Shown in pieces: positions 1-64,000 of a DNA stretch of 64,000 nucleotides (positions are counted from its first letter, which is position 1; each line of letters begins with the position of its first letter). The position numbers were made by a program, and so were the translations under genes. The stretch is taken from contig OX597823.1 of assembly GCA_951406725.2 (NCBI GenBank), positions 46,872,001 to 46,936,000 on the forward strand, read 5' to 3'. The notes beneath the pieces are model-generated. The model was not told the origin of the DNA. It saw only the letters and a program-made list of their open reading frames with translations, and ran no database searches. Origin of the DNA: Octopus vulgaris (taxonomy: Eukaryota).

Positions 1-275
1 CATTCAATCTTTAAAAAACAAGTTTTATAGAATCTCCTTACAAAATTCTTATTTTGTTTTTCGCACATTAACTTGTGTAAGTTGAACTATGTAAAACGTT
101 AGAGAGGGAAACCTGTTTCTTGTAATACATACCAATACATATATCTAAAGCAAAATGTTTTAGGGGCCCTAAGAATACTACTTTGGATCCTCAATTTACT
201 ATTTTGTAGCGTAGAGCCCAAAAAACCTTATATGGTCCCCTCTGGCACTATATGGACCCTGGATGGGAACTACTG
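1..275 (+). mobile_element. hAT-type MITE, partial copy truncated by the window edge
   Basis: Colinear with the 61210-61544 element (ttcgcacatta.cttgtgta.gttgaactatg.aaaa, tatatggtccc). Ends in a degenerate TIR ggatgggaactactg. Confidence 0.7.
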
Positions 276-956
276 ATTCTATATCGTTAACAGTCAATTG
301 ATTCGACCCTAAAATATTTTTTCTTAATATTTTCACACAGCCGATGAGAGGATTCGAACTCTGGACTGTAAAACTACAAAAGTAACCAACAGCACAGCTA
401 TTCAAATTTCATATTTCAAACTAAAAAATTTAGTCTTACTACATATTTAACTAATAACCTTACATCTGTTAAGTTAAATCAATGAAATATTTCAGCCAAT
501 CAGGAAGAGTTTGCAAGGTCACCCTAGATATCAAAAATAGGAGCCAAATTTGCCTCAAATTTCTCTACCGTTTTATGGGAAAAAAAGACAGTGGATAATA
601 CAATTTTGAAAGACAGTATGGTCCTAATTGAAATACCTTTTATCTTATATCAGCTTCTCCAATGTAGAACTGTTGTTAAGTAAATCACTACAACATATTT
701 CAAGGCACCATACACTAAAGCGTATTAGCAAGTTCGCCATGTTTGATTTTGACACCTACTTCAATATTTATACAATCAGATTAGTACTGTCGATCGATAT
801 CACCTACTCAATAAACGACAAACAATAACAAACAGTTACAAATAATTCGGATTATTCAGGACATTCAAATTTATCAAAAAGATGAGCCGCTTCCATCGTA
901 AAGTCAAGCTTCATAAGAAAAAAAGCTTCAGGTTTTACCCTTTCAAAAGGGAAAAA

Positions 957-1311
957 CAGTGGCTCTCAACTGGTGTCCATATGGTCCCTGTGGATCAATA
1001 TCAAATTTTTAGGGGGTCTACATAACAAAATAGTAAATTGGGGGTCCATAATAGTATTGTAAGAGCCCTTGAAACAATTTTGCTCTAGATTTATGTATTG
1101 GTTTGTATTGCAAAAAACAGCTTTCTTTCTCTTGACATTTTGCATAGTTCAATCTACACAATTAATGTGTGAAAAACGAAACAGGACTTTTGAAAGAAGT
1201 TTCTGTAAAACTAGTTTTTAAACATCAAACGGTTGGGGTGGTGGGGTTCCACCAGAATAAAATAGAAATCAAACATGTTCATAGATAAAACAAAATTGTT
1301 AAGAACCCCTG
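957..1311 (-). mobile_element. hAT-type MITE, same family as 61210-61544, opposite orientation
   Basis: Termini cagtggctctcaac ... gttaagaacccctg. Body is the reverse complement of the 61210 copy. Confidence 0.75.
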
Positions 1312-1444
1312 ATTTAAAACGTTTGTTGTAGAACTAAATTCCAGTATACAAGTGCATTGCAGTTCTAAAAGAAATCTTCATGCGATTCCTTAAACCTATT
1401 ACTTTCTTCACTCATCTGACTACAGCCATGATGGAACACCGCCT

Positions 1445-1665
1445 TACTCTTTTACTTCTTTCAGTCATTTGACTGCGGCCATGCTGGAGCATCGCATTTA
1501 GTCGAGCAAATCGATCCCAGGACTTATTCTTTGTAAGCCTAGTACTTATTCTATCGGTCTCTTTTGCCGAACTGCCAAGTTACGCTGACGTAAACACACC
1601 AGCATCGGTTGTCAAGCGATGTTGGGGGTGGAGGGACAAACACAGACACACAAACATATACACAC

Positions 1666-1731
<66 letters not shown>

Positions 1732-2029
1732 ATCACGTGACCGACCAGATCATCAGATGTTGTTACACATCGCTGGTCACAATGCGTTCGCATTGTTTTT
1801 AGCCTTTGAATGACGCCACCCCGCTGGCTAAGCAAGCAGGCCAACATATATATATATATATACATATATACGACGGGCTTGTTTCAGTTTCCATTTACCA
1901 AATCCACTCCTAAGGCTTTAGTTGGACCGAGGCTATAGTAGAAGACACTTGCCACAGGTGCCACGCAGTGGGACTGAACCCAGAACTATGTGGCTGGTAA
2001 GCAAGCTACTTACCACACAGCCACTCCTA
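1445..2029 (-). mobile_element. tRNA-derived SINE family A with an internal (TA)n carrying an extra insert
   Basis: Minus-strand head ggagtggctgtgtggtaag...ggttcagtccc (A/B-box-like), body, (TA)n, tail gactgaaagaagtaaaagagta. About 20 related copies in the window. Confidence 0.9.
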
Positions 2030-2357
2030 AAAATTTTAGTCGAATGAATCGATCCTAGTACATTTTAAAGCCTGGTGCTTATTCTATCCCACACTTTGCT
2101 CGAACCGCTAAGTAACTGGTGCGTAAATACACCAACACCGTTTGTCGAGCGTGGTGGGTGACAAACCCTGACACAAGCGCACACACACGCACATACACAT
2201 GACAGGTTTCTTTCACTTTCCATCTACGAAATCCACTCGTAATACTTTGGTCGATCAGAGGTTACAGTGAAAGATACTTGCCGAAGGTGCTATGTAGTGA
2301 GACTGAACCCGGAACCGTGTGGTTGAGAAGCAAACTTCTTACCACACAGTCACAACT
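2030..2357 (-). mobile_element. SINE family A, diverged copy
   Basis: Colinear similarity to family A. Confidence 0.8.
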
Positions 2358-2885
2358 AATCTAGAAATAACCATATGAACATTTCTATTTATTGCGTTAA
2401 CTATTAGCTTGCATCGATTTAATTCTGTAAGAGTGAGTGTCCAATGTTATCTTCAACTCCATGCTCAGCGTCTGGTTATATTCATGAATGCAGCTGAGAA
2501 AGTTTAACATAATCCTTAACGAATGACAAATTTACTTTCTTCGTGCGGCTCGAATATCGTATTTACCAAAATACTAAATAAGCTGGTTAGAGAGAACCTA
2601 AAGGCACAAAGATAAACATATTCGATGTAAATTATATTGGTTTCAGTCGAGGATGATGCCATCCTGCAGATTATACATGTCTGACAATCGAAATTTAATC
2701 TTTGAAGCTAAAACGGAATGGCAACTTCCCCAAGTGAAGATTATTAATGTTTGCCTTGTTTAAGCTAAGGTACTTAAATGTTACCAGTCTTTCAGCTTCC
2801 AAACTGAACCTCTTTTAAATGCAACGAAACAAAAAATAAAAAGATAGTATGTATAGAAAGTCCAAAAATATGTTCAACCACCTTT

Positions 2886-3313
2886 GGATCTTTTCGGTTT
2901 GAACGGCAGTTTTTAACATAATTTCTAGGTAACTAAACACTTTTAAACTTCGTATACTGGTAGAATGTGTTTATAAAACATCTTTTTCCCTTGGCTCTAT
3001 TGAGAAAATTCTGTAGTTTGTAACATATTTGTTGGGGTTTTTTTCTTCAATTTCTGCAATTTCAACCAATCAGTGACGTCTATTGAGGTTTAAAACATTC
3101 TGTGCCGTATGAATATGTCCCTCGTTTAAGAAACAGATTGGGTTTATTTACATTTCTAAAGAAAAAAAGATATCCTTCCCCCACCCCTAACCCTAACTAA
3201 CCCTAACTCTAAAACAGATTGAAATGCAATAGATCGATACTAGGGTCATAGTTATGGGTGACGATTTCAAATGACACCGCTAGAAAAGACTGCCGTTCAA
3301 ACCGAAAAGATCC
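2886..3313. mobile_element. MITE with 25-bp TIRs and 8-bp TSD (Merlin-like, GG termini)
   Basis: TIR ggatcttttcggtttgaacggcagt / actgccgttcaaaccgaaaagatcc. Flanks ccaccttt / ctaccttt. Internal ccctaa repeats. Confidence 0.85.
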
Positions 3314-3334
3314 CTACCTTTTGTAGGCATGGCT

Positions 3335-3640
3335 AGAAAATATGCTGTTATGGCTGGTTAAGAAGTTTGTTTTGCAATTATGTAGTTTTGGTTTCAATCC
3401 TACTGCGCGACATTTTGGATAAATGTGTGTTCTATTATAGTTTCAAGTGGCCGAGTAATGCCATGTTTAGTGGATTTCGTAGACGGAAAATGTGTAGAAG
3501 CCTGTCACACTTCTGTGTGTCTATGTGCTTTGGCATGTCACTCCATAGCTTGACAATCATTGTTGCTTTCTTTTAGCTCCCACAACCTAGCAGTTTGACA
3601 AAAGGAGCGATATAATAAGATAAGTACCAGACTTATTCAA
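3335..3640 (+). mobile_element. SINE family A, old diverged copy
   Basis: gtggatttcgtagacggaaaatgtgtagaagcctgtc and tail similarity. Confidence 0.65.
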
Positions 3641-5706
3641 GTTTTTGCAGTATTTGTAAATTTGAAATGATTTCACAAAATAGGAAGTAATAGAAAAAAG
3701 TAAAAATCACTTCCAAAAATCTGGACGGTTGAAGCAAGCAAAAATCTGGACGGCTGATAGTAGCCTAAACGGCATTGACATATTCAAGAATTTGCCAATG
3801 AGCTTTCGAGCCCAGCAAATTAAGGTCTAGATTACAAATCTTTACATTAGGTAATACAGTCTTAGATGTAGTACATATAAAGTGAAATATGGTATGGTAG
3901 AGGTTGAAATGTCCTTAACCATTGAGTTATTCGATCCTAATTTTGAGTAAATACTGCTTAAAATAATAGTCAAATCTCCCTCGAATCATACAATACTGGC
4001 ATTAAAAAAACACACAAAAAATTATATATTGGGTAATATCAAGCAAAATTCGATGGTCACAGCTGGAATTTCTTGTATCCGCATCATCGGAGCTGAGATA
4101 ATTACATCAGTAGAGTACACCCAGGGTACTTAACCGATCCATCCGCCATAGCTTCTTTGTATTTACAAAAAAATTCAAGGAAGAAAAGGCAAACGGGCTG
4201 TAAAATGTGTAACGTGTAGAACTGAAAAGAATATAAGAAGCAGTTTTAAGGGGGATATATGTCTAAAAGAAGATAATAAATATTAAACGAAAGAGAGAAG
4301 AGGGATATCCATGTTTGTGTGTTTGTTTGTTAGTGTGTATGTCTACGTCAATGTTAGTGTGTATCTATCTATGTATGTGTGAGAGTGTACGTGTGCTTTG
4401 TGATGGCGTCTTACTACTGATAATAATGGTTTTTCATCGAAAGTGAAAATAATGAATAATAAAGTAGTCTGTTCCGAAAAAAAAGAGAGAGAGAGAAAGA
4501 AAGAAAAAAAAAAGAAAGGAAAATCTTTGGAAATAACTGAACGAAATTATTGCAAAGGGGAAATTTACTGATAACCAATGGAAATGAAAGGACATTGCAG
4601 ACCCTGTAGGGAGAAGATAAAATAAATTACAGCTGTAACGTGGATAATAAAGACAAACAGAGAAGAGATATTTAGGCAAGCTTGCAAAACATCGCAACAT
4701 TGAAGAATTGTCTCCAGGTAGAGATAAAATTTGAACTTCAACGAAGAGAAAGTGAGAAGTTGGAAAAAGAAAGCACTAAAGGGAAAGATAACAAAAGTGA
4801 AGACATAACCAGGGTGGTTTATCGCTATAATAGGAAATCGAGAAAATATCTAGAATGGTGTTTCTGGTGAAGAGAGAACAACACTAAGGAAAGAAGTAAA
4901 TGTTTTTAAAACGAAGCCATGCTAAATAAATTAATTCTAAATGTAAAATACCAATAAATCCTGTAGCTTTAGATTCTCAGAAATTGCTTTGAGAACTTTT
5001 GGAGTACAAAGGATAGGTAAATCTCCAAAAGATGTTTGAAATGAAATAAGACATATCTTCGAGAGTTGTTTTATGGCGTTCGCTAAGCAATAGAATTACT
5101 ATTCTCGAATGCTCCGTCATAACCGCTATCCACTACGGTTATCAATATACGTGGATAAATCTCTTCAGATTTCATGTCTAAAAGCAATGTTCTCCAAATA
5201 AAAACGCGTCTTTGATGAGACGGTAGATATTAGTATTATATCTTATATCTTAACATTGTAGATTTAAGCGACAGTCCCATGCTAAGGTACCAGAACATTT
5301 CAGCTTAGGTTTCAATAAGCTCAGGTATCCTCTTCTTCCTAGCAGCTACGAGCTAAGTCATCATCACATAGATTCAATTCTAATTACTTTATTTTATGGA
5401 GTTGTGTATAGACACCTCCACAATATACATCTACGAGAACGAATCACCTAGGGAACCGCAACGTGATGTTCGATTTTCTAGAAACAGCAGCCAAGTCTCA
5501 CCTTAACGTTTTCAATACTAAAACGATACACTGGATAATGTAGCTCTCAACATATCCTTAAAACGGTAGGGTGGTCACAGCTGGAAGGTTTTTAACCATA
5601 GTTTTCCCCAGTTAGGAATAAGCAATAAGAAAAACGACAACCGCAGATTTGTTAGCTTGAACTAATATCTTTTACTGATTCTGGAAAAGGAAAAACTAAT
5701 CCATTA

Positions 5707-6175
5707 CACTGTGTAACAATTTTTTTGTCTTTGGTGGTTAGTGAGTGTTATTTCCTATTTGCATCTACCTAGAAATCAAAGGAAATAGCTACTTATTCTC
5801 TTCAAACTCTGCTTTTGTAACTTGGACATCAATGTTTTGAAACTTACCTATTTTCCATTACATTTCAGACAGGTTCAACGCTGTCTAACGATATTCAAAA
5901 TATCGTTATAACAAATATTCTGCTCAGTACTACAGGTTTGCTTGTTAGTTGCTTGATCATAACTAGCTCAGTGTCTGACAATATGCGCATCCCTGATCAT
6001 GAGCAAGAGTAGTGGAAGAACATCATAGTCGTGTTTTCAGAGGGATTCTATGGGGTTTGGATAAGTGTAACAAAAGCAAAATTTGAAGGAAATATTAGCC
6101 ATTCCTCATACATTCTTTGGGTAAGCAAGTAGGAAATAACAGTAATTACCCAAGGACAAAAGTCGTATTACGGTG
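5707..6175. mobile_element. MITE with long imperfect TIRs, CAC...GTG termini, TTA TSD (Chapaev3-type non-autonomous)
   Basis: 5707-5820 is an imperfect reverse complement of 6066-6175. tta flanks both ends (5704-5706, 6176-6178). Confidence 0.65.
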
Positions 6176-7469
6176 TTATATTCTTTGTTGATGAAATCTT
6201 TATTTTCTTTACTGTTCCCCTAATTTCTTGAGACATCACAGCGCTTTTGGATAATAAGTTGAATAAATAGACATACTTATTTTAAAAAAAAACATAAATG
6301 TAAGTTTAGTTACACTTTATAAAGTAGACAAAGTTATTATACCACCAGCGAGCTGAATCCCCTATAGATTTGGTCTGAAAGGCACCAGTGAAAAGTACAA
6401 GGGGTCCACCTGACAGCCACCCTACCTGCTACAAACGGCAACCATATTTCCTTAAATTCCACGATACAACCATTAATAGCTAGATAGGACAGACTTGACA
6501 ATATAAACCTAAAGAAGTTGGAAATATCACGACTTGACCGAGCAGAAATAATGTTGAGGCAAAGTAACCACACGAAATCATTTTTTTCTTTTTTTTTAAG
6601 TATATCTAGGGCATGTTAACCAGGTTGATCCCACGTCAAACGCTAAACCAATACAAGTTAGTTATACAAAGTCCTATGTATGCCTACGAATCACTTGTCA
6701 CTTACTGGTGTAAGATACTGCGGACTAACAGGACCTGTGTGCCTCTACGCGAACAGAAACATTTAAAATTTATAGCTCTTAGCTCCAGAAACATTGTAGT
6801 TCTGTTTGCGAAACACATGTTGATCTTGTTGACCTCGTTGACCTTGTCGATCTTTACATTTTGTAAAGTTGATCTTGTCAACTATCTGGAAACTTGCCTA
6901 AATTTATTGATTACTAAATAATTATGACGGGTCTTTGTTAATTGAGAATGAGATGACGTTAGCTAGGAAATAGTTGTAGGAATAAAAAGAAAACACTTGC
7001 ACCTTTATAACTGTCTGAATTAGTCTGTGTATCTAATATTCTTTCGTAGTTTATTTTTGGTTAATTTTTTTTCATCAACTGTCTTAATAAACAATTTTAA
7101 AATATTCTTTCAGCTAAACTATTTTCAGGGTTATTAAACATTAATATCCTTTTAGTTTTTATAATTCGTTATTTCATGTAAGAATTCGTTTCATTATTTG
7201 CAGAGTTTCTAGAAACGGAGAAAAATCCTCTAGTTGTTTGTCCTGACTCTCTTCGGTCGGTACTCCATCCTTTTGGGGAAAGCTGGATAGAGTACCTTGC
7301 GATATGTGGTATTTGTTCTGATTCTTCCTGTTCTAAGATCAAATATCACTGTGGCCGACTTGGCGGGTAGACTTAATACATCAGCCATTTTAATACCAAT
7401 ATCTGGCACTTGAGTGACTTTAACGGTTCGGTTAAAATTAGTCTCCGGTTTGAAAATACTTTTCTCTCA

Positions 7470-8460
7470 TCCTCTCATCACTCTCAGATGCTCTATAAGG
7501 GGTATTGAGTACTACTCTCCGTGATGACTAAAAGCTTAGTTATATCTTCCTGATCAAAACATCGAACAACCAGAACTTGCCAGTCATCTCTGTCAAGTGC
7601 CTATTCCCAAGTTGCAAGCCAGTTCTCGCCATCACTCATGAGATCTTTTACTATTGCTAGTAATTTCTTCTTCGGGTATCCTTTCTTTCTGGAACCTGAA
7701 GTGACTACTGGAGACACAAGTATGGTGGTATGGAGAGATCTATCCAAATGACTTCATACTCTCCTGCTGGCCACCAGTCGACTTAGCGTGCATGAGAACC
7801 ATTATCTCATTAGTATTCCCGGGTTGGTGACACCCTCTATATACCAAATATGGTGCATCTTATGCAAGCTGGAAGATGTTAAATTTCATCTCCAGAGTCT
7901 TAGTTAGAGGCCACGACCCACAGCCATGAAGACGATCAGAATAAATGGTGTATCAAAACAGCTGGATTATGATCTTTATACTGATGTTGTGAGCTCCCCA
8001 AATTCTTCTTAATTTGAGAAAGGAACTGTTAACGTTACCACTCCTGATGTTAACCTCTTCCTCCACATCTCCATTACGAGATGTTAACTGCCAGGGTACG
8101 TGAAAACTTCGTATTCTTCCAAATGTTGAGCTTCTACATGGGTCACGTTCTTAACTGACCATTGCCTCTCCTCATATTACTTGAATATTTTCAACGCTGA
8201 TGTTCAGGCCTACATTTTTCATGATATTTTGTAAGCTGTTTCTCATTTCTTGCATCTCCGGTTCTTCAGCAATCAATACCAGAGCATCTATAAAGTTCAG
8301 ATCCATTATTTTGTTGCCATCTGTCCACAAGAGTCTATTATGATAGCCTAATGATTTCAGAATAACATTATCAACAAAAGCAGAAACAATGAAGGATGAG
8401 AATATACAACCCTACTAGTTTGACTGCTTTGAAAAAAATTCAGTCTCACCTGTATTTGTT
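7470..8460 (-). pseudogene. Decayed RTE-clade LINE reverse transcriptase, C-terminal part
   Basis: Minus-strand translation gives LLWTDGNKIMDLNFIDALVLIAEE..MQEM...VGLNIS and EEYEVFTYPGS, matching the RTE DLdFADD..L / F.YLGS motifs. Has stops and frameshifts. Confidence 0.7.
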
Positions 8461-8469
8461 TTTCTCTTA

Positions 8470-8685
8470 TTTTTTTTTACCTGTTTCACTCATTTCACTG
8501 AGGCAATGTTGGAGCACCGCCTTGAAAGGTTTTTAGTCGAAAAAAATCGACCTTACGACCTATTTTTTAAGACTAGTGATTATTCTATCGCTACCTTTTG
8601 CCGAACCGCTAGTTTACAGGGATCTAAATACACCAACACCGGTTGTTAAGCGGTGATGGAGGATAAACACAGACACAAAGACACT

Positions 8686-8718
<33 letters not shown>

Positions 8719-8798
8719 CGCGTTTCTCTCAGTTTCCGTCTACAAAAATACACTCACAAGGCTTTGGTCGGCTCGAAGCTATGGTAGAAGACACTTGC

Positions 8799-8800
<2 letters not shown>
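8470..8800 (-). mobile_element. SINE family A, truncated at a (TA)n tract
   Basis: Family A tail and body; head missing. Confidence 0.8.
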
Positions 8801-8856
<56 letters not shown>

Positions 8857-9738
8857 TAAACACCGCAATGTGTAGGTAGAAGACCTTGGATCTGAAAAAA
8901 ACTTCAAAGCAAAACTGACCACTAGAAACCTCTACATTATTATGGTAATGCGTCACAAAATTTGTCACCATTTTCTGAACGACAAAGAAAACGAAAAGAA
9001 CGTGTACTTACTAAAACACAATCACATATACATGCACACATATGAGACTGAGAGTTGTATCAAACACACACACACACACGAAAGACGACACATGTACATT
9101 CAAAAGACACATAATGTGAAATACACACATGCACACCTGCACACGCACACAACAAACAAATACACATACACCAGCGTTATATTGATCGGGCGTGCGCACA
9201 AACGAGCACGCAGGAACTCAAACATGATGAATAAGGAAGACACATGCATAATATATAGTATTTTGTAAATGAATATCTCGATGCATAAATGTGCAACGGT
9301 GAACAGATATTGAGAATCATATTTCGTGTCTAATAATCGCTGTTTTAAGTATGTAAGTATTATTTCGTTCATCTCAGAAGAAAAAAAACATTTGCTTCGC
9401 AGAAAAGCATTTCAGTTTCACTGAAATGCGAAATTTTATTTATTGTAGTATAGTGGTACTTCGTATGATTTGGTAATGTCTGAATTTGATTCATTAAACT
9501 TCTATTCCATTTCTTTAAATTATAGGGAGTGAGGGTGGAGAGAGACAGGGGAATGTTGAGGAAGAGTGTGTGTCTGTGTCTGTGAGAGAGAGAGGGAGAG
9601 AGAGAGAGAAAATAATTACTGCTAACTAGGCATGTATATTGTGTATTTGTGCGAGTATATTTGTGGTTGTATGAGTATTCATAGACACTTGCCCGTGTGC
9701 ATCTACACAGTATTGAATGAAGAATATAGACAAAGATG

Positions 9739-9739
9739 T

Positions 9740-9804
<65 letters not shown>

Positions 9805-9807
9805 GAG

Positions 9808-9858
<51 letters not shown>

Positions 9859-9881
9859 GAGAGAGATAGATAGATAAATAA

Positions 9882-9935
<54 letters not shown>

Positions 9936-9960
9936 GGATGGATGCATGGATGGATGGATG

Positions 9961-10022
<62 letters not shown>

Positions 10023-10090
10023 CAGGCAGACAGACAGACAGACAGACAGACAGGTAGGTAGGTAGGTAGGTAGGTAGGTAGAGAGAGAGG
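9739..10090. repeat. Compound tetranucleotide microsatellite (TAGA/TGGA/CAGA/TAGG)n
   Basis: Direct reading. Confidence 0.95.
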
Positions 10091-10324
10091 GGGTGAAACA
10101 GGACGATTGGCAGACAAAATTCCTAGAGAATAACATCGAATGTCATATGCATCACAAAGCGCCGTCTTAAAGTATGACTATCTTGGGTACGTAACCATGA
10201 GACCCAAAGGTATAAGGGACTATTGCAAATCATCATCTTGTTATCAGTATATAAATGATGTAGGGCCCATTGCATTACTATTACGACGGCACGGAGTTTG
10301 TATCTACAGTTCGTTGTCCATACG

Positions 10325-11081
<757 letters not shown>

Positions 11082-11259
11082 CAAAGCAACACATTCATAC
11101 ACATAAAACACACACACACATAGATGTTGGTGTTTCGAGAAGACTGTTGGAAGTCGATATTTACCGTTACTGCAGCTTTAAAGCTGAAACATTTTAAAGT
11201 ATTTTAAAGAATTTAAAGTAATATTGATAGATAGATAGATATACTATATATATATATAT

Positions 11260-12032
<773 letters not shown>

Positions 12033-12280
12033 GGTTAATTATATATATATATATATGTATGCATGTATGTATGTATGTATACAAACTATTAGTTCTAAAT
12101 CTCTGAACGAGATACATGCAGATAAAGTACAATAGAGTAAATTTCATTTGCCATCGTAAGGTGGCAGTCCTGGTTAGAACGAATGTTATTGCTATTGTTC
12201 GAAAATAGAAGGATGCAATTTTCCTGGGGTTAAATAAAGGTAACATTCGTCCAAACCAGGACGCGTTGGCGAATAAACTT

Positions 12281-12424
<144 letters not shown>

Positions 12425-12754
12425 ATACATAAAATTGTTCAAAAATGTTTGCGACATTTTCTCCTGCAATAGACAAAATAAAGTGTAAACACACCAGGCA
12501 CCAGATCAGGTGGAAGTGGCCTTCACCAAGATCGATAGATGAATGCATTTTGAAGTAGTAATCTTTTCATCAGTATATAAGAATGATGTATGCTTTCGTA
12601 CGAGTTCGAAATTGTCTCAAAGATATTTGAAATAGTAACATGTTTACCTTTATAGTGATCACTGCTTAGCGCTTCTGGTCTGCGTATACAAACATACATT
12701 CATACATACATGCATGCATGCATACATACATACATACATACATACATACATACA

Positions 12755-12789
<35 letters not shown>

Positions 12790-12815
12790 TTATATACATA
12801 TATATATTTATATAT

Positions 12816-12885
<70 letters not shown>

Positions 12886-14037
12886 GCATACATACATTTA
12901 TATATATCTATATCTATAGATATTACTACCAGTGGCCTAGCATGTAGAAAACTAGTCAATAGACTATTTATTATTCATATACAGTGCACATTTAAACACC
13001 TAAAAGATGACAATCATAGGACTCCTAACACGCTAGAAGAAGTAGCCAAAATCCAAATCACTGGTTTGGATTTTGGTTACTCTTTCTAGCGTGTTAGGTG
13101 TCGATCTAACTATCTATCTTTAAATATAAATACAGTGTTCCTTTAACCACCTAAGTGATGACCATCATAGGACACCTAATATCGAAAGAGTGGGCTCCAA
13201 GATCCAGCATTATCAAAAGAATACCGAAGTAAAGAATAACGCGCTGATTGTTATCGTCAATATTTCAAACATATTTAGATATCATTGTAAGAATATACTT
13301 TATCTTTAATGGAATATTTGGTAAAAAATATCATTAGAATGGTTGATGTAGGAGAGCCTGATAACCGATGTTTCTGAGTAATATTTGCAATTTCATTTCA
13401 AAACTACGATGCATATTTTGTATATTTAATCAAATAATATATTTTTGTAAGAAGTGGCCATTAGGATAAAGGCTTCCTTTAGATTTTATATATCTTATCC
13501 ACGTTCAACTTTTTATAATAAAAGTAATCATTGCCTTCACCACATTTGACTTATGACAGCGCTCAGCGCTATCGTAGATATCTCAAATACATTTACTCCT
13601 CTTTTCGGCAATATAATTTGTCTTTAGTGGAATATTTAGGGAAAATATTATTAGAACAGCTTGATAACGAAATCAATGATAGTATTTCGCTGATTACTCA
13701 TATATAAGCCGTATATTACTTGTAAATCTTGGTGCAATTTTTTTCTCTGAATAGTTTTAGTTTTGCCCTGTATATAAGTCGTACACTAGATTTTTCAGTT
13801 ACGATCAAGTATAAAATAGTGTCGAATAAATGCAGTATCTTAGATAAATTGCAAAATCGAAGTCGTAAGAGGTGGTGCTTATAAATATAAACTTGTTATT
13901 AATTCAAATATGCTTGAGGCATATTTGAACCCGTGAGAAAGCTATTCACTATTTAGTTATGGAGAAAAAACCTCGCTGTAGACAAATAGATGTAAACATA
14001 CCAAGTCACTTCGAAGTGTTCTCTAATTAGACAAATA

Positions 14038-14077
14038 GATGCTTGCATTTCGGAGTAGTTAGCTCCTCTTCAGCATC
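14038..14077 (-). ncRNA. Degenerate minimal hammerhead ribozyme
   Basis: Minus strand GATG-CTGAAGA-GGAG-ctaacta-CTCC-GAAA-TGCA-AG-CATC. Helices I and II intact; cleavage triplet altered. Confidence 0.65.
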
Positions 14078-16200
14078 AGACACTGGAATATAAAATATAT
14101 TAACTAGGACCCATGCATGAGAAAACAAGCACATCCACCACGGTACCCAAATGTGATGCGGAATGTGTATGAAATAATAAAGAGAGACGAGGCTAAAAAT
14201 ACTAATATGACTGAAGACAAACAAAACGAGAATGATTATGTTTTCATTGCTGGATGATATGAGGAAGAAATAGTCTAACACTGACACAGCAGTACTCAAG
14301 TTAATAGTTGCCATTAAAACACAAGGCAGAACCTATGCAACAATAATGTCAGAAAAAAAAGAAAAAATATGAATACAGAATGTGGTTGAATGAAATCAGA
14401 AATGCAAGAATGATGGTCAAATTCCATTATATACAAAGAGCGTGAGATATAATTTGGTTCCATCTGCATAACAAGGTTAGTTGTCGCCCATTTATCATAT
14501 CACATAGATGATTGCCATCCAGTTGCCCTGCATAACAAGATTTATATCTATAATTATATAAAATGCTATAATTCCTTTTTCCATGTTTTAGACAAAAATT
14601 AGGTACTAATGTACTGCATACGACTAATCGATTTATTTTCATTACCAAATTTTTCCACTCTTTAAATACAAACGTACGTACCTGTCAGTTTTCTATAGTC
14701 GCTTTATGATGATATGTATTTGAAATAGCGGAAAACTAGTATCATTAATAGAACACGATATTTCCTCCAAGACAGATTTTCTTTTCGCATTGCTAATATC
14801 TTAAATGTAGTGTGTATTAAACAGAAATGGTAGACGTAAAGGCTGATTGATAAATGAAACCATTGCAGAATTGCAAATATTAAAAAAATTATTTATTATA
14901 TATAAAATAATGAGCCATTGTATCTCATATGTAATGCACATTGTTTTCAAAAAACCAAAGTGATTCAATGTCGAAACAGCATATATTTCTATGAAAAGTT
15001 TCGTATCTATCCGAAGAACTATCTCTATGGGTCTGGCTATGAACTTTGTTGTCAATATTATGGCAAAAATTAATGAATACAGTACTTTCATGCAAGGAAT
15101 AGATATATATTTAGATATGTATATAAACATAGCCTCTTCAGTTCCCGAAAACAAAATGGGGGAATCAGAGGACCATATATACTCTGCAAGGATGTGCGGA
15201 TTCGTCATATTTGGAGGTGTTGTCACAACCGGTAAATGGGGGAAAAAATGCAACTTATGAAACAAACTTACAAAAGAAGTTTTAATTGAAAGCATTTCAT
15301 CAGCTTTGACCTTTTAACAAATTATTATTGAATGTTTATAATATTACCGTAGCAAGATGGGGAAAAAATGTATGAAATTAACCCTACATTTTAAATTATA
15401 ATTGTTTATTTGTAAATTATTTAAAAGTTGTTTTTGTGGAATAAATAGTAAACAATATTGTCCTTTCTTGAAAATATGTTCTTTTGATCTGTTAATTTAT
15501 TTTTTAAATCCAACTTCAACATTTGTATTTCAACTTGGTTGTTTATATAGCTCTGTAATTCATTATTTAATAAATTTCGATATAAAAAGACTTCAAGTGT
15601 AATAAATCCGTGTTATTTATTGAGAAAAAGTCACCTATGAGAAAAAATATACATATTAACTATACCAAATATTATTGCTAATATCAAAGAATATACTAAG
15701 GTTATCATTAAAATATCTAAAAAGTATTACAGCAGAGAAAAAATAGTTTCATGGTAAAATTTCTAATAAAACTTTAAAATTCAAAGAAATTGATTAATGT
15801 GCAAAACAAGAAATGAATATACGTTTCCAATTATGCATATAAAATACAGACAGACAAAGGTGTATAAAACTAATCAAGCTCTTTAAAAAATTATGACACG
15901 TGTAAATGTTACGTACATATATTGTAATAAATGACAGCAGTATTTTCTCTTTTTTACTGTGCAAAGGTAAAAATACCTACTCATCTATTTTGAGCTAACT
16001 ATGCCAGCATATCGCTTACTTTGTTGCGGTCTTTAATTCTCTTATTACGTCTGTCTGTCTAACTAACTAACTCACTAATTTTATTCACAAACACAGACAC
16101 AGACACACAGACACACACTTAGTTTATTACAAGAAATATTTGTCAACCTTGCTCTTTATCTACAAACACATATATGTATATATATGTGTGTATATATATA

Positions 16201-16244
<44 letters not shown>

Positions 16245-16263
16245 GAGAGATGGGGAGAGGGGG

Positions 16264-16351
<88 letters not shown>

Positions 16352-16489
16352 AAACTTATAGAAAATGGTATGACAGAAAATGGAATGAACGAAATTATTT
16401 ATCATTGCACTGCACGATGATTAGGTTTGCATAACATTCTATAAGGTTTTTACCTGAACTTTATTTAACTATTCACACGAGTAGTTACT

Positions 16490-16635
16490 GAACAGTTCCT
16501 GACTTCAAGAGTATCACGATAGGCCTGGCTGGAGGCCTAACCTTGCCGGTTCTTTTACAGTGCTTAGAAAACCTGAGGGACCGCAGCAATGTGTGAATCT
16601 GAAAAGGGGAATATGTTGAATAAAATCATAATTAA
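16490..16635 (+). mobile_element. Mariner transposase C-terminal remnant
   Basis: Reads with frameshifts as AWLEGL..FF..(G)LE.L.DR..CVNLKGEYVE*, the typical mariner C-terminus. Second copy at 20495-20640. Confidence 0.6.
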
Positions 16636-16716
16636 CTGATTGTCTTGTATTTTTTTTTTACTCAAAGCCAAGAACGTCTTGGCATACCCTAGTACATGAA
16701 TACATACACACATGTA

Positions 16717-17060
<344 letters not shown>

Positions 17061-17181
17061 AACTATATATATATATGAGTGTGTGTGTGTGTGTGTGTTT
17101 GTGTGTGTGTATGCATATATATAATATATGTATATATAATATATAATATATATATATATGTATATATAATATATATATAAT

Positions 17182-17218
<37 letters not shown>

Positions 17219-17667
17219 ATATATAAAATATATACATATATAAAATATGATATATATATATATGTATGATATATATATATATATATATATATAATATTCA
17301 TATATACAGAAAGGACACGGTGTTTTCTGTGTTATACGAAGAACCACTGCATCACTAATAGATTGGTTAGTTATCAACGGTCCTTATTCGAAATACTACA
17401 TCAATGTTTTGCATCTACACCTAGATATAAATTAGTGGGTATGGACAAACATATATTTGCAGAGGTCCTAGTCAGAAAAAAGAAACAGCATAAGAATTAA
17501 TTACCGAAGGTGAGGTGCATGAGCTAAATGGGACACGTTTTGGGCTGAATGACTTCAAGAAGCCTAAAGTTGCCGAACCGCTAATTTATGGGAATGTAAA
17601 CACACGAACATCGCTTCTTAAGCGATGGTGAGGGACAAACACATAAACACACACACACATACACACA

Positions 17668-17763
<96 letters not shown>

Positions 17764-18956
17764 TAAATAATAAGGGTGGAAATTGATATTAATCAATTAA
17801 AACCAGTGGCTTAGCATATTTAAAAAACCAAAGATTAAAAATTGTGTTACATACAAAATTAACACCAATGACCACTAAAGTGGACACCCAATATGCTAAA
17901 CATAGACGTCAAATTGCCATTACCGCGAAGAATGAGTTCTCAAGAAAAATCTCAGGAGAACGCCAAAATGTAAAAATGAGGAAGGCAAATGAAAATATAC
18001 CATACAAAAAGAAAAAAAAATAGGCGATACAAAAAAAGGGGTAACAAAACATTCAACAAGGACGGGTCATTCAAAGTTTTCTTTCCTCAGTCGAGTTCCA
18101 GATTATCTTTGCAATTTCAGCTGGTTATACTCGAGATTGCTCCAATCTGGTCAGCCTCAAAGAAAAAATAAGCTAAGAGCATTATATTCCTTGGAAGAAA
18201 GCAGCAAATGTATACGAAAACAAGGACGGAAAAAAATCAGAAATGTTACACAAATGCAAATGCAATTAACTGGATATAACAACAGGTGTCTTTCGACTAA
18301 GGACAACAAGTGTCTTTCGAGTGTGTGTGTGTGTGTGTGTGTGTAACATACATAAGAAGTAAATATTCAAATGAATATCCACAAAAATATATTTATTGTT
18401 ACTCTGATCAGCGGTAAATTTAAATAATAGATAACAGCAAGAAAAATATAGCCCGATTTCTGTTGGTCTCTTGTATATTTCATTGTAATCCGGTGGTTTT
18501 CTTGAGGATTTCGCTTCTATTTCCAGCAAGTAGGCGCATTATGCGCTCTGTGTTCTAATTATACTTAATTATGATTATGAATTATTATTCTCTAACTATT
18601 GAACGATATTATTACTTTCTACCACCTATATTTTTATTGGTGTTATTATCTACTATTTAAATTTACCGCTGATAATAATAATAATAATAGTAATAAAAAT
18701 ATCTATATAATATTCATTTACTTCTCATATATGTATTATACACTGAAGTCGTATAGAATTTGTGCGGGATGGTTAAGTAGCAACACACGCTCCAACGAGT
18801 TGAGTTCGTTTTTCTCATATGGTAACATTTACTGAAGAGAGTTAAAGCTCTCACTAGAACTCAAAATCCTGATATAAATATATCCAATTCATTCTACAGC
18901 TTTGGTCTGTGATGATATTGATGAATCGTTACTCACTAGCCCGATTTATAAATTTA

Positions 18957-19009
<53 letters not shown>

Positions 19010-19067
19010 TTTGGGATGGGTTCTTTATTGACTGAGTTATGAAATAGTGGTTCGTCTCTAAATTAGT

Positions 19068-19115
<48 letters not shown>

Positions 19116-19144
19116 GTATATATGTATGTATGTATGTATGTATA

Positions 19145-19300
19145 TTCTTTCTGCTCTAGGCACAAGGCCCGAAATTTGGGGGGAGGGAGCCAGTCGATTA
19201 GATCGAGCCCAGTGCGCAACTGATGCTTAATTTATCGACCCCGAAAGGATGAAAGGCAAAGTCGACCTCGGCGGAATTTGAACTCTCAACGTAAAGACAG
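19145..19300 (-). mobile_element. SINE family B, partial
   Basis: Core ttatcgaccccgaaaggatgaaaggcaaagtcgacctcggcgg. Confidence 0.85.
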
Positions 19301-19805
19301 ATGAAAGCTGTTGAATGTATATGGATAAAACCATCGTGCCTTTCCTTGATCTTATGAAACTTGCCAATGACCACCAAACTTCTGTATGGTCTGCTGGTAT
19401 TCCACCAAGACCGCATTTTATATCTCTTTTGTCGACCAAAAAAGAAATATTATCTATGTTCTGTTCGGAGATAGATTTATCATTTAACCGTCTTACATCT
19501 CGAAACCGGAGTTAAATATGGCCCTTAAAGTCCTCTTTAAGCTCAGCAAATACTATTATTTCATATACTTTTTTGTTGTTGCAGTTTTTGACTGAAAACT
19601 GACTTCTTTATAGGAACGGTTTTTAAAAAAAATAGCAGGAATGTAAATATATAAACATACGGAGATGTCCCAGAGCTTGGATATCTGCAGCAGATGAAAC
19701 ATTTTTTTCTGACACGAAAGCTGCCAATAAAACAGCATAGTATATCTGAGATTTCAGAGCTTACTTGTACCAGACAGACTGAAATAGCACACTGATAAAT
19801 TTCAT

Positions 19806-20254
19806 TGGTGGTGGTGGTGATGGTAACGGCGGCGGCGGCGGTGGTAGTGGTGGGTGGAGATTGTAGTAGTGAAGGTGGCAATAATGGTACTGGTGGTAGT
19901 CATTGCGGTGGTAGTGGTAGTGGTAATAAAAATATAAATTTCATAAGTATTAGTATTAGTAGAGGTTGTGGTGGTGGTATGGCGGCGGTTGCGATAGTAG
20001 TAACAGTTATGTGGTGTTGGTGTAGTAGTTGTAGTAGTAGTAGTAGTAGTAGCAGCAGCAGCAGTAGTGGTGGTGGTGGTGGTGGTGGTGGTGGAAACGG
20101 CGATGGTAGTTAGGAGTAGCAGTGATAGTGGTGTTGGTATAGTAGTAGTAGTAGTGGTGGTGGTGGTGGTGGTGGTGGTGGTGGTAGCAGCAGCAGGAAC
20201 AACTGTTGATGTAGATTTAGATATACTGTAGTAGCTTTGAAGGAGGTTGTCGTG

Positions 20255-20314
<60 letters not shown>

Positions 20315-20490
20315 ACAATATTCCGGAGAGCTTCGTGATGCTGGCGGCGATGTTAGTGGTGTAATAGATAGTGACGGTGGCGGAGATACGGTGATGGTGG
20401 CAGCGATGGTGAAGCTGGTGGTTATAATGGCGGTGGTACTTATGGTGATGGTGTTGGTGGTGATAGCAAGAATTATGATGATGGTGATTA
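19806..20490. repeat. Mosaic trinucleotide low-complexity tract (GGT/AGT/GCA)n
   Basis: Direct reading. Confidence 0.9.
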
Positions 20491-20494
20491 CGAA

Positions 20495-20640
20495 CTGAAA
20501 AGTTCCTAGCTTCAAGGGTGTCGCGAAAGGCATGGATGGAGGTTTAATATTCCGAGTTCTTTTACAGGGCTTAGAAAAACCTGAAGGACCGCTGCAATGT
20601 GTGAATCTGAGAGGGGAATATGTTGAATAAACTTATAATA
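20495..20640 (+). mobile_element. Mariner transposase C-terminal remnant
   Basis: EFF..GLEK.KDR..CVNLRGEYVE* with frameshifts. Similar to 16490-16635. Confidence 0.6.
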
Positions 20641-21043
20641 CCCACAAGGGGGTAAACATTGAGGGGACAAACAAGGACAAACAAAGAGATTAAGTCGATT
20701 ACATCGACCCAGTGCGTAACTGGTACTTAATTTATCGACCCCACCAGGATGAAAGGCAAAGTCGACCTCGACGGAATTTGAACTCAGAACATGGAGACAG
20801 ACGAAATACCTATTTCTTTGCTACCCACAAGGGGCTAAACACAGAGAGGACAAACAAGGACAAACAAACGGATTAAGTCGATTATATCGACCCCAGTGCG
20901 TAACTGGTACTTAATTTATCGACCCCGAAAGGATGAGAGGCAAAGTCGACCTCGGTGGAATTTGAACTCAGAACATAACGGCAGACGTAATACGGCTACG
21001 CATTTCGCCCGGCGTGCTAACGTGTCTGCCAGCTCGCCGCCTT
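20640..21043 (-). mobile_element. SINE family B, full copy plus tandem partial copy
   Basis: Head ggcggcgagctggcagacacgttagcacgcc; conserved core present twice; tail agccccttgtgggtagcaaagaaata. Confidence 0.9.
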
Positions 21044-21064
21044 AACACCCCCTCTTTGTTAGTT

Positions 21065-21598
21065 ACGATGGTGGTGATGGACTTTCTAATGCTCAGGATG
21101 GTGTGGATGGTGAATGTGGTGTCGGTGATAGTTGCGACAGAGTTGGTGATAATGGTGAAGAAGTTTCTGGTGACAGCGCTGGCGGTAGAGAGATTGGTAA
21201 TGCAATCAGCAATGGATAGAGAAGTTGTTGTTGGTGGGTGGTGGTGGTGGTGGTGGTGGTGATGTTGCTGTTGATGGTGTTGGTCATGATGCTCGTGATA
21301 GACATGATGACAAGGTTTTTGAACTGGCGATGGTGGTGCTCGTTAAGATAACGATGCTTATGACGATAGTAGTAGCAGTGGTGATGATGGCGATTACTTC
21401 GTTGGCGGTGGTGGCGACGGTGGCGATGATGTGAACTATGACAACGATAGTATTGTTGTTGCTGTTGTTGTTGTTGTTGTTGTTGATGATGGTGATGATG
21501 ATGATGGTGGTGGTGGTGGTGGTGGTGGTGATGATGACGATGATGATGATGATGATGATGATGACGACGACGACGATGATGATGATGATGATGATGAA

Positions 21599-21688
<90 letters not shown>

Positions 21689-21790
21689 AATGACGATGAT
21701 GATGATGATGATGATGATGTCAATGACGTTGATGGTGAAGGTGATGGAGCTGTTGGCCATGATTCTAGTGATGCTGAGATGATAATATTC
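21065..21790. repeat. Mosaic (GAT)n/(GGT)n/(GTT)n tract
   Basis: Direct reading. Confidence 0.9.
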
Positions 21791-22585
21791 GGAGGGGGTT
21801 GGAGGGTTGGGGGTTAGGTGGTGTTAAACTAAGCGAAACTATCAGATGAAACAATCAATCCCCTGTAGCCGAAAAGTGAAGACAGAATCTAGCGGAAAGG
21901 GCATTTGATATCGACTAGAGATACGGTGTATCAGACAATGTCTGTAGGATATAGAACGCAGAATTCCTGAAATAACTATCAAATATACATGTCTCTGTAT
22001 ATGTGTATCGGACTGTTCATATTATATCGTAATATGTAAAAAATATATATTACGTAAATAACATTCAAATATGTCTGCATATATATATATATATATATAT
22101 ATATACACGCGCGCGCACATATATATGCATACATATATACATATGTATAACTATGTATATGTATGTATGCATGTATGTGTGTGTGTGCATATATATATAT
22201 GTATATATATATATATATGCACGCTCACACATACGTATATACATATATATCGTGTGCTAGCTGGTTACCTTACTCTCTCCCTCTCCCTAACTATCTCCCT
22301 CTCCCTAGCTCTCTCCCTCTCTCTCTCTCACTCTCACTGTCATTCTATCTGTATGTATATATGTAAGTATGTATGTATGTATCTATATACCTACATGTAC
22401 ATATGTGTACGTGTGCATTTGTGAGTATATGTGTATATATATATGTATATATATATAGAGAGAGAGAGAGAGAAAGAGAAAGCGAGAGAGAAAAAGAGAG
22501 AAAGAAAGAGAGAGAAGGGGATTCCTATATGTATGCATACATGCATGTACATATATATATCTAGATACCTATTTATCTAATATCA

Positions 22586-22634
<49 letters not shown>

Positions 22635-23309
22635 TGTGTGTTATATTAAAAACATGACTATGTTTTACTGAAAACTTTGTTATTAATGTTTTTTTTTTCG
22701 TATCTGGTTATCAATCCCTTACAGTTCATATGGAACAATAAAATTCCCAAATATATTTTTAGCAATGTTTCCAGGCTTCTTCAGGATGCGCTGTGGTTTC
22801 CTTTCTGTGCTTCCCCTCTTATGCTTATACAGACTCTCTCGCCAAAATGTAACCGCTTGAGCGTAACAGCTCTCGTCGTTAGACTTTTATTGGGAACGTG
22901 TATGCTGTATGTTAGTTGTAGCCTTGTATTGCGATATTACGATTGTTTCTATAATCGATCGTCTAATTCTGCAGGACATTCAATAAAATATGTAAGTATT
23001 ATTTATTAATATATTCTTATCTTAGCTTTTTTTATATTGTATGTAGAAAGTTTGCTGCAATTACTTTCTGTTTTAAATGCATAGTATGCCTCCGAGAAAA
23101 TGTCGTACTTGTTTGGCCAATGTAACAGTTGGAAATGTGACTATTGCAACTTTCATTTTACAGTTAAATTCATAAATTACATCGATCATTCTTAGTTTGT
23201 TTTCAATTCTATATGCTTGCATTGTGTTGTTAATAACAAAGTTTTTTGTTCTTATATTATTTTCGTAAGACATAAGACGACGAGGGGGCAGATTCGCTAT
23301 CCAGTCAGA

Positions 23310-23575
23310 CAAAATGCTTTATGGAAAACCAGCAGTCTCCCATACATACCAGCCTCCCCTTTCCACGCTACCAATCTTATCCACCGGAAAGTCAAATGCG
23401 TATACAGCTTGGCACCAGTGACGTTGCAACCCATTTCTACAGCTGAGTGAAATGGAGCAATGTGAAATAAAGAGTCTTGCTCAAGAACAAAACACACAAC
23501 CCGATCTAGGAATTGAACACACGACCTCATGATTGTGAGCCCGATATTTTTATCACTGTGCCATGCAACTTCACA
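23310..23575 (-). mobile_element. tRNA-derived SINE family D with a CORE-like segment
   Basis: Minus strand ttgttcttgagcaagactctttatttcac after a tRNA-like head. Body matches 47595-47788. Confidence 0.75.
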
Positions 23576-23577
23576 AG

Positions 23578-23640
<63 letters not shown>

Positions 23641-23643
23641 ATG

Positions 23644-23674
<31 letters not shown>

Positions 23675-24600
23675 GTGTGTATGTGCCCGTAGTTACGCCG
23701 CACGTGACCATCGCCCATCTTTCTCTTCCTAACTTGAGCTTCTTTCTTTCCTTTTGATCTGCCACACAGATCAGACGCATTCTTGTCTGTCTCCTCTCAT
23801 CTCCTTTCTCCTGTCAAAGTTTGTTCCTCCAGCGTTCGCCACCTCACCTCGTTATGGCTTACCAGCCCTTAGTGCTTGTTTTCACTGTCCTGTTTTTGTT
23901 ACCAACTTTGAACCTCCGCAAATCCGTCGTTGTGTTGGTGGTGGTGGAGGAGGATGACGACGAAGTGATGGCAGTGTTGTGAAAATGCTGTGATAGTACT
24001 GGTTGTGATGTTGGCAGGGATACAGAGGTTCGTGTTAAAGTCGAGGTGATTTCGTGATATCAAAATGAATGGACAGAGAGAGAGAGAGAAGAATGACTGA
24101 AGAGGGTGACAGAGAGTGCATGAAAGAGATACAGGGGGAAAAGCCAGAGAGACTGGGGAGAGAGAGGAAAATATCGCAAAGAGAAGGATACGGTGTTAGA
24201 TTAAATTAGTAGAACGTATGTTACGTAAAGAGAGAGAAGGAATGATATGAAGGAAAAGAGTGCGAGAGGAAGAGAAAGACAGAGAATGTGCTGAAACTGC
24301 AGAGAAGGAGTGAACAGAAGAGAAAGCGATGGTATTGTTAAAATGGTGATACAAAACAGCAAGAAAACTATATAAAAACTGCGAATAATCACTTTTTCGG
24401 TTGTTACTGTCCAAGTCCAGGTCAGTCTTGATACACTGTTGTTTAAATGATGGTGCATGGCTTTCAAATACACACACACACACACACACACATACATACA
24501 TGCATATACGCATGCATGCATATATATATATATATATGTACATGTAGAGGTAGGTACGTACATATATGTTTATATATATGCATATGTTTTATTTCATTTA

Positions 24601-24655
<55 letters not shown>

Positions 24656-24889
24656 TGTGTGTGTGTGTGTGTGTGTGTTAGGTGTGGTGTACAGAAGTTA
24701 CATCGAAGTTACACAGTATAAACATGGACATATGCCCAAACATTCTCTCCAAAATTGAATGTTTAAAGGTAAAGCGGAGAATTTGCTTTATAATTGCAAA
24801 TGTAACTCATCTCTACAAATGTTCAGGTATATATATATATATATGTGTGTAGCATTGGGATATTCTAGCTTTGCGTATAAATATATACT

Positions 24890-25274
24890 CTCTTACTCTT
24901 TTACTTGTTTCAGTCATTTGACTGCGGCCATGCTGGAGCACCACCTTTAGTCGAGCAAATCGACCCCGTAAGCCCAGTACTTATTCCATCGGTCTCTTTT
25001 GCCGAACCACTAGGTGACGGGGACGTAAACACACCACCATCGGTTGTCAAGCAATGCTAGGGGAACAAACACAGACACACAAACGCATACACATATATAT
25101 ATACATATATACGACAGGCTTCTTTCAGTTTCCGTCTACCAAATCCACTCACAAGGCATTGGTCGGCCCAGGGCTATAGTAGAAGACACTTGCCCAAGAT
25201 GCCACGCAGTGGGACTGAACCCGGAACCATGTGGTTGGTTCGCAAGCTATTACCACACAGCCACTCCTGCGCCT
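24890..25274 (-). mobile_element. SINE family A, near full length
   Basis: Head, body and tail present. Confidence 0.9.
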
Positions 25275-25392
25275 ATGTATATATATACATAAATAAACTG
25301 TACTGGGAGAAGAAGAAGAAACGAAACGAAATGGAACGAATCGAATCGAATCGATGCGAAGGCGCTCAGTCATTATATATATATATATATAT

Positions 25393-25720
25393 ACAAGAAA
25401 AAAGCAACAAAAATGGATCAATATTTCGGTACAATTGTTTCGTACGAAGACCACCTTTATTAAGGCTGCAAATATTGCAGCAAATACACGTGACCCGTAC
25501 TCATCAGTACGGGTCACGTTATTTGCTGCAATATTTGCAGCCTTAATAAAGGTGGTCTTCGTACGAAACAATTGTACCGAAATATTGATCCATTTTTGTT
25601 GCTTTTTTCTTGTTTATAATCACCCCGCATTATCTTATGGTTAATACCATATAGATTTCTGGTGCATTTAAGTTCAGTACCTCATTCATGTGAATTCAAC
25701 AGAACTCACTTGAATCTTAA
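25393..25720. mobile_element. Fold-back element (about 108-bp arms, 4-nt loop, tail) beside (TA)n, containing an HHR core
   Basis: Arms 25393-25501 and 25506-25613 with one indel. Minus strand CTGATGA-GTACG...CGTAC-GAAA-CAATTG-TA. End of the tail is approximate. Confidence 0.85.
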
Positions 25721-26051
25721 TAGGGGAGACAGTACATTTTGTATTCTAAATCTAATTCAAAGCGGAGAAAAAGAAAGAAAGAGAAAAAAGGGGAAAAGAA
25801 GAGAAAAGAAGGGGGAGAAAGAGCGGAGACAGAGAAAGAAAGCAAAAGACTTTCAGTGATGACCACACCACACCTGTATTTTTCTTTTTTTTTAGAAGAG
25901 GTCACCATCCTTAAGCCCATTCCAATACAATAGTACATTACTAAATAAATAAATGAATGGTGAATAGGAAGGGGGATCCCCTTCTCTATCTCCCTCTCTC
26001 TACCTATCTATCCGTCTGACTATCTATCTATTATCCTATCTATATACCTAT

Positions 26052-26473
26052 CCGCCGAGGTCGACTTTGCCTTTCATCCTTTCGGGGTCGATAAATAAAA
26101 GTACCAGTTTCGCACTGGGGTCGATGTAATCGACTTAATCCCTTTGTCTGTCCTTGTTTGTCCTCTCTATGTTTAGCCCCTTGTGGGCAATAAAGAAATA
26201 TATATACCTATTTATATCTATCCAATCTATATACCTATTTTTTAGGCGGCGAGCTGGCAGAAACGTTAGCACGCCGGGCGAAATGCGTAGACGTATTTCG
26301 TCTGCCGTTACGTTCTAGGTTCAAATTCCGCCGAGGTCGACTTTGCCTTTCATCCTTTCGGGGTCGATAAATCAAGTACCAGTTACGCACTGAGGTCGAT
26401 GTAATCGACTTAATCCGTTTGTTTGTCCTTGTTTGTCCCCTCTATGTTTAGCCCCTTGTGGGTAGTAAGAAAT
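26052..26473 (+). mobile_element. SINE family B, partial copy (26052-26200) plus full copy (26245-26473)
   Basis: tRNA-like head; core gccgaggtcgactttgcctttcatcctttcggggtcgataaa, resembling conserved Meta/Nin-type SINE central domains. Confidence 0.9.
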
Positions 26474-26734
26474 ATATATACTTATTTATCTATCCATCAG
26501 CCTATCTGCCTACCTATATTTCTATCTATCTCCATTGTAATGGAACCTCACCCCAAAAAACAAAATCAATGTTCTCAAAACCCCACAAAAAACATGTTTT
26601 ATATAAATGAACAAGTTGTTTGTACATTCACAAAATTTTATTTGAGAAGCTCGAGAAACGAACGAAAGCGCTAATAATGATGAAGAAATAAAAAGATTTT
26701 TTCTAAAATTCTGACGACTCCAATATATATATAC

Positions 26735-26892
26735 AGACGCAGGAGTGGCTGCGTGGTAAGTAGCTTGCTTACCAATCACAAGGTTCCGGGTTCATTCCCA
26801 CTGCGTGGCACACACGTGCCTTCTACTATAGCCAGGTGCCGACCAAAGCCTTGTGAGAGGATTTGGTAGACGGAAACTGAAAGAAGCCCGTC

Positions 26893-26955
<63 letters not shown>

Positions 26956-27183
26956 TATATGTGTCTGTATATGTTTGTGTGTCTGTTTGTTCCCCCAATA
27001 CCGCTTGATAACCGATGTGTTTACGTCCCCGTAACTTAGCGGTTCAGCAAAAGAGACCGATAGAGTAAGTACTAGGCTTAGAAAGTATAAGTCCTGGGGT
27101 CGATTTGCTCGACTAAAGGCGGTGCTCCAGCATGGCCACAGTCAAATGACTGAAACAAATAAAAGAGTAAAAGAGTAAAGAGT
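26735..27183 (+). mobile_element. SINE family A, full length
   Basis: Head gcaggagtggctgcgtggtaag to tail aaaagagtaaaagagt. Confidence 0.9.
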
Positions 27184-27560
27184 ATATACGACGAGCTTCT
27201 TTCAATGTTTGTCAACTAAACCCACTCACAAGGCTTCGGTCGCCCCATGGCTCTAGTTTTAAAAAAAACAAGAAAGCAATTGTCGAGAGTGCCATGCAGT
27301 TAGACTAAGACCGAAACTATATACTTGGAAATCAAACTTCTTACCACACAGCCACCACGCCTGATTTGTGAGTTTTTGTCTCACTGGTCTTCGATAAATT
27401 TCGATAAGAGTGTTCGTTTATTTTTGCAACACATGCGTATTATTTCAGGTTGTTATTATGACATGCGTCATGGTACAGTCGTCATTGTTGTTGTTCTTGC
27501 TATTGTTGCTGTTACTGATAATTATTCTCTGCATATATATATATATATATATATAAATAT

Positions 27561-27719
27561 ACGACGGGCTTCTTTCAGTTTCCGTCTACCAAATCCTCTC
27601 ACAAGGCTTTGGTCGGCACCTGGCTATAGTAGAAGGCACGTGTGTGCCACGCAGTGGGAATGAACCCAAATCCTTGTGATTGGTAGCAAGCTACTTACCA
27701 CGCAGCCACTCCTGCGCCT
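27561..27719 (-). mobile_element. SINE family A 5' half; inverted twin of 26735-26893
   Basis: Shares private variants with the 26735 copy. Confidence 0.9.
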
Positions 27720-27803
27720 GTATATATATATAATTTTACTGTTAATTTTGCGTATATTGTAGGACACAAGTGTTTCCTAGTTCTCTGTTTTGCAGTTTTT
27801 ATT

Positions 27804-28260
27804 TTACTTCATTTTATTTTTTTTTTTTTTGTTTAGTAATTTGATGTTCGGATATATTTCAGTTCTGTGTTGTTTAAACATATTGTGTTTGAGGCCGTCT
27901 GTTTTTTTTTTCGTAAGTTTGACTATTTCTGGTGTATAATTACTGCTATGTTTGTTGCGTTGTTTTCTAAGATTTTGTTTTATACATTCTTCTATAACTA
28001 TTTTGTTGAATGTATCAGCTACAGTCTCTCTGATGCTGATTTCGATGTTGTTGAATTCCGAAAACTTAGATTCTATGTCTTGATGGAACATTTTACCAGT
28101 TTGTTTTTTTAAAAAGTTTTTCTTCCTTTATTGACGAGCGAGTGTATTGTGATGATAATTTGTCGTAGTCCGAGTTGAAGAATTGTTTGGCAAGTGGTTT
28201 TGGTAGCTATATGTATGGTCCGGAAGGTGATTCATTGAGAACGTTCATATAGTCGGCTTG
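27804..28260 (-). pseudogene. Possible LINE ORF2 remnant (endonuclease-RT linker)
   Basis: K/N-rich ORF 27804-28091 and an SDH-like SDY upstream. Motif support is weak. Confidence 0.35.
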
Positions 28261-28611
28261 GTGAAGAACGTGTGTATAAGTGTATCTGTGTGTGTGTGTG
28301 CGTCTGCGTGCTTTGTTATACATTGTAGAGGATACAAAATGAAACTAGCTGCGATGTTATTGCATCACCTTTCTTGTTATCTGTATTATTTGAAAACCAC
28401 GAGGTGTTTAACACATTGAAGTTTCTCAAAACAATGGCGTTACTGAGACGAAAACTGATGCACCTTAGAAGTGTAACCATACAATGACTGTTGGTCAGGT
28501 TGGTGGTGGGTAAGAAATGTCTAATATATCTATTGCATTGTGTAGGTAGGTTCGTCTGTGATTATATCATTTTCTAATATAGCCCTGTTTCATGTTAGTT
28601 TTCGAAACGTT

Positions 28612-29010
28612 ACTCTTTCTCTCTCTTTTTCTTGTTTCAGTCAATTTGACTGCGGCCATGCTGGAGCACCGCCTTTAGTCGAGCAAGTCGACCCGGGGAC
28701 TTATTCTTTTGTAAGCCCAGTACTTATTCTATCGGTCTCTTTTGCCGAACCGCTAAGTGACGGGGATGTAAACACGCCAGCATTGGTTGTCAAGCGATGC
28801 TAGGGGAACAAACACAGACACACACACATATATATATACATATATACGACAGGCTTCTTTCAGTTTCCGTCTACCAAATCCACTCACAAGGCTTTGGTCG
28901 GCCCGAGGCTATAGCAGAAGACACTTGCCCAAGATGCCACGCAGTGGGACTGAACCCGGAACCATGTGGTTAGTAAGCAAGCTACTTATCACACAGCCAC
29001 TCCTGCGCCT
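28612..29010 (-). mobile_element. SINE family A, full length
   Basis: Head, body and tail present. Confidence 0.9.
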
Positions 29011-29194
29011 GCGTTATTTATGATATGTATATATTTCATCAAATTCTTGACGTATGTTTATAAGAAAACTCACGTTGTAAAAGAGATTGTTTCTAATAAT
29101 GTTGGATGTTTCGGAATTCTGGGTATAAGAATGTTTCCTGAATGACGTGGGTGATAATAAAATCATTTTACCGGGTAAGAGCACTGAGTAGCGA

Positions 29195-29375
29195 TTCTCT
29201 TTTACTCTTTTTTACTTGTTTTAAGTCATTTGACTGCGGCCATGCTGGAGCACCGCCTTTAGTCGAGCAAATCGACCCCAGAACTTATTCTTTGTAAGCC
29301 CAGTGCTTATTCTATCGGTCTATTTTGTCGAACCACTAAGTTACGAGAACGCAAACACACTAACATCGGTTGTCA
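29195..29375 (-). mobile_element. SINE family A, 3' part
   Basis: Tail similarity. Confidence 0.85.
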
Positions 29376-29689
29376 GACGTGTCCATCTTCTTGTCATGTG
29401 AGACTTGGAGTATCCAGGAATAGATTATGTAAAGTGTTCTTTTTAAAGTAAGTTGAGTTTTTTTAAAGATTAGACTGCTATTTCTAGCAGACAGATAAGG
29501 TGCATACATACTCCCTTGTTAGCTCGGCTGTGATAATAGTGGTGATGGTGGTAGTAGTACTAGTGGTAGTTTATCTTCAGATTATACTTTATTTTTAACA
29601 TGTGTTCAACTACCTACTTGTGTTGGTGTTGCGGTACGATTGCAAAGCCATAAAAAAGAGTGTAAGATTGTTATATTGCTTGGTGCATC

Positions 29690-30465
29690 TTTCGGAAATA
29701 TTTTGATAATAAGACGTTGCTTTATATATTTTTTGGGTACTCATTCGAAATATCAAATAAGCTATTTTCCATCACCTAGGGTTTCTCGCAATCTAGGGAT
29801 AAAATATACCATCATTTTTAGGTAAATCCACAAATGGTAGGACAAAATGAAACTAAAAGAAATGAATTTAGCAATTTATTTAGTAATTAAGATGGTACAA
29901 TCGCAGCTAAAAGGTGAGAGTATAGATTAGATTTTGACAAAGATTCCAATCATTGTTTGGATTCAGCACCACAAAATCTCTTCTTTTTCACTTGGAAACT
30001 TACTCCTGGAACTCTTTCGCTTATGAACATTTGATTGACTTTCCCGATGCAGCAGTAATCGGCCATCATATTGACATTCCATGTTCTCTGACATCTTTCT
30101 GTCTCCTTTATGCCTTGATGAAACCTTTTCCCCTGCCCCCCATTGACGTCTCCCAGATTTTCCGACAAGAAGTCCAAATGGGCATGTAAGAAATGAACTT
30201 TAATGCTCATTTTAAATCCTAAGTCCCCTCTTTTACTCTTTTACTTGTTTCAGTCATTTGACTGTGGTCATGCTGGATCACCGCCTTTAGTCGAGCAAAT
30301 CGACTCCAGGACTTATTCTTTGTAAGCCTAGTACATATTCTATCGGTCTCTTTTGCCGAACCGCTAAGTTACGGGGACGTAAACACACCAGCATCGGTTG
30401 TCAAGCGATGTTGGTAGGGGGACAAATACAGACACACAAACATATACACACACACACACACACAT

Positions 30466-30499
<34 letters not shown>

Positions 30500-31700
30500 G
30501 CGACGGGCTTCTTTCAGTTCCCGTCTACCAAATCCACTCACAAGGCTTTGGTCGGCCCGAGGCTATAGTAGATGACACTTGCCCAAGGTGCCACGCAGTG
30601 GGACTGAACACGGAACCATGTGGTTGGTAAGCAAGCTACTTACCACACAGCCACTCCTACACCTACGCCTCGAAAATTTTGTCGCATTTTCCCCCACTGT
30701 CTTTGTAATATGGATCCTTGTGATTAGCCAATAAGTTGTTCATCACATATTTAAAAGTAATCTTTTTCAGAATCACTAGGAGAATTTCAGAATTTTCCTC
30801 CTCAATGTGTTTTCTTATATCTAGTCCTACATGTTTACACACTCTTCAACCATGGCAACTGAGAAAGCAGTAAAGTTGCTACGCAGATACATGAAGCCCT
30901 CTCCACCCTGTGACAAGGCATTTATGAATTGCTTTAGGCCGGGTTTTGTATGCAGAAGAGGCAAAAGAACACTTTTCGGTCCAACCAAACTTTCTCAAAG
31001 GATCTGTTCCAGGTATCAGTGTACCCCTGCTTGGCCATTCTTTTTTAGATCAATGGAGGATTCTGGCTCTACTGTTCCACTCAAGAAAAAAAGAAGCTGT
31101 GTCGACTAGCTATTGTCCAACAACATGCAATATTACTTTCAAGTTGCTGTAAATCATCCAGTTGTGATCTTTGAATTTAATCTTGTGCAAGAGTGACAAT
31201 AAGTTTTCCTGATTCCTGAATCTTCACCTCTCAGTCCTTGCTATTTACGTCTGGTCCATGAACAAGTCGCAATGCAGTTGCGAGATGTGGATGATCAATG
31301 TTTCCCCCCACTCTTTGAACTGTGTCCTTGTACCTTGCATGAGCAAAAGTAGCAGTCATCACTGTGATTTTTAGGTTCGCCCCATATCGTTAGAACCCCC
31401 AAAATGAAATGACTTCTTTGTACATTTTGTCCATTGTCTTAGTCCTTCAACATAAATTGAGCAGGCCTTATGAGGAGCCCACTTCGTATCTTGGTCTCCC
31501 AATTTCACACCAAAGCAAGCATAATAAGATATTTTGACAAGTTCAGTAATGATTTTCTGACGCTTCTTAGTCATAAAGTCGCCATAAATGTACCAAAAGT
31601 TACCCGGGGTTTGCTGCACATCTAGATGACATCCATTCTTCATAAAACGCGGAATGTCTGTAAGGGAACGAGGTAGGGACATTTTTTAACAGGTTTCATT
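29690..31700 (-). mobile_element. Decayed CMC Chapaev3-like DNA transposon, interrupted by a SINE
   Basis: YYACFGVKLGDQDTKWAPHKAC...LRQW at the N-terminus, NHSDDCYFC, and MSIKVHFLHAHLDFLSENLGDV...QGKRFHQ...NMMADYC at the C-terminus. May extend to about 32198. Confidence 0.8.
30229..30668 (-). mobile_element. SINE family A, full length, nested in the Chapaev3-like transposase
   Basis: Near-consensus copy splitting the transposase fragments. Confidence 0.92.
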
Positions 31701-32342
31701 TGATCTACCATCTAAATGTATACATAATATCGTTAAAGAAGCATTGAAATGTAACATATGATACAAGAAAACAATGGATGTAGCATATATGAATTGAAAA
31801 CAGACATGAGGAATTAACTGAAATATAAAAGAAAATGTCTTAACCTAAGCAACCTTGTAAAGCACATCTTTCTCTCCTCACTGTTTGCAGGTGACTGAGA
31901 CGAATGTGATGCAGACACGTCTCTGTATAGCTGAAGCGTTCTAATCATTGCCAGATGCTTATTTTTCGAAATTACATTTATTTATACTGTTATAGTCTGT
32001 TTAAATATGGTAATTAATAGTAATAATAAAATACAATAGTCAAATTCAGGTATAATGGTAAAATGCAATGATCGAATTTGTGAAGAAACTGTACATGATA
32101 GGAAATTTCTTTGTAATTTTTTTTAAATCAGCAAGTAAAAAAAAAAATATCATTTTCACCCAATAAATATGAAACATTTTTTTGGTCGCAGCCCCGTGTA
32201 GTTTACTTTTCACTGACTGGTAACTAATTCTCATAAGTTCAAAGTCATTTTAACATTGAGAAAAAAGAAATGATCAAATTATCTTCTGTGAATAAGCAAT
32301 ACACGTAAAAGGAACAGCATACATTTAATGGTTGTTTGTAAA

Positions 32343-32800
32343 CTAATGAGACACCTGACTTTAATGTGATTTACTAATTTCATTTAGTCCCAGTGGAATA
32401 TTTGATAAAGCGATATGTAGTTCAATTTCCAACGATAATACGCAGTGCTGCGGCTTCGTTTTGATCTTAACTGAATGATGAGAACGTCATCTCAAAGAAA
32501 TATATGGTAGAAAAGGGAAGTAATGCTTTTAAAGCCTTTTTCTGCAATCTCTGGATATTCCTTTAGTGTCGTTATCCAGATTGTGTCAATAGAATGTTCG
32601 GAAAATTGTGAATTTAATGAGTTATCAGTGGGTTGGTTTAGTTCTGTAGCAGTGAGATTAGTAGTATCGTCAGAATTCACAAATAATGACACATCTTACC
32701 AATGAAAATGACTGACAAAAATTGTGAATCAGTGAATGTCGTAGTTGAATGTTAGAATATTAGTATTCGTATCTGTACTTTCGTATGATTAATTGTCTCA
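32343..32800 (-). pseudogene. hAT (Charlie/ZBED5-like) transposase C-terminal remnant
   Basis: IWITTLKEYPEIAEK..., KIKTK..., LHIALSNIP..., QVSH* match the hAT dimerisation-domain pattern. Confidence 0.7.
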
Positions 32801-33174
32801 GTGTTTCAAAAACACTGAAGTATGCCTGAAATCGCAGAATGGCCTTTTTTTAGGATCAAGTTTGTTTTTGTTTTATTTGGTGGGTTTTTATTTTTGTTGG
32901 AGGCGGAGGGGGAAGCGTCTGTATTGCTTATTGAAACAATTAGTTTTATATTGCTGGCTTTGATTCCTCATGATGGCTTAGTCGACGAAATACGCCAACG
33001 AGATATCCTGGCCCAGTACATTGATTATTGTGTTAAATATTGAGGAAATGAAGGCTTTCGATCTCTGAAAAACACAGCCACCTCAGTGTCCTGTTCATAA
33101 AAATAATGTAGTACTCTTTAAACGTGAAACAATCAACGCATTTCAGTATGAAACAAAACTATGAGAAATACGAT

Positions 33175-33584
33175 CACGTCGCGATGTTTATAACAGCTAC
33201 TGTTTATAACTCGCTCTAAGATTTATTATTGTTTGTTTACACTTTTTCGATATCAATGTCTGTACGATACTGGAAAAAGGATATGTATTTGTGAAGGGAA
33301 CCTACTTTTCATCGACAACTGTGATTGTCACACGCCGATGACGGGTCAATACCCAGAAACTCAAGTCCGTGTGTATCATAAGTTGAAGACGGGAAGGATG
33401 GCTTCCCTTTGCAAATACTGATAGGGCACAGAAAGTGTGTCTATAGCCAGCTGGAGGAGCTGTCCTCCTGGAGCTACAAACTACAGTAGCATCCACCCTT
33501 AGGGGTTAGCCATATTTAAATGGCAAATATACGTCACGATGTGTTGCAGTTACTGTTTATAACTCGCTCTAAGATTTATTATTG
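33175..33584 (+). mobile_element. Element bounded by about 55-bp direct repeats with an internal HHR; pLTR-like partial tandem
   Basis: tactgtttataactcgctctaagatttattattg occurs twice about 353 bp apart. HHR at 33329-33373. Confidence 0.65.
33329..33373 (+). ncRNA. Type-I hammerhead ribozyme, slightly decayed
   Basis: CACACG-CCGATGA-CGGGT-caat-ACCCA-GAAA-CTCAAG-TC-CGTGTG; 6-bp helix I. Confidence 0.8.
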
Positions 33585-35576
33585 AATGTATATAATGTAA
33601 TTAATGTACAGAATTGTTCATCTCAAAAATATAGAACGGGTAATTTTTTGTTTCATAGAAGTAATCATTGATGGCACCAATATCTGCACACATTGCTATC
33701 TTTCACTTCAAATCTCACATTAGTCCATGAGTGCAACCTGCAAGAAATAGCAGCCAAATAACACTCAACATTTTGCATTCGTAAAAAAAAGAAAGAACAC
33801 TTTGGATAATATTGTGTAATCGTCTGTGTGTTTGTGAATGAGAGTGTGTGTATGTGCCTGCGCGCGCGCGTGTGTGTGTGTGTGTATGTTAGAGCGCGGC
33901 GAGGCTATCCCAATATGTCACCTTCCAGTTGCAGCCTTGTAGGATGCCTGTAGTTACCCATGCAACAAGTCTCTACATGGCGGATGTTGTCAAAACGGGA
34001 AAATATCAATCCTGATACACCCTAGCACTAGTACTGCAGAAATGTGCAATTTGACAGACATTTGGCTGCTATTCTTAGCAAATTTCTCCTTCTCGCATTC
34101 TACTGACTCCACAGAACCACCGTCTTTATGTCATTTTGTTTATTTTCCTGTTGTAGTTGCCAATATTGTTGTCTATGTTCTTGTTATAGCGAAGAAGGGC
34201 ATGAAACTGGCGGTAATGAGCGAAGACATGGCTGTGTAGTTGATTAAGTTATTTAACAATTGACTATAATGTGCTATGTGTGTGTGTGTGTGTTTGTGTG
34301 TGTTTGTGTGTGTGTGGTGTGTGTGTGTGTCGCTCTCGGTATATTTACTCCTTTTATCAATATGTCGGATACGTTCTGCCCGGCATAAAAAGGCTGCTTT
34401 TCTAAAACTCCGATTTCCTTTCTCGGCTTAAACTGGCCTCTCCGTAATCGTAATTTTCTTACGATCTTCTCTTTCATGTTGTTCGATGATGACAAATCTC
34501 CAACGTTTTCTCTTGAAAATGCGTCAGGCACCATTTTACCAGTTTCAGTGATTCGAAGCCTTCAGGGATTTTTTTTGTTCCTCTTTCTGTTTGAGAGAGG
34601 AGAAAGATATATCAATACCATAGCTACATTCTTAACTTCACGACTTTTTTTTTTCATTCCCAGCCGTTTCCTTTATAATTAGTAAACTTTTCTTATGCTC
34701 ATCCCGTTTGTCCTATGCTCTTGATATAAAGAGACTTTAAACGTAGACCTGTTAAACTTATGAATTCAACGTCTGGAATAAAGTATGCAAACATATCTAA
34801 GAATGTATTTCACTATTGATATCCAGAATGCATTTTACTGGCTGTTTTAGTCTTAAGTACCTTTATATTTCGACACTCGCAAACGCGTACACACACACAA
34901 ATACATTCACACATTCTCACGCAAGTTTGTATACATATATATATATATATATATATACATAAATTAGTCTGAATGTGTTTGTGTGTGTGTGTTTTCAAAA
35001 CACGCTTAAATTTATGGAAACAGTTACAAGAGCATTTCCATTACTACTTGATTTCTCCATTACATAATTTCTAAGGTAAAATGATATTCCACACACATAA
35101 ATATGTGTGTATGTATGTGTGTATAGTATATATGTATGTGCATGTGTATAAATATACATGTATGTATATGTGTAAATAGACACAAACTTCTCCCCTTGGT
35201 TTTGTCTAAATATGAATCTGAAGTCCTTACAATTATCTACTCGACAGTTAAATCAACAGCGATGGAGCGGGGCAGGGAGAGATAGTACCAAGTATCTCGC
35301 TACTGAGTGTTCCGTTTAGCAATTATCTCTTCGAAATGAATAATATTAAAATATTGGTATCGAGGCAATTGACTGTAATATCACCTCTAATTATATGTCT
35401 CTATATCTAATCAAAGAAATCAATATGTGCATTATAATGAAGGGGACTTTAATTAAATGTACTATCACACACTGAAAATTTTGTTTGTTAATATATTGTG
35501 TTCTGAGAGGATTGTGTATATGCGTATGTATAGATAAGAACACACACACACGCATACATATACGTGCGTGTGTTTG

Positions 35577-35607
<31 letters not shown>

Positions 35608-36114
35608 TGTGTGTGTGAGTGAGTGTGTATCAGTATTCTCTAGGCTATAGAAATGTCTTGAACTCCATTGTCCTTCATTTTTCCGAACGGACTGTGATAG
35701 AAAATTGAGTTGACGCTGTGAAGCTGAAGCATTATATGTGCTGATTGTGTCTACTTTTAAAGGTTTGCTCCATGAGTACGCATTGTTTGTTCCGATACTG
35801 TTGTATGCTGTTGTAGTGACCACGCAAACCACCATCTAAAGAAGGCATGATCCATTTAACAACAAGTACTCACAAGCTCAACCATTACAATTTAGTTATT
35901 TGGCGGAGGTTAAGTATGTATATCAAACAGAGTCAAAGACAATATTATAAATTCAAATTCTTATATTATTATCTTTGTTTCTGAAGTTATAATAGACTCT
36001 GTTGCACCAAGTTGCTTGACTGCTGAATAAATGGATAATAAAATTTGTCTGAAAAACAAATAAAGAACGACATATTTCTAAGAATTTGAACTTTTATTAA
36101 ATATATATTATGAG

Positions 36115-36270
36115 GGTGGTGGTTTGACGTAATCGTTAGAGCTTCAACAAAATGCTTTGCGGTATTTCTTCGGGGTCTTTACACGGAATTGAAAGCCCGC
36201 CGAGGTCAACATTGCCTTTCGTCTCACTGAAGTCAATAAAATCTTCCTTCAAAATTACTGGCCTTGTGAC
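36115..36270 (+). mobile_element. SINE family B, diverged
   Basis: cccgccgaggtcaacattgcctttcgtctc core. Confidence 0.65.
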
Positions 36271-36304
36271 AGGAACACGCACACATATGTGTGTGTATGT
36301 ATAA

Positions 36305-36335
<31 letters not shown>

Positions 36336-37684
36336 TGTATGTATGTATGTATGTATGTATGTATGTATGTACGTGCGTACGTACTTACGTATGTATGTAT
36401 GTATGTATGTATGTATGTATGTATGTATGTATGTATGTATGAGTGGTTGTGCATGTATCTATTCAAAAGATCGAAGATTGGCGTAATTATTAACTTTGCA
36501 AAATTATTTATTACGTGCGCAATAATTTATCAGAAATCAATATAACTGTTTTTATTTATTTATTCCTTGTTTCAGTATTCCTTACTCTGAGTTTTGATTT
36601 CATGTTACGACAAAGAATCCAGTCTGATTCGGAACTGCTGATTCTCCATGCCAAAACGGGTGCTTATTTTGTTATTTTCATGCTCCCGATATATAAATAT
36701 GTACAAAATCTCCAATATAGCTCAAAATATCTACATGAAATTGTTATGTCGCACGTTCGGATGACCTCTTCTCTCTACTCCCTCTCTGCTCTCAACGTCT
36801 AGACTTCTTCTATATCTACGTATTGGGCTAGTCTACACACAACAGAACTAAAAATCATGATTCATTTAATAAGAAAAATGTCTAAATAAAATAGAGCATT
36901 TCTGGTAGCTCCAGCTAAATAAAAATTATATTTCTCCTGAATCTCATTAATTTTTTTTCTCGGTTAATTCAGATTTGGAGGCACAAACTTTGTTACAAGT
37001 GCTTTTTCTTTTAAATGTGCGTCTCAATACATTTCTATGACTGGTAATAGTGAAATAACTGTAATAACTAAATGATCGTCTGCCTACGATCAATCAAAGT
37101 TAAATTTCATGAGCTTATTCCGCTTTTTCTTTCTTTTTTTTTCTTTTTTTTTGGTTCATCCCAAAACGATATTTCCATACAGATCCATATCTTCTGGCCA
37201 CTGATACATTTTCTTAATTCTTACGTTGATTCTTTTTATAGTGGTCTGAATTGACTTATTTCAGATATTTGCTGATGTTTCTACATTTATACGAGATCTG
37301 ATCGGTCAGATTTGATCGTGTGTCTCGATCGGAAGCTTCCACATCAAGGGCCTGGGCAACATTTTCTTATGGAAGATCAACTGCGGCCCATTGAACAAGT
37401 CTTCCCTTTTTTGCTACTGTTGTTTTCCAAAGGAAAGACGATAATCAAAAAGAATTTGGCACGGGTGTTTTTGCAGACCCATCAAATGCATAAAAAGTAG
37501 AAACAAATAATCGAAGATGATTTAATAATCCCAGTGGAAGTTTAACTTAGGGACTGAAAGACCGGAAACAAATACCGAAGGACAGTTTGTCCGTTGATCT
37601 AAATATCTGCCAATCCATCTATTAGTTTATACACCACGCGTGTATATCTGTACAAATAAACATACATACACACGCATACATATC

Positions 37685-38025
37685 GTGGCACACCGTCTAT
37701 TACGACGACGAGAGTTCCAGTTGATCCGATCAACGGAACAGCCTGCTCGTGAAATTAACGTGCAAGTGGGTGAGCACTCCACAGACACTTGTACCTGTAA
37801 CGTAGTTCTCGGGGAAGATTCAGCGGGACACATATTTTGACACGGCTGGCTCTTTGAAATACAGGTACAACAAAAACAGCAAGAAAGTGTGAGAGAAAGT
37901 TATGGTGAAAGAATACATTAGGGTTCACCACCATCACCTGCTAGAGCTTCGTGGAGCTTTAGTTGTTTTCGCTCAATAAACTCTCTCAACGCTAGGTCTG
38001 CGAATCGAAACCGCGATCCTACGGA
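37685..38025 (-). mobile_element. SINE family C
   Basis: Matches 47785-48092 and 50275-50460. Confidence 0.85.
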
Positions 38026-38147
38026 ACTATAATAGTTAATAGCCCACTTGACTCTCATCTCTTTCTCACAATGATAAAAATATGAATCTCTTAAATTCAA
38101 TTCTTCTGCTATATCCTTTCTCAAGTTCATTGTAATTTTGTTTATAC

Positions 38148-38270
38148 TTCCTGCACTGAAGAGTTCAGTGATATATAAAATTAAATTAATTTAATTAATT
38201 TAATCTAATTCATTCAACCATGAATTTGCATTATTTTTATATCTTTATACGAAACGATCGTCTGCATGAA
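38148..38270 (+). ncRNA. Type-I hammerhead ribozyme with complete core and long AT-rich helix II
   Basis: TTCCTGCA-CTGAAGA-G...(86 nt)...C-GAAA-CGATCG-TC-TGCATGAA. Confidence 0.8.
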
Positions 38271-38416
38271 TTTTAAATTCTCTTATATATTTTAACAAAT
38301 TGTTCTCTTCATTTTTAACTACATTGATGAGTTTTATGAGACTTCTTTCCATAAGTTCATCACACATCATATATGTATGCACATATGTATATATCTACAC
38401 ATACACACATAATATG

Positions 38417-38791
38417 TATAAATAGAGAGAGTTAAGGAATGGAGTAGATAAAATATGTGCTATATATGTTTCATAGCGAGCAGAACTTCGGAAATGGTAA
38501 ATATCCAAGCGAGGTATATATCTCAGGTTACTCTCCAGACCAAGGGTATCTTAATTAAATGAAGTTATCCATGTCAACACACGGAGAATTCGATCAGAAT
38601 GAATCCTCCGTGTGTTAACATGGGCCTCTTAACGACAAAATAAACTTCATTTAATCAAGATACCCTTGGCCTGGAGAATAGCCTGCGATATGCACCTGGC
38701 TTGGATAATTACCACTTACGAGGTTCTGCTCGCTATGAAACATATGTAGACCGGATTTTATCTGCTCCATTCCTTAACTCTTGTATTTATA
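38417..38791. mobile_element. Diverged fold-back element with an HHR-like core in both arms
   Basis: Arms about 38417-38591 and 38601-38791. CTGGAGA-ATAGC...GCTAT-GAAA-CATATG-TA at 38671-38748. Confidence 0.75.
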
Positions 38792-39024
38792 TTCGCATAC
38801 GAGGCAACCCTGGCTGCCAACTGTAAATATGAAATAATTATTTTCAGCTTATCGTACTTCGATACGGATAATTCACAAACTTCCGCCCCATTAACCTTCT
38901 ATTCTTCCTGATAGCTATTTAAAAAAATTTTTTAATATTTTTTACGGATTGCTTGAAACTCACTTTCGTCCTACACTTCGATCCTTGGATCTAAAATTTA
39001 TATGCATTACGAGACAAAGAAAGA

Positions 39025-39146
39025 TTTTATCGCATCTTTAATGACCAACCACAATTGTTTCTGTACTAATTCTGATTTCAAGAACTGGAGTTGAAAACAG
39101 AATTGGTACAGAAAGAATTGTAATTAGTCATTAAAGATGTGATAAA
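39025..39146. repeat. Short fold-back with an HHR 3' half
   Basis: Arms 39025-39081 and 39091-39146. GAAA-(C/G)AATTG-T in both arms. Confidence 0.7.
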
Positions 39147-39352
39147 CTTTTACTATGCCTTCTTATTTGGATTACATTTTACTCTTTGTTAAATCCACAC
39201 AATGGTTTTTACCATTCTTTCACTTGGGTTTTTTACACCTGAAGAATTTCGATTTTACTTAAGACTATAATCCGAGAGTGAAAATAGCCTAAAGCTAAGG
39301 TTGATTGTTGCAATGGAATTTGAAATAGCCCATCTTACTACACTCCCAAGTT

Positions 39353-39410
<58 letters not shown>

Positions 39411-39413
39411 TTA

Positions 39414-39446
<33 letters not shown>

Positions 39447-39924
39447 CATTGCCTTGGAACTTATAGACAAGAAGTACGAGCAAAACATCAGTCCAATGTG
39501 TCCATTATTTCTACACTTGCCTGTTTACAAATACACGCTTTGAATTTCAAACGTAAACCGTAGCATACCTGTAGCTACGAAGCACAGGAAAGAAAAAATT
39601 AAAATTTAGAAAACAGAAAAGCATCATCGAATGGACTTTGAATTATAGAAGTTTAAAACTATAAAACATAAAAAAAAAAACGAAATAACTGTTGAACAAA
39701 AGCTTTTGAACGTGGCGAAAACATACTTTACCGATACATGAAACGGAAAATAATGGTAAGCTCCGAAATAATGAACCAAGAACTGTAAGCCTATAGATTA
39801 ATTCAAGAACAATGTTCAATAAAAATTGATACATAACACTCAGTAACATATTTAAAAAAAGGCGAGATCATAGTTCTTTGTCTTATAGGCACAAAGCCTG
39901 AAACTTATAGTATCCATAAATATG

Positions 39925-40477
39925 TACGTACGTTTGTACGTATGTATGTATGTATGTATGTATGTATGTATGTATGTATGTATGTATGTATGTATGCATG
40001 GATGCATGGATGGATGGATGGATGGATGGATGGATGGATGGGTGGATGGATGGATGCAATTATGTATTATGTATGTATGTAATGTAATGTATGTATGCAT
40101 GTATGTATGTATGTGTACATTTGCATATATCAATGCGTTGTCATCATTTGTCCTTGTGCGACGCATCTTTTATATTACTTTATTATGACTTCAGATTCGA
40201 AGTTATATGTATAAATCTGAACAGCACTTTGTTAAACTTTGCACGAAAAACATTTTGCTGGCTGTATCTCTGAAATATAAACTAAATGTATATACGTACG
40301 TGTGTCTGAATATGTATTTGTGCATCCATTTGAATATGTGTGTATAAAATGTAGAGTATATACGTAAGGGTATATACATTTTAATATGTGTTTGTGTGTG
40401 TATGAGAGAGAGTGAGGAGAGACAATGATGTTCCTGTATGTAAATTTAGGTATACATGTGTGTATATATCATACTAT

Positions 40478-40536
<59 letters not shown>

Positions 40537-40590
40537 GTATATGTATATATGCGTGTATGTATATATATGCATGTATGCATATATATGTGA

Positions 40591-40637
<47 letters not shown>

Positions 40638-40780
40638 TATGTATATATATATATATATATGCATGTATGTATATATATATATGTATGTATGTATGCATGT
40701 ATGTATATATATATATATATATGTATGTATGCATGTATGTATGTATGTATATATACGTACGTACGTATGTATGTATGTAT
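39925..40780. repeat. (TATG)n/(GGAT)n/(TA)n microsatellite cluster
   Basis: Direct reading. Confidence 0.9.
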
Positions 40781-41820
40781 CTCGCGCAAACAGTAAAATA
40801 CACACACAAAAAAATAAATCTAACAGAACCTTGATAGAGATACGATTGCACAGTTTTGCAACAAAACCTTCCACTGACGTCCCAGACACTCAGCACGATG
40901 CCATTGTCTTCTAATTTTGCCAAAGACGGCATGAGACGGCAGAAATTGACATTACTATCATATTTCTAACAAAATTGGGATATAAAAATAACAGGATGTC
41001 TTTTGATGTTGGAAATAATAACTGAAAGCTGGAAGCTCATCTTTTAGATTTTCTCTTCTTTTTTTTTTTCATTAGATATTGGCTTTTATTTACAGCCTGT
41101 CACAACTTAACACAATAGTGTATACCCAATTATCAGTATATCTACATCTATAAATTATATGAGACTATATCTATGTCTATCTATTTATCTTTCACTGTCT
41201 CATTCTCTATGCTTCATGTCAGTGCGAGTGTGCATGGATCTGTGTGTGTGCGTGTGAACTTCTATATACATATGTTCGTGTGTAATTGTATATCCATACA
41301 AGTATGTATGTATCTATGTGTATATATATGTACCATATGGGTATTATCATGATTTTATAAACAGGGAGAACTGAAAACTAGTGTAAAATAGTTTGTTCTG
41401 GACCTTGGTAAAAATCTAAGTGTTATGTTTTCCGCGTTAATTAATATTCCCATTATCTACCCTAATTAACTTTGCTCACTGAATTTCAAAATGTTAATTA
41501 TCATTAAAATTAACAGCCTTACCAAATCTAATGGCCTTTTCAATTTCCATCCCGGCAAACCTTAAACATATTACAAGTACCTCTATCCAAGTATACCATC
41601 ATTTTTTTTTAGTCATAATAAACAAATCCATTCATGAATATATTTGTGTTCGATTAGACGATTGTATTGTAACCAGATTCTGTATCTAATGCAGTATTCT
41701 CTGGGTATCATATGTAATATCTACACTTATTTTACATAATTTCATGATATATTATATATACCTAAATGTCGAACAATGAGAATGCGTGCTCAACACTGCT
41801 TTGGTAGATGAAGTTTCTTC

Positions 41821-42061
41821 ATTTGTGCAGTAAGGCTAACATTGGTTTCATGTTAAGAAAATATCTTAATATCTTAATTTTTCAAGCCGATCACATGGAG
41901 GGATAATGTTCCTCTTCACTTTGGATAAAAACACGAGGACTCTCGTATTCTCATCCAAAATGAAGACGAACACCATCCCTCAATGTGATCGGCTTGAAAA
42001 ATTGTTAAGATATTAAGATATTTTCTTAACATGAAACCAATAGTAGCCTTAATACACAAAT
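41821..42061. mobile_element. Fold-back element with a U3-A8 variant HHR core
   Basis: Arms 41821-41937 and 41942-42061. GGC-TTGAAAA-ATTGTTAAGA...TCTTAACAT-GAAA-CCAATAG-TA-GCC. Confidence 0.75.
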
Positions 42062-42188
42062 ACACAAATATATATATCTCTATATACATACATACAAACA
42101 TACATACATACATGCATGCATGCATGCATACATACATACATACATACATGCATGCATGCATACATACATACATACATACATACATACA

Positions 42189-42220
<32 letters not shown>

Positions 42221-42230
42221 CATATATATA

Positions 42231-44945
42231 TTAGGGTTATGACTTTCCAGAAACTAATAATCCTATACTGTAATTCGATGGGAAACTAATAAGTATTTTG
42301 CTTTATTTCAAAGAAACGTCACCCCCAACTTAAATCGATCACCACTTTTGATCCAAATCATGCAAAATTCTAGGCTGGTTCATAACTCCTGCTCAAGTTT
42401 TTACTAAACTTGGTGCGCTGACTCAATGCAATGCAGAAATAATAAATCTGAAATTTCAGCTTTCTAGTTGAAGTAGTTTCGTAGTTATGGGCTTTTAAAT
42501 CTATAATCACTAAATGGCACTAGATTCTCACTTCACTATTTCGGCTGCCAAAATCCTTGTAAACGCAAGAGAGATGTAGAATAAAAATGTATTTATACAT
42601 TTTAAAGATTACTGAATTGAAATTGCTCTATGCAAAGGTTCAAATCTGGGTTGTTTTAAGACAGGCCACTGCAAGCATTCGATAACATACAAAAGTAGAA
42701 ACAATAAATATTTTTAACTTCCTAGGTTTCATTCCAATTTTAAATAACTGTATAAGAAAAAGAGCGCTGAAATTTAGCAAACTTTTTAACATAACAAAGA
42801 ATTATGTTTTGTTAGATAAAATAAATCGAAGCTCAAGTTACTCCTTCTTTTTACAAACATCATAAATATCTTAAAGGCACTTAATTGTCCGTTCTGCATT
42901 CTGATTTGTTCTGAGAATTTCCAGTTTTGGTGGTTCTCGACTCCAAAAGTTTTTTTATGGAGTTCAATGCTTTTTTATGAATTTGTAGGCTACCACATAA
43001 CTTCTGATAATTATGTGTATTGAAGAAAAAAATCTGCCCAGTTGTAAGAGATGAATCGACAAACATTGAGAAGCAATACTTTTTTCTCTGGTAGAAAAGT
43101 AAATGCCAAAAGAGCTAGTATTGCTCGAGAATTCCATCTTGCATTACTTAAGTTGGGTATTTTTTGTAACTTTGTAGTAGGAAATTTTCCGGTTTCTTCA
43201 AAGAAACGAAAAGTTCTGGTCAAATGAAATAGAAATTTCATGTCACCTCGCCACCCTGCTGATTCAGTAATCTTTTCTTCACCATTGTTGAAACCAGCCT
43301 GGGGTTTCTCGTAATTACTTAGAAGCTCTAGGATGAATGTATTTTCAATCCTGGGGGATGACTTTTTTCTCCAAGTTCGTTATCCAATACAACACGAAGA
43401 ACTCTATCAAGGATACGATGCTGACAACCAATAAATTGCGGTTCTTTCAAACCCTTTTGAGCAAATAGTCTTTGCAACTTAATGACAGTGCCATTTCTTT
43501 CCCAGTGTTCACACTCGTTGTATCAGCGACAATCATCTATTCACAGTTTCATAAATGGTATTCATCTAAAACAGATGTTATTCCTTTGACAACAGTATCG
43601 GCTTTTCCGTTTGATAATTGGAGTGCTTCTAACTTAAATTCTCCCTATTCATTCTTTAAAACTAGCACTTGATATTCTTGGTCATTAATACCTTTACTAT
43701 CAAAATAAAATTACCAGTTTCTAAATGAAGTGTTTTCTTCATTTTCCTTTTTAGTTTAACAGCTTCTTTGATAGTCGATGTGTAAATAACAGATTGGGAA
43801 GGAGTCTCGTTATTGATCCCATCTTGAGATAATTGTCGACAAACTGCTTTTTGGGTTGATAGCTTGGAAGATATTATTAACTTGGTTGCAGTCCCAGTTT
43901 TGCTATACTTCCTCCTTGTTTGTGTGGATTCTTCATCTGATTTTTCGGACCCTTGATATTGACTTTCAGTCTCTGCTTCAGACGTTGACGATGACACTGG
44001 AGTTGCTCTGGTTGAAGTTGGCATTAAGGACACTTATCTTTTTTTGGATGGATACGTAGTTTTGGAATTGGCTGCCTTTTCAGTTCCATACCCAACTTGT
44101 CCCTTGCTTTCAATTTACAGATAATATAACCTTATATCCTCACTGTACAACCATTCACCGTTTTCCTTTGTGATGTCACAAAGTCCTTTCAATGAATCGT
44201 ATTTTCCTCGTTTTACACATTTATCGTAGTTATTCAGCACTTTTTCTACAATTGCTTGTACATTTTGAATTTATAAATATGGGAAATTTAAGTTCTTTCG
44301 CCATAAAAAAAGTTACTTCTTTCGAAATTACCTTTGTCCTTTCTTTCCTTCCTTTAATGGTACCTCCAAGGAACAGGTAGCGAGCGACAATTTGAAGTTT
44401 TATTGGTATACTACAGTTGTTTTCCAAAGAATGCTCTTCTAGAGGAACAGGTCTTCTTTTCCTATGTGAGTCTTGAAATTACACGAGATTCTTTGTCCAG
44501 ATTTTTTGTTTCTTTGAGTGACACAAGCACTTCTCTTATGAGACATTATTTTAGATACTGTCTTTGGATAGTTGCACAAGCCTGATATTCTGAAAAACAG
44601 TTAATATAGTCAGAGTTTTTAGCGTCAAAGAAATAAAAAAGGAGAGAAAGAAGATATTTCCTAAAGTGGGGCCCAAGTGGTAACAAATTTGAGATGTACT
44701 GCTTCTGCTTTGCATTAAGTCAGCATACCAACTCTGGTAAAAAATGGTGTAGGCATTATGAACACCACCCCTAAAATTTTCCATGATTCGAGTCAAAAGT
44801 GGTGTTAAATTTCTACAGTTGGGAGCGATATATTTTTTTTAAAATTTAAAATAAAGGTTATTTTCCCAACTAACATAAAATTGTTCATCGACTTATGAAA
44901 CAGAATATTGTTTACTTGCCCCAAATCCAAAAGTCATAGCCCCAA
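42231..44945 (-). mobile_element. Decayed DNA transposon with TIRs, hATm-like
   Basis: TIR ttagggttatgacttt / aaagtcatagccccaa in TA-rich flanks. Fragmented transposase on the minus strand with VADTTSVNTGK, IGCQHRILDR and IPNLSNARWNSRA motifs. Confidence 0.75.
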
Positions 44946-45233
44946 TATATATGTGTGTATACATGCATATATAGCCTTCGCCCTAGCCCACCTATACACA
45001 CATACACACACACGCACACACTCACATACACACACACACGCACACACTCACATACACACCCTTGTCATCTCTCACACCGTTGCTACTGCTGTTGCCCCAG
45101 CTTTCGCCCAACATATACATACATACATACACACGCACACACTCACACACACACTCTCGCACACTGTTTGCTTACCTTCCTTCTTTTTCCGCTCTCTTTT
45201 CTTTGAAAACCCGCACTCTTTTCTTTCTCCTAT

Positions 45234-45268
45234 GTTTCCGACGAAGAGCTCCGCTCGAAACGTCATAC
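45234..45268 (+). ncRNA. Degenerate minimal hammerhead ribozyme
   Basis: GTTT-CCGACGA-A-GAGC-tcc-GCTC-GAAA-CG-TC-ATAC, followed by a tail of about 95 nt ending at (TA)n. Confidence 0.7.
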
Positions 45269-45358
45269 CCTCCTCCTTCCCTTTTTTCCTGAGCGCCTAA
45301 TAGTACTTTAATTGTTCCACCTCCTTGCGTTGTTGTCTTTTTTTTCTTGTTTGGATTA

Positions 45359-45462
<104 letters not shown>

Positions 45463-45663
45463 TACGTATAACGATATATATTGGCCTAGCTGTTAGGGTG
45501 CGTGTCTCCCCTTCATAAACATAAGGACACAGGAAATGTGTCAAAGCCGACAGGAAGCGTCGTAGCTTCCTAGGGCTAAATAGCGGTGAGGTGATTCCCT
45601 TTACGGGACTGTCATGTTAAGTTGACAGTATACAACCGCTCTATATATATATCGTTATACGTA

Positions 45664-45728
<65 letters not shown>

Positions 45729-45745
45729 CTCACTCTCTCTCTCTC

Positions 45746-45776
<31 letters not shown>

Positions 45777-45784
45777 TATCATTT

Positions 45785-46050
45785 ACTCGGCCGAACCATC
45801 AAGTAAAGAGAATGCAGGTACACCAACACCCGTTGTCAAGAAGTAGTGGAGGACAAACACAGACACAAACAAATGCGAGCTCGCACACACGCACTCACAC
45901 ATACACACGACGGGCATTTTTCAATTTCCGTCTACCAAATCGACTCACAAGGCTTTGTTGACTTCAAGCTATTATAGGAGACACTTGCCCAAGGTGCCAT
46001 TTAGTGGGTCTGAATCCGGAACCACGTGGCTGGAAAACAAGCTTATTAGC
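45785..46050 (-). mobile_element. SINE family A, diverged
   Basis: Body similarity. Confidence 0.75.
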
Positions 46051-46329
46051 CTTCAACTAGCTATGAACAGCTTATAGACATCGAGAAGCCTCATCTCAAA
46101 GGGCAGCTCAGGAGAACAAGGTGAGTGGCTACATGGCATTTAAAGCTAGGCCTGCTCTCTCTGAGAAGACAATATCAATACTAAGTAGAGTCCTTCGGGG
46201 AATTGTACTTTGAGTACTACTGTTCGTGATGGCTCTTTTGGTCCTGCTTTCAGCCATACAGTCAGCGACTCTCTCCAGCTATGCACGCGAAACAAAAGCA
46301 TCACAAATACTTAATGATCCTGTTGATAA

Positions 46330-46670
46330 CTGAAAATTACAGAATGAAAGACCTGAATGCAATATATAGATTGCCTGAGGAAAACAAATTGCTGTTCAAT
46401 GCTGAGTAATTAAAAGCTCTTTTCGATCAGCCCACAAACAGATTGCAAACAAAATAGAGAGGACCTGGGGATACTGTAATCCTAGAGTCAGGGTCGGTGT
46501 GTGACAACGGAATCCACATGAGTAGTGATGCATCACTTCGTGTAAATATTGCTAAGGTGACAACAATGTGTAGGCGATTGACTGTTTAAACTCTGAGATG
46601 ATTTAGAACATGGTAAAAGAAAACAAACGTTGTTTCCAATAGAGAACACTCGTTCTCAGTCACCTGGACA
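46330..46670 (+). pseudogene. CR1/L2-group LINE RT C-terminal remnant
   Basis: EDLGIL..., SSDASLRVNIAKVTTMCRRLT..LR.FRT..., RTLVLSHLD. Confidence 0.55.
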
Positions 46671-46830
46671 TTTAAGTACATAGAATTCTCTTGAAAACTG
46701 TTTTCTATTCTCTTCTATTTTTCTATATTCCTCTATGAAAATAGAAAGCTTACTTATATTTCAACTTAACACATTTCTGTGTCTGTGCAAGTATTTGGGT
46801 GTGCACAAAATAATTTGTGTGAGTGAATGA

Positions 46831-46894
<64 letters not shown>

Positions 46895-47064
46895 GTGTGT
46901 GTGTGTTTATTTAATGTGGTAGAGATATGACTTAGTGGATATAACATGTACTTCTTCGAAATGTCTTTCCGATTTCGATTTCACTATGAGGTATCTTAGA
47001 CAATTGCATTTTCCTTGTAGTCTCGAGTCCTTGTGAGTGCAACTGCGTAGAATGTTTTTTTTTT

Positions 47065-47457
47065 ATCTTTTATCCCGTATTTTTTCAGTCATCAGACAGC
47101 AGCCATGCTGGGGCATCGCCGTGAAGGATTTTATAGTCGAACGAATCAATCTTAGAACGTTTTCCCCTCTTACAGCTTGATACTTCCCTTTCGCCGAACC
47201 GCTAATTTATGGGGATGTAAACACACCAATTCCGATTGTCAAGTGGTATTGGGGTACAAACTTAGACACAAAGACACACACATATGTATATTTGACAGGC
47301 TTCTTTCAGTTTCCGTCAACCAAATCCACTCATACGGCTTTGGTCGGCCTGAGGCTATAGTAGAAGACACTTGCTCAAGGTGCCATGGAACGGGACTAAA
47401 CCAGGAACCATGTGGTTGGTAAGCAAATTTCTTAGTGCACAACCACGGCTGCGCCTG
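47065..47457 (-). mobile_element. SINE family A
   Basis: Head, body and tail present. Confidence 0.85.
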
Positions 47458-47594
47458 CATGGAAGCTCTGCCGATTTATCGCACCGCTACTTCATAGGGT
47501 CAGCTTCATCGCACATCTTGACACGTTGATTCTACTTCTGACTCTTACATTAAGGATATACATTATGCAGAATATTCAGTCGCTTGTGTCACCA

Positions 47595-48092
47595 CCATCG
47601 GTCATGAATGACCATGGGATTGCACCTAGAAAGTTACTCTCCGAGGCACAAGTCTGGGCAAGGTTGTTTATGGAAGACCAGCAGTCATCCACGCATACCA
47701 GCCTCCTCTCTCCACGCCACCGATGTTATCCAAGGGAAAAGCAAAGGCCGATACAGCTTGGCACCAGTGGCGTCGCAGCTCATTTATTAACGTGCAACTG
47801 GTAGAGCACTCCACAGACACGTGTACCCTTAACATAATTCTCGAGGAGATTCAGCGTGACACAGAGTGTGACAAGGCTGGCCCTTTGAAATACAGGTACA
47901 ACAGAAACAGGAAGAGTGAGAGAAATCTGTGGTGAAAGAGTTCAGCAGGGCTCACCCCACCTCACCCCTGCCGGAGCCTCGTGGAGCTTTAGATGTTTTT
48001 GCTCAATAAACACTAACAATGTCCGGTCTGGGAATCGAAACCGCGATCCTACGACTGCGAGCCCGCTGCCCTAACCACTGGGCCATTGCGCC
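47595..48092 (-). mobile_element. SINE family D body (47595-47788) joined to SINE family C (47785-48092)
   Basis: Similarity to 23310-23575 and 37685-38025; tRNA-like head gcaatggcccagtggttagggcagcg. Confidence 0.85.
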
Positions 48093-50274
48093 GCTTACGC
48101 TACAAATTATTAGGTAGGTCACTCAGTTGATCAAGCAATTAAAATGCTCATCGTCGAAACCGACTAAGATCCGTTTTTATTGTAGTTAACTTATATGTGC
48201 ACTGAGGAATCTATGCCTTGAGCCTCTCTGTGTTTTCTGCATTAGATTTTGTGCTTTCTGAAAAATAACAAATTCATTATAATAGCAGCATCTACGTTAA
48301 AAGTGCAACATTATATTGTCAGTTTCGATTTGAATTGTTTAGAAATATCGAATAGAAAAGAGAGAAAACTGAGGAAAACAAAAGTAACAGAACCGTGTAT
48401 ACCATTCATATATCCTATATATATTCATATATGCATGCACATACACAGACACACACACACGAATAGATACACACATAAACAAGCATGAGTAACATATATG
48501 TATGGTATGTATGCGCACATATGTGTGTGTATGTGTGTGAGTGCGTGTGTACAAACAAATATATACTTATACATATATATATATATATATATCGATATAT
48601 ATGCGTGCGTGTGTATGTGTGTGTGCGTGTGTGTACATTGTCCAAAGGAGTAATAATTCAAGAAAAAGAAAAATAGGATACTGAGAGAAAATGTTGAATG
48701 TTATTTTCAAAACCCTGTCTGGAATTATAAGATGCAATTCAAATATTTGCAGAAGGTCATCAAAGAATTTAGCAAGCTTCTATTTTGAGGGAAGTGTAAA
48801 CAATATCCTTCAGTGAATTTATTTTGTTCTCTTGCAGTTACCGAGTGCTCTCCTCGTTTCGTATTCATTTCAACGTACTATTGTCTTTGAGGTTCACCAA
48901 TAAATGTGAGAAGTAGGGTAGCTACAAATGTAGAGTATGAACTAAAGATTTTTGTCAACTTCAAAGAATTTGTTTCGCATAAATTTTGTTGGATTTCTTC
49001 TTAAACCGGTTTAAAAATCAGACGTTATTTTGAGTTCGTGACGTTTATTTTAAGCGACTATCGATAATTTAGCGACACAGAAAGTTCTTGATACTTTTAT
49101 CACGGCAACTACATATACTCATACATACATACACACGCATTCACCCAAACATATATGTACACACACTGAGAAATGAGGACATGCGTGCACACACATACTC
49201 AGTGTTGCTATGAATGAAATTTGAGAAGTATATTCATGCTTTCATAGGAAATATTCTGCAGCATGCCTATAAGTTTTAAATATGAATAATCTTCCATATA
49301 TTCATGTTCGAAAATTCTCATACTGTATATCAGTAAAGCTGTGTGCGTGCGTGTGTGTATGTGTGTATGTGTGTGTATCTGTGTGTGTGGTAAATGCCCC
49401 TTATTTTTACGCATGTTAGCATGATGCAGACATATAAGAGGATTTTTCAAGAGTTTTTATTTCTCGTTTACTTATATATTCTTTAACACACTTAATCAGT
49501 CCTAACTTATCGACTGAATACGTCTAATTAATAGTTAAATGTCATCTTGTTATCAGACTTACGAAGAGTCCATGGACAAATATGTCAGTTATCCTGACCA
49601 TTTAGTTGTAAATATGGATTACAGAGCACAGCTATAAAGGGAGAATATTCGGTGCAAAAATAACAGCTGTTTCGTTAGATTCCTAGATTGATTTTCAACC
49701 TCAAAGGAAGTTGTAGGACTGGACACCGATTATATGTTTATTCTTTCAGAGAAGTGACGAAATTATCGGAAATTATACAGCATGTAGACCTCTTTGTATG
49801 AGGTCAACTGGCGTAGTGAAACCAAAGAGCAGGGGCGGACCTAATTGGGGGCTGAGAGTCATGTGCCCCCCCCCCCCCCTCAAGAAAAGAAGTGCACTCT
49901 TCTAAATAATAGTATTACTCCCTTTTCTCCTGGAAGTGTATTCCCTTCTGACCTTGAGCTATCCCTTCGAAAAAATAAAAAAAACGCATTCAACGAAAAG
50001 ATTTTGATACGCTGGGCATCTTCTAATTTCTTAGTTTTTGATGAATTTAATATGACACGGATTAACAATAAAAATGAATATTCAACTAAATCTGTCTGTA
50101 TTTTATACTACTAAATTATTCATAACAACCTGTGACCTGTTGCCTCATATTTAATTCTATTTAAACAAATACCTATGTCTACAAATAAGAATATCATTTC
50201 ATATGACATGTCCGTCAATTTACGTAACCTTCCATATGCGCTTCTTTGGTCTCACCAAACCAGATGACCTCATA

Positions 50275-50590
50275 CTGGCAATCCGTCGGTCACGGCGACG
50301 AGAGTTCCACTTGATCTGATCAACGGAACAACCTGATCGTGAAATTAACGTGCAGATAGTTGAGCACTCTGCAGACACGTTTACCCTTAACCTACTCATC
50401 AAGAAGATTCAGCGTGCTACAGAGTGGGACAAGGCTGGCCTTTTGGAATGCAGGTACTACTCATATTTGCAACGTGAAATAAAATCTTTTGCTCAAGGAC
50501 ACATGCGACACCGATTTTCGAACCCAGGATCTTACGATCATGAGCCAAATACCTGAGCCGATTACCTTAACCACTAAGCCACGCCTCTTC
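50275..50590 (-). mobile_element. SINE with family D-like head and family C tail
   Basis: gtgaaataaaatcttttgctcaaggacac plus the family C 3' region. Confidence 0.7.
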
Positions 50591-51870
50591 ACCAGTTGAT
50601 CTCATACAAAGTAGTGTACAAGCCTTTTGACTTATTTTCATGACTAAGGTTGTCTATAATCCATTGAAACCCAACGATATAAGACGAAAACTAAGATGTT
50701 TAAACAAAAACAGCTGAGTGCCTGCTTCAAACGTGGTCAGTATTTTATCACTAAGGAATGTCATGCAACACAGTGGTGCACGAGTTCTAAACTGAAAGAA
50801 GATTATATTTTTTTGACTAAATTGTCGCTGTTGGACAGCGGGGAAGGAACTAAGCACGAAATTATAAATATTTTCTACTAATAAGAATTATTAACGTTTT
50901 TTTTTTTCGCTGTTACGGTTATTGAAACATTTTTGCGCACCATTGTAAGTTACTTGCCTTTCTAAGGCATTTTTATCACTTCTGGAGTATAAACTTTATG
51001 TTAGCAGCTGATTTACAGGAAACTGGTGAAACGATCTTTTGCGAGTCCGGACAGCAAAACTCCAGTTTCGATAAAGATCCACTGAATTTTACTTCTACTT
51101 GTTGCTCCAAAAAGAATATCAACAATAACGTGCAGAACAGTCAGGAAGTACAAGGCATTGGGCTATGCGAACGGTCTTCCGCTTTTAATTTTGGGGTTCA
51201 TATTAGTTTTTGATTAGTATCTCAATCTAACTACATCCATCGATATCTAACGATTTAGTGAGCAACCTTGAGTTACGGTCATCACAATACACAGCTAAAG
51301 TTTCCGGAACTACGAATGTCTATGAATTTTTATAGAGAAAACTGTAAACGGCTGAGTCATTGATAGACTTTTAACATAGAAAGTATACAGGCAAGTGTTG
51401 TAGAAAGGATAGAAAGGTTTACCAGTTCTTCTGAGAATTTACAGGCCTTTAATGAGTGTTCTTTTTATCCTTTAATTTTTCAGCTAACGGGAAAAACGAT
51501 GGGTAAAATTCTCCCAAATACACCCAAGTGAAGCACAGCTGCATAAAAAGAAACTCTTTTAGATGTTGATTTACTACAGAATTTTAAATTCTTGTCTAAC
51601 CCATTTGATGGAGTCTACTGTATAATTTTCTACTTGAAGATCAGTGTCAAAAATAAGAATCTTTTATGAATATTTCCAAAGTATCGGCCTGATCTGCGGC
51701 TGAAGTAACGCCTTGAATTTTGTTTTCTGATTCTTGTACAGATGGAAGAAATTCCAGTCATGAATGAATAGTGAATATATTGCTCTCAGCTGCAATAATT
51801 TTGGAGCGGCAGTCTAGCAGTGTAAGCTGAGATTCTAAAGAGATGTTATGTATCAGCCAACAAAAATTCA

Positions 51871-52125
51871 TAGTCAATTGTTCACAAACGGTGTGCTCGT
51901 AGTCAGTTATTTGCAAATGGCGTGTTTGTTGTCGTTCGCAAATAGCATGTTCATAGTCCGTTATTCGCAAATGACGTGCTTGTAGTCAATTGTTCACAAA
52001 TGGCGTGCTCGTAGTCAGATATTTGCAAATGGCATGTTCATAGTCCGTTATTCGCAAATGACGTGCTTGTAGTCAGTCGTTCGCAAATGGCGTGCTCTTA
52101 GTCAGTTCGCAAATGGCGTGCTTGT
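51871..52125. repeat. Minisatellite, about 9 units of about 29 bp
   Basis: Consensus gtagtcagttattcgcaaatggcgtgctc. Confidence 0.9.
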
Positions 52126-53193
52126 GCTATACTACAACTTTGCTGGACGACTGAATCAAGGCCTTTCTTTTTAAACCGGTTACGGTGTCATCATTGACGG
52201 TGTACCTAAAAATAATTTCAAAATTTTCTTTGGAAATGGAGTTTGCTAGGATTCGTTTGGATAGTAGTCACTCGTTCCTTCGAATGTAGCTTTACACCTG
52301 TCGTAACTGCTTCGTTCATTTGGTAAAGTAAGTGTTTGTTTGCATGTATTGCTGTTATTGTTTGAAGTGTTACCAACATTTTGTGTGTCACTGTTAATCT
52401 ACATAGAAATATCGATATGTTTGTCTTTTGTTGAATCTTGTGTATTTGTGCTGTTTATAATTTTCGCTTTCATTTCTTTTCGGTTGGAAAAGCATGTTTT
52501 ATTTATCAATATTTTTTTATGGTAGAAGTTTCCGTTTATTGTTGTAGATGAATTCTATTGTTTAAAAATCTCCGATGAGAAAATACAAAATATCAAAAAG
52601 AAAACAAATGCTTACCTCGTTTATTTTAGTTAAAAAGTAAAACCCATTTGTTTCAAGGCCCCATTGTATTCTAAATTTAAAGAGGGAAAAATGTACTATT
52701 CACTTTGAAATAGGTAAAATATCCTTTTATAAGCCTAACGGAAACCAAGAAAAAGAATCTTTTACCGCGAAAAGAAACAATATCTTATAATATACAAGTT
52801 AGATATTCAACAAATAAAATAATAATGATTCACATCAAGGTTTGCCTTCTTAAGCAAGGATGAGAAAATACTAACTAGGATAGATAACTAGCTTCTAAAA
52901 CCGGATGCGTATCACTTCCACCATCACTGGAATTGTGACCAATGTTACCCTGGAGTCTAGGGTTTGTTTGTTTTTATTTTGTTTTGTGCTGTCTTTTCTT
53001 CACCGTCTTCCCTTTCTTCCTCTACTTCGGTTACTCAGGAAAAAAACACTTCAGATGGTACTTGCTTTCATAACTATCACTAAAGGGATGCACTGGAAGG
53101 TACTACGCCCTCAGTATTCAATGGTGTACCCTCAGATTTAGAAAATACATTATTTACATTTGATGGATATTTGTCCTCAACTTGCTTATTGTT

Positions 53194-53239
53194 AACACAA
53201 CGTTTCGGCTGATATACCCTCCAGCCTTCATTAGGTGTC
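53194..53239 (-). ncRNA. Minimal hammerhead ribozyme with a G5A mutation
   Basis: GACAC-CTAATGA-A-GGCTG...CAGCC-GAAA-CG-TT-GTGTT. Confidence 0.75.
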
Positions 53240-53473
53240 TTGGGGAAATTTCGAACCTAGGTTCTCATTCTTAAGGTATATTCTGATATTTTTTTTTTTT
53301 CCTTCTTTCTTCAAATTTTCTTCCCTTTCTCGCCGAGTGTTTTCCTTACACCTAGGGCAGAGAATCTCATTGTATGCATTCCCAGATTACACACGCAAAT
53401 TCACAGGTAAGGTATGTATTAAAAAAATTAATAAATAAATAAATTCATGAATGGATGATGTTTTCACAACGAT

Positions 53474-53520
53474 AATGCTCTGATGAAGGCTGGAGGATAT
53501 ATCAGCCGAAACGTTGTGTT
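53474..53520 (+). ncRNA. Minimal hammerhead ribozyme with intact core and altered helix I 5' strand
   Basis: CTGATGA(53480)-A-GGCTG-gaggatatat-CAGCC-GAAA-CG-TT-GTGTT. Confidence 0.8.
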
Positions 53521-54002
53521 AACAACAAACAACATGAGGACAAATATCCGTCCAATGTAAATAACGTAAATAATGTACATAATTCCTCATCTCTTAAATA
53601 TAGAACCGTATTAGAAAATATAATTTACAAGTCTTCTCGCAGCACGTTTCTTGAAGCCTGACTAACTTTTCTTCTTAAGCTATGCCCGCCGCTAAGTGGG
53701 TACACTGGATGGCACTGTCCCCTCATTATTCAATGGCACACCTTCAGATTTAGAGAGAATCTTCCCGCAATGCAGATTAGTGTTCACTCCACCATACACC
53801 AAAGTCTGGTGACGGGCCTGCTTCTGCTATTCATTCTGCAACACGACTTTCATGGTTTACATTGTTGTCTGGATACTCTGGTATAGCTCTGTAGTTTTTT
53901 GCTTTGTTTTGTCTTGTTTATTTTTAAGAGGACAAAACTAAAAGCAAGTCAGCAATCAACACCATGGCTAATACTTCTTATCACCATCCAATATTCGTTC
54001 AG

Positions 54003-54156
54003 AGTAGGAGTGGCTGTGTAGTAAGTAGCTTGCTTACCAACCACATGGTTCAGTGCCACTGCGTGGCACCTTGGGCAGGTGTCTTCTACTATAGCCTCGG
54101 GCCGACCAAAGCCTTGTGAGTGGATTTGGTAGACGGAAACTGAAAGAAGCCCGTCG

Positions 54157-54230
<74 letters not shown>

Positions 54231-54320
54231 TGTATGTATGTATGTATGTGTGCGTATGTGTTTCTGTGTGCCTGTGTTTGTACCCCCGCCATCGCTTGAC
54301 AACCGATACTGGTGTGTTTA
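54003..54320 (+). mobile_element. SINE family A, 3' truncated
   Basis: Head and body present. Confidence 0.88.
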
Positions 54321-54503
54321 TTCGAACCCGTAAGAAAGAACCTGTATTTTGTCATGGAGAAAATTTTTCGCTATAGACAAATAGGTGTAGAGCGACCCCT
54401 AACCATGACTTTCTCATGGGTTCGACTATGCCTGAAGCACATTTGAACTGGTAGCAAGTTTGTATTTATACACATTATTGCTTAGTGCTGTAACCGTGTA
54501 ACT

Positions 54504-54846
54504 CACTGGATCCCAAACTTTTTCGGGCTGCGGCCCCCCTGATACCTAGTCCACTTTCCTAGCGGCCTCACCCCAACTAACCATCACATACATCGGCCTC
54601 TTTCTGAAACAAATTCAAAGCAACTGTATTTCACAAATAAAACTCAACCTAACGAACCCATTATTTTGCTGTTTTTACACGGATCTCTACCCCATTATCG
54701 CCCCACTTTTTACATGAATCTCTACCCCATTATAGCCCCACTTCTTACATGAATCTCTACCCCATTATCACTCCACTTTTCTTCAACGTCCCCTTGGAAA
54801 TTTCCAACGTTCCAAGGGGCAGTACCGCCCACTTTGAGAACCACTG
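54504..54846. mobile_element. hAT-type MITE with an internal triple tandem repeat of about 35 bp
   Basis: Termini cactggatcccaaac ... tttgagaaccactg; atctctaccccattat.. three times. Confidence 0.65.
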
Positions 54847-55329
54847 CACATAGAGAGTTCCGATGGCGTTACCGCGTTGAATGGTGAGTGCTCTCCACAC
54901 AATAGACAGACACTTAACTGTTGTCTTCGGTGCAAATAAAAGTCCTTGGTATATTTTAGTATACACGAAAATGTGATCTTTCTCCTTGCAAATGTTTGAA
55001 TAAAATCTACAGATAAAGAGACAAATGATCTTGGCCTATCATAATTTTTCCAATTCACATGCTTTTTTCCGCACGAATCTGGCATTGTCACCCCCTCCCC
55101 CGTTTCATCACCATTATCAACGTCGTCGTCGCCGTCGTCATCGTCGTCGTCGTCGTCAATAGGGCCGTGGCTGCTCAGGAATGAAGCCAATAAAAAGAAA
55201 GGCTACCTAAGTCCAATGAATTCTTCTCCCTCAGTATATAACTGGTACCATAGGAAAAAACGAAAAGTAAGCATCAAATATCAAGTGTTATCACGTATTT
55301 GGAGCTGTGATATGTGTTCAACCATAACA

Positions 55330-55549
55330 ATGGTGGAGATGGGAGTGCTGGTGGAAGTGGTGGTGCGGAGGCGGCGGAGGCGGCGGCAGTGGTGGCGGTG
55401 GTGGTGGTGGTGGTGTTACTGATGCCGGAGCTGGTATTGGCCAAGATAAAAACGGGAAAGCTTGAAAAAGACATTGCAAAAATATTATAATATCGATGTG
55501 AATGATGATGGCGTGGCTCCTGATGTCTACAACGGCTCGTTTCTTTCAC

Positions 55550-55597
<48 letters not shown>

Positions 55598-55770
55598 TAT
55601 CATCACTTTCATTATCATCATCATCATCGTCGCCATCATTCTCATCGCTATCGTCATCATCAACATCATCATCATCAGCATCATCACCATCATCATCATC
55701 ATCATCATCACCATCTTCATCGTCGTCGATGACAACATCATTATCCTTATTATTACAATCATATCATCAT
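55330..55770. repeat. (GGT/GGC)n and (CAT)n trinucleotide tracts
   Basis: Direct reading. Confidence 0.9.
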
Positions 55771-56108
55771 CTTTCAAAATTTGCTGAATAGGAAGAAGAA
55801 AAAGATTAAATATGATTTATAATTCATACGCTGCGTATTTGCTTTTTAAAGCAGAAATAAAGTCAAAGGATACAAACCGATTTTCGTTTTTTTCACTCTT
55901 CTTTTCCAATGTCCGCGGTATTAGTTTTGTCTAAATATACGAGTATGCCTATCTATGTAAGTGCGTGTGTATGTGTACATTGGTTTCTCTGTGTATATAT
56001 ATAAAGCAGTTATAAACAGAACTGGACGATTTTGGCTTCAAATGTCATCCTCTCTGCATACGCACATAACCATATGAATACATATATATAATAATGTATA
56101 TGCATGTG

Positions 56109-56147
<39 letters not shown>

Positions 56148-57192
56148 GCACATGCATATGTATTATTATATATGTATGTATTTATATGGTTATGTGCGTA
56201 TGCCAAAATCGTCCAGTATATATATATATATATATATACATACACATACACAAACACATATATACATATACACATATATATACATACACACACACACATA
56301 TACATATATACACACGAATATATATATATATGTTTGTAGGTATGTATGTATGTATACGTATATATGTATATATGTATATATGTGTGTATAGTCAGTCCAT
56401 AAAAAAAATAGCAATAGAAGTGAAATAAAACAAATAGATTCGTTTACGTGAATTATTCAGCACTATCGATCTGCGATAAATGTTAAAAACGGCCGCTTCA
56501 GAAATTTATTTTTATTCTACATGATGTCGGCAGAATTGCAGATATTTCTAAGAGTCTCTGTGCTTGATCAAAACGTTCTGGTTCTTGTATTTTTTTTTGT
56601 GTTTTGGTTTTGTTTTATGATTTTTTTTCTTCCTATTTTAATATAAGACTAGTTGTCAAGAATTTCATATGCGATTTCGAAGATAGAGTTACTAGATGAA
56701 ATTTCCCTTTTGTTTTTCTTTTTAAAACTTGATGCTTTTGTAATTGCGAAAAAAAAAGAAAGAAAGAAAAAAGGACCTTTGAGGCATCGATGCAATGGTG
56801 TGACAAAACCTCTCCGACGAGGTTGAGGTAGAAGACAAATTATTGTTGTTACATTCAACCAATTATTTGCTGAAACAAGTGTGCTCGAGGTCACTTTGTA
56901 GAATTGTAAAATATCTAAAAATAGCAAAAACTAGATAAGGTCAAGGGAAATCAAAAAAGAAAGTAAAATTAACTGGACTAAATCAGTTCTGAGAACCAAC
57001 GGAAATAGACCCACCGCACCTCAACTTATTGGAAAGATGGGAAAAGAAATTTATACCGTTGGCACACTTCGGTTAATTTAGCATTACTACTGCTACTACT
57101 ACTATTATTATGACTACTGGTGTTATTATGACTATAAGTGGTAGCACTAAAACACCAAAAGTAAAACGAAATGCAGTGAGAATAATAATACT

Positions 57193-57397
57193 ACAGGCAA
57201 AGAGCTTGAAATTTTGAGGGAAGGAACAAATCAATTACGTCGACGCCATTGTTTCACTGACGCTTAGTTTATCGACCCCGAAAGGATAAAAGACAAAGTT
57301 GACCTTGGCCGAATTTGGACCAAGAACGTGAAAACGGACGAAATACGGCTAAGCATTTCGCCCAGCGTGCTAAAGATTTTGCTAATTCACCAGCTTC
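57193..57397 (-). mobile_element. SINE family B, diverged
   Basis: Core ttatcgaccccgaaaggataaaagacaaagttgacc. Confidence 0.8.
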
Positions 57398-57443
<46 letters not shown>

Positions 57444-57447
<4 letters not shown>

Positions 57448-57853
57448 CTCTTTACTCTTTTACTTGTTTCAGTCATTTGACTGTGGCCATGCTTGAGCAC
57501 CGCCTTTAGTCAAGCAAATCGACCCCAGGACTTATTCTTTGTAAGCCTAGTACTTATTCTATCGATCTCTTTTGCCGAACCGCTAGGGTTACTGGGACGT
57601 AAAAGACACCAACCAGCATCGGTTGTCAAGCAATGTTGAGGGGACAGACACACAAACGTATACACACACACACATACATATATACATACATATACATATA
57701 TACGATGGGCTTCGTTCGGTTTCCGTCTACCAATTCCACTCACGAGGCTTTGGTCGGCCCGAGGCTATAGTAGAAGACACTTGCCCAGGGTGCCACGCAG
57801 TGGTTCTGAACCCGGAACCATGTGGTTGGTAAGCAAGCTACTTACCACATAGC
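57444..57853 (-). mobile_element. SINE family A inserted in (AAT)n
   Basis: Near-full copy with (AAT)n on both sides. Confidence 0.9.
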
Positions 57854-57861
57854 CAATGATG

Positions 57862-57922
<61 letters not shown>

Positions 57923-59047
57923 TGATAATAATAATAATAATAATATGAAATGCGGTGGAAAAGGAAAGAAAGGAAAACAAAACCTGTGGTGTCGAAAATA
58001 TGAGCAACAACTTCAGCAACAATATCAACAACCACAAAAACAACACAAATAACAAAAACTGCAAGAAAAGTTTAAAAAAAAACAAAAAAAACACACACAC
58101 ACACACAAGAATGACCTGACAATAGCAATGGTTGCAAAATGTGGAACAATTCAACAAAAACGGAACAAATAATGAAGATGCTGGTGATAACAACAACAAC
58201 CCCGTCGACAAAACAAAAACAAAAACAAAACAATAACTGGCAGCAAGAAAAAATCACACACCAAACAAAAGCTGCCACAGCAGATACAACAATAAAACGT
58301 TAACGATAAGAAAAACAGTAGGTTAATCTATTGGCCATTCAGTAAAAATGTCGGTAATTCAATAGTTGTCCATGTTTGTTTTAAAAAATAATATTGAATT
58401 TATCATATTGACTTTTACATTAAAAGAAATGAACTTATGTTATGGCTTCAGCTTCCGAGCGCCGTCTCTCTCTCTCTCTCCCCCTCTCTCTCTATCTCTC
58501 TATCTCTCTCTCTTTTCCTTTCTCTCTCTCTGTCTTTCTTTCTCTCCCCGACTTTCTCCGGCGCTGCTAATATAACAACATTATTACAGCCGAAAACATT
58601 TCAAGAAAGAAATAGACGCAACGGTGTATTCTTTAGGCCTGATTCCATTATATAACCTTAGCCTTTTATAAAACATTTTTCTCATTCTCTTTCCACCAAC
58701 CTCTCTCTCTCTCTTTCTTTCTCCCATGCAAATACACACACACACACACACACACATACACATACACGCACCTCTCGTTCTCTCCCTCTCGTGTTTTGCG
58801 AACATATGAATAATTACATGGGTTAATTGGAAGATGTTACAAAGGGACTGGCCTACGATTTTGCTTTCCTCGGCTGAACTTTGTCGCATGTCACGAGTTC
58901 ATCATCAGAAGTTAAATATTTGAATTATTCTGATTGCTTTTTACCAACTATTTACTACGCACTAAACATTGGAAAGTTTCCAATGGTTGTTGTGTGAGGA
59001 GTAGGTGAGATCGCTTGACCTCCCCCTTCTCCTCCTCCTCCTCCTTT

Positions 59048-59145
59048 TCTTCTTCTTCTTCTTCTTCTTCTTCTTCTTCTTCTTCTTCTTCTTCTTCTTC
59101 TTCTTCTTCTTCTTCTTCTTCTTCTTCTTCTTCTTCTTCTTCTTC
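59048..59145. repeat. (TTC)n microsatellite
   Basis: Direct reading. Confidence 0.95.
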
Positions 59146-59485
59146 AATCCGTTTCCAAACTCACTCGCACACACACACACACACACACATGCATAAATAT
59201 TTGCATATGTATGTATATGCATACACGTATGTATATATATACATACATATATATGCATTATACATATATATATATGTGTGCGTGTGTATGTGTGTATTTG
59301 TATTTATAGGCATACATTTATACATAAAAACATATATTTATATACGCATACATACACACACTCACGTATGTACGTACGTATGTATGTATGTATGTATGTA
59401 TGTATGTATGTATGTATGTATGTATGTATGTATGTATGTATGTATGTATGTATGTATGTACGTATGTATGTATTATGTATGTATG

Positions 59486-59519
<34 letters not shown>

Positions 59520-59714
59520 TGTATGTATGTATGTATGTATGTATGTATGTATACACTAACATGCTCACACACCACGCAATTTAATATAATACAAATGTAC
59601 AGTAAAAATATAAGGTGGAACAAAATTATTTGTCTTTATTCCAAACATTTTAATAATATATTCGATCTAAAATCTTCTATTCACAAACTAATTAGTCAAC
59701 ATATATATTTTTTA

Positions 59715-60354
59715 TCACTTACCTGTTTCAGTCATTAGACTGCGGCCATGCAGGAGCAGCGCCTTGAGTGTTTAGTCGAATGAATCGACCCCAGTACTCT
59801 TTTACTGTTTTCCTTGTTTCAGTCATTTGACTGTGGTCATGCTGGCGCACCGCCTTTTTTAGCCGAGCAAATCGACCCCAAGACTTATTCTTTGTAAGCC
59901 TAGTACTTATTCGATCGGTCTCTTTTGCCGAACCGCTAAGTTACGGCGATGTAAACACACCAGCATCGATTGTCAAGCGATGTTGGGGGGACAAACACAG
60001 ACGCACAAACATATACACACACACATACACGCATATGTATACATATATACGACGGGCTTCTTTCAGTTTCCGTCTACCAAATCCACTCACAAGGCTTTGG
60101 TCGGCCCAAGGCTATAGTAGAAGACACTTGCCCAAGGTAACACGCACTGGGACTGAATCCGGAACCATGTGGTTCGTAAGCAAGCTACTTACCACACAGC
60201 CGTTCCAACAGGATTTCAAAAAATTACTAATGTAATCTTTTGAAATCCTGTTATTTATTTTATCAATCTCTTTTGCCGAACTGCAATGTAACGAGGGCGT
60301 AACCACACCGGTTACCAAGGGGTGGTTGGAGCAAACACAGACACATATATACAC

Positions 60355-60418
<64 letters not shown>

Positions 60419-60562
60419 GATGAGCTTCTTCCGGTTTCCATCTAGCAAATCCAGTACAATGTCTTGGTCGGTCGGAGGCTCTAGGAGAAGACATTTGGCC
60501 AAGGTGTCACGGAACCATGTGGTTGAGAAGCAATATTCTTAGGATGCAGCCATACCTGTGCG
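59715..60562 (-). mobile_element. Nested SINE family A copies (younger 59795-60201 inside an older split copy)
   Basis: Older tail 59715-59795 and older body/head 60255-60562 bracket a near-consensus copy. Confidence 0.8.
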
Positions 60563-61209
60563 TGCATAGACAAACACAAGTATGACCAATATGAGTGAAG
60601 GTAACTCAGAAAAGATCTGAGCATCTTAAATACTCCTATGGTAGTTTCTGTGTAATGCACTGCGTTTTGACGCTATGAGATTTTATCGGAGTGGCCTTTT
60701 GGTAAGAATCTTGCTTTGCATATGCAATATTTAGTGTTAAAACATCTTGCATTAAGTGGGAGTATGGATCATTATGCATTCATGTCTATAACTGGATTAA
60801 CGTGTTGATATTTGGTTTCCACTTATTTCTGAAAGTCAATGGCTCAGGGAGCCTTGCTTTGTAAGTCACTAGTTATCTGCACCAGTTATAGTTACCTTAG
60901 TTTAACTGACGCATTTAAGGACCTTTTACCTGAACCTCTCTCTCTCTCTCCCTCTCTCTTTTTCTTATGTTCGGTTCAACTTGTGAGCTTCGCATTCTCT
61001 CCCTTCACTTTCATTATTACTATTTCATTTGCCACAAAAACAGTGTCATTAGCACAATAACACGCACTGATCGAAATCTATCATACTTTGCTTACCATGC
61101 TTACCATGCTTACCATGAAGGTGTTGAAAATGTATTAAAAGAATAATTGGTATTTGAACCAAATACTTTAGAGTCACCACTCTTGATTTTCAAGATCGTT
61201 GCTCAAGCC

Positions 61210-61544
61210 CAATGGTTCTCAACCATTATTTATCTATGGACCCCTTCAGTTACTATTTTATTCTGATGGATCCCTCCATTGCCATTCAGTGCTTAAAAAC
61301 AAGATTTATAGAGACTTCACTCAAAATTCCTATTCCGTTTTTCACACATTAAGTTGTGTAGGTTGAACTATGCAAAATGTTAGAGAAAGAAACTTAGCCA
61401 TTTCTTGCAATACATACCAAAGCATACATCTAAAGTAAAAAAAAAAATTAGGGGCTCTTCAGATACTTTTGTGGATACCTAATTACATATTTTGTTGCGT
61501 GAAACCCCCAAAAATCCTATATGGTCCCTGGTTGAGAACCACTG
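61210..61544 (+). mobile_element. hAT-type MITE with a perfect 8-bp TSD
   Basis: TIR caatggttctcaacc / ggttgagaaccactg; TSD ctcaagcc at 61202-61209 and 61545-61552. Confidence 0.9.
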
Positions 61545-62191
61545 CTCAAGCCGATTTAATGTTTTCTGGATGTAATTATACGGTATTGTAGATTCTATCA
61601 AAGAAGGCATGTTGCCGTTATAATACTAGAAGGAATAATCCAGTATGCTTATTTATCAACCTGTAATACATATTTATGAGGCAGCATGAAATTTGCTTCT
61701 TTTTATTACTGAGCTTTTAAAGTAATGTAGAGTTTCATGAGATAAGTCTAAATATAATTCCATATGTGTATCTAAAAATTGTAGTTCTTTATTATCTCAT
61801 TGAATGTAACTACATTTATAGACAATGTAATATCGGAACAAATGTCTTAGTTGTTTAACTGTTTCCAAAAAGTCTGTAAATCAGAATATATCAGTCGTGT
61901 ATATGACGCTGATGTCTTTGTTTCTTTTGTTGTTGAATGTGCATGTGGCGAATGGTGGTGAACAGTGGCGAGTGGTGACGAATAATAGCGAACGGTGGCG
62001 AATGGATATGTATTGGTCACAGAGATCAACTTTTAGATATTGTATGGAAATATTTCCTCTGTCGCTCGCTCTTTCACTTTTATATCTGACTAAAATATAA
62101 AATATCTTAATGAAATCCTCTCAGCAGGTAAATCAGCCTCAACCAACTTCATAAAAAAAAAATTGTTTGTAAAGTAACTCGATGTATTTTA

Positions 62192-62600
62192 GAGTGTGAC
62201 TCAGTGGTAAAAAGATTACTTTCCAACTACATGGTTCCGGGTTCAGTCCTGTTACGTGGTACCTTGGGCAATTATCTTCTACAATAGCTTTGGCCCGACC
62301 AATCCTTCTGAGTGGATTTGGTAGTCAGAAACTGAAAGAAGGCCGTCAAATATTCATATATGTGTACTGTGTGCGGGTTTGAATATGTGTCTCTTTTTCT
62401 GTCTGTGTTGACAAGCGGTGTTTGCGTATTCACGTCTCTTTAACTTTGCGGCTTGGTTAAAGAGACCAGTAGAATAAGTTATCAGGCTTAAAAATAACTA
62501 TTTACGGTCGATTCGTTCAACTGAAATTCTTCAAGGAGGTGCTCCAGCATGGCTGCAGTCTAACGACTGAAACAAGTAATCGATTAAGAATTAAAAGATA
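62192..62600 (+). mobile_element. SINE family A, diverged
   Basis: Head, body and tail recognisable. Confidence 0.8.
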
Positions 62601-62954
62601 AAAAGTGGGAGACTGAGAAAATACCTCCATCAGTATTTAAATGTTCTTCTATCTTACCTTTATGCATTCATTTCCCATGTTCAACCTCGCTATAAAAGGA
62701 AACGAGGATATCGTCTTATGAAGCTGAGCGATACACTAGGTTTCGTAGATCTCCACTGATCAATAAGCAGTTTCTCAATCATTCTCTTACGTATCAATAA
62801 AAATGCGCTGCAGAATACAGTAATCTCTGATTTTTCTACGAATGATATAGTGAGATGGTCATGGATGGGATGCCTTCGATCGTAGGTTTGGTAGATCAAA
62901 CTTGATGTTGGGTTAAACGGCAACAGCAGCTACATCTTACGAGCTATATATTGG

Positions 62955-63205
62955 TTTCACTTTTTGGCACAAGGCCAGCAATTTCGGGGTGAGCTAGGTC
63001 GATTATATCGACCCGAGCGCTCAATCAATACTTATTTTATCGATCACGAAAGGATGAAAAGCAAAAGGTGAAAGGATGGAAGGCAAAGTCGCCCAAAGGA
63101 TGAAAGGCAAACTCGCCCAAAGGATGAAAGGCAAAGTCGTCCTTGGCGGAATTTGAACTCAGAACATAAAGACAGACGAAATACCACAAAGCATTTTATC
63201 CAGCG
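62955..63205 (-). mobile_element. SINE family B with an internally amplified core
   Basis: aaggatgaaaggcaaagtcgccca repeated 3-4 times. Confidence 0.8.
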
Positions 63206-63369
63206 CCATACGAGTTATATATTAGCTTACGAGAATTTAGCTGTCTGCTTATGCTATTGAAAAACATATTCATTTCAAAATACAAAACTTATTCTCGTAA
63301 CCTTCATACACATCGAGATACATTCATTTCGTTTTTCAAGCACATACATGATAACATTAGAATTCGGTT

Positions 63370-63578
63370 ACTCTCTTTACTTGTTTCAGTCATTTGACTG
63401 TGGCCATGCTGGAGCACCGCCTTTAGTCGAGCAAATCGACCCCGGGACTTATTCTTTATAAGCCCAGTACTTATTCTATCGGTCTCTTTTGCCGAACCGC
63501 TAAGTTACAGGGACGTAAACACAACAGCATCGGTTGTCAAGCAATGCTAGGGGGACAAACACAGACACACAAACACAT

Positions 63579-63628
<50 letters not shown>

Positions 63629-63791
63629 GACAGGCTTCTTTCAGTTTCCGTCTACCAAATCCACTCACAAGGCATTGGTCGGCCCGGGGCTATAGCAGAA
63701 GAGACTTGCCCAAGATGCCACGCAGTGGGACTGAACCCGGAACCTTGTGGTTGGTTAGGAAGCTACTTACCACACAGCCACTCCTGCGCCT
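63370..63791 (-). mobile_element. SINE family A, full length
   Basis: Near-consensus; the head 17-mer gccactcctgcgcctat is tandemly duplicated just beyond the end. Confidence 0.92.
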
Positions 63792-64000
63792 ATGGCCACT
63801 CCTGCGCCTATTGTTTAAATAATTTTACAAATAATTTTACCAATCAACTTCAACACTTCTAGAGAAATATAATACACAAACGTCTGCTTACTATTCTCAA
63901 GGTGAACATCACAATTCTGACTTCAGTATCACAGTTGTTAACTTTGAGCCAATTTTTTTTTATATATACTATGTTTTCTTGTTTCAGTTCTTAGTTGGCG

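Follow-up and report, generated by a model that had tools for sequence, protein, structure and literature searches.

The window, the whole 64,000-nucleotide stretch of Octopus vulgaris DNA analysed here, contains one copy of a dispersed repeat with a hammerhead ribozyme motif. The features of this copy, with the basis for each, are as follows.

33176–33187, plus strand: 5′ remnant of a preceding unit (unit positions 338–349), where the 5′-truncated insertion starts (11/12 identity to 33531–33542)
33188–33193, plus strand: 6-nt junction block in place of the expected 4 nt, matching unit positions 11–16 (sequence)
33194–33546, plus strand: one complete 353-bp retrozyme monomer of subfamily A1, with 6 differences from the A1 consensus (repeat, tree and consensus)
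33285–33418, plus strand: long predicted stem with the hammerhead at its tip, pairing 33285–33300 with 33403–33418 around inner helices (minimum free energy fold; two-sided changes in helices 4–6)
33315–33317, plus strand: tentative, approximate transcription start at about unit positions 122–124 (joins of ORF1-like elements to older copies)
33329–33373, plus strand: type I hammerhead motif, comprising helix I, core CCGAUGA, helix II with C-A at 10.1–11.1, GAAA and helix III (sequence, scan and compensatory changes)
33336, plus strand: U4C, the C at position 4 of the core, a fixed state of subfamilies A1, A2 and C (consensus comparison)
33342–33355, plus strand: helix II, including C-A at 10.1–11.1 (sequence)
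33363, plus strand: private G-to-A change breaking the helix III palindrome (the A1 consensus has G)
33540, plus strand: unit position 347, the second of the two fixed points at which 3′ ends of the family lie, although this copy does not end there (exact position of 46 of 179 outer 3′ ends)
33547–33584, plus strand: 3′ tail (unit positions 1–38), the downstream direct repeat and the other fixed end, abutting an AT-rich flank (3′ ends of the family)

The original prediction described a unit of about 350 bp, bounded by direct repeats and terminally redundant by about 55 bp. The unit is as described, with a complete monomer of 353 bp, but the redundancy is shorter than claimed. The strict repeat spans only 38 bp (33194–33231 versus 33547–33584, 37/38 identical, period 353; an alternative listing gives 46 nt at 91%), and a value near 55 bp holds only loosely, when the rearranged 5′ remnant is counted, which lies beyond a block of 6 versus 4 nt. 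The 6-nt block is likely a short templated jump at the 5′ junction. The window copy amounts to about 1.15 units, and across the family the unit period is 352–353 bp, with GC content under 50%. This copy is the simplest insertion form, consisting of a 5′ remnant, one unit, a tail and an AT-rich flank. No target-site duplication was found at its junctions, nor any LTR-interior structure, and no open reading frame of 100 amino acids lies over the unit. The 5′ junction with the insertion was found in three of the four sequencing runs examined, one of which may be the source, and no empty site for the window insertion was found. Elsewhere in the window, three non-repetitive open frames on the minus strand (31371–31685, 43011–44033 and 27804–28127) resemble transposon remnants by eye and have no Pfam match.

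Most of the hammerhead reads as it was first described. Helix I has the claimed 6 bp (CACACG at 33329–33334 with CGUGUG at 33368–33373), the GUC site is present, with a predicted cut after C33367, and the core, CCGAUGA at 33335–33341, carries the claimed C at position 4. The GGGU/ACCC helix II is also present (33343–33346 with 33351–33354), but the claim had passed over the C33342–A33355 mismatch (10.1–11.1) that precedes it. The GAAA of the core lies at 33356–33359 and helix III, ACUCAAGU, at 33359–33366; helix III is indeed one CpG-type change from a palindrome, with an A private to this copy where the subfamily consensus has G. When the window was scanned with a relaxed type I descriptor, this hammerhead was the sole plus-strand match. 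The Rfam hammerhead models gave no match in the window at gathering score, and four weak, unrelated matches appeared when E was allowed up to 10. Taken by itself, the 64-nt hammerhead folded no better than shuffles (z −0.43). Predicted homoduplex energy is −12.1 kcal/mol for the family palindrome ACUCGAGU versus −3.0 for the window copy. Judged against the consensuses, U4C in the window copy is a subfamily trait and not damage, and the broken palindrome is private decay of this copy. With only one hammerhead and a palindrome that is broken, the window copy is predicted to be a dead end and is likely inert.

The family to which this copy belongs is large. A DNA search of the 2.8-Gb genome returned 77 matches at 91–98% identity from 40 scored of 3,619 candidates, and the tail motif has 1,028 exact matches genome-wide, implying more than 1,000 copies. 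The pattern CCGATGA-N8-22-GAAACTCGAGTC had 369 exact matches genome-wide, its CTGATGA version 279 and versions with other N7 letters 648, all three counts including a few rows of other families; a reversed-control pattern gave no matches for either the core patterns or the tail motif, so the motif is not explained by chance. Head-to-tail arrays of nine and five units have a hammerhead in every unit (9/9 and 5/5). Copies with two or more hammerheads occur at loci L061, L062 and L035 and in many arrays of subfamily D, whereas the window copy has only one. In the five-unit array at L062:4071–5821, units 1 and 3 are identical and units 2 and 4 nearly so; these alternating variants could reflect either a dimeric template or DNA-level duplication. 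Some insertions (L129/L134, L102/L103, L063 and L010/L064) lie within duplicated segments or in overlapping sequence.

The arrangement of these copies bears on what kind of element this is. The direct repeats could have been a one-off local duplication, but a dispersed family with arrays was found instead. The original prediction left the choice between a retrozyme and a pLTR-like element to an alignment of genomic copies. Tandem arrays and permuted more-than-unit copies were found, which supports a retrozyme, and no ORF adjoins the unit, as it would in a pLTR. The pLTR half of the label did not hold: tblastn with a 781-aa protein of a Penelope-like element (PLE) gave no match in the window, and a PLE protein match was present at only 4 of 154 loci (L001–L154), each time as a separate neighbouring element. 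The lack of an adjoining ORF and the presence of another unit upstream in arrays and partial tandems argue against identity as a pLTR.

On the features that can be tested in sequence, the element is an animal non-LTR retrozyme. Such retrozymes are described as non-coding repeats of 150–450 bp, with families of 350–390 bp in mussel and 353 nt in axolotl (PMC7229834). The octopus family matches that description in its size, low GC content, type I hammerhead, 6-bp helix I, short helix II, occurrence as dimers to multimers, and strongly self-paired predicted RNA. It differs from the retrozymes described there in that most copies are dispersed partial tandems with inverted arms, and in that the core has U4C and a 10.1–11.1 mismatch in several subfamilies. 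Plant LTR retrozymes, in contrast, have a type III hammerhead within LTRs and a 4-bp target-site duplication, where this family has a type I hammerhead and the window copy has no such duplication. In open-access text, whose supplements may list C4 variants, we found no report of this family or of a fixed U4C in animal repeats.

Insertion anatomy suggests how the family moves. We examined 116 insertions at loci picked by similarity or pattern, not at random, with duplicate and overlapping loci dropped by hand. Outer 3′ ends (n=179) cluster at unit 347, where 46 fall exactly, and at unit 35–41; 86 lie within unit 30–50, 33 of them at position 37. More than half of the insertions (63/116) are two-armed, with inverted, 5′-truncated arms and both 3′ ends outward. 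Where both ends are of a fixed type, 47 of 50 insertions combine one 347 end with one tail end (p 4e-11), and the tail of about 43 nt is on one end only. The microsatellite (TA)4 is found after 49 of the 86 tail ends and after 49 of the 72 ends at 347 (57–68%), compared with a background of 7.6%.

These features are also those described for EN+ PLEs, which show 5′ truncation, partial tandems, an inverted 5′ copy, a tail of 30–40 bp on one end and a bias towards microsatellites (10.1101/2021.04.23.441226; PMC4209133). A short palindromic helix III is described as a dimer-dependent design, and the EN+ PLE hammerhead is predicted to need a dimer, as is the one here (PMC4209133). Compared with EN+ PLEs, the retrozyme unit lacks an ORF, its hammerhead is of canonical and not minimal size, and its tail is about 43 nt. 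By analogy, the family was likely mobilised by Penelope-like enzymes. Mobilisation of retrozymes by PLEs has been proposed before (PMC7229834; 10.64898/2026.07.22.740005). Li, Clavereau and Pollet (2026) likewise describe co-occurrence with intact PLEs and the presence of monomers, dimers and multimers, but their link in Xenopus is similarity to pLTRs, whereas ours is insertion anatomy, with no similarity to the two PLE families examined (10.64898/2026.07.22.740005).

The same anatomy would be expected of a solo pLTR, the 5′-truncated end of an autonomous PLE, and pLTRs with a type I hammerhead and a palindromic helix III are known (PMC4209133). However, the upstream neighbour in arrays and partial tandems is another unit and not an ORF, the window has no PLE protein match, and the two intact PLE families have different, minimal hammerheads. 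This explanation is already largely refuted, and we regard it as very improbable. Satellite DNA spread by DNA-level recombination, with the ribozyme as a fossil, could account for the arrays, and unequal crossing-over could produce the alternating variants at L062. Most insertions are nevertheless dispersed and 5′-truncated, with fixed 3′ ends and microsatellite targets, and compensatory changes indicate selection on the RNA fold, so that a satellite origin is barely credible. A retrozyme moved by PLE enzymes is the reading we prefer.

Potential partners for the retrozyme are present in the genome. Two intact PLE families that encode a reverse transcriptase (RT) and a GIY-YIG nuclease came from a scan for GIY-YIG, in which 150 of 6,136 candidates were scored, and from a protein search, in which 71 of 25,451 were. 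The first is intact and young, with a protein of 781 aa, and its ends lie directly against (TA)n, some with a tail of about 32 nt and some without; the second is intact, with a 6.17-kb unit and proteins that are 99% identical. In both, the RT-EN linker is cysteine-rich, a feature reported for Neptune and Nematis (10.1101/2021.04.23.441226). No sequence was shared between the unit and either of these two families, terminal alignments being no better than shuffles, and the case for PLE mobilisation therefore rests on insertion anatomy. A resemblance between tails, seen by eye, was rejected as no better than shuffles.

The intact PLE families carry hammerheads that are minimal and different from that of the retrozyme. 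For the second family and its relatives (e.g., L225:3501 and L235–L264), the minimal hammerhead has 11,451 exact pattern matches, and 77 of the first 100 have C at position 4. The PLE minimal hammerhead also has C4 in 18 of 19 upstream motifs in L197–L224. In the 3′ region of the 781-aa family (L185–L194), a degenerate hammerhead-like motif of the U3-A8 type was read by eye, and the same region contains what we take to be repeated CCAAT- and CRE-like boxes and one TATA-like box. Hammerhead-like motifs with a CCGANGA core were also seen at L159:199 (with a 37-bp helix I), L064:456, L188 (minus strand, 6218) and L191:195.

The RNA fold of the unit is conserved. The 353-nt window unit folds better than shuffled sequences (z −5.34, with 0 of 100 shuffles as good). 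We compared 20 copies, hand-picked to span subfamilies, using a 96-pair structure that is an RNAalifold consensus edited by hand to contain the active hammerhead and one tail helix. In this structure 95.1% of cells were paired and 21 of 96 pairs changed on both sides; none of 500 shuffles scored as high, and slid controls were 40–48% paired, these fold scores being inflated by the relatedness of the copies and by a structure derived from the same alignment. One such change is in helix II, where pair 10.2–11.2 shifts from G-C to A-U in 7 of 20 rows. Circular folds gave z −4.6 to −6.9 in four of five copies, with one old copy weak (z −1.5), and one of eight flank controls reached a circular z of −3.4 (window 30501–30853, 15 shuffles). 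The minus strand of the unit folds almost as well as the plus strand. The eight subfamily consensuses differ at 106 of their 353 positions, yet position 4 is the single variable one among the 14 core positions, and helix I is invariant. The compensatory changes support a conserved RNA fold and suggest selection acting on it.

Subfamily history shows that position 4 has changed more than once. Subfamilies were ordered by a tree of 131 rows, with the root placed on E because of its age, and by divergence from consensus. The resulting order is E, O and A1, followed by A2, C, B and B2, and D. Divergence was 8.7% in E, 5.0% in O, 2.8% in B, 2.6% in B2 and 0.9% in D, all of which have U4, and 3.5% in A1 (the subfamily of the window copy), 2.4% in C and 1.6% in A2, which have C4. 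The canonical core CUGANGA...GAAA...UH is present in the five U4 subfamilies, and C4 in 30 of 32 A1 rows. Homologues lacking CTGATGA had been named as a point that would count against the hammerhead; both older and younger subfamilies carry CTGANGA, so this point does not apply. Topology tests on 33 of the 131 rows, with column 4 removed and with groups named after the first tree was seen, rejected trees that held C4 rows apart from U4 rows (p-AU 8e-5) or grouped D with O and E (p-AU 0.009), and did not reject B plus D as a single clade (p-AU 0.23). From these tests we infer a single origin of C4, followed by one or two reversions. As read from the tree and consensuses, C4 is fixed in three subfamilies and the younger subfamilies have reverted to U4, a reversion that would be mutationally easy because it is a CpG transition.

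Changes in the adjoining helix accompanied this history. Over time, pair 10.1–11.1 went from C-A to C-U and U-U, and then to A-U in B2 and G-C in D. The youngest subfamily, D, combines a fully canonical core with more multimers than any other. Among the first 100 matches listed, head-to-tail hammerhead pairs were present in 15 of 41 for D and 4 of 75 for C4 subfamilies (p 3e-5), and in 2 of 24 insertions for B; pattern decay explains a less than twofold part of this excess, and the D share is confounded with youth, with the collapse of old arrays a possible contributor. In work on natural core variants, U4C is described as lowering activity considerably in vitro yet allowing viroid infectivity, and a U10.1–U11.1 mismatch as natural and tolerated (PMC3088659). 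Low activity is reported for CUGA mutants when a type III hammerhead was scanned by mutation (PMC9901934). Both deviations seem to be tolerated here as well, but unlike the variants described in PMC3088659, they occur together, were fixed in a lineage that has hundreds of copies in the genome, and were then reverted.

Arms of the insertions offer a view of the template. Of 159 arms, 108 extend across the cut site and just 3 begin within unit 168–182, most loci in this count having been chosen for containing a hammerhead. Because arms traverse the cut site with no pile-up of 5′ ends there (3/159), a cut linear monomer was apparently not the usual template. Circles and uncut linear multimers would account equally well for arms that pass the cut site, and we favour circles because subfamily D, with its canonical core, has more multimers. 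A step at the cut site in RNA runs was rejected as evidence. Assembled contigs of four presumed RNA runs cover the unit but not unique flank, and contigs show neither ends nor levels; the step was discarded because its profile and its ratio to a neighbouring repeat resemble those of four DNA or unlabelled runs.

The family could instead be a non-autonomous PLE-type element copied from uncut linear multimers, with the hammerhead serving as a recognition structure or rare cutter and no circle formed. This would suit the spread of three subfamilies with the poorly active U4C (PMC3088659) and a 10.1–11.1 mismatch, the dominance of C4 among the minimal hammerheads of one intact PLE family, and the report of cutting in only one of nine Xenopus dimers (10.64898/2026.07.22.740005). 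Against it, the other core positions and the palindrome are unchanged in seven or all of the eight consensuses, and D has more multimers, which is opposite to the prediction for a cut linear template. We consider copying from uncut multimers unlikely.

Overall, the window very probably contains a dispersed, slightly more-than-unit copy of a 353-bp non-coding family, with RNA predicted to cut itself through a type I hammerhead and likely written into AT-rich DNA by a PLE reverse transcriptase and GIY-YIG nuclease. For such a retrozyme, master copies of two or more units would be transcribed, possibly from a start near unit 123, and two hammerheads would pair via the helix III palindrome and then cut. 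The monomers would likely be ligated to circles. A PLE enzyme would be primed by both strands of the nicked DNA, at unit 347 and at unit ~37–41, and would then travel round the template until it stopped at a random point. With C4 and the 10.1–11.1 mismatch both present in the lineage (A1, A2 and C), cutting was likely weak, and it likely recovered in B2 and D.

A broader reading is plausible without being our expectation, namely that the tuning of a ribozyme within a single retrozyme lineage is preserved in the family as a fossil record. A weakened master, with U4C and an open 10.1–11.1 pair, would have seeded hundreds of mostly single-unit insertions, its descendants would have repaired the core, and the best repaired would now write multimers round the circle. 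CCGANGA cores would then form a large class of animal hammerheads missed by CUGANGA-based searches. If this is true, cutting rate sets circle yield and insertion length, and CCGANGA hammerheads number thousands in this genome, including in an intact PLE.

The movement of animal retrozymes, and its need for ribozyme cutting, is still argued mostly from co-occurrence. The octopus family kept spreading while a normally fixed ribozyme letter changed and was later restored, and it provides a natural allele series on one background (U4/C-A, C4/C-A, C4/C-U or U-U, and U4/U-U, A-U or G-C). Since the alleles are dated and have a genomic read-out in multimer share, the role of cutting could be tested with few transcripts. 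The family is also a warning that hammerheads in PLE-rich genomes are undercounted when search descriptors insist on CUGANGA.

Sequence around the copies was also surveyed. Following the flanks outwards into shared sequence revealed nothing beyond stretches of the unit left unaligned, segmental duplicates, other repeats and three ORF1-like joins. At L040, L051 and L057, diverged zinc-knuckle ORF1-like elements ending in AATAAAGA are joined to older copies at about unit 122–124. Further hammerhead families at L044, L045, L125 and L154 also contain GAAACTCGAGTC, and have a different helix II and no similarity to the unit.

Follow-up and report, generated by a model that had tools for sequence, protein, structure and literature searches.

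The insertion described here lies in a window of 64,000 nucleotides of the Octopus vulgaris genome (the whole stretch of DNA that was analysed) and is real, old, apparently shared with related organisms and of the ordinary kind made by Penelope-like elements (PLEs), with the remnant of a LINE inside it. Of its 463 bp, 181 are the 3' end of this separate, R2-group, (TAA)n-targeting, Dong-like LINE, which the sequence-only reading had missed. The history that we favour, at a probability of roughly 0.6, is a PLE insertion that was later entered by the LINE and then lost its centre by a deletion at a 2-nt CT microhomology. The features of the locus are collected in Table 1.

Table 1. Features of the insertion and of its target, in window positions.
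Feature	Position	Strand	Evidence or remark
Host repeat, left part; the target of the element is a unit of this older repeat (~142 bp, dispersed/tandem)	53080..53147	+	
Left TSD copy, TTAGAAAATA	53138..53147	+	Paralogue comparison and sequence; the last TA is also the end of the left arm
PLE pLTR, sense arm, ending at the short (no-tail) terminus	53146..53287	-	
Type I hammerhead motif of the minimal kind, with GACAC/GTGTT as helix I, G5A in the core and the palindrome AACGTT in the helix III region	53194..53239	-	
A-rich linker, at the site of A(n)(TAA)n in other composites: target tract of the LINE	53288..53300	-	
3' end of R2-group (Dong/R4-like) LINE: last five codons, stop 53466-53464, 3' UTR	53301..53481	-	92.6% to near-full-length L072
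CT microhomology between LINE fragment and inverted pLTR	53480..53481	.	
pLTR arm in inverse orientation, truncated 5', running from the hammerhead box CTGATGA (without the 5' strand of helix I) to the terminus with the tail	53480..53610	+	
33-nt PLE tail, on the plus arm only	53578..53610	+	Arm-end survey; PMC11167929
Right TSD copy, TTAGAAAATA	53611..53620	+	Paralogue comparison and sequence
Host repeat, remainder and beginning of the next unit	53611..53754	+	

A clean insert between 10-bp duplications had been described from the sequence alone, and its coordinates were reproduced: the two copies of TTAGAAAATA (53138-53147 and 53611-53620) enclose 463 bp, and the 10-mer has no third occurrence on either strand of the 64-kb window. 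The duplication is target DNA and not a part of the element; it is a true TSD because paralogues of the flanking ~142-bp repeat hold the 10-mer once (five of five distinct paralogous host units shown, four of them exact and one with one change, the overlapping L032 and L033 being taken as one unit), which also answers in the negative the earlier question of whether the TSD belongs to the element consensus. After the single 10-mer, the host paralogues go on as does the right flank of the insertion, and in the contigs of four sequencing runs 17 to 25 records each pass the single 10-mer into host sequence. The final TA of the left TSD copy (53146-53147) also belongs to the left arm, and the TSD may in fact be 12 bp long with one mismatch, as the paralogous targets go on with CA. 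The host repeat itself (53080-53754; L032, L035, L040) is dispersed and also forms short tandems, its copies being 70-85% identical.

Both hammerhead motifs of the insert belong to end repeats (pLTRs) of a PLE that is abundant. Ahead of the motif, other copies have a (TAA)n tract, a 76-bp tRNA-like piece and, in some cases, coding sequence, the order of the 3' region in the family being ORF, tRNA-like piece, (TAA)n and pLTR. The sequence-only reading had proposed that the family be extended to a PLE ORF, and this succeeded: among 20 loci picked by the C-terminus of the ORF (one query locus included), the pLTR lies downstream of the C-terminus of the RT ORF in 16 and the tRNA-like piece is present in 17. 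The ORF runs on into the RT (RVT_1 at E 1.2e-6 in L083, just under the cut-off), and the full-length relative P0076 matches RVT_1 at E 1.2e-11 and, weakly, telomerase RT (E 0.021). Pfam and PDB searches matched no GIY-YIG endonuclease in the PLE ORF; its translation shows the motifs VYSIPCSC..Y.GET and HH..R..KEA, which may be those of the PLE GIY-YIG endonuclease. The 76-bp piece (L079:1896-1971 in element orientation; found at most PLE 3' ends) follows the stop codon of the PLE, precedes the TAA tract and starts with a palindrome, where many head-to-head insertions join. Its label as tRNA-like is a reading of the letters, and ARAGORN called a tRNA in none of six loci with the piece.

Thirty-two distinct inverted (head-to-head) insertions of the family were compared, and 21 of them have a TSD of their own (score at least 6), all of different sequence (the count leaves out a 22nd insertion in a microsatellite, and two of the 21 are of low complexity), while 2% of shuffled flank pairs (n = 300) reach this score. 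The outer ends of 144 arms are bimodal, of which 60 coincide with the short terminus and 67 with the tailed one, with the two groups about 30 nt apart. TSDs of 8-13 bp, inverted arms and a one-sided tail of 33 nt are the published PLE footprint: PMC3846280 and PMC8557442 describe for EN+ PLEs of the Penelope/Poseidon type a 5'-truncated inverted pLTR, a tail of 30-40 nt at either end and a TSD of 8-10 bp; inverted pLTRs with a 10-bp TSD are known among them from Adineta Pen2 on scaffold 304 (PMC3846280), and the tail has been explained by two RT start sites (PMC11167929). An origin by retrotransposition (target-primed, in the earlier reading of the TSD and the inverted segment) is borne out by the true TSD at this locus and by the individual TSDs of the family insertions.

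Our insertion is like those of the EN+ Penelope/Poseidon PLEs (Adineta Pen2/Pen2a, anole PAc), as far as these are described in the same sources, in its AT-rich target, in the hammerhead in the pLTR and in a TSD within the range of 8-13 bp; unlike them, this copy has no PLE coding sequence and its interior is a LINE 3' end, and a further difference from the EN+ PLEs compared is that the hammerhead of the family is preceded by a tRNA-like segment and a (TAA)n tract. As to its first step, PMC11167929 and the family pattern are consistent with a PLE protein that would nick AT-rich DNA and start RT at two fixed pLTR sites 30-40 nt apart, so that, of two arms in head-to-head arrangement, one would be short and the other tailed. 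The formation of inverted PLE structures is called unresolved or unvalidated in PMC8557442 and PMC11167929. An old isolated piece of the same pLTR terminus with its tail is found at 33585-33637 of the window (85% identical to 53554-53606).

The inverted arms (53146-53234 and 53480-53568) are identical at 80 of 89 nt. The minus hammerhead (GACAC 53239-53235, CTAATGA 53234-53228 with G5A, GAAAC 53206-53202, GTGTT 53198-53194) reads GACAC-CTAATGA...GAAAC-GTT-GTGTT and has a complete helix I, in agreement with the earlier description of a helix I GACAC/GTGTT and a G5A change. For the plus copy the sequence likewise agrees with the claim that homology starts exactly at the CTGATGA box, which at 53480 is the first position of arm homology; LINE sequence replaces the 5' strand of helix I here, and ATGCT opposite GTGTT would form one wobble pair at most. 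The extra sequence of the plus copy, put earlier at about 40 bp, is present, and its extent could be refined to a 9-nt repeat unit plus the 33-nt tail (53578-53610).

Neither motif at this locus has an intact CUGANGA/GAAA core together with helices I and II in one strand; in the family the majority is intact, with CTGATGA in 33 of 55 motif hits (overlapping loci counted). Helix II is visible in single-strand folds of the two motifs, whose energies fall within those of shuffled sequences (z -0.15 and -1.14). Since the two motifs lie on opposite strands, one with the core mutation G5A and the other without its helix I, the hammerheads would be unable to act together, and the dimer cleavage assay that had been proposed would be uninformative on this copy. 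Rfam, searched up to E = 10 at 52900-53900, gave two matches, neither of them a hammerhead, and among the 150 of 229 matches listed for the whole window all except one sRNA were microsatellite-driven and of miRNA type, with none at the insertion locus; the hammerheads are therefore called from their motif pattern and from comparison with the minimal hammerheads of PLEs (min-HHR) described in PMC4209133. With those, the motifs share the CUGAUGA and GAAA boxes, a helix I of 5 bp, a helix II of 6 bp with a nucleotide after A9, and a palindromic helix III region AACGUU without a loop; unlike them, both copies are damaged and antiparallel, so that no dimer would form within one RNA.

The start of the plus arm at CTGATGA is no mark of ribozyme action, because LINE and pLTR share the CT microhomology at this point, and cleavage is predicted about 37 nt further downstream. 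The box was also considered as a truncation hot spot and set aside as weak: six of 35 truncated arms start at the box or one base on, and four of these six come from the insertion locus or from a query that starts there. Two other hammerhead-like sequences occur on the minus strand of the window. The one at 14085-14040 (GATG-CTGAAGA-GGAG..CTCC-GAAA-TGCAA-GCATC, with a palindromic TGCA after GAAA) is minimal and unrelated to the PLE motifs; the other, at 58908-58865 (CTGATGA, a TGAAC/GTTCA stem and a degenerate GAAA box), is possibly a decayed hammerhead of a third family.

The LINE in the interior was recognised by its relatives. Beyond 53481, the best 29 other matches go on as an ORF that ends in QKIVLTGTAHVLRRALSL and a stop codon, and L072, a copy that is broken but nearly of full length and has an RT and a zinc knuckle (zf-RVT), ends in TAA and a pLTR. 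Intact relatives have a single ORF of ~1,200 aa, and the PDB matches of a full-length relative are R2 proteins. A profile search for the restriction-like nuclease of the LINE gave no match; the domain is a putative one, read from motifs. Solo LINE copies have TAA on their 5' side in 19 of 25 evaluable cases and lack it in six, and of 29 LINE-picked copies 28 have a TAA-like tract on the 3' side (by eye) and none has a pLTR behind it, so the idea of a LINE that normally ends in a pLTR was rejected. The Dong/R4 label is a putative one that rests on target and architecture: the copies resemble RLE LINEs of this clade in the single ORF of ~1,200 aa, the RT, the zinc knuckle, the R2-like matches, the (TAA)n target and the frequent 5' truncation, and the present fragment is unlike intact Dong/R4 LINEs in that 181 bp remain. 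Targeting of TAA is described as a habit of Dong (PMC3812793), for the R4 lineage see PMC3774820, and the annotated families of Octopus vulgaris include Dong-R4 as well as Penelope (PMC13282606).

Composites of LINE and pLTR are rare. We collected 49, in BLAST-ranked samples that are biased to short linkers and are no census; the 5' neighbour of the LINE is a TAA-like tract in 30, a fused inverted PLE arm in eight, another sequence in nine, and open in two. The exact junction pattern was found at 13 places, eight of which were already among the first 30 loci, and the numbers suggest that short-linker composites amount to some tens. The class flanked by TAA (30 of the 49) represents plain nesting, often with a complete palindromic PLE centre (L071, L073, L075), and it is no surprise for an insertion to be nested at a microsatellite. 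The search for a master lineage of LINE+pLTR had a negative outcome, as the composites show no common source lineage (Mantel r -0.02, p 0.63). From the majority sequence, this locus differs at 7 of 179 positions in the LINE part and at 10 of 137 in the pLTR part, which leaves the relative ages of the two parts unseparated.

The sequence-only reading had taken the 463 bp as one mobile unit, and this did not hold: no second copy with the same junction was found among 40 scored places, and the interior is a piece of an R2-group LINE. A non-autonomous, retrozyme-like element that moves as a whole by means of its two hammerheads would account for the clean TSD, for the presence of two hammerhead motifs and for the recurrence of LINE+pLTR composites. 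We regard it as very improbable, however: besides the missing second copy, the truncation points of the LINE and the linkers vary between composites, the motifs are damaged and on opposite strands, and an anole PLE inserted in vitro without a need for hammerhead cleavage, according to PMC11167929. The locus is like the animal non-LTR retrozymes outlined in bioRxiv 10.64898/2026.07.22.740005 in being non-coding, PLE-related and provided with a type I hammerhead, and unlike them, as they are outlined there, in having no tandem monomers, no pair of intact ribozymes in the same sense and no repeated unit.

The longer arm starts with LINE sequence, as would be the case if the insertion were entirely the work of the LINE machinery on a read-through RNA and owed its inversion to twin priming. 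Yet the target here is not TAA, in contrast to 19 of the 25 evaluable solo LINE copies, the ends of the insertion coincide with the two PLE termini, the inverted piece is a duplicated 3' end rather than an inverted 5' part, and insertions that consist of PLE sequence only share the same ends and TSDs. An origin from the LINE machinery is thus scarcely credible.

A different role for the LINE would follow if the PLE enzyme had copied a read-through RNA of a LINE that already resided in the TAA tract of a PLE, the pLTR recruiting the enzyme and the LINE being cargo, with the inverted arm derived from the same or from a second RNA. This is possible, though we doubt it. Such a route has a precedent, since pLTRs suffice to move unrelated cargo in trans (an NRPS gene; PMC3846280), source loci exist in the form of L072, and eight of the 19 composites with an inverted pLTR upstream are directly fused, several of them with short microhomology and an intact TSD. 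The fraction of eight in 19 is not clearly above background, as solo LINE 5' ends lose TAA in six of 25 cases; in composites without an inverted arm, the LINE 5' end lacks TAA in nine of 28 evaluable ones.

What a read-through RNA predicts is that long inverted arms enter the LINE and never the tRNA-like part, but none of the 49 composites has an inverted arm that continues into LINE sequence. In comparable PLE-only insertions the shorter arm passes the TAA in about five of 13, and six events with none would have a chance of ~6% (hand count). Two of the eight fused arms (L010 and L018) reach the tRNA-like sequence via TAA, two stop at the TAA edge and four end inside the pLTR; in L010, the arm and the LINE are separated by a few letters in which tRNA-like sequence can be read in the sense direction. 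L010 and L018 speak for nesting, because a single RNA of LINE and pLTR would lack the tRNA-like part into which their arms run through the TAA; they would require a second template or a deletion, and the version of the read-through route with two templates would also fit them. Further points against a read-through RNA are that no TSD was seen at the LINE 5' end of the nine non-inverted composites scored (all below 6) and that there is no daughter lineage among the composites.

The nested history also meets objections. The locus itself records no lost centre, and it is from other copies that the sequence of events has been deduced; the fused CT junction looks like an ordinary PLE inversion junction, e.g., that of L096, where an inverted arm is joined directly to the RT ORF; and six of the eight fused composites, this locus included, fit a read-through RNA equally well. 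In the nested history, the Dong-like LINE would have inserted into the (TAA)n tract of the PLE ahead of the pLTR, as is shown for the family and inferred at this locus, and what was lost, either when the LINE 5' junction formed or in a later deletion of the central palindrome, would be the TAA on the upstream side, the tRNA-like heads and the inner part of the inverted arm. This copy is a fossil, with damage in both ribozyme motifs and 9 of 89 nt by which the arms have since drifted apart.

An empty orthologous allele, the search for which had been suggested, was not found (8 of 24 sequencing runs, among the joins listed). The contig of run X20 passes the left TSD by 19 letters into the insert, that of X6 (organism B) by 15 letters with a 9-letter gap, and that of X19 (organism D) enters the tail by 19 letters from the right side; these fall short of the 31 letters by which presence was scored, and they appear to point to presence of the insert in the related runs. 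X13 (organism C), with a match that reaches 10 letters past the TSD, was counted neither as present nor as empty, and X5 and X7 (contigs ending at 53149 and 53138), X2 (without a left-flank contig) and X21 (17 reads) do not inform on presence. The insertion is probably older than the split from organism B, to judge from the 9 of 89 nt at which the arms differ and the 29 of 390 flank letters at which organism B differs. Run X20 is labelled organism A, yet its flank variants are those of X6, a run of organism B.

Our searches, which covered the listings of the open literature, gave no description of a LINE that has nested in the pLTR of a PLE or is carried by one. The single locus is a decayed copy with a textbook PLE footprint and of little significance, and the class of composites is of modest use: the LINE is a natural tag on one arm, and a genome-wide comparison of the numbers of arms with and without it would test for an origin of both arms from one RNA. 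A repeated retroposition of unrelated LINE 3' ends by the Penelope enzyme, in which the LINE hits the TAA of the PLE, gains a pLTR and is carried to sites that are not TAA, seems rather unlikely to us; if it were true, L010 and L018 would be evidence that a single PLE insertion can have its arms primed on two different RNAs. Composites of this kind are liable to be mis-annotated as ribozyme SINEs. To the right of the insertion, at a distance of 380 bp, a very abundant SINE-like repeat that ends in (TA)n occupies 54004-54150 and recurs at about 16 other places in the window.
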